64,000 bases of DNA from TPA_inf: Saccharomyces. Its lineage: Eukaryota. The DNA lies in assembly GCA_000146045.2 (NCBI GenBank), contig BK006935.2:128001-192000 (forward strand). Reading direction: 5' to 3'. The position numbers and the translations under genes were made by a program. Positions within the stretch are counted from its first letter, which is position 1. Each line of letters starts with the position of its first letter. The notes under the pieces were generated by a model that was given only the letters and a program-made list of their open reading frames with translations, ran no database searches and was not told the origin of the DNA. This document shows, in pieces, positions 1-64,000 of this stretch.

Positions 1-102
1 CCTTTTCTCCGGTAGGAGTTCTGATTCTGGCCCAGTTTCAGTCTTTACCAGCGGTCTTTTCCTCAGAATTGCCATAGATGAGTATTTACTGATCTTTTGC
101 AT
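1..102 (-). CDS. NTG1: 5' end (first 34 codons) of NTG1, DNA N-glycosylase/AP lyase; gene continues beyond window start
   Basis: Minus-strand ATG at 100-102; translation MQKISKYSSMAILRKRPLVKTETGPESELLPEKR matches the NTG1 N-terminus as I recall it; runs off the window edge. Confidence 0.7.
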   Translation of the reverse strand, partial: MQKISKYSSMAILRKRPLVKTETGPESELLPEKR

Positions 103-251
103 ATTTTTTTTTTTTTTGGGCTATAAAGTATATATAGATACAAATATATGATGAATCATTAAAGAGGAGGTTATTACTAAGTGAAAGAAAAAGAAAAAAA
201 AAAAGATCAAAACCAAACTTCGTATTCGAGCCTAAAAAACAGAATATAATG

Positions 252-1019
252 TTATAATACTAATAGAAGCAACAGGAGCACCACTATCAGCACAAGAATA
301 ATCACGCAGTTGCCGTTATCCTTGAACCTAGAATTGTTAAAGCCATGCATGGACCGAGAGGCCCTGTTCAAATTCCTACCATTATTATCAATCAGGTTTT
401 CTAAATCAACCAGCAGCGAGTCGTTCTGAGAAACGATCTCATTATTAAGGTCCAGCGAAATGTCATGAGTCCTCCCAATAGACTGAGACAGTGCGCCCAA
501 GTGGGAATCTTGCTCTAACAACTGCTGTTGCTGGTTAATAAATAGTTCTTGGTTGGAAACCATGGGTTGTGGTGGCTGTGGCTGTGACTGTGACTGTAAC
601 TGCGATTGCAATGGTTCATCCTTGTATGGAGTATGCGTCGAAGGCAGCGGCGACTCCTCGTCTTGTTCATCGTCATCCTTATACATGACCGTAAGCTCGT
701 CATCATTCTTGAACCGCACTTTTTTCAAAGACTCTTTGGACACCTCATCAGTATTTCTTGCCACCTGCTGTTGGAACCTATACAACTCCTTGTCAACCGC
801 CGTATCAGGAATTTTGTCCAGTATGGTATTGTATCGGGATATTAGTTCATCATTGGGCGCACACTTCTGCAATAACTCCAATATTGAGCCCAATTGCCGT
901 TTCAAAGTAACGTTATCGTTTGAGGTCGGGGCGAGCTTCAACACCGACACTAGCCTTGTTCTTTCTTCGACCAGATCAGAGAGCTGGTCCAGTTCATAAC
1001 CCAGCTTCAACACATCCAT
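252..1019 (-). CDS. SYN8: Endosomal SNARE (syntaxin-like), 255 aa
   Basis: ORF-track 252..1019 (-) 255 aa; ATG checked at 1017-1019; position and length match YAL014C. Confidence 0.9.
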
Positions 1020-1269
1020 ACCGTGTGTGCTTACGCATCTATTTGCTGTCGTGAGATCTGTCTCTATGCTTTATTCGTTTTCCATTGTAAAGTCTCAGCA
1101 TTTATTTCTTGTTCTTTACTTGTTTTTGCCCTTTCGGGTGATCAAAGTCGTGCTGGGAAATTTTATTCTTATAAAATGATTTTTAGAAATAATAAACTCA
1201 TAACAGTGCAACGGCAAAGTACAAGGGAAGGAAGCACAGAAGCAAGAGGAGGCGCATCGATCGTGGCAG

Positions 1270-2487
1270 ATGAGTCAGCAAACACCACAGGAAAGTGAAC
1301 AGACCACAGCGAAAGAACAGGACCTTGATCAAGAGAGCGTGTTGAGCAACATTGACTTCAATACGGATTTGAATCACAATTTGAATTTATCGGAATACTG
1401 TATATCCAGTGACGCAGGAACAGAGAAGATGGATAGCGACGAGGAGAAGTCGTTGGCCAATCTGCCGGAGTTGAAATACGCTCCCAAGCTATCCAGCCTG
1501 GTGAAGCAAGAGACGCTCACCGAGAGCTTGAAAAGACCACACGAAGATGAGAAAGAGGCGATAGATGAGGCCAAGAAGATGAAAGTGCCGGGAGAGAACG
1601 AGGACGAAAGCAAGGAAGAGGAAAAGAGTCAAGAACTGGAAGAGGCAATTGACAGCAAGGAGAAGAGCACCGACGCCAGGGACGAGCAAGGGGACGAAGG
1701 TGATAATGAGGAGGAAAACAACGAGGAGGATAATGAAAACGAAAACGAGCATACAGCACCGCCTGCGCTGGTGATGCCCTCCCCCATCGAAATGGAGGAA
1801 CAGAGGATGACTGCGCTGAAGGAAATCACCGACATCGAGTACAAGTTCGCGCAATTGCGCCAAAAACTATATGACAATCAATTGGTGCGGTTGCAAACGG
1901 AGCTGCAGATGTGTCTGGAAGGGTCACACCCGGAATTGCAGGTCTACTACTCGAAGATTGCCGCGATCCGTGACTACAAGCTACACCGAGCGTACCAGCG
2001 ACAGAAGTACGAGCTTTCATGCATCAACACAGAAACAATCGCTACCAGGACATTCATTCACCAGGACTTCCACAAGAAGGTCACCGACCTGCGAGCCAGG
2101 CTGCTGAACAGAACCACGCAGACCTGGTACGATATCAACAAGGAGCGCCGCGATATGGATATAGTCATCCCAGATGTCAATTACCACGTCCCCATCAAAC
2201 TTGATAACAAGACGCTGAGCTGTATCACGGGCTACGCCAGCGCAGCACAGCTGTGCTATCCCGGCGAGCCCGTGGCAGAGGACCTCGCTTGCGAAAGCAT
2301 CGAGTACCGCTACAGAGCCAACCCGGTGGACAAACTCGAAGTCATTGTGGACCGAATGAGGCTCAATAACGAGATTAGCGACCTCGAAGGCCTGCGCAAA
2401 TATTTCCACTCCTTCCCGGGTGCTCCTGAGTTGAACCCGCTTAGAGACTCCGAAATCAACGACGACTTCCACCAGTGGGCCCAGTGA
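1270..2487 (+). CDS. DEP1: Rpd3L histone deacetylase complex component, 405 aa, acidic low-complexity centre
   Basis: ORF-track 1270..2487 (+) 405 aa; ATG at 1270; order and length match YAL013W. Confidence 0.9.
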   Translation: MSQQTPQESEQTTAKEQDLDQESVLSNIDFNTDLNHNLNLSEYCISSDAGTEKMDSDEEKSLANLPELKYAPKLSSLVKQETLTESLKRPHEDEKEAIDEAKKMKVPGENEDESKEEEKSQELEEAIDSKEKSTDARDEQGDEGDNEEENNEEDNENENEHTAPPALVMPSPIEMEEQRMTALKEITDIEYKFAQLRQKLYDNQLVRLQTELQMCLEGSHPELQVYYSKIAAIRDYKLHRAYQRQKYELSCINTETIATRTFIHQDFHKKVTDLRARLLNRTTQTWYDINKERRDMDIVIPDVNYHVPIKLDNKTLSCITGYASAAQLCYPGEPVAEDLACESIEYRYRANPVDKLEVIVDRMRLNNEISDLEGLRKYFHSFPGAPELNPLRDSEINDDFHQWAQ

Positions 2488-2581
2488 CCGCCACACTGGA
2501 CCCCATACCACTTCTTTTTGTTATTCTTAAATATGTTGTAACGCTATGTAATTCCACCCTTCATTACTAATAATTAGCCAT

Positions 2582-2588
2582 TCACGTG
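2582..2588 (+). promoter_or_regulatory. Cbf1-type E-box (TCACGTG) about 210 bp upstream of CYS3
   Basis: Exact tcacgtg at 2582-2588; sulfur-amino-acid genes are driven by Cbf1-Met4-Met28 at this motif. Confidence 0.5.
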
Positions 2589-2798
2589 ATCTCAGCCAGT
2601 TGTGGCGCCACACTTTTTTTTCCATAAAAATCCTCGAGGAAAAGAAAAGAAAAAAATATTTCAGTTATTTAAAGCATAAGATGCCAGGTAGATGGAACTT
2701 GTGCCGTGCCAGATTGAATTTTGAAAGTACAATTGAGGCCTATACACATAGACATTTGCACCTTATACATATACACACAAGACAAAACCAAAAAAAAT

Positions 2799-3983
2799 AT
2801 GACTCTACAAGAATCTGATAAATTTGCTACCAAGGCCATTCATGCCGGTGAACATGTGGACGTTCACGGTTCCGTGATCGAACCCATTTCTTTGTCCACC
2901 ACTTTCAAACAATCTTCTCCAGCTAACCCTATCGGTACTTACGAATACTCCAGATCTCAAAATCCTAACAGAGAGAACTTGGAAAGAGCAGTTGCCGCTT
3001 TAGAGAACGCTCAATACGGGTTGGCTTTCTCCTCTGGTTCTGCCACCACCGCCACAATCTTGCAATCGCTTCCTCAGGGCTCCCATGCGGTCTCTATCGG
3101 TGATGTGTACGGTGGTACCCACAGATACTTCACCAAAGTCGCCAACGCTCACGGTGTGGAAACCTCCTTCACTAACGATTTGTTGAACGATCTACCTCAA
3201 TTGATAAAGGAAAACACCAAATTGGTCTGGATCGAAACCCCAACCAACCCAACTTTGAAGGTCACCGACATCCAAAAGGTGGCAGACCTTATCAAGAAGC
3301 ACGCTGCCGGCCAAGACGTGATCTTGGTTGTCGACAACACCTTCTTGTCCCCATATATCTCCAATCCATTGAACTTCGGTGCAGACATCGTTGTCCACTC
3401 CGCTACAAAGTACATCAACGGTCACTCAGACGTTGTGCTCGGTGTCCTGGCCACTAATAACAAGCCATTGTACGAGCGTCTGCAGTTCTTACAAAACGCC
3501 ATTGGTGCTATCCCATCTCCTTTCGATGCTTGGTTGACCCACAGAGGTTTGAAGACTTTGCATCTACGTGTCAGACAAGCTGCCCTCAGCGCCAACAAAA
3601 TCGCTGAATTCTTGGCAGCAGACAAGGAAAACGTTGTCGCAGTCAACTACCCAGGTTTGAAGACACACCCTAACTACGACGTAGTGTTAAAGCAACACCG
3701 TGATGCCCTTGGTGGTGGTATGATCTCCTTCAGAATCAAGGGTGGTGCTGAAGCTGCTTCCAAGTTCGCCTCCTCCACAAGACTGTTCACATTGGCCGAA
3801 TCCCTTGGTGGTATCGAATCTCTATTGGAAGTGCCCGCTGTGATGACCCACGGTGGTATCCCAAAGGAGGCCAGAGAGGCCTCTGGTGTTTTTGACGACT
3901 TGGTTAGAATCTCTGTCGGTATTGAAGACACTGACGATCTTTTGGAAGACATCAAGCAAGCCTTGAAACAAGCCACCAACTAA
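2799..3983 (+). CDS. CYS3: Cystathionine gamma-lyase, 394 aa (PLP-dependent transsulfuration enzyme)
   Basis: ORF 2721..3983 contains the recognised protein from MTLQESDKFATKAIHAGEH...; true ATG at 2799. Confidence 0.95.
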   Translation: MTLQESDKFATKAIHAGEHVDVHGSVIEPISLSTTFKQSSPANPIGTYEYSRSQNPNRENLERAVAALENAQYGLAFSSGSATTATILQSLPQGSHAVSIGDVYGGTHRYFTKVANAHGVETSFTNDLLNDLPQLIKENTKLVWIETPTNPTLKVTDIQKVADLIKKHAAGQDVILVVDNTFLSPYISNPLNFGADIVVHSATKYINGHSDVVLGVLATNNKPLYERLQFLQNAIGAIPSPFDAWLTHRGLKTLHLRVRQAALSANKIAEFLAADKENVVAVNYPGLKTHPNYDVVLKQHRDALGGGMISFRIKGGAEAASKFASSTRLFTLAESLGGIESLLEVPAVMTHGGIPKEAREASGVFDDLVRISVGIEDTDDLLEDIKQALKQATN

Positions 3984-4198
3984 TCGCCAGTGCCACGTCT
4001 CTGCCTTCGACCGGACCTTTTTAAGTACGATAAATATCCTTTTATAAATATATAGTCTAAAATATCCATTAATACTGTGCTCAATCAATCGTGTTAGATG
4101 ATTTAGTTTTTTCCAAATCGTTATTATAGTGCAGAAGTAGTATACATAAAGGCATATGCATGCGATTTGGAAGTAACGCTCGCCGTAGACAAGTAAGA

Positions 4199-6076
4199 AT
4201 GCCTGCTGTCTTGAGAACCAGGTCCAAAGAATCCTCTATAGAGCAGAAGCCTGCTTCCAGAACTAGAACGAGATCAAGAAGGGGCAAGCGTGGTCGTGAC
4301 GATGATGATGATGACGACGATGAGGAAAGCGATGATGCATACGATGAAGTAGGTAATGACTATGACGAGTATGCTTCAAGAGCGAAGCTGGCCACCAATA
4401 GGCCCTTCGAAATAGTCGCGGGACTGCCTGCTAGTGTGGAGCTGCCCAACTATAACTCTTCGCTTACTCATCCGCAATCAATTAAAAATTCTGGGGTGCT
4501 TTACGACTCTCTGGTCAGTTCCAGAAGAACCTGGGTTCAGGGTGAGATGTTTGAACTGTATTGGCGAAGACCTAAGAAAATTGTTAGTGAATCTACCCCA
4601 GCAGCGACGGAGAGTCCAACATCTGGAACGATTCCTTTGATTCGAGATAAGATGCAGAAAATGTGCGATTGTGTAATGAGTGGAGGTCCTCACACGTTCA
4701 AAGTTAGACTTTTCATACTGAAGAATGACAAAATCGAACAGAAATGGCAAGATGAGCAAGAGTTGAAGAAAAAGGAAAAGGAACTGAAACGAAAGAACGA
4801 TGCAGAGGCCAAAAGATTGAGGATGGAGGAAAGGAAAAGGCAGCAGATGCAAAAGAAAATAGCCAAGGAACAAAAACTTCAATTGCAGAAGGAAAATAAA
4901 GCCAAGCAGAAGTTGGAACAGGAGGCGCTGAAGCTAAAAAGAAAGGAAGAAATGAAAAAACTAAAGGAACAAAATAAAAATAAACAGGGTTCACCTTCTT
5001 CCTCCATGCATGACCCAAGAATGATAATGAATTTGAATTTGATGGCACAAGAAGATCCAAAACTAAACACTTTAATGGAAACCGTCGCAAAGGGTCTTGC
5101 CAATAATAGTCAACTGGAGGAATTTAAAAAGTTCATTGAAATTGCCAAAAAAAGGTCACTAGAGGAGAACCCAGTTAATAAGCGTCCATCTGTCACAACA
5201 ACGCGACCTGCACCTCCCTCTAAAGCTAAAGACGTAGCCGAAGATCACCGGTTAAACTCGATAACCTTGGTGAAAAGTTCCAAAACCGCTGCCACGGAAC
5301 CTGAACCAAAAAAAGCTGATGACGAGAATGCAGAGAAGCAACAGTCCAAAGAGGCAAAGACAACTGCCGAATCGACTCAAGTAGATGTCAAGAAAGAAGA
5401 AGAAGATGTGAAGGAAAAGGGTGTGAAATCAGAGGATACACAAAAGAAAGAAGATAATCAAGTGGTACCGAAAAGGAAAAGAAGAAAGAACGCAATAAAG
5501 GAAGATAAAGATATGCAATTGACCGCGTTCCAACAGAAATACGTTCAAGGTGCGGAGATCATCCTGGAGTATTTAGAATTCACCCATTCGAGGTATTACC
5601 TGCCTAAGAAATCAGTAGTAGAATTTTTGGAGGATACGGATGAGATTATAATATCTTGGATTGTTATACACAATTCTAAAGAAATTGAGAAGTTCAAAAC
5701 CAAGAAAATAAAAGCTAAACTGAAAGCCGACCAAAAACTAAACAAGGAGGATGCCAAGCCAGGCTCTGATGTGGAGAAGGAAGTCAGCTTTAATCCTCTT
5801 TTTGAAGCCGATTGCCCTACCCCTCTCTACACCCCAATGACAATGAAGTTATCGGGGATTCACAAAAGATTTAACCAAATCATCCGAAATAGCGTTTCTC
5901 CAATGGAAGAAGTTGTTAAAGAAATGGAAAAAATTCTGCAAATTGGTACTAGATTGTCTGGCTATAATCTGTGGTACCAATTGGATGGATACGATGATGA
6001 AGCTTTGAGCGAAAGTTTGCGGTTCGAACTAAATGAGTGGGAGCACGCCATGAGAAGCAGAAGACACAAAAGATAA
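4199..6076 (+). CDS. SWC3: SWR1 chromatin-remodelling complex subunit, 625 aa; poly-Asp tract and K/E-rich coiled-coil segment
   Basis: ORF 4160..6076; ATG at 4199 (MPAVLRTRSK...) matches YAL011W length; GAT/GAC run at about 4297-4330. Confidence 0.9.
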   Translation: MPAVLRTRSKESSIEQKPASRTRTRSRRGKRGRDDDDDDDDEESDDAYDEVGNDYDEYASRAKLATNRPFEIVAGLPASVELPNYNSSLTHPQSIKNSGVLYDSLVSSRRTWVQGEMFELYWRRPKKIVSESTPAATESPTSGTIPLIRDKMQKMCDCVMSGGPHTFKVRLFILKNDKIEQKWQDEQELKKKEKELKRKNDAEAKRLRMEERKRQQMQKKIAKEQKLQLQKENKAKQKLEQEALKLKRKEEMKKLKEQNKNKQGSPSSSMHDPRMIMNLNLMAQEDPKLNTLMETVAKGLANNSQLEEFKKFIEIAKKRSLEENPVNKRPSVTTTRPAPPSKAKDVAEDHRLNSITLVKSSKTAATEPEPKKADDENAEKQQSKEAKTTAESTQVDVKKEEEDVKEKGVKSEDTQKKEDNQVVPKRKRRKNAIKEDKDMQLTAFQQKYVQGAEIILEYLEFTHSRYYLPKKSVVEFLEDTDEIIISWIVIHNSKEIEKFKTKKIKAKLKADQKLNKEDAKPGSDVEKEVSFNPLFEADCPTPLYTPMTMKLSGIHKRFNQIIRNSVSPMEEVVKEMEKILQIGTRLSGYNLWYQLDGYDDEALSESLRFELNEWEHAMRSRRHKR

Positions 6077-6183
6077 GGTGTTCGGTTACTTTATTCTGCT
6101 TTAACGCCATTATGATTATACACATTGTATTACTTATTTTTTAACCTGTATATTAAAACCTTTATTTTATTTCACATTACTCA

Positions 6184-7665
6184 TCATGTGGAGTACTGGA
6201 ATTGTATGCCAAACTTTGCCGGGAAAACTGGTATATTGCCGTTTTCTGTATCAGTTGCTGATATAGATATTGCATTATCATTCTTTTCATCATCGGATAA
6301 ACTTTCTTGAAAGCCTCTAGTGAATACCAGCTCTGTCCCGGCAGATATTAAAAATCCCCTCCATTTGCCTTCCCATAATAGTTTTAAAGTCTTGTCACGT
6401 AATGACGTGCTTAATTTCCAAACACTGGTAAAAATGGAACTATTTATTTTGTTATCAAATTTTTCGATGGTAGATCTTTCTTCATCGATTTTTCTTAATG
6501 ACGACGAGAATGCATAAGTTAAATCATTTAATAGCTTTTGTTTGTGAACAGGTATATCTAGTGTAGAAGGAATATCGTTAACAGCTGAATTCAGATCCGG
6601 TACATTTTCGTGCAGTAGTTTAGTCGCTCTGCTGTTTGGATTTATATCAACCAATTCGTCGGAGATTGGTTCTAATTTATCATTATTGTTTTTATTGGTT
6701 TCAAGCAAATGATGCTTTTTTTGCCAAAATTCGCACCCAAATGAAAGATTTGATTCAATCGAATAAAGATTAAAATCATACTTCGCGCAAAAAGTAGAAT
6801 TTGTCCCTGTCTTGGCCGAATATGTGGAGGATATATGGCCGAATAATGGATTCCAAGATAATGTCAAAGTTAGTGGTCGTCCTGTGTTTGTAGAATGTGT
6901 GTAATATCTTAAAGTTGTCGAACAACCGGGGCTTAAACTTACTAACCCTAACCAAAATTCAGCACCAAGCGACAACGAAGAATTATTGTACAGTGAGGTG
7001 TTAAACTTGGAAGGCGTGGTAAGGAAATTGTGTAATACTCTATAACCACATAATAGATCACTGGTGGAAAATATCCACTCCTGTAAATTGCGGTGAGAAT
7101 CTCTTTGAAAATAGCACGTTAAAACGTTTAAGCTTTCTTTGAAACTACTGACACCCTTAAGCATAAATTGGGTTTGTGGACTTAGTCGTTTTATTATCAT
7201 TGCTTCTAAATCAGAGCTGGGGTAGTACATTCTACCATAATAAAGGGATTTTTTAACAAATTTCGAGTCATGTAGTAATTTCTTGTCATTGTCGACTGTG
7301 GTGTTGTCACTACTCAACGTATTCGCACTACTAACACTGAAATTGAGGTTTGGTTGCAATTGTCTGTATGTTTCGGTGGCATCTTGTAATGGGATATCAG
7401 TAGAGTTGCGCATGAATTTCTCCAATTGCTGTGCATCGGAGTATAAATAACTCAGAGAACCATTTATCCTGGACCTCGTAGAAAAATCTAAAGAATTGAA
7501 TGTATTGGGAGTAGATTTGTTGGAAATTTGCAGGTGTATTGCTGAGGGAATTCGGAAATCTAATAATGTTCTCGATGTGGCCGTTATATCCTCGTAGCTA
7601 TTTTGCGTACTCCAATGGGTGCTCTGATAAAATGCCCTTAGTACTTGGTCCATATAGGGTAGCAT
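6184..7665 (-). CDS. MDM10: Mitochondrial outer-membrane beta-barrel, ERMES/SAM component, 493 aa
   Basis: ORF 6184..7725 (-); recognised start MLPYMDQVLRAF at the minus ATG 7663-7665. Confidence 0.9.
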   Translation of the reverse strand: MLPYMDQVLRAFYQSTHWSTQNSYEDITATSRTLLDFRIPSAIHLQISNKSTPNTFNSLDFSTRSRINGSLSYLYSDAQQLEKFMRNSTDIPLQDATETYRQLQPNLNFSVSSANTLSSDNTTVDNDKKLLHDSKFVKKSLYYGRMYYPSSDLEAMIIKRLSPQTQFMLKGVSSFKESLNVLTCYFQRDSHRNLQEWIFSTSDLLCGYRVLHNFLTTPSKFNTSLYNNSSLSLGAEFWLGLVSLSPGCSTTLRYYTHSTNTGRPLTLTLSWNPLFGHISSTYSAKTGTNSTFCAKYDFNLYSIESNLSFGCEFWQKKHHLLETNKNNNDKLEPISDELVDINPNSRATKLLHENVPDLNSAVNDIPSTLDIPVHKQKLLNDLTYAFSSSLRKIDEERSTIEKFDNKINSSIFTSVWKLSTSLRDKTLKLLWEGKWRGFLISAGTELVFTRGFQESLSDDEKNDNAISISATDTENGNIPVFPAKFGIQFQYST

Positions 7666-7853
7666 CAAGATCGGTCTTCTCTGTTCGTGTCTTTTTCCTA
7701 ACGTATATTTGCTTTGTTTCTTCACTCAACAATAAAGTCAAAGTAAAATTAAATACTAATTATTCTTAAAAGGGAAGATGCGAAATTTAGCGAAAATCTA
7801 TTGATTATACACACAAAGGAAGAAAGGTAGTGGAAAGCTAAATAAAGGAGGTC

Positions 7854-8633
7854 ATGGAGCCAGAGAGCATAGGCGATGTGGGGAACCATGCCCAGGATGA
7901 TAGTGCCAGTATAGTGTCCGGGCCTCGCAGGCGTTCTACTAGCAAGACATCCAGTGCGAAGAATATACGGAACTCCAGTAATATCTCTCCAGCATCGATG
8001 ATTTTCAGGAATTTGTTGATACTGGAGGATGATTTAAGACGCCAAGCTCACGAACAAAAGATACTGAAGTGGCAATTCACTTTGTTCTTAGCGTCTATGG
8101 CCGGTGTAGGCGCATTTACCTTCTACGAACTTTATTTCACTTCAGATTATGTCAAGGGCCTCCATAGGGTTATTTTGCAATTCACTCTTTCTTTCATTTC
8201 CATTACTGTAGTTCTTTTTCATATCAGTGGACAATATAGAAGAACTATCGTCATTCCAAGAAGATTTTTTACCTCTACTAATAAAGGGATTAGGCAGTTT
8301 AATGTGAAGCTAGTTAAAGTACAGTCTACGTGGGACGAGAAATACACAGATTCAGTAAGATTTGTGAGTCGAACAATTGCTTATTGTAATATTTATTGTT
8401 TGAAAAAATTTCTGTGGCTTAAAGACGATAATGCCATTGTGAAATTTTGGAAAAGTGTCACGATACAATCCCAACCGAGGATCGGAGCTGTGGATGTGAA
8501 ATTAGTCCTCAACCCCAGAGCATTTAGTGCAGAGATTAGAGAAGGATGGGAGATTTATAGAGACGAGTTTTGGGCCAGGGAAGGTGCTAGAAGACGCAAA
8601 CAAGCGCACGAACTCCGACCTAAATCAGAATGA
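7854..8633 (+). CDS. SPO7: Regulatory subunit of the Nem1-Spo7 phosphatase, 259 aa
   Basis: ORF 7854..8633 (+) 259 aa; ATG at 7854; matches YAL009W. Confidence 0.9.
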   Translation: MEPESIGDVGNHAQDDSASIVSGPRRRSTSKTSSAKNIRNSSNISPASMIFRNLLILEDDLRRQAHEQKILKWQFTLFLASMAGVGAFTFYELYFTSDYVKGLHRVILQFTLSFISITVVLFHISGQYRRTIVIPRRFFTSTNKGIRQFNVKLVKVQSTWDEKYTDSVRFVSRTIAYCNIYCLKKFLWLKDDNAIVKFWKSVTIQSQPRIGAVDVKLVLNPRAFSAEIREGWEIYRDEFWAREGARRRKQAHELRPKSE

Positions 8634-8913
8634 AAGAGTTGGAGGGCTTCTTCCTTCGAATAAGAGGTCATATTTACCTATGTAAAATTGTAACCATCTA
8701 TGTTCACACATAAATTATATTTTATACATTATTAGAAGTGAAGCTGTTGTGTCGTGAAAATTTTACAAATCCGTCATTTCATATTTAAGTTTTCCAACAA
8801 GTGCTAGAAAACCTAGGGGTTGTTGAAATTGGTTAAACAAGGCATCTTATTATACATACAACAGCATAACGCTAGAGGGGCAAGAAGGAAGAACTTAAAA
8901 TAATAGGTGTAAA

Positions 8914-9510
8914 ATGACTTTGGCTTTTAATATGCAACGGTTGGTGTTTCGTAATTTGAATGTTGGGAAGCGCATGTTCAAGAACGTCCCCTTATGGAGG
9001 TTTAATGTCGCCAATAAATTAGGAAAGCCCTTAACTCGCTCTGTAGGGTTAGGCGGTGCTGGCATAGTTGCTGGTGGCTTTTACTTGATGAATCGCCAGC
9101 CTTCTAAGTTGATATTCAATGATTCTTTAGGGGCAGCTGTCAAACAACAGGGTCCCTTGGAACCAACTGTGGGCAACAGTACGGCAATTACCGAGGAAAG
9201 GAGGAACAAAATAAGTAGTCACAAGCAGATGTTTTTGGGATCATTATTCGGTGTTGTTTTAGGAGTTACGGTGGCTAAGATATCAATTTTGTTTATGTAT
9301 GTCGGTATTACAAGCATGCTTCTTTGTGAATGGTTACGGTACAAGGGATGGATTCGCATTAATTTGAAAAATATCAAATCTGTAATTGTTTTGAAAGATG
9401 TAGACTTGAAGAAACTGCTTATTGATGGGTTATTGGGTACAGAATACATGGGTTTTAAAGTATTCTTTACATTGAGTTTCGTATTAGCAAGTTTAAATGC
9501 TAACAAATGA
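8914..9510 (+). CDS. FUN14: Mitochondrial outer-membrane protein, 198 aa
   Basis: ORF 8914..9510 (+) 198 aa; ATG at 8914; matches YAL008W. Confidence 0.9.
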   Translation: MTLAFNMQRLVFRNLNVGKRMFKNVPLWRFNVANKLGKPLTRSVGLGGAGIVAGGFYLMNRQPSKLIFNDSLGAAVKQQGPLEPTVGNSTAITEERRNKISSHKQMFLGSLFGVVLGVTVAKISILFMYVGITSMLLCEWLRYKGWIRINLKNIKSVIVLKDVDLKKLLIDGLLGTEYMGFKVFFTLSFVLASLNANK

Positions 9511-9697
9511 GCAAGACAAATGACCAGATATAAACGAGGGTTATATTCTTTCGTTTTATACTTTTTTATTTTTGGTATTTCATTTATCCTATACAGTAAA
9601 TATACATAGGGCTAAGGAAGAAAAAAAAATCACGTCGAATATAAACCTAATTGTGTTCTATATTGCGGACATATATTTTTCGTAGATTGAAAAGTTC

Positions 9698-10345
9698 TTA
9701 AACGTAATTTTTTTGACGACCAGTGAAGAGGAATTGAATAAGTAGAACTTGGGCAATACTTATAACGGCAATGATAATGATAATCAATATAGATAACCAA
9801 GTCAACCTTGATTCGGTGGAATTGACGGTAGACATGTTTCTCCATTCTCTGGCTCTCAAATAGTTCAAAGTCTTCGTGATTTTGTTCAAGTTTCTATCTA
9901 TTTCCTCCACGGCGTTATTGGCAATAATGTCATCGTTATTGACATCAGCTTCATGCTCGTCAGTCAAAGTTTTTTCCTTTTCTAGTGTAATTTCTACCTT
10001 TTTCAACGCTGTACCATAGTTATTGGAAAAACAAAAGGTATACTTCCCCACTCCAAACGATTTTAATAAAAAGTCTGAGTACTTCTTTTGTTTCTCACTA
10101 GTAATCACAGATCCATCAGGAGCAGTAATATCAAAATCAATCTCAAAATTACCACCGGTTAGAACTTGGTAACCCACAGCCAGGGAATCATCCTCAGTAA
10201 CCATATCGTAGTACAGGCATTCTTTGCTGAATGCTGGTAAACTGATAGCAACTGGTGCATAACTGGAAGATGCAGCCACTGAATTGACCAACGCCAAAAT
10301 TAAAACAATGAAGAAAGAGGGTAGAGCAATTGTAGATTTGATCAT
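9698..10345 (-). CDS. ERP2: p24-family cargo receptor, 215 aa
   Basis: ORF 9698..10345 (-) 215 aa with GOLD/p24 features (signal peptide, C-terminal TM); matches YAL007C. Confidence 0.9.
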   Translation of the reverse strand: MIKSTIALPSFFIVLILALVNSVAASSSYAPVAISLPAFSKECLYYDMVTEDDSLAVGYQVLTGGNFEIDFDITAPDGSVITSEKQKKYSDFLLKSFGVGKYTFCFSNNYGTALKKVEITLEKEKTLTDEHEADVNNDDIIANNAVEEIDRNLNKITKTLNYLRAREWRNMSTVNSTESRLTWLSILIIIIIAVISIAQVLLIQFLFTGRQKNYV

Positions 10346-10861
10346 GGTTTTCCTTTACAATGAGTGTACTCCACTGTTTATCTTATTCTAGTTTGGGTCA
10401 CCTGATGCAGAATTGGCGGTGTCGATCCCTAAGGTTAATGAATCGAAATCACTGGAGATTTTGTTAGTTTTTCATTTTAACTAGTTCAAGTTTTGGCAGA
10501 ATGTACTTTTTCGTGTTTCGGGACACGTCGCTGAAAAGGATTGAAATATAACCAAACGCCATCATGTAAGGTGCAGTGAACATTAGCGCTAAGAGGATTG
10601 AGGATTGCTTTATGAAAGTTTATGAACATTTTCTTGAATTAAATAAATAAGTCTGAAAACACTTGAATTCGAGATGCTGTAGCAATTTGTAATATTATTT
10701 AAAGTTCACAGAGTGGCTTCCTTGGCGGATCTGAAAAATAGGTAGTGATTTAAGGCTATATAATATTAGATACACAAAACATACCAGAAATTTTCCTCGA
10801 AGACCAGCAGAAGGGAACCAATATCACGACATTAAAATATTGTTATCTCTTTTTATTCAGT

Positions 10862-11000
10862 GCTTGTATTTCAGCTTCCATTGAAAACGATGACTGTCTT
10901 CTCAATCTTCATGTCGAGCCCTCACACTGTACATGATAATATACTAGTACCATGAAAACTAGTCGATAGATGATAATTGATTTTTATTTGAAATAGAATC
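10862..11000 (-). repeat. Diverged solo delta (Ty1/Ty2 LTR) remnant about 150 bp upstream of tP(UGG)A
   Basis: tttcagcttcc...gatgataatatactagta...agatgataattgatttttatt aligns to the reverse complement of the canonical delta 5' region. Confidence 0.5.
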
Positions 11001-11151
11001 TTTAATGATCACAGTGGATCTTTTAAAAACTTGGTGAGATAGTGCTAGTGATCCGTAGTCTAAATGAGTTACGTACGAAAGGGAGCCAAAAGCAATCTGA
11101 CCAATTTGTATATATATACATCTATCCGAAAAGGAAGACATCAATTAGTAC

Positions 11152-11254
11152 GGGCGTGTGGTCTAGTGGTATGATTCTCGCTTTGGGCGACTTCCTGATT
11201 AAACAGGAAGACAAAGCATGCGAGAGGCCCTGGGTTCAATTCCCAGCTCGCCCC
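11152..11254 (+). tRNA. tP(UGG)A: tRNA-Pro (anticodon UGG) with an intron after the anticodon
   Basis: GGGCGTGTGGTCTAGTGGTATGATTCTCGCTTTGGG[intron about 11188-11218]TGCGAGAGGCCCTGGGTTCAATTCCCAGCTCGCCCC; A and B boxes present. Confidence 0.9.
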
Positions 11255-11502
11255 GAATAATTTTTTTTTGCCTATCTATAAAATTAAAGTAGCAGTACTT
11301 CAACCATTAGTGTTAGCGATAATCAAGAAGTGAAACTCTTTCTCTATTTTTTTTTTAATTGAAAAATTTCCTTTCTCTATAGCGTATAGAATATATGTTA
11401 CATGTATATATATATATAAAGTAAAAACGTTCGGAAAATTCCTCATTATACCCAGATCATTAAAAGACATTTTCGTTATTATCAATTGCCGCACCAATTG
11501 GC

Positions 11503-12816
11503 TTAATCAACTTCTTCAACGGTTGGACCTTCAGCCTCTGGAGCTGGAGGAGCACCACCTGGGAAACCGCCTGGAGCACCACCTGCAGCGCCACCTGGAG
11601 CACCACCAGCTTGGTACAACTTAGACATGATTGGGTTGGCAATGTCTTGCAACTCCTTCAACTTGTCATCGAATTCTTCCTTGCTGGCAGTGGTGTTGCT
11701 GTCTAACCAAGAAATAGTCTCTTCAGCCTTCTTGGTGACGGTGTCCTTGTCAGCTTGTTCCAATTTGTCACCAGCTTCAGAAATGGTGTTCTTCAAAGAG
11801 TAAGCAATGGATTCCAATTGGTTCTTGGAAGCAATTCTTTGAGATTCCTTTTCATCTTCTTCCTTGAATTTTTCGGCTTCAGCAACCATCTTTTCGATAT
11901 CTTCCTTGGACAATCTACCCTTGTCGTTGGTAATAGTGATCTTGTTAGACTTACCAGTACCCTTTTCGACGGCGGAAACATTCAAAATACCGTTAGAGTC
12001 GACATCGAAAGTGACTTCAATTTGTGGGACACCTCTTGGAGCTGGTGGAATACCACTCAATTCGAACTTACCCAACAAGTTGTTGTCCTTAGTCTTGGCT
12101 CTTTCACCTTCAAAGACTTGAATCAAGACACCTGGTTGGTTATCAGCATAAGTGGAAAAGATCTCGGACTTCTTTGTTGGAATGGTAGAGTTTCTTGGAA
12201 TCAACTTGGTCATGACACCACCAGCAGTTTCAATACCCAAGGATAATGGAGCGACATCCAACAACAATAGATCTTGAGTCTTGGAAGATTCGTCACCAGT
12301 CAAAATAGCAGCTTGAACAGCAGCACCGTAAGCAACAGCTTCATCTGGGTTGATAGATCTGTTTGGTTCCTTACCGTTGAAGTAGTCAGTGACCAATTTT
12401 TGGACCTTTGGAATTCTGGTAGAACCACCGACCAAGACAATTTCATCGACTTGAGATTTGTCCAATTTAGCATCTCTCAAGACCTTTTCAACTGGGTCCA
12501 AAGTAGATCTGAACAAGTCAGCACACAATTCTTCGAATCTGGCTCTGGTGATGGAAGTGTAGAAATCGATACCTTCGAACAAAGAGTCAATTTCAACGGA
12601 AGTTTGAGCGGAGGAAGACAAAGTTCTCTTGGCTCTTTCACAAGCGGTTCTTAATCTTCTCAAAGCTCTTTGGTTGGTAGACAAGTCCTTCTTGTTCTTT
12701 CTCTTGAATTCTTGGATGAAGTGGTTGACCAATCTGTTGTCAAAATCTTCACCACCCAAATGGGTGTCACCAGCGGTGGCCTTAACTTCAAAGATACCGT
12801 CTTCAATGGACAACAA

Positions 12817-12849
<33 letters not shown>

Positions 12850-13431
12850 AATCAAGACGTGTTCTTCCTTACCCTTCTTGTCCAAACCGTAAGCAATGGC
12901 AGCGGCGGTAGGTTCGTTAATAATACGCAAGACATTCAAACCAGCAATGGTACCAGCATCCTTGGTAGCTTGTCTTTGAGAATCGTTGAAGTAAGCTGGG
13001 ACAGTGACGACAGCGTCATTGACCTTGGCTCCCAAGTAAGATTCGGCAGTTTCCTTCATCTTACCCAAGACCATGGAGGAGATTTGTTCTGGGGTAAAGT
13101 TCTTGGTTTCACCCTTAAATTCAACTTGAATTTGAGGCTTACCGTCAACATCGATCAACTTGAATGGGAAGTGCTTCATGTCAGCCTGCACTTCTGGGTC
13201 GTTGAAGTTTCTACCGATCAAACGCTTAGCGTCGAAAACGGTATTCGAAGGATTCATAGCAGCTTGATTCTTAGCAGCATCACCAATCAATCTTTCAGTG
13301 TCAGTGAAAGCGACAAAAGATGGAGTGGTTCTGTTACCTTGATCGTTGGCAATAATGTCCACACGATCATTAGCAAAGTGAGCAACACACGAGTATGTTG
13401 TACCTAAATCAATACCGACAGCTTTTGACAT
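11503..13431 (-). CDS. SSA1: Cytosolic Hsp70 chaperone, 642 aa, C-terminal GGAP repeats and EEVD
   Basis: ORF 11503..13431 (-) 642 aa [19 protein letters not shown]...PTVEEVD. Confidence 0.95.
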
Positions 13432-13669
13432 ATTATCTGTTATTTACTTGAATTTTTGTTTCTTGTAATACTTGATTACTTTTCTTTTGATGTGCTTATC
13501 TTACAAATAGAGAAAATAAAACAACTTAAGTAAGAATTGGGAAACGAAACTACAACTCAATCCCTTCTCGAAGATACATCAATCCACCCCTTATATAACC
13601 TTGAAGTCCTCGAAACGATCAGCTAATCTAAATGGCCCCCCTTCTTTTTGGGTTCTTTCTCTCCCTTTT

Positions 13670-13682
13670 GCCGCCGATGGAA
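13670..13682 (+). promoter_or_regulatory. Heat-shock element (GAAcgTTCtgGAA) in the SSA1 promoter
   Basis: Perfect three-unit nGAAn/nTTCn array at 13670-13682, about 240 bp upstream of the SSA1 ATG. Confidence 0.6.
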
Positions 13683-13782
13683 CGTTCTGGAAAAAGAAGA
13701 ATAATTTAATTACTTTCTCAACTAAAATCTGGAGAAAAAACGCAAATGACAGCTTCTAAACGTTCCGTGTGCTTTCTTTCTA

Positions 13783-13795
13783 GAATGTTCTGGAA
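13783..13795 (+). promoter_or_regulatory. Second heat-shock element (GAAtgTTCtgGAA) in the SSA1 promoter
   Basis: Perfect three-unit HSE at 13783-13795, about 350 bp upstream of SSA1. Confidence 0.6.
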
Positions 13796-14173
13796 AGTTT
13801 ACAACAATCCACAAGAACGAAAATGCCGTTGACAATGATGAAACCATCATCCACACACCGCGCACACGTGCTTTATTTCTTTTTCTGAATTTTTTTTTTC
13901 CGCCATTTTCAACCAAGGAAATTTTTTTTCTTAGGGCTCAGAACCTGCAGGTGAAGAAGCGCTTTAGAAATCAAAGCACAACGTAACAATTTGTCGACAA
14001 CCGAGCCTTTGAAGAAAAAATTTTTCACATTGTCGCCTCTAAATAAATAGTTTAAGGTTATCTACCCACTATATTTAGTTGGTTCTTTTTTTTTTCCTTC
14101 TACTCTTTATCTTTTTACCTCATGCTTTCTACCTTTCAGCACTGAAGAGTCCAACCGAATATATACACACATA

Positions 14174-15160
14174 ATGGCATCCACCGATTTCTCCAAGATT
14201 GAAACTTTGAAACAATTAAACGCTTCTTTGGCTGACAAGTCATACATTGAAGGGTATGTTCCGATTTAGTTTACTTTATAGATCGTTGTTTTTCTTTCTT
14301 TTTTTTTTTTCCTATGGTTACATGTAAAGGGAAGTTAACTAATAATGATTACTTTTTTTCGCTTATGTGAATGATGAATTTAATTCTTTGGTCCGTGTTT
14401 ATGATGGGAAGTAAGACCCCCGATATGAGTGACAAAAGAGATGTGGTTGACTATCACAGTATCTGACGATAGCACAGAGCAGAGTATCATTATTAGTTAT
14501 CTGTTATTTTTTTTTCCTTTTTTGTTCAAAAAAAGAAAGACAGAGTCTAAAGATTGCATTACAAGAAAAAAGTTCTCATTACTAACAAGCAAAATGTTTT
14601 GTTTCTCCTTTTAAAATAGTACTGCTGTTTCTCAAGCTGACGTCACTGTCTTCAAGGCTTTCCAATCTGCTTACCCAGAATTCTCCAGATGGTTCAACCA
14701 CATCGCTTCCAAGGCCGATGAATTCGACTCTTTCCCAGCTGCCTCTGCTGCCGCTGCCGAAGAAGAAGAAGATGACGATGTCGATTTATTCGGTTCCGAC
14801 GATGAAGAAGCTGACGCTGAAGCTGAAAAGTTGAAGGCTGAAAGAATTGCCGCATACAACGCTAAGAAGGCTGCTAAGCCAGCTAAGCCAGCTGCTAAGT
14901 CCATTGTCACTCTAGATGTCAAGCCATGGGATGATGAAACCAATTTGGAAGAAATGGTTGCTAACGTCAAGGCCATCGAAATGGAAGGTTTGACCTGGGG
15001 TGCTCACCAATTTATCCCAATTGGTTTCGGTATCAAGAAGTTGCAAATTAACTGTGTTGTCGAAGATGACAAGGTTTCCTTGGATGACTTGCAACAAAGC
15101 ATTGAAGAAGACGAAGACCACGTCCAATCTACCGATATTGCTGCTATGCAAAAATTATAA
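14174..15160 (+). CDS. EFB1: Translation elongation factor 1-beta, 206 aa; exon1 14174..14253, intron 14254..14619, exon2 14620..15160
   Basis: ATG at 14174; GTATGT at 14254; TACTAAC at about 14579-14585; TAG 3' splice site at 14617-14619; spliced product [27 protein letters not shown]|TAVSQADV...AAMQKL. Confidence 0.9.
14367..14468 (+). ncRNA. SNR18: C/D-box snoRNA (U18) hosted in the EFB1 intron
   Basis: C box ATGATGA at 14371-14377, C' ATGATGG at 14401-14407, terminal D box CTGA at 14463-14466. Confidence 0.75.
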
Positions 15161-15706
15161 AAGGCTTTTTTATAAACTTTTTATAATTAACATTAAAGCA
15201 AAAACAACATTGTAAAGATTAACAAATAAATGAAAAAAACAACGAAATAACTTAGGTTTTAGGCTAAAAAAAACAGAAGGAATTTTGAACGATAAACTTT
15301 TCGACTGCACACGAAACATTATTACTAATTTGTGTAACCACTATATAAGGAATCGTGTTTATTAATTGAATTTATTCCGGGAATATTCAAGTTATGTATA
15401 TCTCTTTTCATATTCTTAAATACACATACTCATAATATCTTGTCGAAAATACGCGGTGTAGGGAGTTATGGTGGATAACTTTTTCACGATTAGAAGAAAA
15501 GGAAAATTTCATTATTCGTAGCTTAACATGGCAAAAACGAGAAAGACATATAATCAAAACGTGAGTTTCCTGTGGAAAAAAAAAAAAGGGAACCTCTGGT
15601 TACGATGATATACCTGCGTGAAAAAGGACAGTTATTACCAATACATACAAAGGCTTAATAAGTGTAAAATATATATCTGCCGAGACCATTACTCATTACA
15701 CCTAGA

Positions 15707-18700
15707 ATGGAGCAAAATGGCCTTGACCACGACAGCAGATCTAGCATCGATACGACTATTAATGACACTCAAAAGACTTTCCTAGAATTTAGATCGTATA
15801 CCCAATTAAGTGAAAAACTGGCATCTAGTTCTTCATATACGGCACCTCCCCTGAACGAAGATGGTCCTAAAGGGGTAGCTTCTGCAGTGTCACAAGGCTC
15901 CGAATCCGTAGTCTCATGGACAACTTTAACACACGTATATTCCATCCTGGGTGCTTATGGAGGGCCCACGTGCTTGTATCCGACAGCCACGTATTTTTTG
16001 ATGGGCACTTCTAAAGGATGCGTACTCATTTTTAATTATAATGAACATTTGCAGACAATCCTAGTGCCGACCTTATCTGAGGACCCTTCTATTCACTCAA
16101 TAAGAAGTCCAGTGAAATCAATTGTCATATGTTCCGATGGTACTCATGTAGCTGCCTCATACGAGACCGGAAATATATGCATTTGGAACTTGAACGTAGG
16201 GTATAGAGTGAAACCCACTTCTGAACCAACAAATGGTATGACCCCAACGCCTGCCTTACCGGCAGTCTTACACATCGATGACCATGTGAACAAGGAAATC
16301 ACAGGGTTAGACTTTTTTGGTGCTCGGCATACAGCCCTGATTGTTAGTGATAGGACAGGTAAAGTATCACTCTATAACGGTTACAGAAGAGGCTTTTGGC
16401 AGTTGGTGTATAATTCAAAAAAAATTTTAGATGTGAACTCTTCCAAGGAGAAATTAATAAGGTCAAAGTTGTCTCCACTAATATCACGGGAGAAAATTTC
16501 CACTAATTTGTTGAGTGTACTCACAACTACACATTTTGCCCTTATTTTATTATCGCCACACGTTTCTTTGATGTTTCAAGAAACTGTTGAACCCTCAGTA
16601 CAAAATTCTCTAGTCGTGAATAGCTCTATTTCATGGACTCAAAACTGTTCCAGGGTTGCTTATTCCGTAAATAATAAAATTTCTGTTATTTCCATATCTT
16701 CATCAGACTTCAATGTTCAGTCCGCTAGCCATTCTCCTGAATTTGCAGAATCTATATTATCCATTCAATGGATTGACCAGCTCCTACTTGGTGTTTTAAC
16801 CATATCGCACCAATTTTTGGTATTGCACCCCCAACATGACTTCAAGATCCTGTTAAGATTGGATTTTCTGATTCACGATTTGATGATCCCACCTAATAAA
16901 TATTTTGTAATAAGTAGAAGAAGTTTCTACCTGTTAACAAACTACTCATTTAAAATTGGCAAATTTGTGTCTTGGTCAGATATTACTTTAAGACATATTT
17001 TGAAAGGCGACTACTTGGGTGCATTGGAGTTCATAGAATCACTTTTGCAACCTTACTGTCCACTGGCAAACTTGTTGAAGCTAGATAATAATACGGAAGA
17101 GAGGACTAAGCAACTTATGGAACCATTTTACAATCTGTCCTTGGCTGCCCTAAGGTTTCTTATAAAAAAAGATAATGCCGACTACAATAGGGTTTACCAA
17201 TTATTAATGGTAGTTGTTCGTGTTTTGCAGCAATCTTCCAAAAAACTAGACTCAATTCCTTCTCTAGACGTCTTTTTGGAACAGGGTCTGGAGTTCTTTG
17301 AATTGAAGGACAACGCGGTATATTTTGAAGTTGTAGCAAATATTGTTGCCCAAGGATCAGTTACGTCAATTTCCCCAGTTCTTTTCAGGTCCATAATTGA
17401 TTACTATGCTAAGGAGGAGAATTTAAAAGTAATTGAAGACTTAATCATCATGTTAAATCCTACTACGCTTGATGTTGATCTTGCCGTCAAACTATGCCAA
17501 AAGTATAATTTGTTCGATTTATTAATATATATTTGGAACAAGATCTTTGATGATTATCAAACCCCAGTGGTGGACTTGATATACAGGATTTCTAACCAAA
17601 GTGAAAAATGTGTGATCTTCAATGGTCCTCAAGTACCTCCTGAAACGACTATATTTGATTACGTAACGTATATCCTTACTGGCAGGCAATATCCACAAAA
17701 CTTGTCTATATCACCAAGTGATAAATGCTCCAAAATACAAAGGGAACTTTCAGCATTTATTTTTAGTGGCTTCTCCATAAAATGGCCGTCGAACAGCAAT
17801 CATAAACTTTACATATGCGAAAATCCAGAAGAAGAGCCAGCATTTCCTTACTTTCACCTTTTATTGAAATCGAATCCGAGTAGGTTCTTAGCAATGCTCA
17901 ATGAAGTGTTTGAAGCGTCCTTGTTTAACGATGACAATGACATGGTTGCATCAGTTGGAGAAGCAGAATTGGTAAGTAGGCAATATGTTATTGATCTACT
18001 ATTGGATGCTATGAAAGATACGGGAAATTCAGACAACATCAGGGTACTTGTTGCAATTTTCATTGCAACTAGTATATCAAAATATCCTCAATTTATTAAA
18101 GTGTCTAACCAAGCCCTCGACTGCGTTGTTAATACCATATGCTCCTCTAGGGTTCAAGGTATATATGAAATTTCTCAAATAGCTCTGGAGTCGCTTTTAC
18201 CCTATTATCATTCAAGAACAACAGAAAATTTTATACTGGAACTAAAAGAAAAAAATTTCAATAAAGTTCTTTTCCATATCTATAAAAGTGAAAATAAGTA
18301 CGCCAGTGCGCTTTCACTTATTTTAGAAACTAAGGACATCGAAAAAGAATATAACACGGACATTGTATCCATAACCGACTACATACTCAAAAAATGCCCA
18401 CCTGGAAGTTTAGAATGTGGCAAAGTTACTGAAGTTATCGAGACGAACTTTGATCTTCTTCTCTCAAGGATCGGTATCGAAAAATGCGTCACAATTTTTT
18501 CTGACTTTGACTATAATCTTCATCAAGAAATCCTGGAAGTAAAGAATGAGGAGACTCAGCAAAAGTATTTGGATAAGCTTTTTTCTACGCCAAATATCAA
18601 CAATAAGGTCGATAAGCGTTTAAGAAATTTACACATCGAATTGAACTGTAAATACAAGAGCAAAAGGGAAATGATTCTTTGGCTTAATGGTACAGTTCTC

Positions 18701-19531
18701 AGCAACGCTGAGAGCTTACAAATTCTGGACTTATTGAATCAAGACTCTAATTTTGAAGCTGCAGCTATAATTCACGAACGCTTGGAAAGTTTTAACCTAG
18801 CAGTCAGGGATTTATTAAGTTTTATTGAACAATGTCTAAATGAAGGGAAAACAAATATATCTACTTTATTGGAATCTTTGAGGAGGGCCTTTGATGATTG
18901 TAATTCTGCTGGTACCGAGAAAAAATCGTGTTGGATATTATTGATTACATTCCTGATCACTCTATATGGGAAATATCCTTCACACGATGAAAGGAAAGAT
19001 TTATGTAATAAACTACTTCAAGAAGCATTTTTGGGATTGGTTAGGTCCAAGAGTTCCTCTCAGAAGGATTCAGGTGGGGAATTCTGGGAAATAATGTCTT
19101 CTGTTCTTGAGCACCAAGACGTTATTTTAATGAAAGTTCAGGATTTAAAGCAACTGCTACTGAATGTTTTTAATACTTATAAATTGGAAAGATCTCTTTC
19201 TGAGTTGATTCAAAAGATTATAGAGGATTCTTCGCAAGATCTTGTTCAACAGTATAGAAAATTTCTGAGTGAAGGGTGGTCTATACACACCGACGACTGC
19301 GAAATCTGCGGGAAAAAAATATGGGGAGCTGGTCTGGACCCATTACTTTTTCTAGCTTGGGAAAATGTACAGCGCCACCAAGATATGATTAGTGTAGATC
19401 TCAAAACTCCCCTTGTCATATTCAAATGTCACCATGGCTTTCACCAGACTTGCCTCGAAAACTTGGCCCAGAAACCCGATGAATATTCTTGTTTAATTTG
19501 CCAGACGGAATCTAACCCAAAAATAGTATAA
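15707..19531 (+). CDS. VPS8: CORVET tethering complex subunit, 1274 aa, C-terminal RING-H2
   Basis: ORF 15707..19531 (+) 1274 aa; ATG at 15707; terminal ...CHHGFHQTCL...CLIC RING-like motif. Confidence 0.9.
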   Translation: MEQNGLDHDSRSSIDTTINDTQKTFLEFRSYTQLSEKLASSSSYTAPPLNEDGPKGVASAVSQGSESVVSWTTLTHVYSILGAYGGPTCLYPTATYFLMGTSKGCVLIFNYNEHLQTILVPTLSEDPSIHSIRSPVKSIVICSDGTHVAASYETGNICIWNLNVGYRVKPTSEPTNGMTPTPALPAVLHIDDHVNKEITGLDFFGARHTALIVSDRTGKVSLYNGYRRGFWQLVYNSKKILDVNSSKEKLIRSKLSPLISREKISTNLLSVLTTTHFALILLSPHVSLMFQETVEPSVQNSLVVNSSISWTQNCSRVAYSVNNKISVISISSSDFNVQSASHSPEFAESILSIQWIDQLLLGVLTISHQFLVLHPQHDFKILLRLDFLIHDLMIPPNKYFVISRRSFYLLTNYSFKIGKFVSWSDITLRHILKGDYLGALEFIESLLQPYCPLANLLKLDNNTEERTKQLMEPFYNLSLAALRFLIKKDNADYNRVYQLLMVVVRVLQQSSKKLDSIPSLDVFLEQGLEFFELKDNAVYFEVVANIVAQGSVTSISPVLFRSIIDYYAKEENLKVIEDLIIMLNPTTLDVDLAVKLCQKYNLFDLLIYIWNKIFDDYQTPVVDLIYRISNQSEKCVIFNGPQVPPETTIFDYVTYILTGRQYPQNLSISPSDKCSKIQRELSAFIFSGFSIKWPSNSNHKLYICENPEEEPAFPYFHLLLKSNPSRFLAMLNEVFEASLFNDDNDMVASVGEAELVSRQYVIDLLLDAMKDTGNSDNIRVLVAIFIATSISKYPQFIKVSNQALDCVVNTICSSRVQGIYEISQIALESLLPYYHSRTTENFILELKEKNFNKVLFHIYKSENKYASALSLILETKDIEKEYNTDIVSITDYILKKCPPGSLECGKVTEVIETNFDLLLSRIGIEKCVTIFSDFDYNLHQEILEVKNEETQQKYLDKLFSTPNINNKVDKRLRNLHIELNCKYKSKREMILWLNGTVLSNAESLQILDLLNQDSNFEAAAIIHERLESFNLAVRDLLSFIEQCLNEGKTNISTLLESLRRAFDDCNSAGTEKKSCWILLITFLITLYGKYPSHDERKDLCNKLLQEAFLGLVRSKSSSQKDSGGEFWEIMSSVLEHQDVILMKVQDLKQLLLNVFNTYKLERSLSELIQKIIEDSSQDLVQQYRKFLSEGWSIHTDDCEICGKKIWGAGLDPLLFLAWENVQRHQDMISVDLKTPLVIFKCHHGFHQTCLENLAQKPDEYSCLICQTESNPKIV

Positions 19532-19593
19532 CATTTCTAAATATTTAATACAACTTTGGTTACATAAAAGTAAAATTTATACACCTCATTTCA

Positions 19594-22500
19594 TTATGTA
19601 GATTCATATATAGAATACCAATTATGATTGACCCAATAGCCATCAAAATCAGTAGTTATTAATACTTGTCTTTCTAGGAGCCATTTGCATATTTCTGATA
19701 TTTCATGAAGCGAAAGTACTTCACGACACCTAGATTGCAATCTACTCAATGTTATCCCTGGATGAAATATTATTTCGTTAACGACCATAGTAACTACCTG
19801 CTTCCATATGTTTGGCCTAATGGAACCAGATCCATTCACCCATAAACGAGAAAATGGTTTGCCCAGTGGAACTTTGACAGCAGACTTCCTTGCTGTATTC
19901 AATTTTGTCTGAGAATTGGCATATATAATCAGAGGGGGAGTTAATGTTCGTATTTCAAATCTCCTTGAAGTATACGTTAAAGGTCGAACATTTCTCACCA
20001 TTGGAATTACATCCATATTCAATAGCTCTCCCGAAATCAAATCAATTAAAACCCAAGAGGATATATCGGACGGCTCTTGATTGATAACAATAGCGTTTCC
20101 GGCCTCCAATAATTCATTAACCTTACATCTATACTGAAAAGCTACACCAAAATCTTTATAATTTCCTCTATTTTCCAAAATGTCTGGTAAAGTATCAGTA
20201 CATTCAAGTTTTGAGCCATGGAGATAAATTTGCTTTTCCTTAGCCATATCCATGATGACGTTATCTATTGATTCGTTTCCAACGTTCTTCAACGCCTCTA
20301 TTTCATTTCTAGTGGTCGAAGGACTTTCTATTAATATGGACCGGATCACTGTGCGAATATAATCGTCGCTTTGACTCTTCGATAAGTCCTTAGTAGAAGC
20401 GGAAATCTTTCTAGTGTAAGTTTTTTTTAAAGAAGAGATCTCTCTTTGAATCATAGAAGACATGGCCAGATCGTTGCCAGAATGTGTAAGTGTGTCATCA
20501 CGTACCAGAGTAAATTTTTTTCTATTCTCTTCGTAGTTCTTATAAAGAAAGAGCGGCCTTTTTATTTCCTTTTCATCAAAAGAGGTCCAAATATCAAGCA
20601 ATTTGATAAGATCTAGTTCTTCAACATCCCTCAGTGAAATCTTTTCACTTTTAATGGCTAGAACGAGCATTTTTTTCCACTTATCGACATATGCCCTCCA
20701 ACCACTATGACCCATTCTTACTCGCCGTGCCGTCCATTTCTTTTTTAGGTTATCTAAAGAATTATTAGGAAATAATTTTGTTATTTTGTCCCACATTATT
20801 TCATTTTTAATACTTTTAGTAACTACAACAGCTCTGATTAAAGCCTGAACACCATCTTTAGTGCCTGCATGATAGACAGTTTTGTCTTCTTTAGTATTTT
20901 CCACGACCACCGTTGTCCTACCAGCAGACACTTTTTTGTCTCTCCTTTTGATCTTTCCATCTGATACGTTGACCGACGTACTCTTCTTAGAGATAGCGTC
21001 ATCTGAAGCTTTGATCTTAGCATTCTTTTGGCGGTTCTGAAACTTACGAATTCTTTCAACTGATTTCTTTCCTCTGTGAAACCTATTTTTTTCCGTTTGG
21101 TCAAAGAAGTATATTTCCGTATCATGTATAACATCAGTAAAGGTTGCTTTTTTACTATCTTTTTCTTTCAGGATGTACCTTTGGATAGCGTCCTCTCCAA
21201 CAGTGGGCAAAAAAATAATTTTTCTTCCTGATACAGGCTCTGTTCTGGCTCCTAATTTTTCGCTTTCTACCATCAAATCAACATCACCACGGACAGTCTT
21301 TTTATCTAATGTCGTTGTGGAGCCCATATATTTAGAAACGCTTTCGTAAAATTGTTCTCTCAGGTATGCTACCCCACCAATCGTATTCATAACTTTCAAA
21401 ATGGCTCTCTGTCTCTGTAGTGAACGCAAAGAGCGGGCAGAAAAGCCGCCGAAGTTAACCACCTTGCCTTTGACAACAGTGCCTCCGTTTGAACTTGGAC
21501 TATCTTCAGCAGATTTCGGCTCCTGTGCAGTGCTGACATGCTGCTCTAGCTTAATCCTTTTGGGATTCGAAATGTTTCCTGCAACAGAAGCATTAGTACT
21601 GTTTTTAACCTGCCTCTTCCGTTTGTTTTTATTCGGAGTTTTTTTTGAGTTTGGGGGAATTTTTAATTCACCGTGCCAGAAGAATATATCCTGTCCATCG
21701 CTGTCCGTTGTAAATCTAACAGTGTTGTTGAGTGCGACGAAATTATCCTCGTTGAGAGTTTTCAAATCGGTACGAGATTTGCCTAGCTCATCAAACCCTT
21801 TTGGAACGGATATTTCGTCTTCCGCATTTGTTAACTTTTGAAAGTTCTGAGCTGTGAACAGCCTAAAAAACTTCTTCTTTCCCTCAAAATCGTATATGCG
21901 AAAAAGCCTATACCCCCCTGTATTTTCTTTTTGCTTATCCACACTTTCTAAATAATATTCGCTTGATTTGGTAAAAGCTCGCTGAAATTCTTTTCCGGTA
22001 ATTCGATTTACAACATCCATAGTTGAAATTCCTTTAAGGCCAGACTTATCTGCAATGTCATAAGTCTGATTTTGAAGTGGATAAAATCGATTAAGAAGAA
22101 CTTCATTCTTTACAGCATCCTCTTTCTCTTCCATAACAAGGCCTTGATTTTGTAATAAATCAGTCGCATTGAAATTATCTAAACCTTCGACTAAGTCTTC
22201 ATCTTCGAAAGCTGCCTTGCTATCTGATACAGAATCTTCATCCGCGCTATTGCTATCATACTCAAATGAAGGCGAGCCTTTAGAGTCTGGAATATCTTTC
22301 ACGTATTTTACACATCTGATTTTAATGGCAGGATTCTTGGGTGATACTACAAGCACTTTCTTTAAGTACTCCTTTTCATCTAACCATGCAATAGCTGCAA
22401 TAAAAGCTTTAGAAAGTCTTTTCTCTTTGTCAAATTTCAATTCACGCTTTAAATCAATTATCTGGCGAATACCATTTTTTGATCGTTTTACCACCTCAAC

Positions 22501-23166
22501 TATTGTTGCTAAATGATCCCTAATATTAATATAGGGATTACTATCCACCCCGTCATGGCTGAATTTTTTTAGCTTCAATTGCTTCACGACGTGTCCCTTA
22601 TAAATCAGTTGTGAACTTGTTAACAGGTGGTTTATTTTCTTGATACGTCCAGTCACACTTCTAGGATCTTGCCCAGTTACCTGCGCCAAATCCATAGTAT
22701 TGATCCCTTTTTCTCCTGATTTGGCAACTTCGAGAAGTAGTTCAAATGCAGAATTTCCAATAGTTGACTCCTTTTTTGTGTATCCCGTTAATAATGTCCA
22801 TAGGCTGTCCTCAGTAATCCCAACCGAGTATGAATGATTAGCGTCGCCTATAATATCAGTCACATTTTTAGTTGTTATAGCACCATCACAATACACCTCA
22901 ATGTCCTTTTTCAATATCACGCATGAAAGCACGAACTGTTTAACTTTTTTATCAGACAAATCAAAATATTTACCAGATATATCCCACAGCTGATTCAAAG
23001 TGATTTCTTCAATGTGTCGTTAGTAAATAATCTTTCACAATATAGTACGTTTATCACCTAAACGGAGCCGAAAAGGAGAATGAGACATGAACATACTTCC
23101 CTTATTTGAAGCAATTTTATCAGACACTATTTGTACGAGTTCGTCAGGATAAATCGTCAGTACCAT
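19594..23166 (-). CDS. TFC3: TFIIIC tau138 B-box-binding subunit, 1160 aa; exon2 19594..23006, intron 23007..23096, exon1 23097..23166
   Basis: Minus ATG at 23164-23166 (MVLTIYPDELVQIVSDKIASNKG); GTATGT = plus 23091-23096; TACTAAC = plus 23019-23025; the 3' splice site must restore frame to ...KITLNQLWDISG, giving an AAG acceptor at plus 23007-23009. Confidence 0.85.
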
Positions 23167-23464
23167 TTTTCTTGTGGCTAGTTGGCTTCAACCAAACGTC
23201 CTCTTCTCTCTTATGGCAAGAAGAAAGTTATATGTGTGACTGGTTGTTTATTTCACTTTCGCGACTGAAAGCGCCGCCCTTTATGATGCAAAAAACCAAG
23301 CGGTATTTGAAAATGCAGATTTGCAGAAATAAAAGAAATAAAAATAAAAATCTTATAATTTTACCAGCTTCAATAACTCGATTTGCATAAGTGTGCCTTA
23401 GTATGCTTATTATATTGACTTTGACATTGAACTTCAAAACCTTTTATGTAATGATTTAAGTCTT

Positions 23465-23582
23465 GTCACATGACATAATAATAAATAATTTTAAAAATAT
23501 AAAATATTTTTAATAGTTTTTAAATATTTTACAGTTTATTTTTTAAATTTATTTATATGTTTTTGTTTTCCGAAGCAGTCAA
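23465..23582 (+). other. CEN1: Point centromere CEN1: CDEI GTCACATG (23465-23472), CDEII about 85 bp and over 90% A+T (23473-23557), CDEIII TGTTTTTGTTTTCCGAAGCAGTCAA (23558-23582)
   Basis: All three conserved centromere DNA elements present with canonical spacing and the invariant CCG of CDEIII. Confidence 0.9.
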
Positions 23583-24256
23583 AGTATTTTAATTTTCGGA
23601 GCTTTCATTTCAAGCGCCTTTTTTTTACACATAATACGATCAAGATAAATTATTATAGTGGTACAGAACTCTTAAGCACTAGGCGGTGGACCTTATTAGC
23701 TCAATCTTGAGTCAGTCCATGTATCGTTTTATAATACTTTTTTAAGCACTTTCTTTAATAAATATTCCATTGAAGTACTGTTACTGAAATGAGATGAACT
23801 GTTCAGAATGTAGAAATGGCGCCAGAAATCAATCATTGTTTAGCAAAAACACCTTTCGTCTGCTGCCTCGGGTGTTTTTTCAAATTATTTCAGCAGGTAA
23901 ATTAAGATAGTTATTCGAGTGATTGCCAAATATCATGTTCTACTTCGAAGACTTATAGCTAATTAATTTTTTCATAATGAAGGTGTCGTTAATTGTTCTG
24001 ATTAGTAACATGAAACTCAAAAATCATCAAAAAAAGAAAAGCTAAATGTATACTTTTTTGTCTACATTAGTTACCTTTTATTACATGAGAAAGTTATTTT
24101 TCTTCTTTTTTTTTTTTTTTTTTTGAAACTTTTTCCTCTCGGAAAATAAAAGATATATTTACAAGTGAAAGCTTATTGTAATGTGTACTTTTAAACATCA
24201 AATAACAGACCTTTACATCAAATAAGCACCGCAAGATATCCTAAAATCGACATCCA

Positions 24257-25876
24257 ATGCATCGTAAATCATTGAGGAGGGCTAGCGCTACTGTGCCTTC
24301 CGCTCCCTATCGAAAGCAGATTATTAGCAATGCACACAATAAACCAAGCCTTTTCTCTAAAATTAAAACTTTCTTTACCCAAAAAGATTCAGCCAGAGTG
24401 AGTCCAAGGAATAATGTTGCTAATAAACAACCACGCAATGAGTCTTTTAACAGAAGAATCTCAAGTATGCCTGGAGGTTATTTCCATTCTGAGATATCCC
24501 CAGATTCTACTGTAAACCGTTCCGTAGTTGTTTCTGCAGTGGGTGAAGCCAGAAACGACATTGAGAATAAAGAAGAGGAGTATGATGAAACACATGAAAC
24601 TAACATCTCCAATGCAAAGCTTGCAAACTTTTTTAGTAAAAAAGGTAATGAGCCTTTATCAGAAATTGAAATAGAGGGTGTGATGTCATTGTTACAAAAA
24701 TCAAGCAAATCCATGATAACTTCGGAAGGAGAACAAAAATCAGCCGAAGGTAATAATATCGACCAGTCGCTTATCTTGAAGGAGTCAGGAAGTACACCAA
24801 TCAGCATATCTAATGCGCCGACCTTCAACCCAAAATATGATACTTCAAATGCGTCAATGAATACGACTTTGGGAAGCATTGGTTCAAGAAAATACAGTTT
24901 CAATTATTCTAGCCTGCCCTCACCATACAAAACAACCGTTTATAGATATAGTGCAGCGAAAAAGATCCCCGATACATACACAGCCAACACATCTGCTCAA
25001 AGTATAGCATCTGCTAAATCGGTAAGAAGTGGTGTTTCAAAGTCAGCTCCTAGTAAGAAAATAAGTAATACAGCTGCGGCATTGGTCTCACTATTAGATG
25101 AAAATGACAGTAAGAAGAATAATGCAGCTTCAGAACTTGCTAATCCATACTCCTCATATGTAAGCCAAATACGCAAACATAAGAGAGTTTCTCCAAATGC
25201 TGCACCAAGGCAAGAGATCAGTGAAGAAGAAACTACTGTTAAGCCATTATTTCAAAACGTTCCTGAACAAGGCGAAGAACCAATGAAACAACTGAACGCC
25301 ACCAAAATTTCACCATCTGCGCCAAGCAAAGATTCTTTTACTAAATACAAACCTGCAAGGTCCTCATCCTTACGCTCAAATGTCGTCGTAGCTGAAACCT
25401 CACCTGAAAAGAAGGATGGTGGAGATAAACCTCCATCCTCTGCTTTTAACTTCTCGTTTAATACTTCAAGAAACGTTGAACCTACTGAGAATGCTTATAA
25501 GAGCGAGAACGCACCATCTGCATCATCAAAGGAATTCAATTTTACCAACCTACAGGCGAAGCCGTTAGTTGGAAAGCCAAAAACCGAACTTACAAAGGGC
25601 GATTCTACTCCCGTCCAACCAGATCTTTCGGTTACTCCTCAAAAAAGTTCATCGAAAGGCTTTGTTTTTAATAGTGTTCAAAAGAAATCACGGTCCAATC
25701 TTTCACAAGAAAACGATAATGAAGGTAAACATATCAGCGCCTCAATTGATAACGACTTTTCAGAGGAAAAGGCGGAAGAGTTTGATTTCAATGTTCCCGT
25801 GGTGTCTAAGCAGCTAGGAAATGGCTTGGTTGATGAAAATAAAGTTGAGGCTTTCAAGTCCCTATATACCTTTTGA
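24257..25876 (+). CDS. NUP60: Nuclear-basket FG nucleoporin, 539 aa, Ser/Asn-rich low complexity with FxF motifs
   Basis: ORF 24257..25876 (+) 539 aa; ATG at 24257. Confidence 0.9.
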   Translation: MHRKSLRRASATVPSAPYRKQIISNAHNKPSLFSKIKTFFTQKDSARVSPRNNVANKQPRNESFNRRISSMPGGYFHSEISPDSTVNRSVVVSAVGEARNDIENKEEEYDETHETNISNAKLANFFSKKGNEPLSEIEIEGVMSLLQKSSKSMITSEGEQKSAEGNNIDQSLILKESGSTPISISNAPTFNPKYDTSNASMNTTLGSIGSRKYSFNYSSLPSPYKTTVYRYSAAKKIPDTYTANTSAQSIASAKSVRSGVSKSAPSKKISNTAAALVSLLDENDSKKNNAASELANPYSSYVSQIRKHKRVSPNAAPRQEISEEETTVKPLFQNVPEQGEEPMKQLNATKISPSAPSKDSFTKYKPARSSSLRSNVVVAETSPEKKDGGDKPPSSAFNFSFNTSRNVEPTENAYKSENAPSASSKEFNFTNLQAKPLVGKPKTELTKGDSTPVQPDLSVTPQKSSSKGFVFNSVQKKSRSNLSQENDNEGKHISASIDNDFSEEKAEEFDFNVPVVSKQLGNGLVDENKVEAFKSLYTF

Positions 25877-26064
25877 TAATGAAAATTTTAGCCGTGACAT
25901 AATTACCGTATAGCCCAACTCAATACGTAAGTTTGTGTAAAATACCATTCCAAGATGATATTATTTAGTCATTTTTTTTCCACTTTCTCAAAAAGAAGGA
26001 ATACCTTTAGCGGCTCTTATAAACTATAAATTTCTAGAAGATACATAAAAGGTTTTTAGTCTGA

Positions 26065-26724
26065 TCATAAAATTTTTTGCTTAACAAAAAATTTGCCCAG
26101 GTGTTTCATTTGCCAGCCACAAGTAACAGCGAGAACAATTAATTGAATGACAATCCACCACATAGCACGAGAATTAACAGCTTCAGAGGCGTCTCTAAAG
26201 GTAGCTTCACGATCTCTCATCAATTTTTGCTCTCTTCTAATTTCGCCGATCTTGGAGTTTAGGACGTTAACCTTGGCATGTAGAATGTCAATAGTGGCTT
26301 TACCCTTAGAATCTAACTTTTCATCAGAGCCCACTTGGAATTCAACGTCAATCTTCGTTTTAGCCTTAATCAACCAGCCACCAGCTTCGGGCTGAATACA
26401 GATTTTATGTTCACCCGAATCAGACGCAAGGAAAGTTAAATCACCACTTGCTGAACCTTTCTGATGAACAACCAGGTGGTTATCATCAAAAGTTTCCTCA
26501 ATATCAATCAAGACACCAAAATCTTGCGCACCAGCGTCTCTGTAATTTTGTAATTGGTCATCGTAAATTTGTGCCTTGTAAGTTGCTTGGAACAAAGTAC
26601 CTTTAGACAATTCCTTGTGGAAGCACTTACGTTCAGCACCAGAAGTATAATAATAGAACGCAGTAACTTGAGCTGGTAAAACTAGACAGCAGGCAAAAAC
26701 CTGTAAAAGAGAGGTTAAAAGCAT
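26065..26724 (-). CDS. ERP1: p24-family cargo receptor, 219 aa
   Basis: ORF 26065..26724 (-) 219 aa; paralogous to ERP2 in this window (GOLD domain, C-terminal TM, FxxxKIL-like tail). Confidence 0.9.
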   Translation of the reverse strand: MLLTSLLQVFACCLVLPAQVTAFYYYTSGAERKCFHKELSKGTLFQATYKAQIYDDQLQNYRDAGAQDFGVLIDIEETFDDNHLVVHQKGSASGDLTFLASDSGEHKICIQPEAGGWLIKAKTKIDVEFQVGSDEKLDSKGKATIDILHAKVNVLNSKIGEIRREQKLMRDREATFRDASEAVNSRAMWWIVIQLIVLAVTCGWQMKHLGKFFVKQKIL

Positions 26725-27004
26725 GATTAGTAGAGAGATTGGTTACCTTTAAATACTTTTCCAAACTACAGAGGGAAGATAGAGTAAGTTTTGTATGTAC
26801 ACATTTCTGCTGATGTGTTTTTTTTTTTCAACTTATTACGCGATTCGTTTTTTTTTTACGGTAACAGAATACAGAATAAATTCACGTACAAAAATAGAGA
26901 ATATATAAAATAATAGGTTGACGATTATATTGGATCTTCCCCTGGGGTTCAAGAGTCGAGACCGAGTCCTTTTAGTTTGTGTATATCAGCTGGTTCTTTT
27001 CGTT

Positions 27005-28285
27005 ATGAACATCCTTTTACAGGATCCATTCGCTGTTCTTAAGGAACATCCTGAGAAGCTCACACATACGATTGAGAACCCTTTACGCACTGAATGTCTC
27101 CAGTTCAGTCCTTGCGGTGATTACCTGGCTCTTGGGTGTGCCAATGGAGCACTTGTTATTTACGATATGGATACGTTCAGGCCTATTTGTGTCCCAGGAA
27201 ATATGTTGGGAGCACATGTTCGACCCATTACATCTATCGCATGGTCTCCAGATGGTAGATTGTTGCTTACAAGCTCTAGAGACTGGTCAATAAAACTGTG
27301 GGATCTTTCAAAGCCAAGTAAGCCTTTGAAAGAAATACGATTCGATTCTCCAATTTGGGGTTGCCAATGGCTGGATGCTAAAAGGCGGCTTTGTGTAGCT
27401 ACGATATTTGAGGAAAGTGACGCATATGTTATTGACTTCAGCAATGATCCGGTCGCAAGCCTTCTCAGTAAATCAGACGAAAAACAATTGAGTTCGACAC
27501 CTGATCATGGATATGTTCTTGTTTGTACAGTACATACCAAACATCCAAATATTATTATTGTTGGAACTTCAAAAGGTTGGCTAGACTTCTATAAATTCCA
27601 TTCTCTATATCAAACAGAATGTATTCATTCCCTTAAAATCACGAGTTCTAATATCAAACATTTAATTGTCTCGCAAAATGGTGAAAGATTAGCTATTAAC
27701 TGCTCCGATAGAACAATAAGACAATACGAAATAAGTATTGATGATGAAAACTCTGCGGTTGAGTTGACCTTAGAGCATAAGTACCAGGATGTGATTAATA
27801 AATTACAGTGGAACTGTATCCTCTTTAGTAATAATACTGCCGAATACTTAGTCGCTTCTACACATGGTTCTTCTGCACATGAACTATACATCTGGGAAAC
27901 GACTAGTGGAACGTTGGTGAGAGTCCTGGAAGGGGCTGAAGAGGAGTTGATAGATATAAATTGGGACTTCTATAGTATGAGTATAGTGAGTAATGGTTTT
28001 GAATCTGGGAACGTGTATGTGTGGTCTGTTGTTATTCCGCCAAAGTGGAGTGCTTTGGCGCCAGATTTTGAAGAAGTAGAAGAGAATGTCGACTATTTGG
28101 AGAAGGAAGATGAATTTGATGAGGTCGATGAGGCAGAACAGCAGCAAGGACTAGAACAAGAGGAAGAAATAGCTATCGATCTTCGGACGAGAGAGCAATA
28201 TGATGTTAGAGGTAATAACTTGCTTGTAGAACGGTTCACAATCCCTACAGATTATACGAGGATAATTAAGATGCAGTCATCATAG
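27005..28285 (+). CDS. SWD1: COMPASS (Set1 complex) WD40 subunit, 426 aa
   Basis: ORF 26918..28285; recognised start MNILLQDPFAVLKEHPEK at ATG 27005; acidic C-terminus. Confidence 0.9.
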   Translation: MNILLQDPFAVLKEHPEKLTHTIENPLRTECLQFSPCGDYLALGCANGALVIYDMDTFRPICVPGNMLGAHVRPITSIAWSPDGRLLLTSSRDWSIKLWDLSKPSKPLKEIRFDSPIWGCQWLDAKRRLCVATIFEESDAYVIDFSNDPVASLLSKSDEKQLSSTPDHGYVLVCTVHTKHPNIIIVGTSKGWLDFYKFHSLYQTECIHSLKITSSNIKHLIVSQNGERLAINCSDRTIRQYEISIDDENSAVELTLEHKYQDVINKLQWNCILFSNNTAEYLVASTHGSSAHELYIWETTSGTLVRVLEGAEEELIDINWDFYSMSIVSNGFESGNVYVWSVVIPPKWSALAPDFEEVEENVDYLEKEDEFDEVDEAEQQQGLEQEEEIAIDLRTREQYDVRGNNLLVERFTIPTDYTRIIKMQSS

Positions 28286-28753
28286 GTTTCTCTTCAAAAG
28301 GAGAAAGTTTAAATAGGCAACTGACACTGAAGAGGTATAGTCATGCCTACCGCGATTTCTTTGACACAGAATTGAAAAATTTTGCATTTTTTGGTAATTT
28401 CCTAATAATACGAAGTGCAATAATCTCACTTTGATAGGAGCACGTCATGATGGTAATTTCATACTACTGAACGTAAATGTTGAAGGTGAATTTGTAAAGC
28501 TTTGTTATTTGAAGCTGTACACCTAAAGGGCGGTAAATTGTTGGGTGTTAGTACCATGCCATTAATTAGAATTTGTTAGCATTTTTATTCATTTGTGCAT
28601 TATGGGTTCAAATTCATATGACTGAACGTGTAGTTTCATATCCAGTCATCAAGAGATGCTGAACCGCCCTTCAAAAACTTGACGAAATAGAAGTTTTTTT
28701 TTTACATTTCTCATATGTTACATAGATTAAATAGTACTTGATTATTTGATACA

Positions 28754-30619
28754 TTAAGCTAACAAAGCCTTGGATAACTCATCGGCAAGATAGTCGGCTT
28801 CAGCCCTGTAATTCAAGCTGTGTAGGTTAGCAACGGTATATCTAATTCTGCTTTGATCATTGTATGTATCCTCACGCGCTCTAATCCTAAAGTCATATTC
28901 GTTCATTTGGATACTTTGAGTAATTTTTGTGAATTCGTTGGGGTCTTCTTCCTTCAAAGACATTAATGTATTAGCATCAACACCCAATAATTGTTTAGCT
29001 TGGTCGTCAAATAAAGTGAGCCATAGTTGATTGGTTTCGTCAATAATTGATATTGTCAAGATGTATCTCCAATTTGGCCTTGCATTATTGGTGTCGCACT
29101 TCTCACATCTCCAAGTACCATCAGGCTGTTCCAGAACTTTCTTATTACAATTCTCATTAGAACAGGCAGGATATGCAAAATTATCAACTTTTAAGAAACT
29201 TATAGCAGCTTTAACACTAAAAAAGTCACCTTTCTCGCTTCTTCCTAGATTTTCAGCTTGAGCTCTAGCAATAGTAATACGCTGAGCAATGAATTTTGTT
29301 AAGCTAGCAGCCGATTGACCACCCATACCGGGTTCTTGCTTTAAAGTGATGAAGTTTGCGTTGCGGCCCTTGGAATCATACCAACCCTTTAAGGCATATG
29401 CCTCAGGAATTTCTGGATTCGGAATCAGGGTACTAGAAAATCCCATAGACAAAGATTTGCCACCAAAATCCGTCACACGAACACCTTTAATGGCAGCAAC
29501 AGAACCTTCAGGAAGGTTGAAATCAAGGGCTTGCTGATTCCATAGGCCAACAGAGATAGAAAACCCAGAGTCGTCAACAATTGTGATGTCACGACGATCG
29601 AATTTCTTCCCAGCCCTTGAAGTTAGCTCAAAATGTGGGTTTATAGTTTGGATAATACCGAGGACGTCTACGTTGGAATTTACTTCCTGGTTCTGAATAG
29701 CATCTAGTTTGATGAAATTGAAATGGGTTTTCGGAACATTACTTTCATCGAAACATTCTTCTATAACAGTGTCTCTATCCAAATTCAGTTCATAAGGGTG
29801 TGTTAGATTAGTAAATTGGGGCTTAGCTGGTTGGAGTTTTGCCTTTGATACATAGTATACTTTGCCTTCTTGTAAAATTTCGTTAAATTTTGTAGCAAAA
29901 TCATTAAACGCCGTGGCTCGGATTTCTCCAGAGGTATCCAAGAAGTTGACATTGAATAGTTTACCATCACCTCTTTGATTGTGCCACGTTTTAATTTCTC
30001 CCTTGTAGGAAACTCTTGCTTTGATAGTCCAAACGTTTTGGTATGGAGACAGTTGTTCGATGGCAAAAATTGGTCTGGTTTTTTGCGAATTAGGGTTTTC
30101 ATTGGCGAATTTTCTCTCATTTGCATTCAAGTTTGAGTTTGAATGCAGCATATCAGGGACACCAGCATTGCTGGCGTTTGTTTGATTGGCAACATTACCA
30201 CTGTCAGTTATATCTTCGTCTTTTAAGGTTTCATTTGGATGCTCTGAGAAATAGTTATCCAAAAAAGTACTAGTTTGGTTGACCATATCAGCACGCGACT
30301 GGACCAACTCAAAGTCATCTACTAAAAGAACGTATTTCTTTCTTTCCCTGACAATAGCAGGTTCTGCAATTATCACGCGAATGATATCACCCCTTTGTAG
30401 TTCCATTGACTGGAACTTGGATGCAGCTTGGTTTCTCAACAGAGCCTTCATATGGTAAATACCATCGGAAATCATGATCAAATTCTTTCTGTTGCTGTTA
30501 GCCCCATCAGATTTCCTGGTGTTATAAACTTGATAAACGCCACCGGTGGGATTATCGTACCTTTGCTTATTGGTGAAGATGCTATGAAAATCGCCCCTCG
30601 AAAGTTGAACACTGCTCAT
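28754..30619 (-). CDS. RFA1: Replication protein A large subunit (RPA70), 621 aa, zinc ribbon CX2C...CX2C
   Basis: ORF 28754..30619 (-) 621 aa MSSVQLSRGDFHSIFTNKQRYDNPTGGVYQVYNTRK... Confidence 0.95.
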   Translation of the reverse strand: MSSVQLSRGDFHSIFTNKQRYDNPTGGVYQVYNTRKSDGANSNRKNLIMISDGIYHMKALLRNQAASKFQSMELQRGDIIRVIIAEPAIVRERKKYVLLVDDFELVQSRADMVNQTSTFLDNYFSEHPNETLKDEDITDSGNVANQTNASNAGVPDMLHSNSNLNANERKFANENPNSQKTRPIFAIEQLSPYQNVWTIKARVSYKGEIKTWHNQRGDGKLFNVNFLDTSGEIRATAFNDFATKFNEILQEGKVYYVSKAKLQPAKPQFTNLTHPYELNLDRDTVIEECFDESNVPKTHFNFIKLDAIQNQEVNSNVDVLGIIQTINPHFELTSRAGKKFDRRDITIVDDSGFSISVGLWNQQALDFNLPEGSVAAIKGVRVTDFGGKSLSMGFSSTLIPNPEIPEAYALKGWYDSKGRNANFITLKQEPGMGGQSAASLTKFIAQRITIARAQAENLGRSEKGDFFSVKAAISFLKVDNFAYPACSNENCNKKVLEQPDGTWRCEKCDTNNARPNWRYILTISIIDETNQLWLTLFDDQAKQLLGVDANTLMSLKEEDPNEFTKITQSIQMNEYDFRIRAREDTYNDQSRIRYTVANLHSLNYRAEADYLADELSKALLA

Positions 30620-30748
30620 CTCTTGTAAGTATAATCTGGTCTTCTTGCTGGTTTCGCCTTTACCGTAATAAGAAGAGTGAATAGTTTTTGTTTTACGTGT
30701 AGAACTTAAAGTGATAACATTTGTTCAAGTAAACCTTTATGTTAGTTC

Positions 30749-30784
30749 ACGCGTCTTTTGTCGCCTCGTCTAATTTTTACGCGT
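30749..30784 (+). promoter_or_regulatory. Two MCB (MluI cell-cycle box, ACGCGT) elements in the RFA1 promoter
   Basis: acgcgt at 30749-30754 and 30779-30784, 130-165 bp upstream of the RFA1 ATG; MBF-type G1/S control is expected for RPA genes. Confidence 0.6.
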
Positions 30785-30965
30785 GACATTTTTCCAAGCA
30801 GAGATATTTTATTGAGCAGCGAAGAAGAGTTAGAGAATAAGAAAGTGATGCGATAAGAAATCCACCCAATTAGCATAGATCCTTTCGTATATGGCTGAAG
30901 AAGGTGGTACGCGCATAGCTATTAACATATATGCAAAAAGAACGGCAAAAGGCGAGGAGGTTTTT

Positions 30966-31793
30966 ATGCCACCGCTAGTATTTGACATAGATCACATCAA
31001 ACTTCTAAGGAAATGGGGTATTTGTGGTGTGTTATCTGGAACTTTGCCTACTGCAGCACAGCAAAATGTATTTTTGTCGGTACCTTTGAGGCTTATGTTA
31101 GAAGATGTGCTGTGGCTGCATTTGAACAATCTTGCCGATGTGAAATTAATAAGACAAGAGGGAGATGAGATTATGGAGGGAATAACATTAGAGCGGGGCG
31201 CCAAACTATCTAAAATTGTCAACGATCGTTTGAACAAGTCATTTGAATATCAGAGAAAGTTCAAAAAGGATGAACACATTGCAAAATTAAAGAAAATCGG
31301 TAGAATCAATGATAAAACCACAGCTGAAGAATTGCAACGGCTTGATAAATCTAGCAATAATGACCAGCTAATTGAATCTTCTTTGTTCATTGACATTGCT
31401 AATACCTCTATGATTTTAAGAGACATACGGAGTGATTCAGACAGCTTATCCCGCGATGATATCAGTGATTTGTTATTTAAGCAGTACAGACAGGCAGGAA
31501 AAATGCAGACCTATTTCTTATACAAGGCATTGAGAGATCAAGGGTACGTTTTGTCCCCAGGTGGACGTTTTGGTGGGAAGTTTATAGCATACCCTGGTGA
31601 TCCTCTTCGTTTCCATTCACATCTGACGATACAAGATGCGATTGATTATCATAATGAGCCGATTGACCTAATATCCATGATAAGTGGTGCAAGACTAGGA
31701 ACGACTGTGAAAAAACTTTGGGTCATAGGCGGTGTTGCGGAAGAGACAAAGGAAACTCATTTCTTCTCAATAGAATGGGCTGGATTTGGTTAA
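30966..31793 (+). CDS. SEN34: tRNA-splicing endonuclease catalytic subunit, 275 aa
   Basis: ORF 30891..31793; recognised start MPPLVFDIDHIKLLRK at ATG 30966. Confidence 0.9.
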   Translation: MPPLVFDIDHIKLLRKWGICGVLSGTLPTAAQQNVFLSVPLRLMLEDVLWLHLNNLADVKLIRQEGDEIMEGITLERGAKLSKIVNDRLNKSFEYQRKFKKDEHIAKLKKIGRINDKTTAEELQRLDKSSNNDQLIESSLFIDIANTSMILRDIRSDSDSLSRDDISDLLFKQYRQAGKMQTYFLYKALRDQGYVLSPGGRFGGKFIAYPGDPLRFHSHLTIQDAIDYHNEPIDLISMISGARLGTTVKKLWVIGGVAEETKETHFFSIEWAGFG

Positions 31794-31953
31794 GCTGGGA
31801 ATCAGTCATGTATAATTATTTTCTCAGAATTTATGTATTTATAAGGTTTTTCAGAAGCATACATATGTGTAATACAATTTTTAAATTTGCATTGATATTT
31901 TGATGCATTCAGCGGGAAAGTAGTTGTTTATCACTAGACATATAATTATGTTT

Positions 31954-31964
31954 ATTTATATTTA
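31954..31964 (+). other. Exact ARS consensus sequence (ATTTATATTTA), probable core of ARS109
   Basis: 11/11 match to WTTTAYRTTTW in the AT-rich SEN34-Ty1 intergenic region. Confidence 0.4.
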
Positions 31965-32089
31965 GTGGGAGCAAAACAGTTTATTGAATGTTTACCAGAA
32001 CCGAAAAAAAAGCTCTTCTAAACTGTTGACATCCAGTTCATTTACTTCCACGTGTAGATGTGAAGGAACAAATATTTTAGCATCGTTCA

Positions 32090-32227
32090 TACAAGTAATT
32101 ATGCTATATTATCGATCCTCGGATTTCAGCTTCCGTTATATCGGATGATTGTTACTCGACCTTTATGTCGTCTTTTTACATCATATATGATAATATGCTA
32201 GCAGTTTTAATACAAATTGATCGAAGA
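32090..32227 (-). repeat. Older diverged solo delta, split by the Ty1 insertion; its last 17 bp resume at 38163-38179
   Basis: cggatttcagcttcc...catatatgataatatgctag...gatagttgg aligns to the delta 5' region (minus sense); continuation ggttcttattttcaaca follows the Ty1. Confidence 0.55.
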
Positions 32228-32574
32228 TAGTTGGTTCTGAGAAATGGGTGAATGTTGAGATAATTGTTGGGATTCCATTGTTGATAAAGGCTATAATATT
32301 AGGTATACAGAATATACTAGAAGTTCTCCTCGAGGATATAGGAATCCTCAAAATGGAATCTATATTTCTACATACTAATATTACGATTATTCCTCATTCC
32401 GTTTTATATGTTTATATTCATTGATCCTATTACATTATCAATCCTTGCGTTTCAGCTTCCACTAATTTAGATGACTATTTCTCATCATTTGCGTCATCTT
32501 CTAACACCGTATATGATAATATACTAGTAATGTAAATACTAGTTAGTAGATGATAGTTGATTTCTATTCCAACA
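32228..32574 (-). repeat. Ty1 3' LTR (delta)
   Basis: Near-identical copy of the 37836..38162 sequence; TG...CA termini. Confidence 0.9.
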
Positions 32575-32596
32575 TACCACCCATAATGTAATAGAT

Positions 32597-35500
32597 CTAA
32601 TGAATCCATTTGTTAGTTAATAGTTTAAATGTTTTTATCGGAAGAGGTTTTGTCATCACATCAGCAATGTTCTTCTTGGTCTCGATGTAGTATACGTATA
32701 AATTATTACCTGATACTTCATCTCTAAGTCTCATTGCCTTTGTGCCAAAAAATCTGTTTCTAAATTTCTCTTCATTTGTAGACTTAATTATACTGATCGT
32801 TGATCTACTATCAGTAAGTAAGCCTTTAATAATTGGTTTCTTGTTAAGTTCTTGTATCAGGTAACTTAGATTATTTAATAATGGGACAGATTCACTTATC
32901 GCGTGTATTTCTGCTTCCGTAGTTGAAGTACATGTTAATGAAGCCTTGGTGGACTTTCCTCCAATTACCTTTCCATTAAGTAAATATATGTTGCCAATTT
33001 GTGATTTATAATACGGTTGGTTGCCATACGAAGCATCACTTATTGCGACTAGTTTATTATCTGGCTCGGTAGGTTTGTTTTTGTGCCATATCAGTTGTTT
33101 ATCTCTAGTGTCCCACATGAATTGTATCAACTCATATGTCATGTCTAAAACTTGCCTAGAGGGGAATAGTATATGTTGAGCAAGTGTGTTGATGTAGTAT
33201 AGTAAGTCAAATCTAAATTTATATCCAACATATGAAGCTAGACCAATCAACTTTTGCATTTCATGTACCTTCTCTTTGTATTCATCTTCATCTATTTCTA
33301 GTTCATCCTGGTCTATATAAAGACCTGGTTGACCTGGAGCTCTAAGTTTCTTTCCTTTTGGGTTCAAAGGTACGTTTAGTTTGGGTAATTTTTCTGTCAA
33401 GGATTTTTCCATACCTAATTTCATGTATTTACCTCTTTGATATTTGATTTCTAAGCCAAGTATGTCGTACTGAATTTCGTTATCACTTTCACCCAGATTT
33501 ATTATCTTTGTATCGTATTGTTTCTTGAGTGTTGTTATGATTTTCTTATTTGCATTTAAGTCTTTGCTGAACAATATCATATCATCAACGAATAAGCAAA
33601 TTGTTACTTGACTATTCTTAAATACGCATGACCATCCACGAACTTCTTCCATACCACACTGTTTTATCAGGTATGATTTGATAGTTTCGTACCAGTTCGC
33701 TCCACTTTGTTTCAATCCATAAAGTGATTTCTTCAAACGTATCAACTTATCATTCATTCCTAAATGTGGTGGAGGTCTTATGTATAATTCTTCTTTGATG
33801 TCTGCATACAAATATGCCGAAGATATGTCTAATTGTGTAATATAGTAGTTATTGTCTAATGCAAGTGACAGGGATGTCATCAACGCATAATGATGTACAG
33901 TGTTGGATTGCATACCTGTATCGTACGTATCAGGATGCTGAATGTCACCTCTTGCAACAAATCTAGCTTTATGAGTTCCGTCACGTTTCTTGTTGAAGAT
34001 AAACATTGAGTTTATTACTCTTTTAGGGTCTATTTCTTTTCTGTCATAATATTTGTCAGTGTCCCAAGTATTCATTTTCAATAGTTGGTTGACTTCTTTG
34101 TGGTATGCCTCGATATATTTTTCTTTTTCTTTAATATCTTTATTATAGGTGATTGCCTCATCGTATCGTAAGGTTGTCCGTATTGGTTTGATTGATTTTA
34201 CTGCTTTTACAGCTGCAATCAGGTGAATTCGTTTCTTCGATCTCGGAGGTTCTAAACTACGCATATTCTTAGTATTCCATGTGTCTCGTGATACCTTAAT
34301 TTCAGTTTCATTATCTTCTAATGATCTTTTCTTACTGTTGATAGTAGTATAGGCATTAGAGTCACCAATACCACCCAAACTGGAATTAGTTTGATGAGAA
34401 TTTATCGGTGGGAGTTCTTTAAATGGGTCAGGGAATTCGGTAGGAGATTCTGGAGGTAGATCAGGGAGTGGGAGATCAGCGATGATAGATTCCTCGGTAT
34501 TCTGTTCAGAAACAGTAGTTGGCGTTTTGATAGGAACAATATTGTGCGATGAATTATTTTCCGGTGGAGAAGCATCGATTGAAGGTGAACGGTGTATAAT
34601 CCTTTTCTCAGTCTCTTGGTCACTTATCTGCGGAACAGTTTTGTTGTTGGTACCACCCGTACTGGATATTGGTACGTTTGTATGATTAGTCTCATTTTCA
34701 CTGTACGAGTCTGAGTGTCTGAAATCTTTAGATTTACTGGCGTGCGACGACTCATGTGTGTTAGATTGGGACATGGGAGCAAGTAAAGGAACATTTAATT
34801 TATGCATACCACCCGAACCGGTACTCTCGATATTGGAAATTTGGGGGGTGCTAGATCTCTTCTTTGATGGAAGAATATTAGATTCAGATATGTTGGGGTC
34901 AACTTCTCTGGGTGCGCGAATATTGGTTTTAGAAACACGTTTCGAATCTTCAGTATGAGTTGACGGAGGTGTGGAATCGGTTGGACTCACAGCTTTTGAA
35001 AGGACATTTCTCGGTTGCTCAGGATGTAGTTCAATGTCGGATTGGAAGTCATGGTCAGATTCTATGTTAAGATCATTGGATTCTTGGATCTCATTTGACG
35101 CAATGAACGAATGATATGAAGCAGTTAAACGGTTTAAGTCTTCATCGAAAGTGAGTGCGTCGTAATTGAATTGATCTAATCTGGATTCCTTGCCCTGAAG
35201 AATAACATAGTTAGTTGTATCTACTGTCTTCTTTAAGGATGGAAGATAGATGATATATCCATAAGAGTTTCGAGACGGATGTAGAGCGTAGCCTGGGATG
35301 CCACGAGGATGTATTTTGGAGTTAGGGTTGTGATCATTGACGATAACAGGTTGACCGAAAGGTAACAAAGTACTGATATCAAGTCCTGCCAAGCCAGCAT
35401 GTTGTCTTGCAGATTTTTTGCTTTTAGGTGAAGCTAGTGAATTTCTCACAATAGTAGAAAATTCGATTGCAGAGAACCATAAATGGTTCGGTAAACCACT

Positions 35501-47135: not shown

Positions 47136-48236
47136 GGTATAGTCTTACCAGGAAAATGGGTAGTGCTTATGTGTGTTTTGTCCTTCCTCGAGCCTCCAAG
47201 TAGAAGATATACCTTTTGTGAGGCAGATCTCCCGTATACAAAAATAACAGCAAGAAAAGCGGAAAGACCATCGCAAGGTGGAAAGGATTATAATGGCACA
47301 GCAAAGTCCGCACAGAGCACTACAGTATAGCATAGAGTGCTAATGAGTTGATAGGCCCAATTTTGATTATGCCTCTTTTCCATACACGACGCCAGAGGAC
47401 ATTATTACATTACAGTAGTTCGCCGCTAGATGACAAACGACATCCTTACCGATATGAGATGTGCAAAGCTACATAATGGCAACAAGCGTTATGAACAGCC
47501 TTGTCTTTACGACCACAGAAAAGCCGTATTAGAGCTCTTCAGCTGCAAAATTTTCTTCTAATATGATGCAAAGCCATCAAAAATCATGCATAGTTATGAA
47601 ATACCTGATGAAACGCTTCGAGTTCGTGCTCAAGAAATTACTGAAAGGTTACCGAGAAGAAAAATATCTATGAGACACGATAAGGCCCCTTCTGAATCCA
47701 TTGTCCTGGGCTTGTTCATTCTATTTACCACTTAAAATTGATCCTTTCAAAGGAATTTTTTTCTATTTCCAATAGTATATTTGTACAAAAACTACAAAAA
47801 TGGATAAAAAATAACAGTAATTTGTGACTACTGTAAATATCACTGATTTGGATTTTGTAATGAGTACTGCTCATGCCCATGCCGATGCAAGTGGATCATA
47901 AATTTTACTAAACGATATTCGATAATGCGCCAAGCCTTTATAAGGAACTCAAAATAACCCATATGGACAGTTTCAGAAGGCCAAATAACGATCAAGGACA
48001 TTCACTCATGTTTTTCAAAGGCGAAGAGTGTAAAATTTTCTTCTATATAGTTCGAATATTTTATCTTATAAATTTCAGTCGTCATTTTCCACATTCGAAC
48101 TCAAATAATGATAAAGAACGCTGCAGTAATGGCTTAAAAAAACATACTTTATAACCCATTATCTCTTACGTGTAATTTAAAATTGTTTATAGTACTATTT
48201 GGTTATGCTTGTATGCCTCTATTATTTACTTGATCT

Positions 48237-48247
48237 TTTTATGTTTT
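48237..48247 (+). other. Exact ARS consensus sequence (TTTTATGTTTT), probable core of ARS110
   Basis: 11/11 match to WTTTAYRTTTW in an AT-rich intergenic stretch between CDC15 and PAU7. Confidence 0.35.
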
Positions 48248-48654
48248 CTTATGATTGAATTATTTATATTCTAAATTCCTCACGAATTTATACTGAAGAT
48301 TTCCTTCCAGGCGAGAATAATAAACACATATTTATGATGATAACAAGACGAACGTGTATTAAGCTCCCAGTACGAGGGAAGCAGTAAAAATTATCCCAAG
48401 ATCCATTTAAAATGGATAACTCCACGAGCTACAACAAAATACTAAGGGAATAGGCCGTTATTTCCGTAAAGGATGGTTTAATAATAAGAAATTTATAATA
48501 TTAATAATACATATATACAAAAATTTATATTTATATACATGCGCCTAACTATTCATACTATTAATTTCATATTATTAAGCTTTTTTTTTTTCATTTATCA
48601 TTTTTTTTCGTAACCTCTCATACCTGTACAGGTTTCATTCGTAAAGCAGGGACT

Positions 48655-48855
48655 CTAGTTTGCGATAGTGTAGATACCGTCTACGGATAGAGCACTAGAG
48701 ATAGCTGGCTTTAATCTGCTGGAGTACCATGGAACACCAGTGATAACTCTGGTAACTTGGTCGGCGGGAATACCAGTCAACATGGTGGTGAAATCACCGT
48801 AGTTGAAAACAGCTTCTGCAATTTCAACTGGATAAGTTTCAGTTGGGTGAGCAGC
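48655..48855 (-). pseudogene. Dead 3' two-thirds of the seripauperin reading frame downstream of the PAU7 premature stop
   Basis: Continues in frame as [66 protein letters not shown], the conserved PAU C-terminus. Confidence 0.75.
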
Positions 48856-49023
48856 TTAGAAAGAGTAGTATTCAGCCAAATGAGCTCTGATATCGGAAAC
48901 ATAAACACCTAATTCAACCAAATTAACTCTTTCGTCAGATTGAGATAATGTAGTGGTTGCTGCGGCGGAGGCACCAGCAGCAATGGCGGCGACACCGGCA
49001 GCGATTGAAGTTAATTTGACCAT
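48856..49023 (-). CDS. PAU7: Truncated seripauperin, 55 aa, ended by a CAA>TAA nonsense codon
   Basis: Minus ATG at 49021-49023; [55 protein letters not shown] then TAA where paralogues have Q. Confidence 0.85.
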
Positions 49024-51280
49024 TGTATTTGTTGTTTTTTGGGTTATTGCTTAGTGATGATATAGGCTTAACTGGAAGGAAAAGAACAGAGAAATGTCTC
49101 AAACAAAGCTGATCAAGCCGCTGTATTTATATGAAACTTTGAACAACTACATCTGCACACATGGGCTCTTACTGGTCGCCCATCTCACACTCATGCCTTC
49201 CACATTCCACTTAGCGACTAAGTCATTATTACTATGGGGACGGGTTGTTCTTGAACGATGCTATACTTCGTATAGGAAGCCGTTTTTTTATGCCCCATCC
49301 TTTCATATGTTCCATAGCACAAGAATGTTCTCTACAGGAAAAGTGCCTATAGGGCTGCAGCTGCAGTTTTGGCCAAGAAATAGAACCAAAGCCAAATTTA
49401 TTTTGGGCCCTCGTTCAAGGGCCATCTCACCCTTGGCACTAAACGGTTAGTAGGAGGGAAATCGGACTTTTCCCAAATTAGAAACAATGAAAAATTAAGT
49501 GTGAGCTCTTAGAGTCGCATCTGCAGGAATATGCACACAAAAAGGGGAGCTGTACGTAAATAATCAGACCACACAAACTATTGCCAACCATTTGATACTC
49601 ACGCTAGATATGATGGGGGTTCTTGTTTGGACAACACAAGTCTCAGAGCCAGCGTAGATATGCTTGTACATAAATGACGACTGGGGCATCAATTGAATCG
49701 GGTTACATTGTGCGAGCTATTACATGAAGAGAATATGCCTTTAGGGTAATTTCCAAATGTAGGAAGTCTCGCTAAGTAGGGCGCCCAAATCTGTATAGCG
49801 ATGTTGTTGAGGCCATATAGTAAAATGACGTGCCAATTACCGAGCTTTTGATGGAGGTAAAATCTAAGATTAATCTTGCGCCTTGAAACCACTAGAAATG
49901 AAAGGAATTGGTGAAAAAATAATCGCGCAATAGATGACATGGAACGACAGAAGTCTTGTATTGTGCACGAATCCGCAATATTCAAAGCCGAAGTTCATAT
50001 ACGAATGCGAACTATTTCTTAGGGTAGCTCTCTGTATGGGCCGCCATAAATTAGTACCAAAAGATAGGTTTTTGAAAAGGCTACAATGTGCTTTTTTCCT
50101 TCTTGCTTTCGAGTCCGGTGAACAGAATATTACGACGTCCTTGTATTAAGAGCCAGACCTCCTGTTAGCGTCACTATAAGAGTAAGTCTGAAATACGCAA
50201 CAACTACAGTGCAATGAAAAAGTGCTCAACTCAATGACAATAAACAATTTAACCATGGCAGGTTAAAATATTACTGCGATCAGTAAAAATGGGGATATCA
50301 CCTTTTGACACATAACATAGCAATAAAGTAACAGATCATTAGTGATCGGACAACCTGAACCAACGATATAATGTCGAAGCCACCACTACCTTTAAGATTA
50401 GTAGCGCTGCAGGGGGAGACAATGAGAGAAATTTCCCGCCACATGAACTGAGTCAGGAGTTTTTTTTTTCTTGCTGGAGAATCATTTAATTTCATGGTTA
50501 AACTCCTCTATAAGCATCCCATTCTCCCATGCCTGAAAACACTTTTGTCCATTCGATCCTCATGCAGCCCTCGTTAATATGCTAAAATGGCTCATTAAAT
50601 TGTAGATTGTATCGTTCGAGAAACGTCAGGCATGATAGATGTTGCAATCACAGGACATTGATTATTTAATCCTGCTCTCAACATGTTCAATAAGTTGAAG
50701 AGTTGCTGATCTCCCCGTATATCTTATGAACCAAAGCATGGTGGGTGAATGTTATGGTTATCCTTGTTGAAAAATGATTGATAGACTGGATTGAGCGGAA
50801 AAACATGGGTCAATATGCTGATCTTGACATTTTTCAAAATCCACGGGGGATCAAATCAACTTCTTATAGCGTATGACCTCTTTTACATTGTTTAATGATG
50901 TTAAGATTGCGATATTATAGTCAGTTAAGTTACTCAAACGCACAGATTTAATAGAAAACTGCGTCTTCGTTGCCTAGTCGATCATAATAAATTCGCAGAT
51001 TATTTCGAATTTGATCTCCTTCGAAATCAAGTTTATTCTCTTCACAACAAAAAATGCTTTTAACTTGAACAAAACTCGTAAACTATTTCCCCACTGTTGC
51101 TTCGGGACGACCCAGTTATTCAATATCTTGCAATGCTAATTTTTTTTGGGAGAGCAGTTGCAAATATTGCAAACACATCTAAAGCGTACCCACAATTTAT
51201 GACTTCCTGGAGCCCAGAACAGCCCAAAAAAAAAAAGATGCGTTCTTTTTATACCAATATATTAGATACGTAAACTCTAC

Positions 51281-51820
51281 TCATATTGCAGGTATGCCCA
51301 CATCTGGATATTGACTTTGCCAATATTCCCGCACAGCATGGGCTTGAATTTCGGCTGCTTTAAAGAGGCACCACTTTACGGTTGGTTCAACATCAGAATT
51401 TTGAGTTGCAGCCTGATTTTCTGGAACACTGATGAACGGCTGTGTATTCGCTGTATCCCACTGTACATCAGGATATTTTCCCTTTATGAGATCCTTGAAA
51501 AATTCATAGCACTGGTGTTCACAAAAAAAGTGGTATGGTGTTTTCCATAAGCCAGCCTTGAACAAATATTGATTCATGTTATACGTTATGGTTTTCCATT
51601 CTTTCCCAGCTATCGATGGTCTATGAGTTATTACCTCTAGTAGAAGTTTTGTACGGAATGTTTCATTACTTATTGGTCTACTGAATGACCATATCTGAAG
51701 GACTACCATAGAGCCACCTAAACATATCCGGATCACCATGGCAGGGGAGAGAACACCAGAAAACCAAATGTTTGTTAAAGTCGCCAAAATCGTCAAGACA
51801 AAAAGGAGGAAATTGATCAT
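51281..51820 (-). CDS. YAR023C: DUP240-family membrane protein as annotated from an internal Met (179 aa); family homology continues upstream without an ATG
   Basis: ORF-track 51281..52099 (track start is TTG); only in-frame ATG gives MINFLLFVLTILATL... at 51820; upstream ADIVLPEDEFASYQSYLLYEIVRAKYI aligns to the conserved DUP240 N-terminus. Confidence 0.7.
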   Translation of the reverse strand: MINFLLFVLTILATLTNIWFSGVLSPAMVIRICLGGSMVVLQIWSFSRPISNETFRTKLLLEVITHRPSIAGKEWKTITYNMNQYLFKAGLWKTPYHFFCEHQCYEFFKDLIKGKYPDVQWDTANTQPFISVPENQAATQNSDVEPTVKWCLFKAAEIQAHAVREYWQSQYPDVGIPAI

Positions 51821-53140
51821 TATATACTTGGCGCGTACAATTTCGTAAAGCAAATAACTCTGGTATGATGCAAACTCATCCTCTGGAAGGACGATATCAG
51901 CTGAGATTAAAGGACTTTCAGGGTTGTCAGGAGATCCTTCCCTCAATGGGATTGCTTTAGGATCGTCCGTGACATGAGTGTTTTTTTTAAATAAGATTGC
52001 ATGTTTAACAAACGATTTAACTTGCTTTTGCTTACAAGTCAAGTAAACCTTATCCTGATAGCTTAGGAAAAATAGACTTGAATGTGTCGAACATTTCAAA
52101 CCTCAATTGGTATTTTCCTTTTTTTCAACTGTACGTACATAGCTTTTCGCTTTCTTTAGCGCCCCCAGATGAAAGTATATATCGTAACAAGGATGGGAAC
52201 ATGAAAGGTACTGAAAAAACATCTGTATTTATTAAAAGTAAATCAAAAGCAGACTGGGAAGTTCTGTCGTAGGGATTTTTTTTTTAATGTTATGTGTGTA
52301 GGATTATTCTATTTCCTTGAATTTCTCGATCGAGATTTTTCGTACCTGTGTATTTTTGGATATAAGAGTGTTTCTGATCTATTGAGTGAGCAGGTCTCCA
52401 GCGGAATATAGAGTAGATTGAATATGGAAGAGGACTACATTAAGGCTTATTGTTAGTTAGTTACTGTTAGGACGCTTCGGCGAGCTGATGTCTGACTTCT
52501 CGTTGTATCAAAGAGCTCCCAATACGCCAGCGCATTTAAACTATGATCACGGAATGCTGGATTAGTAGTATAGCAAAAGTAACACTTGTCCACCGCAGAC
52601 TCCATCACTTAGTCAACACCTTGGGTGTTTTACCGCTGATAATGGCCGTAAAATCGCCAGATATATATCATCATTGTTCTTCGCGAATAATACGTAACAC
52701 AGTCTCTTTTCGAAATTTAGATGAGGACCATAGGCATGACTTATTTACTGAGATGTCCCTGCGTTAAAACTTTTACTGGCCGATTGCTAACTTTATATTT
52801 GTTAATAAAACTATTCACGCCTGTGTCCTAATTGTTGGATAATACCTAAACAATAACGATGTTGTATAGCTAAGAGGACGACCAGACAAAAAGTTATAAA
52901 CTTTACCCTCGTTGAAAATGGGGCAGCCACCTATGAATCACTTCCCATTACAATGCCGAATAGCAAAATATGTAGTAGAACACGTACACGCATGATAATT
53001 ACTTCCATGCTGTACTTATTTTTTGGGTGTCTCTTCAGAAAGAATGCTTTATATAACCATGTGTTTGAATTAGCGATCAGCTAATAACAAGTCAGTGTCC
53101 AAATAGTTAAAACATTGTGACCCAAATATCACAAATAAGT

Positions 53141-53254
53141 GGTTGTTTGGCCGAGCGGTCTAAGGCGCCTGATTCAAGAAATATCTTGACCGCAGTGAAC
53201 TGTGGGAATACTCAGGTATCGTAAGATGCAAGAGTTCGAATCTCTTAGCAACCA
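53141..53254 (+). tRNA. tL(CAA)A: tRNA-Leu (anticodon CAA) with intron (about 53178-53209)
   Basis: GGTTGTTTGGCCGAGCGGTCTAAGGCGCCTGATTCAAG[intron]...GGTATCGTAAGATGCAAGAGTTCGAATCTCTTAGCAACCA. Confidence 0.9.
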
Positions 53255-54521
53255 TTATTTTTTCTTTTTCCTCCTATACTTCATAATCTACGTAGGAATG
53301 AAAGTACCAACATTATACCAATGAGGGTGTGTTTCGTGGATGCATATACTCTGAAGATAAAAACAAACTCAAGTCCGCTTCCTACGGTTTGAGTATTTCT
53401 TACCACTACATAATAAAGAATATTACGTTAACTGTAAAATCAAGTAGACTTGGAAAATACAACGAGAACACTTTCCTGATTCTGCATCAGCGTTTTCTTA
53501 TCACCAGCTGTACTTCTACATTAGCTAACTCTCCTTTCTATAAAGGGCGTCTTTCACTTCACTTGTGCCATGTTACAAAGCTCCAAACGCACTTCTAACT
53601 GAGTACAATGCACGATCCCACTGACAGACAAAACAGCTTCACAGAATTTGATCATGCCATCGTAAAAACCACGTAGTAAGGAATAAAAAATCCCGAAGTC
53701 GATCATACTATGTAGAGATGTACATGAATAGTCTAGGAATCTGGTCTTCCAGCATGTTGCTTTGGTCTGCTTCAAGCGCTATGGAAGCGCTCGCCATGAG
53801 ATATGCTGTTTCAAGGCAAAATAGCAAAGCTCTTTGTAAAGAAATACAATTCAGAGAAGAAGCTACAGCATTTTGTTTCTGGATGATCCCTGCAGGTTCA
53901 TACTACTAAGTAAATCTTGAACAGTTCAAATTTCAACAATTCAGAAACCGCTCTTTTTATATATACTCTACCAAACGAGATGAAACAGCATTTTTTTACT
54001 CTTATAAGGTACCAATATTTTGACGTATGCTTTCTTTAACGTTCACGATCGGGCTGGGCCATTAAACTTACCTTAGATATTATTTGGAACAGCACCGCAA
54101 GTGCTGATGTCCCAGAAATGGGCGCCGGTTCAATTAGGTCGTGAAGTCAGACATATGGAGACTCTCGGACTGAAAGCACTAAGGGATGATAGCTGGCATG
54201 CCAATTCCATTTTAAATTTACACATCAAGTTACAGGGTTTGGGAAAATCACGTTCAAAGCCTGAAAATTTGAGGTTGTTCACGGAAATCATTTGGTTATG
54301 TCTGTCGGCCTGCTATTTAGAGACATTTTTTATTGCAACAACCTACTCTATGCACTTACACGGAATCGCAGAATAACGCGCGCACAACACAATTGGGAAA
54401 CGATAGGATTTTGAATAGTGTATTGCTTTGTACCGATTTAAATAATTCTTTCTCGTGTTGAATCCGAGTTGAAGATGAGTATGCTTTGAAGAGGTGAAAT
54501 ATCATCAGTAAAAAAAAATAA

Positions 54522-54603
54522 CGACAACTGCAGGACTCGAACCTGCGCGGGCAAAGCCCAAAAGATTTCTAATCTTTCGCCTTAACCACTCGGCCAAGTT
54601 GCC
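54522..54603 (-). tRNA. tS(AGA)A: tRNA-Ser (anticodon AGA)
   Basis: Reverse complement reads GGCAACTTGGCCGAGTGGTTAAGGCGAAAGATTAGAAATCTTTTGGGCTTTGCCCGCGCAGGTTCGAGTCCTGCAGTTGTCG. Confidence 0.9.
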
Positions 54604-54619
54604 AAAATTGTATGTTATT

Positions 54620-54959
54620 TGTTGTATCTCAAAATGAGATATGTCAGTATGACAATACGTCACCCTGAACGTTCATAAAACACATATGAAACAACCTTAT
54701 AACAAAACGAACAACATGAGACAAAACCCGACCTTCCCTAGCTGAACTACCCAAAGTATAAATGCCTGAACAATTAGTTTAGATCCGAGATTCCGCGCTT
54801 CCACCACTTAGTATGATTCATATTTTATATAATATATAAGATAAGTAACATTCCGTGAATTAATCTGATAAACTGTTTTGACAACTGGTTACTTCCCTAA
54901 GACTGTTTATATTAGGATTGTCAAGACACTCCGGTATTACTCGAGCCCGTAATACAACA
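54620..54959 (+). repeat. Intact solo sigma element (Ty3 LTR, 340 bp) with TTATT target-site duplication, 16 bp upstream of the tS(AGA)A 5' end
   Basis: TGTTGTATCTCAAAATGAGATATGTCAGTATGACAATACGTCACC...GAGCCCGTAATACAACA; TSD ttatt at 54615-54619 and 54960-54964. Confidence 0.85.
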
Positions 54960-55088
54960 TTATTTTCAGTGATAAAATATGTAAACCAATTATAAGAAAA
55001 AGGATTGCGTTGCATCACAACTGTAAACCATTAATTAAAAAGAGCAATTGCTATTTAGATTTGTTGCTGAGAATTGGCTAAAAAATCT

Positions 55089-55140
55089 GATAATTGTAGG
55101 ACTTCTATTATTGCTAGGGGCAATGTGTTGGAATGCAATT
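55089..55140 (-). repeat. Short inverted delta-end fragment abutting the next delta
   Basis: tgagaattggctaaaaaatctgataattgtaggac resembles reverse-complemented delta 3' end (tgagaaatgggtgaatgttgagataattgttggga). Confidence 0.3.
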
Positions 55141-55142
55141 CT

Positions 55143-55474
55143 GTTGGAATAAAAATCCACTATCGTCTATCAACTAATAGTTATATTATCAATATATTAT
55201 CATATACGGTGTAGAGATGATGGCATAAGGTATGAAAAGCTGTCATCGAAGTTAGAGGAAGCTGAAGTGTAAGGATTGATAATGCAATAGGATAATGAAA
55301 CATATAAAACGGAATGAGGAATAATCGTAAGATTGGTATATAGAAATATAGACTCCATTATGGGGATTCCTAGACCCTCGAGGAGAACCTTCAAGTATAT
55401 TCTGTATACCTAATATTATAGCCTTTATCAACAATGGAATCCCAACAATTATCTCAAAATTCCCCCAATTCTCA
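55143..55474 (+). repeat. Diverged solo delta (Ty1/Ty2 LTR), about 332 bp
   Basis: tgttggaataaaaatccactatcgtctatcaactaatag...tatcatatacggtgtagagatgatggc...cctcgaggagaacc...aattatctcaaaattcccccaattctca. Confidence 0.8.
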
Positions 55475-55769
55475 ACATCCGACTGCCATGCAATGTGCTT
55501 TTCTGGATCTCACTCATGATCATAATGGCCCTGTAAAAGGCTCGCACTATTATTATTATATCTTCACTATATATTATTTCGGAGGCTGTACCTATCAGTG
55601 AAAAAACGCCTCTAAAAATGAAAAAAAAAAAGAATATGAAAGGGGTTCTGAATTGCTAAAATATTTCGTCAAAGCTCAATTAGTATCATGATCAAGTCGT
55701 AATTCGAATCAGCATAACAACCTCCAAAACCATATAATAACCTTACACAAGACAAGATATCAATTCAAC

Positions 55770-56477
55770 ATGCAAACCCCTTCAGAAAATACCGACGTCA
55801 AGTTGGATACTCTCGACGAACCCAGTGCACATTTAATCGAGGAAAATGTGGCTCTTCCAGAGGATACATTCAATTCGTACTGGAGTTATATACTTAATGA
55901 AATCGCTCGTTGTAAACCGCTAATGATTATGTTCCTAATACCTGTGTGTTTGGTTTTATTGATTACGTTTTTTCATGATATCAAAGGTATCCTTGTGTTT
56001 TTAGTGATTTCTCTTATCCTCTCTATTATCATTTTATTGATCGGTATAACTGCCTTCGTGTCTGAGACCTTGAATAAGGGTTTCATAATTAAGCTTTTAG
56101 TAGAAGTCATTACACGTAAACCAGCAGTAGGGGGGAAGGAATGGAGAATAATCGCATATAATATGAACCAGTATCTGTTTGACCATGGGATATGGCATAC
56201 TCCGTATTACTTTTTTTGTGAACATAGGTGCCATAAATTTTTCAAAAGCCTTATCAAACAGACAAGGTCGAATGCACATTTGAGTTCACCAACGAACGGT
56301 GCAGAGAATACGCAGTCAAACACACCAGCAAAAGAGGTTTCAAATGAGATGGTAAAACCTTATATCTTTAGTTCTGATCCAGTTTTAGAAGCTTACCTTA
56401 TTAAAGCTGCGGAAATTCACAAAGAAGCTGAATTTGAGTATTGGAGAAAGCAATACCCAGAGGTTGATTTGCCTTAG
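55770..56477 (+). CDS. UIP3: DUP240-family membrane protein (Ulp1-interacting), 235 aa
   Basis: ORF 55770..56477 (+) [32 protein letters not shown]...; two hydrophobic segments. Confidence 0.9.
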
Positions 56478-56891
56478 GGCCGAATTTTTGGTATTTATCT
56501 AGTATATTCTAATATAAAATGTACGAGCATCATTAACTTCAAGAACATTACGAAGCCCGCAATTAAGTGTCAGTCCATCTGGGTGTAAAAGTTATGTACG
56601 CTCGAAACAAATTTTATGTAGTTTACTTTAGATGCAAATGCTATTATATATTTTGCTTTATGATCCTCGGCTTGATGCTCGCCAACGTGAGATAGCTGGT
56701 CATCACAATAGATCAGCCGGGACGCTTTTCGATCACATCGAATCCCTTCGGGACGTTGCAACAATACGTGAAAAATGCCTCAAAAATAATAAATACAATG
56801 GTGAACAACGTTAAAAAAGCATAAAACAGCTGGCTATTTTGATCAGGATAACATCTATAAGTGCCATATTAAGGCAAGATATCAATTGACC

Positions 56892-57596
56892 ATGCAAACA
56901 CCTTCAGAAAATACCGACGTAAAGATGGATACTCTCGACGAACCCAGTGCACATTTAATCGAAGAGAATGTAGCTCTTCCCGAAGACACATTCAGTTCAC
57001 ATCTGAGTTATGTACTTTATGAAATTGCTCATTGTAAACCGATCATGTTTATGATCATCATAATCGTGAGTTTGATCTCATTGATTGTGCTTTTTCATGA
57101 TAACGACGGGTGCACTGTGATCTTAGTGATGTCCCTTATAGTAGCCTCCATGGCTTTAATGGTGGTTGCAGCATTCACATTCGGGAAAGCGATCACTGAA
57201 CAGGAGTTCATGATAAAGCTTTTAGTGGAGGTGATCGCACGCAAGCCTGCGGGGAAGGAATGGGGTACTGTCGCATATAATATGAACCAATATCTATTCA
57301 TGAAGAGACTATGGTATACCCCGTACTATTTCTATAGCGGCAAGAAGTGCCATGAGTTCTTCACCACTCTTATCAAGGAAGTGAATTCTGGTTCGCACTC
57401 GGATTCCTCATCGAATAGTGCCGAGGATACACAATCACCTGTCTCAGCAGGGAAGACTTCAAATGGTCTAAACAACTTTTATAGTATTAGATCAGACCCT
57501 ATTTTGATGGCATATGTTTTGAAGGCAACACAAATAGAAAAGGAGGCTCAAAGTGAATACTGGAGAAAGCAATATCCTGACGCTGATTTACCTTGA
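56892..57596 (+). CDS. YAR028W: DUP240-family membrane protein, 234 aa
   Basis: ORF 56886..57596; conserved start [18 protein letters not shown] at ATG 56892; about 60% identity to UIP3. Confidence 0.85.
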   Translation: MQTPSENTDVKMDTLDEPSAHLIEENVALPEDTFSSHLSYVLYEIAHCKPIMFMIIIIVSLISLIVLFHDNDGCTVILVMSLIVASMALMVVAAFTFGKAITEQEFMIKLLVEVIARKPAGKEWGTVAYNMNQYLFMKRLWYTPYYFYSGKKCHEFFTTLIKEVNSGSHSDSSSNSAEDTQSPVSAGKTSNGLNNFYSIRSDPILMAYVLKATQIEKEAQSEYWRKQYPDADLP

Positions 57597-57967
57597 AGCG
57601 GAAGCATTTTATTCACCAAGTATACTTACTTTTCTTTAAAACGAGAACAAGAATCGAATTCAAGAACATCTCGAAGCCAGAATTGAGCATCATATATTCG
57701 AGCTGTACAAACATCATGGCCTACAACTATCGTATTTGTAAGTTTTTTTAGAGGTTTTCATATTTGTTTAATAAGGGTTCTGTCAGTTTTTGTCACATTC
57801 TATTGTTGCGCTTCGCATAATGCAGCCAAGAAAATCCAAACAATAGAAAAAGAAAAAAAGGATCTCAAAAAGGGTTTGGTGTTGTAGTTATAAGAATAAC
57901 TAGTGAATAAAAAAGCTGTTGTTTGGTCCGTATTACATTCGTCAAAAATTTAGTACTCAAATCGTGT

Positions 57968-58545
57968 ATGCAATCGCAACCACAAAATAAAAATATTAGA
58001 CTGGATGTGTTGAGTGGAGATGGTGCCAATTTAGTTGAGGGAAATGTGGTCCTTCCCAAAGACATGTTCAATTCGTACTTAAGTTATTCACTTTACGTGT
58101 TACGAGGGGGCTCATTGTAAGCCGATAATGATTATGTTCCTGGCATCTGTAATTTTGATTTCACTGACTAATTTCCGAGTATACCATCTCATGTCCCTTC
58201 TATCCTCTTTTTTCATCTCCGGGACAGACCGACAATAAAGCATCTAATATTAGGCTTTCGTTAGAGGTAAGCACACGCCAGCGTTCGGTGAAAGGGGAAT
58301 GAAACATTATCACGTACAAGATGAATAAATATCTATTTGACCATAAAATATGGAGTACTCCTTACTACTTTTATTGCGAAGAAGATTGCCACCGTCTTTT
58401 TCTAAGTTTTATTGAGGGAAGAACTTTCGAGAAGCCAACAAGCAACGCTGAGGAAAATGTACAGGAGACTGAAGCTGGCGAATCTTTCACATTAAATCCC
58501 GGAGAAGATTTTCAAAATTGCTTTCCAAGACAGCGGATATTGTAG
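57968..58545 (+). pseudogene. YAR029W: Degenerate DUP240 copy with multiple frameshifts and stops; its last intact frame is the 74-aa ORF YAR029W (58321..58545)
   Basis: MQSQPQNKNIRLDVLSGDGANLVEGNVVLPKDMFNSYLSYSLYVL then frame breaks; KPIMIMFLASVILISL, ...KMNKYLFDHKIWSTPYYFYCEEDCHRLFLSFIEGRTFEK in other frames. Confidence 0.75.
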
Positions 58546-58835
58546 AACAATCTCAAGTGAAGTATTGGCAAGATATTGGTGCAATTATTTGAAAGGAAGG
58601 AGAAATATTCTGACAGTACCTTGCTAGCAAAGGGATTTACCAATCCACTGACGCTAAAATGGGGTAGTAAATTAGATAAATTGCATTCTAACGTGACTTT
58701 ATATAGTGGGAAACAGATATGTAGCACACAAAACGGCATGATTATGCTTAATTGATTCCTATTTTTTAACGTAAATACTCTCCCAGAACGATCAGAAAAC
58801 TTAACCCGCAACCATCTTTGCTGTGCTAACAACTT

Positions 58836-59732
58836 ATGTCGCCTCAATACCATTTTTATTTTGTATCATTCCGGAACTTAGTATTGAATGAAAAATGCCT
58901 CCGAAGTAAAAAGCAGGTGATGAAAAGTTTCAATTGGTATAAGACAGATCGCTATTTTGATCCGCATAACATCCTTCAACACCATAGCAGAGCTATAGAG
59001 AAGACAAGATATAAACTGGGCATGCAAACATCTTCAGAAAGTACCGACGCCAAGTCGGATTTTCTCGACGAACCCAGTGCATATTTAATTGAGAAAAATG
59101 TGGCTCTTCCCAAGGACATATTCGGTTCGTACTTAAGTTATTGGATATATGAAGTTACTCGTCATAAAGCGGCAGTAATTTTGCTCGTACTTATTGTGAC
59201 TTCAATTTTATTATTAGTGTTTTTTTATAATACGGAATTTTGCGTTGCCTTTGAGATACTATTGTTTTCCTTTTGCTTTCCAGGAACATGCATGGTTGTA
59301 ATTGCATTTAGTGAACCGATCGGTGATCGGGAATTTAAAGTTAAGCTTCTGATGGAAATTATCACACGTAAACCGGCGGTAAAGGGGAAAGAATGGAGGA
59401 CAATTACATACAAGATGAACCAGTATTTATTTGATCATGGGCTATGGGATACTCCCTACTACTTTTACCGTGATGAAGATTGCCACCGTTATTTTCTAAG
59501 TCTTATTAAGGGAAGAACTTTCAAGAAGCAAAAGGAATCGTCAGCCAGCAATGTTAAAGACGCACAATCAAATGACGAAACCGCTGGCACACCAAACGAA
59601 GCCGCTGAGTCTTCTAGTTTTAGTGCCGGACCGAACTTTATAAAGCTCCTCACCAAGGCAGCCGAAATCGAACAACAATTTCAAAAGGAATATTGGCGAC
59701 AAGAGTATCCTGGTGTCGATGAGTTTTTTTAG
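58836..59732 (+). CDS. PRM9: Pheromone-regulated DUP240-family membrane protein, 298 aa as annotated; family-conserved Met is at 59022
   Basis: ORF 58836..59732; first 62 aa have no counterpart in paralogues, then MQTSSESTDAKSDFLDEPSAYLIEKNVALPKD... Confidence 0.85.
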   Translation: MSPQYHFYFVSFRNLVLNEKCLRSKKQVMKSFNWYKTDRYFDPHNILQHHSRAIEKTRYKLGMQTSSESTDAKSDFLDEPSAYLIEKNVALPKDIFGSYLSYWIYEVTRHKAAVILLVLIVTSILLLVFFYNTEFCVAFEILLFSFCFPGTCMVVIAFSEPIGDREFKVKLLMEIITRKPAVKGKEWRTITYKMNQYLFDHGLWDTPYYFYRDEDCHRYFLSLIKGRTFKKQKESSASNVKDAQSNDETAGTPNEAAESSSFSAGPNFIKLLTKAAEIEQQFQKEYWRQEYPGVDEFF

Positions 59733-60106
59733 ACAGAAGACGGGAGACACTAGCACACAACTTTACCAGGCAAGGTATTTGACGCTAGCATGTGTCCAAT
59801 TCAGTGTCATTTATGATTTTTTGTAGTAGGATATAAATATATACAGCGCTCCAAATAGTGCGGTTGCCCCAAAAACACCACGGAACCTCATCTGTTCTCG
59901 TACTTTGTTGTGACAAAGTAGCTCACTGCCTTATTATCACATTTTCATTATGCAACGCTTCGGAAAATACGATGTTGAAAATGCCTCTAGAGATGAAAAA
60001 CAATCGTAAAAGGGTCCTGCGTAATTGAAACATTTGATCAGTATGCAGTGGCACAGAAACAACCAGGAATACTATAGTCATAGGCAATACAAGGTATATA
60101 TTGGCT

Positions 60107-60811
60107 ATGCAGACCCCTCCAGAAAGTACCGACGTCAAGTTAGATACACTTAACGAACCTAGTGCACATTTAATTGAGAAAAATGTGGCTCTTCCTAAGG
60201 ACATATTCCGTTCGTACTTGAGTTATTGGATCTATGAAATCGCTCGCTATACACCAGTCATGATTTTGTCCCTGGTAATAGGGGTTTTGGTTTTATTAAT
60301 TATATTTTTTAATGACAACGAAGCTTGTGTTTTCAATTCTGCAATATTTGCTTTTACTTCTCTTGTAGGTTTGTTAATAATATTAAGTGATGGTAATCCA
60401 AAGCTAGTCAGTCGTCGAAATTTTAGGACCGAGCTTTTAGTGGATGTCATCACACGTAAACCGGCGGTAGAAGGGAAAGAATGGAGGATCATCACATACA
60501 ACATGAACCAATATTTGTTTAATCATGGGCAATGGCATACTCCGTATTACTTTTACAGCGATGAGGATTGCTACCGTTATTTTCTACGCCTTGTTGAGGG
60601 AGTAACCCCCAAGAAGCAAACAGCCACGTCAATTGGCAATTCTCCGGTCACCGCTAAGCCTGAAGATGCCATCGAGTCAGCTTCTCCTAGTTCCAGACTG
60701 AATTATCAAAACTTTTTGCTCAAGGCAGCGGAGATCGAACGACAAGCTCAGGAAAATTACTGGCGAAGGCGGCATCCCAATATCGATGCGCTTCTTAAAA
60801 AGACGGAATAG
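60107..60811 (+). CDS. MST28: DUP240-family membrane protein involved in COPI/COPII vesicle formation, 234 aa
   Basis: ORF 60101..60811; conserved start [18 protein letters not shown] at ATG 60107. Confidence 0.9.
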   Translation: MQTPPESTDVKLDTLNEPSAHLIEKNVALPKDIFRSYLSYWIYEIARYTPVMILSLVIGVLVLLIIFFNDNEACVFNSAIFAFTSLVGLLIILSDGNPKLVSRRNFRTELLVDVITRKPAVEGKEWRIITYNMNQYLFNHGQWHTPYYFYSDEDCYRYFLRLVEGVTPKKQTATSIGNSPVTAKPEDAIESASPSSRLNYQNFLLKAAEIERQAQENYWRRRHPNIDALLKKTE

Positions 60812-61205
60812 CTTAGAGACACTACCATACGTAAAGCGAACATAAACTAGAGTATGATATATAATCAGCACTAACTGGCCGGAAAACGGCCGAAGGAAGC
60901 CTCGAAAAGTCGATTCGTGTTGGACCCATTTGCTGAACAAAGTGGTTCATTGCCTACCTATTATGGTAGTAGTCGTGATAATCGTGTGGTTGGTTTTGTC
61001 AACGGTGCATTTGCATTTTCATGACAATAAACCTTGCGTTTTCGTTCTCGGGATATTACTTTCCCTCCACTTCTTTCGCCTCAATAGCTCCTATAAGCAT
61101 TCTCAGGGCGTATGTCGGTGATCGAGATTTCCAAGCAAGCTTTTAGTGGAAATCATCGCGCGCAAGCCAGCGGTAAAGGGAAAAGAACGGAGGACGATTA
61201 CATAC

Positions 61206-61425
61206 AAGATGAACGAATAAATAAATTAATAATAAATAATAATAAAAAGTACAGTAGCATTAAATATTATTAAGTTTAATGATTAAAAATTGGTTAATTG
61301 TCAAGAAAATCTAAGGTATTAATAAATAAATAATACTATGACAACTTGCAGCGAAAGCATCAGCCCCAATGAAAATTAATCAGAATTGAATCTGAGCGTA
61401 TTTATTTGATAACGGTTTACGTAAC
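61206..61425. repeat. Extremely AT-rich (about 80% A+T) filler of unknown origin between DUP240 pseudogene halves; candidate captured mitochondrial DNA
   Basis: aataaataaattaataataaataataataaaaagtacagtagcattaaatattattaagtttaatgattaaaaattgg... is unlike the flanking nuclear sequence and abuts a delta. Confidence 0.3.
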
Positions 61426-61757
61426 TGTTGGAATAAAAATCAACTATCATCTACTAACTAGTGTTTACGTTACTAGTATATTATCATATACGGTGTTAGA
61501 AGATGACGCAAATGATGAGAAATAGTCATCGTTTTCAACGGAAGCTGAAATACAAGGATTGATAATGTAATAGGATCAATGAATATCAACATATAAAACG
61601 ATGATAATAATATTTATAGAATTGTGTAGAATTGCAGATTCCCTTTTATGGATTCCTAAATCCTCGAGAAGAACTTCTAGTATATCTACGTACCTAATAT
61701 TATTGCCTTATTAAAAATGGAATCCCAACAATTATCTCAAAATTCCCCCAATTCTCA
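61426..61757 (+). repeat. Solo delta (Ty2-type LTR), about 332 bp, inserted inside the DUP240 pseudogene
   Basis: tgttggaataaaaatcaactatcatctactaactagtgtttacgttactagtatattatcatatacggtgttagaagatgacgcaaatgatgag...aattatctcaaaattcccccaattctca. Confidence 0.85.
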
Positions 61758-62056
61758 TCAGTAACACCCCACCCCGTATTACTTTTACCGTGATGAAGAT
61801 TGGCATCGTTACTTTCTAAACGTAGGACGTGCGGAATGACAAAACCATCAGCAGTGTCACGATCTCTCCAGTCACAATGGCAATCATGAGTGCATAGTCC
61901 AAAGTAAAGGGGCAAGGAAAAGCATGATTGAAAGGACTCCCCATCTGGACTCTATATGTCATCAGCGGCTAAAAAAAAGCATATAGCACAACATCAGCAT
62001 CAGCATCAGCACTAGAGTCATCGGCCCGGCGGTCCGCGGTCATCCCCGCGGACTTT

Positions 62057-62067
62057 CCGTCCGCCCG
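62057..62067 (+). promoter_or_regulatory. Carbon-source-responsive element (CSRE, CCRTYSRNCCG) about 130 bp upstream of YAT1
   Basis: ccgtccgcccg fits the Cat8/Sip4 CSRE consensus at every position; sits in a CGG/CCG-rich patch (Zn2Cys6-type half-sites). Confidence 0.45.
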
Positions 62068-62192
62068 GCGGGCTGTATCAGCGTCAACTGGAACGCGCAT
62101 ATATATACAAGACACACATAACATAGAAGCACACCCACGACAATAACCACACGACAATAACCACACCCGCCCACCCCTCCTTTCCGTATACA

Positions 62193-64000
62193 ATGCCAAA
62201 CTTAAAGAGACTACCCATCCCGCCACTGCAGGACACGCTCAACCGCTACCTGGCACGCGTGGAACCCCTGCAGGACGAGCGCCAAAACCGCCGTACGCGC
62301 CGCACTGTGCTCTCCGCAGAAAACCTGGACGCATTGAACACGCTGCACGAGCGGCTGCTAGAATACGACGCACGGCTCGCGGAAAGCAACCCAGAGTCCT
62401 CATACATCGAGCAGTTCTGGTATGACGCGTACTTGCTATATGATGCAACTGTCGTTCTCAACGTCAACCCGTACTTCCAACTGCAGGACGACCCAACCAT
62501 CAAAGACACACCAGAGACGGCGGCACAGGGCCCCTATGGCGCACACACGGTGCAGGTTCGTCGTGCCGCACGACTCACCACCTCTATTCTCAAGTTCATC
62601 CGCCAGATTCGCCACGGCACACTCCGCACAGACACTGTGCGCGGCAAAACGCCGCTGTCGATGGACCAGTATGAGCGGCTATTCGGCTCCAGTAGAATCC
62701 CTCCGGGTCCCGGCGAGCCCTCTTGCCACTTGCAAACAGACGCCACGTCGCATCACGTGGTGGCGATGTATCGTGGCCAGTTCTACTGGTTCGACGTGCT
62801 GGACACACGCAACGAGCCCATCTTCGCCACCCCAGAACAACTGGAGTGGAACCTCTACTCGATCATCATGGACGCGGAATCCGCCGGAAGCGGATCCGCG
62901 CCCTTTGGCGTGTTCACCACAGAGTCGCGCCGGGTGTGGTCCAACATCAGGGACTATCTGTTCCATGCGGACGACTGCACCAACTGGCGCAATCTCAAGC
63001 TGATCGACTCCGCGCTGTTCGTGGTCTGTCTCGACGACGTGGCGTTTGCCGCCGATCAGCAGGACGAGCTCACGCGTTCGATGCTGTGCGGGACTTCTAC
63101 CATCAATCTCGACCCGCACCAACACCAGCCGCCATTGAACGTGCAGACAGGCACCTGTCTCAACCGCTGGTACGACAAGTTACAACTGATCGTGACCAAG
63201 AACGGTAAGGCGGGCATCAACTTCGAACACACCGGTGTGGACGGCCACACTGTGCTGCGGCTCGCCACAGACATCTACACAGACTCGATCCTGAGCTTCG
63301 CACGCGGTGTCACCAAGAACGTCGTCGACATCTTTAGCGACGACGATGGAAAACCATCGTCGTCGTCGTTGGCCTCGGCGGCTCACTCCGCCAACTTGAT
63401 CACCATCCCTCGTAAACTGGAATGGCGCACTGACAATTTCCTGCAATCGTCGCTGCACTTTGCCGAGACGCGCATCTCGGACTTGATCTCGCAATACGAG
63501 TTTGTTAATCTTGACTTCTCCAACTACGGCGCGTCCCATATCAAGACAGTGTTCAAGTGCTCGCCAGACGCCTTCGTGCAGCAGGTGTTCCAGGTCGCAT
63601 ACTTCGCGTTGTACGGTCGCTTCGAGACCGTGTACGAGCCTGCCATGACCAAGGCGTTCCAAAACGGCCGCACAGAGGCCATCCGCTCCGTCACGGGCCA
63701 ATCGAAGCTCTTTGTCAAGTCACTACTGGACCAGGATGCCTCGGACGCCACCAAAATTCAGCTCTTGCACGACGCCTGTACGGCGCACTCGCAAATCACA
63801 AGGGAATGCTCCCAGGGGCTCGGCCAGGACCGTCACTTGTATGCGCTCTACTGCCTCTGGAACCAATGGTACAAGGACAAGTTGGAGCTCCCACCCATCT
63901 TCCGCGACAAGTCCTGGACTACCATGCAGAACAACGTCTTGAGCACCTCCAACTGCGGTAACCCCTGCCTCAAGAGCTTCGGGTTCGGGCCTGTCACCGC
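62193..64000 (+). CDS. YAT1: Outer-mitochondrial carnitine acetyltransferase, 5' portion (about 602 codons); continues past the window end
   Basis: ATG at 62193; frame reads MPNLKRLPIPPLQDTLNRYLARVEPLQDERQN... with no stop to 64000; about 60-65% G+C, so many spurious overlapping ORFs on both strands. Confidence 0.85.
   Translation, partial: MPNLKRLPIPPLQDTLNRYLARVEPLQDERQNRRTRRTVLSAENLDALNTLHERLLEYDARLAESNPESSYIEQFWYDAYLLYDATVVLNVNPYFQLQDDPTIKDTPETAAQGPYGAHTVQVRRAARLTTSILKFIRQIRHGTLRTDTVRGKTPLSMDQYERLFGSSRIPPGPGEPSCHLQTDATSHHVVAMYRGQFYWFDVLDTRNEPIFATPEQLEWNLYSIIMDAESAGSGSAPFGVFTTESRRVWSNIRDYLFHADDCTNWRNLKLIDSALFVVCLDDVAFAADQQDELTRSMLCGTSTINLDPHQHQPPLNVQTGTCLNRWYDKLQLIVTKNGKAGINFEHTGVDGHTVLRLATDIYTDSILSFARGVTKNVVDIFSDDDGKPSSSSLASAAHSANLITIPRKLEWRTDNFLQSSLHFAETRISDLISQYEFVNLDFSNYGASHIKTVFKCSPDAFVQQVFQVAYFALYGRFETVYEPAMTKAFQNGRTEAIRSVTGQSKLFVKSLLDQDASDATKIQLLHDACTAHSQITRECSQGLGQDRHLYALYCLWNQWYKDKLELPPIFRDKSWTTMQNNVLSTSNCGNPCLKSFGFGPVT

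Follow-up and report, generated by a model that had tools for sequence, protein, structure and literature searches.

A two-fragment mitochondrial insertion and a solo delta LTR in a DUP240-family pseudogene on Saccharomyces cerevisiae chromosome I

The nuclear genome of S288C holds 34 NUMTs at 28 loci, ranging from 22 to 236 bp, and some of these loci carry several inserts (Chatre & Ricchetti 2011, PMC3050842). Capture by end joining has been recorded experimentally: over one-tenth of the insertions at a single break were built from two to four mitochondrial fragments (Yu et al. 2024, PMC11372161). In Debaryomyces hansenii, NUMTs are found within pseudogenes, where a relic of a multigene family bears the NUMT as its inactivating lesion (Lafontaine & Dujon 2010, PMC2876123, citing Sacerdot et al. 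2008).

Here we analyse a site at which a NUMT and a solo delta LTR lie side by side. The window, by which we mean the whole 64,000-nucleotide stretch of DNA analysed, contains tandem DUP-family ORFs at 55.7-60.8 kb and a carnitine acetyltransferase ORF from 62193 onward, and both insertions sit between an MST28-like ORF (60107-60811) and the latter gene, YAT1. The protein of the last intact array member leads to ten S. cerevisiae chromosome I assemblies with identical gene order; this identifies the region as the S. cerevisiae DUP240 array on chromosome I, upstream of YAT1.

Comparison with the described systems reveals few surprises. Like the resident NUMTs of S288C (PMC3050842), the insert is short, AT-rich, located in non-coding nuclear DNA and within the reported size range; it also shares with them the presence of more than one fragment at the locus, an adjoining Ty LTR and junctions with little or no homology. 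Nothing essential differs, although the allele in the window has undergone a secondary 69-bp internal deletion, and while that study stresses richness in ACS, the NUMT described here contains no match to the ARS consensus at one mismatch or fewer. The likeness extends to NUMTs formed at induced breaks (PMC11372161): two non-adjacent mitochondrial fragments are joined, to one another and to the chromosome, through 0-5 shared bases, and their sizes here, ~140 and ~116 bp, fall inside the 22-492 bp seen in that work. Those NUMTs are experimental products, whereas the one in the window is an evolutionary, nearly fixed insertion. As in D. hansenii (PMC2876123), the host is a multigene-family relic, but the gene in the window was dead before the NUMT arrived, given a frameshift shared with S. 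paradoxus.

The delta likewise resembles its class, being a complete 332-bp TG...CA LTR with host DNA to either side and a putative target duplication of 5 bp. It departs from the usual solo delta in the three bases, TCA, that precede the right target copy and in its distance of 6.8 kb from the nearest tRNA gene in the window, which places it outside the usual Ty1/Ty2 zone. In sum, the site is a known kind of feature, a standard yeast NUMT beside a standard solo LTR, and a clean example of it. We read it as two independent, neutral insertions, 28 bp apart, in an already dead DUP240-family copy, and put the probability of this reading at roughly 0.9.

Extent of the two insertions in the host pseudogene

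The sequence-only reading had proposed a DUP240 pseudogene split by a delta and, directly before it, some 220 bp of AT-rich filler, the two having replaced about 27 bp of the host frame. Alignment to paralogues and orthologues upholds the pseudogene, the delta and the AT-rich composition but moves the boundaries, which are as follows.

60885-61216, + strand: DUP240-family pseudogene, left of the NUMT; ends ...ATGAACGA and aligns to the PRM9-like and MST28-like paralogues
61217-61355, + strand (COB sense): NUMT fragment B, from the COB group I intron bI5, about intron nt 186-354
61351-61355, no strand: microhomology at the junction of fragments B and A; GCGAA, 5 bp present in both fragment ends
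61356-61397, - strand (COX1 sense): NUMT fragment A, from the last exon of mitochondrial COX1, ancestrally about CDS nt 1228-1343
61398-61425, + strand: host pseudogene spacer between NUMT and delta; 28 bp, the first 13 bases being those of the PRM9-like paralogue
61421-61425, + strand: left target-site copy, GTAAC; S. paradoxus has a single GTCAC here
61426-61757, + strand: solo delta LTR of the Ty1/Ty2 class; 332 bp, complete TG...CA (TGTTGG...TCTCA)
61758-61760, + strand: extra TCA, a repeat of the three bases that close the LTR; every strain examined has it
61761-61765, + strand: right target-site copy, GTAAC, placed by comparison of strains and of paralogues and orthologues
61766-61830, + strand: pseudogene right of the delta, beginning PYYFYRDEDWHRYFL...; 88% identical to the PRM9-like paralogue

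The closest paralogue of the pseudogene in the window is the PRM9-like ORF at 58836-59732, to which it is 83-88% identical in conserved blocks; the left relic reads ...KLLVEIIARKPAVKGKERRTITYKMNE. Its orthologue in S. mikatae is a 200-aa DUP ORF with PF00674. Homology and disabling mutations together make the host a DUP240 (Pfam PF00674) pseudogene. A start codon is missing from the S. cerevisiae copy, and a 1-bp frameshift deletion (TTTCC-AAGC; window 61110-61140, L029:7250-7290) is present in S. cerevisiae and S. paradoxus, but not in S. mikatae. Since this frameshift is common to S. paradoxus, the death of the gene predates the split of that species from S. cerevisiae, and thus both insertions. 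Both insertions are most simply regarded as neutral. The DUP240 literature that we searched makes no mention of this pseudogene.

Paralogue homology ends at ...ATGAACGA (61216) and restarts at 61398 with GTATTTATTTGAT, the very next bases of the paralogue. It then reaches 61425 and picks up again beyond the delta. When 61217-61397, the delta, the TCA and one GTAAC are removed, what remains can be aligned to both the PRM9-like and the MST28-like paralogue, interrupted only by one gap of 5 bases. This gap corresponds to a tandem ACCCC duplication (61766-61775), which is polymorphic and is reduced to a single ACCCC in strain L009; with the duplication also taken out, the alignment is gapless to the intact paralogues and to the orthologous sequences of S. 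paradoxus and S. mikatae. The gapless reconstructed site therefore fixes the filler at 61217-61397, that is, 181 bp made up of two mitochondrial fragments rather than ~220 bp, and separates it from the delta. In fact, the intervening 28 bp are host sequence, identical to the S. paradoxus orthologous sequence at 25 of 28 positions. No host bases were lost or duplicated at the NUMT, as judged from both the paralogue and the orthologue alignments: what had been taken for a replaced segment is present, 28 bp of it at 61398-61425 and the rest after the delta. The filler does have the low G+C content that first drew attention to it, 13.5% over 61220-61330 and 22.5% over 61220-61397.

The NUMT is embedded in the nuclear chromosome and is not an assembly artefact; ten independent assemblies, chromosome-level or otherwise large, and a single metagenome contig show it with identical junctions. 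The orthologous regions of S. paradoxus (L029) and S. mikatae (L030), reached via the YAT1 orthologues, carry an uninterrupted relic, collinear with the reconstructed site, from which both NUMT and delta are absent. Both insertions thus postdate the split from S. paradoxus. The sequence-only reading had asked whether other strains retain the uninterrupted pseudogene: the sister species do, but among the S. cerevisiae assemblies compared we found no exact empty site. Instead, NUMT and delta occupy the same positions in 10/10 strain assemblies with the same MST28 allele, with fillers 98.9-100% identical, and the NUMT is also present in L021, a metagenome contig of S. cerevisiae chromosome I that is 97-99% identical to window 53124-61364.

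We note several further differences among strains. About 50 bp of the pseudogene (...LVEGRTFKKQ...) have gone from the window and from most strains (61820-61830, compared with L009:7712-7760), whereas L009 and the sister species retain them. Two assemblies labelled S. cerevisiae (L034:2161-2505, L035:2156-2500) lack both NUMT and delta, but they bear a 31-bp deletion over the NUMT site on a divergent haplotype. Their YAT1 is 99% identical to that of the window, while in these two and in two read-assembly contigs (L032, L033), which carry the same haplotype and likewise neither insertion, the DUP region is only 84-90% identical, about as distant as S. paradoxus. This haplotype looks like an introgressed or anciently diverged end of the DUP240 array. 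One further assembly (L007:7287-8250; GCA_000976095.2) has two delta copies at the site. The DNA between them comprises what resembles the start of an LTR in inverted orientation, a stretch similar to window 54623-54960 and a run of Ns marking an assembly gap; either the Ty-related structure is more complex in this strain or the scaffolding is at fault.

Two mitochondrial fragments and their joining

Mitochondrial contigs matching fragment B (L024 and L026) were found by scanning metagenome contigs with a 20-mer from the AT-rich part of the filler. Setting a GC cluster aside, window 61216-61355 matches L024 (4375-4207) and L026 at 136/140 bases (97%). The cluster, 30 bp long (CCGCTTTGTGGGAACTCCCATAAGGAGTTT) with AGTTT on each side, lies in the mitochondrial copy at L024:4285-4314 and in L026, at a point that falls between 61277 and 61278 of the window, and is the sole other difference from fragment B. 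Judged by its sequence, L024 is S. cerevisiae mitochondrial DNA. L024 and L026 have 17% G+C; L024 is 100% identical to the mitochondrial contigs L014/L015 over 1480 bp and encodes tRNA-Glu and a group II intron domain. A tblastn search with a COB protein query returned exon 1 at 100% and the later exons at 87-100% on L024. The match is enclosed by COB exons B5 (4608-4561) and B6 (3821-3471), and fragment B therefore belongs to the 739-nt last intron, bI5.

This origin accounts for the weak Rfam group I intron match of the window (17.6 bits, compared with 22.4 bits for L024 over bI5). The segment is no functional group I intron: the score of 17.6 bits stands against an RF00028 gathering threshold of 50, and about 140 of the 739 intron bases are present. 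The exact donor haplotype of fragment B was not recovered, the mitochondrial copies in L024 and L026 carrying the 30-bp GC cluster.

Fragment A is shorter and carries a coding signature. S. cerevisiae mitochondrial DNA was obtained via Cox1 fragments in the protein collection, the proteins and contigs used being database entries; one of the mitochondrial contigs used is part of an 84.8-kb scaffold. Read on the minus strand in the yeast mitochondrial code, 61362-61397 yields AQIQFWLIFIGA, in which the Trp codon is TGA. This peptide is identical to residues 410-421 of yeast Cox1 (PDB 6giq_a), with an E-value of 0.048 that is weak because the peptide is short. At the DNA level, 36/37 bases (97%) correspond to L014 10157-10192 in the last COX1 exon, and an exact 13-mer, CTGATGCTTTCGC, corresponds to L014 10260-10272, which is 69 bp further along COX1.

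The two COX1 blocks are separated in the window allele by a 69-bp internal deletion, located at an AGC repeat (61362-61364, with the joint before 61365). In L021 the DNA between the blocks is still present up to the contig end, with one mismatch to COX1, and the ancestral insert therefore included ~116 bp of contiguous COX1 exon. That contig (L021:1-231) combines a NUMT without the 69-bp deletion with an extra 10-bp repeat (TAAATAATAA); it stops inside the COX1 fragment, short of the delta position.

We considered whether the AT-rich block might be nuclear, for instance spacer of the DUP240 array, with a mitochondrial likeness of composition only. AT-rich words of 12-20 bases match many mitochondrial spacers by chance, and a BLAST search of the filler against the 20-kb COX1-ATP6 region returned only the COX1 block and low-complexity words of 12-20 bases. 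As collinear sequence, the AT-rich part also aligned no better than chance to the COX1 3' region, and we rejected the AT-rich 131 bp as a diverged, collinear COX1 3' end, its score of 20 being equal to the mean of other mitochondrial windows and of shuffles. Against a nuclear origin stand the identity of 97% over 140 bp to a COB intron of verified S. cerevisiae origin, the 36/37 COX1 match that includes a TGA Trp codon, and the absence of the block from the orthologous sites of S. paradoxus and S. mikatae. No nuclear copy of the block emerged when the whole window was searched for repeats, and no similarity to nuclear sequence flanking DUP240 genes, which would have told against a NUMT, exists anywhere in the window. 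We give a nuclear origin almost no credence. The suspicion that the filler is mitochondrial, for which 85% identity or more over at least 50 bp had been set as the mark, is thus borne out by 139-140 bp at 97% (COB bI5) and 37 bp at 97% with the exact 13-mer (COX1). At 140 bp and 97%, such a match is unlikely to have escaped the published S288C NUMT lists. Searching the whole window against ~40 kb of the roughly 85-kb mitochondrial genome revealed no matching locus besides the NUMT site.

The junctions suggest how the mitochondrial pieces were put together. Fragment B lies in COB sense on the + strand, while fragment A is antisense to COX1; since COB and COX1 are on the same mitochondrial strand, several kb apart, these are two separate fragments. 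The mitochondrial copy of B continues as ...TTGCAGCGAA/GTTTAT and the antisense mitochondrial COX1 as CCT/GCGAAAGCATCAG, so that GCGAA is held in common at the joint. The chromosome junctions have 0-1 shared base and no target duplication. This pattern points to end-joining capture of mitochondrial fragments, in which NHEJ proteins presumably took part.

On the basis of what is established for yeast NUMTs, a double-strand break between ...ATGAACGA and GTATTTATTT... would have been repaired by end joining with capture of two unrelated mitochondrial DNA fragments: (I) ~140 bp of COB bI5 and (II) ~116 bp of the last COX1 exon, in opposite relative orientation. The fragments would have been joined to each other over GCGAA and to the chromosome with 0-1 shared base, the host sequence being kept. 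The lineage of the window strain would later have lost 69 bp inside the COX1 fragment, between two AGC repeats, leaving 181 bp.

Another route to the same sequence would be reverse transcription, with bI5 intron RNA and a COX1 transcript copied by Ty reverse transcriptase. Fragment B is an intron, which exists as a discrete RNA, the bI5 segment recurs in a second nuclear-looking contig (L017), and a Ty element was once present 28 bp away. Yet the ends of fragment B are internal to the intron rather than at the intron ends, no poly(A) tract or other mark of a retrocopy is found, and RNA is not required by any observation; end-joining capture of DNA fragments, in turn, is a demonstrated route in yeast (PMC11372161). 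We consider the cDNA route very improbable and retain direct capture of mitochondrial DNA.

The delta LTR and its relation to the NUMT

The delta was identified as complete by the sequence-only reading, and its limits stand: it runs from 61426 to 61757 with the sequence TGTTGGAATAAAAATC...AATTCTCA, and its overall identity to the Ty1 LTRs of the window (32238-32574 and 37826-38163) is 87%. Its first 37 bases have no mismatch to the LTR-start search pattern and are one base off the starts of both Ty1 LTRs in the window. Position 11 of the pattern is G in those Ty1 LTRs and A in the delta, the A being what we take to be Ty2-like. Both flanks are pseudogene, and no Ty internal sequence is present. 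Upstream of the DUP array there is another solo delta (55141-55474), near a tRNA-Ser gene (54521-54604); it is 79% identical to the delta at 61426-61757 and has the same ...AATTCTCA end, followed by ACA.

GTAAC abuts the delta directly on the left, and on the right it is found three bases (TCA) away in all strains examined. Dropping one GTAAC together with the TCA restores exact collinearity with paralogues and orthologues. The intervening TCA counts against a 5-bp target duplication, which this collinearity nevertheless makes probable; the TCA itself would represent a small tandem duplication of the LTR end. Drawing on established knowledge of Ty elements, we suggest that a Ty1/Ty2-class element was inserted by integrase 28 bp downstream of the NUMT, with duplication of GTAAC, and that LTR-LTR recombination later reduced it to a solo LTR.

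The sequence-only reading had instead favoured a single break-repair event, in which mitochondrial fragments and Ty cDNA (the LTR) served together as filler and ~27 bp of host sequence were replaced. The two insertions are indeed just 28 bp apart, and mixed captures of mitochondrial and Ty sequences at one break do occur experimentally (PMC11372161). However, the 28 bp between them are pseudogene sequence orthologous to S. paradoxus, the host bases are all present, and the LTR is complete, TG...CA, and accompanied by GTAAC, whereas captured cDNA is not expected to have exact ends or target duplications. We therefore regard joint capture as most improbable. The complete LTR, the GTAAC duplication and the 28 bp of orthologous host DNA support the delta as an event separate from the NUMT, which normal Ty integration fits and an end-joined cDNA fragment does not.

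Separate events may nonetheless be linked. The Ty element or its LTR could have made the region prone to breakage, with the NUMT filling one such break, or the AT-rich NUMT could have favoured Ty integration, for example as a nucleosome-poor target. Yeast NUMTs are reportedly associated with LTRs. tRNA genes are the usual target of Ty1/Ty2, and the nearest one in the window is 6.8 kb from the delta. By our own rough estimate, two unrelated insertions would fall 28 bp apart within roughly 1.4 kb of dispensable DNA with a chance of ~4%, and they are thus closer than expected. On the other side, no sequence feature connects the NUMT junctions to the Ty insertion point, and the mere scarcity of dispensable stretches in a compact genome favours co-occurrence. 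Every strain with a readable site carries both insertions, L021 ending before the delta, and either of the two may have come first. An indirect connection, such as a fragile site or an AT-rich, nucleosome-poor target, is unlikely but keeps some weight beside our preferred reading of two independent insertions.

An intron copy without the GC cluster, and significance

Fragment B differs from its mitochondrial counterparts by the GC cluster, and it is not the only such copy. A 1110-bp metagenome contig with 34.5% G+C (L017:703-794; OFEI01001228.1) contains ~97 bp of bI5 identical to the NUMT in the window. This stretch also has no GC cluster; its boundaries differ, and its flanks are different and nuclear-looking, with no convincing gene among the ORFs of the contig. 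L017 may represent another NUMT that arose independently from this part of the intron.

The donor haplotype of the NUMT either had no GC cluster or was older than the insertion of the cluster. A tentative reading, with the odds clearly against it, is that the nuclear copy is a dated fossil of a bI5 allele without the 30-bp GC cluster. If this were true, the cluster would have entered bI5 after the S. cerevisiae-S. paradoxus split, and a single ancestral mitochondrial haplotype would have supplied the bI5 segment to the nucleus on two or more occasions, either in one burst or because this segment makes a preferred donor.

The additions made here to what is known are small: (I) a two-fragment anatomy with exact boundaries, (II) a polymorphic 69-bp deletion, (III) empty sites in two sister species, (IV) a nuclear intron copy without the GC cluster, and (V) a second nuclear-looking bI5 contig, L017. 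They matter little beyond good annotation. The 69-bp deletion, the 10-bp repeat and the ACCCC duplication vary among strains and provide polymorphic markers, and some caution is due in that reads from the NUMT site could be mistaken for COX1 or COB intron sequence.

As a case, the locus, for which two sister species preserve exact empty sites, records a chromosome break apparently mended by two mitochondrial fragments, and it illustrates that a Ty LTR near a NUMT need not belong to the same event. The intron copy without the GC cluster may also help to date GC-cluster mobility in yeast mitochondrial DNA.
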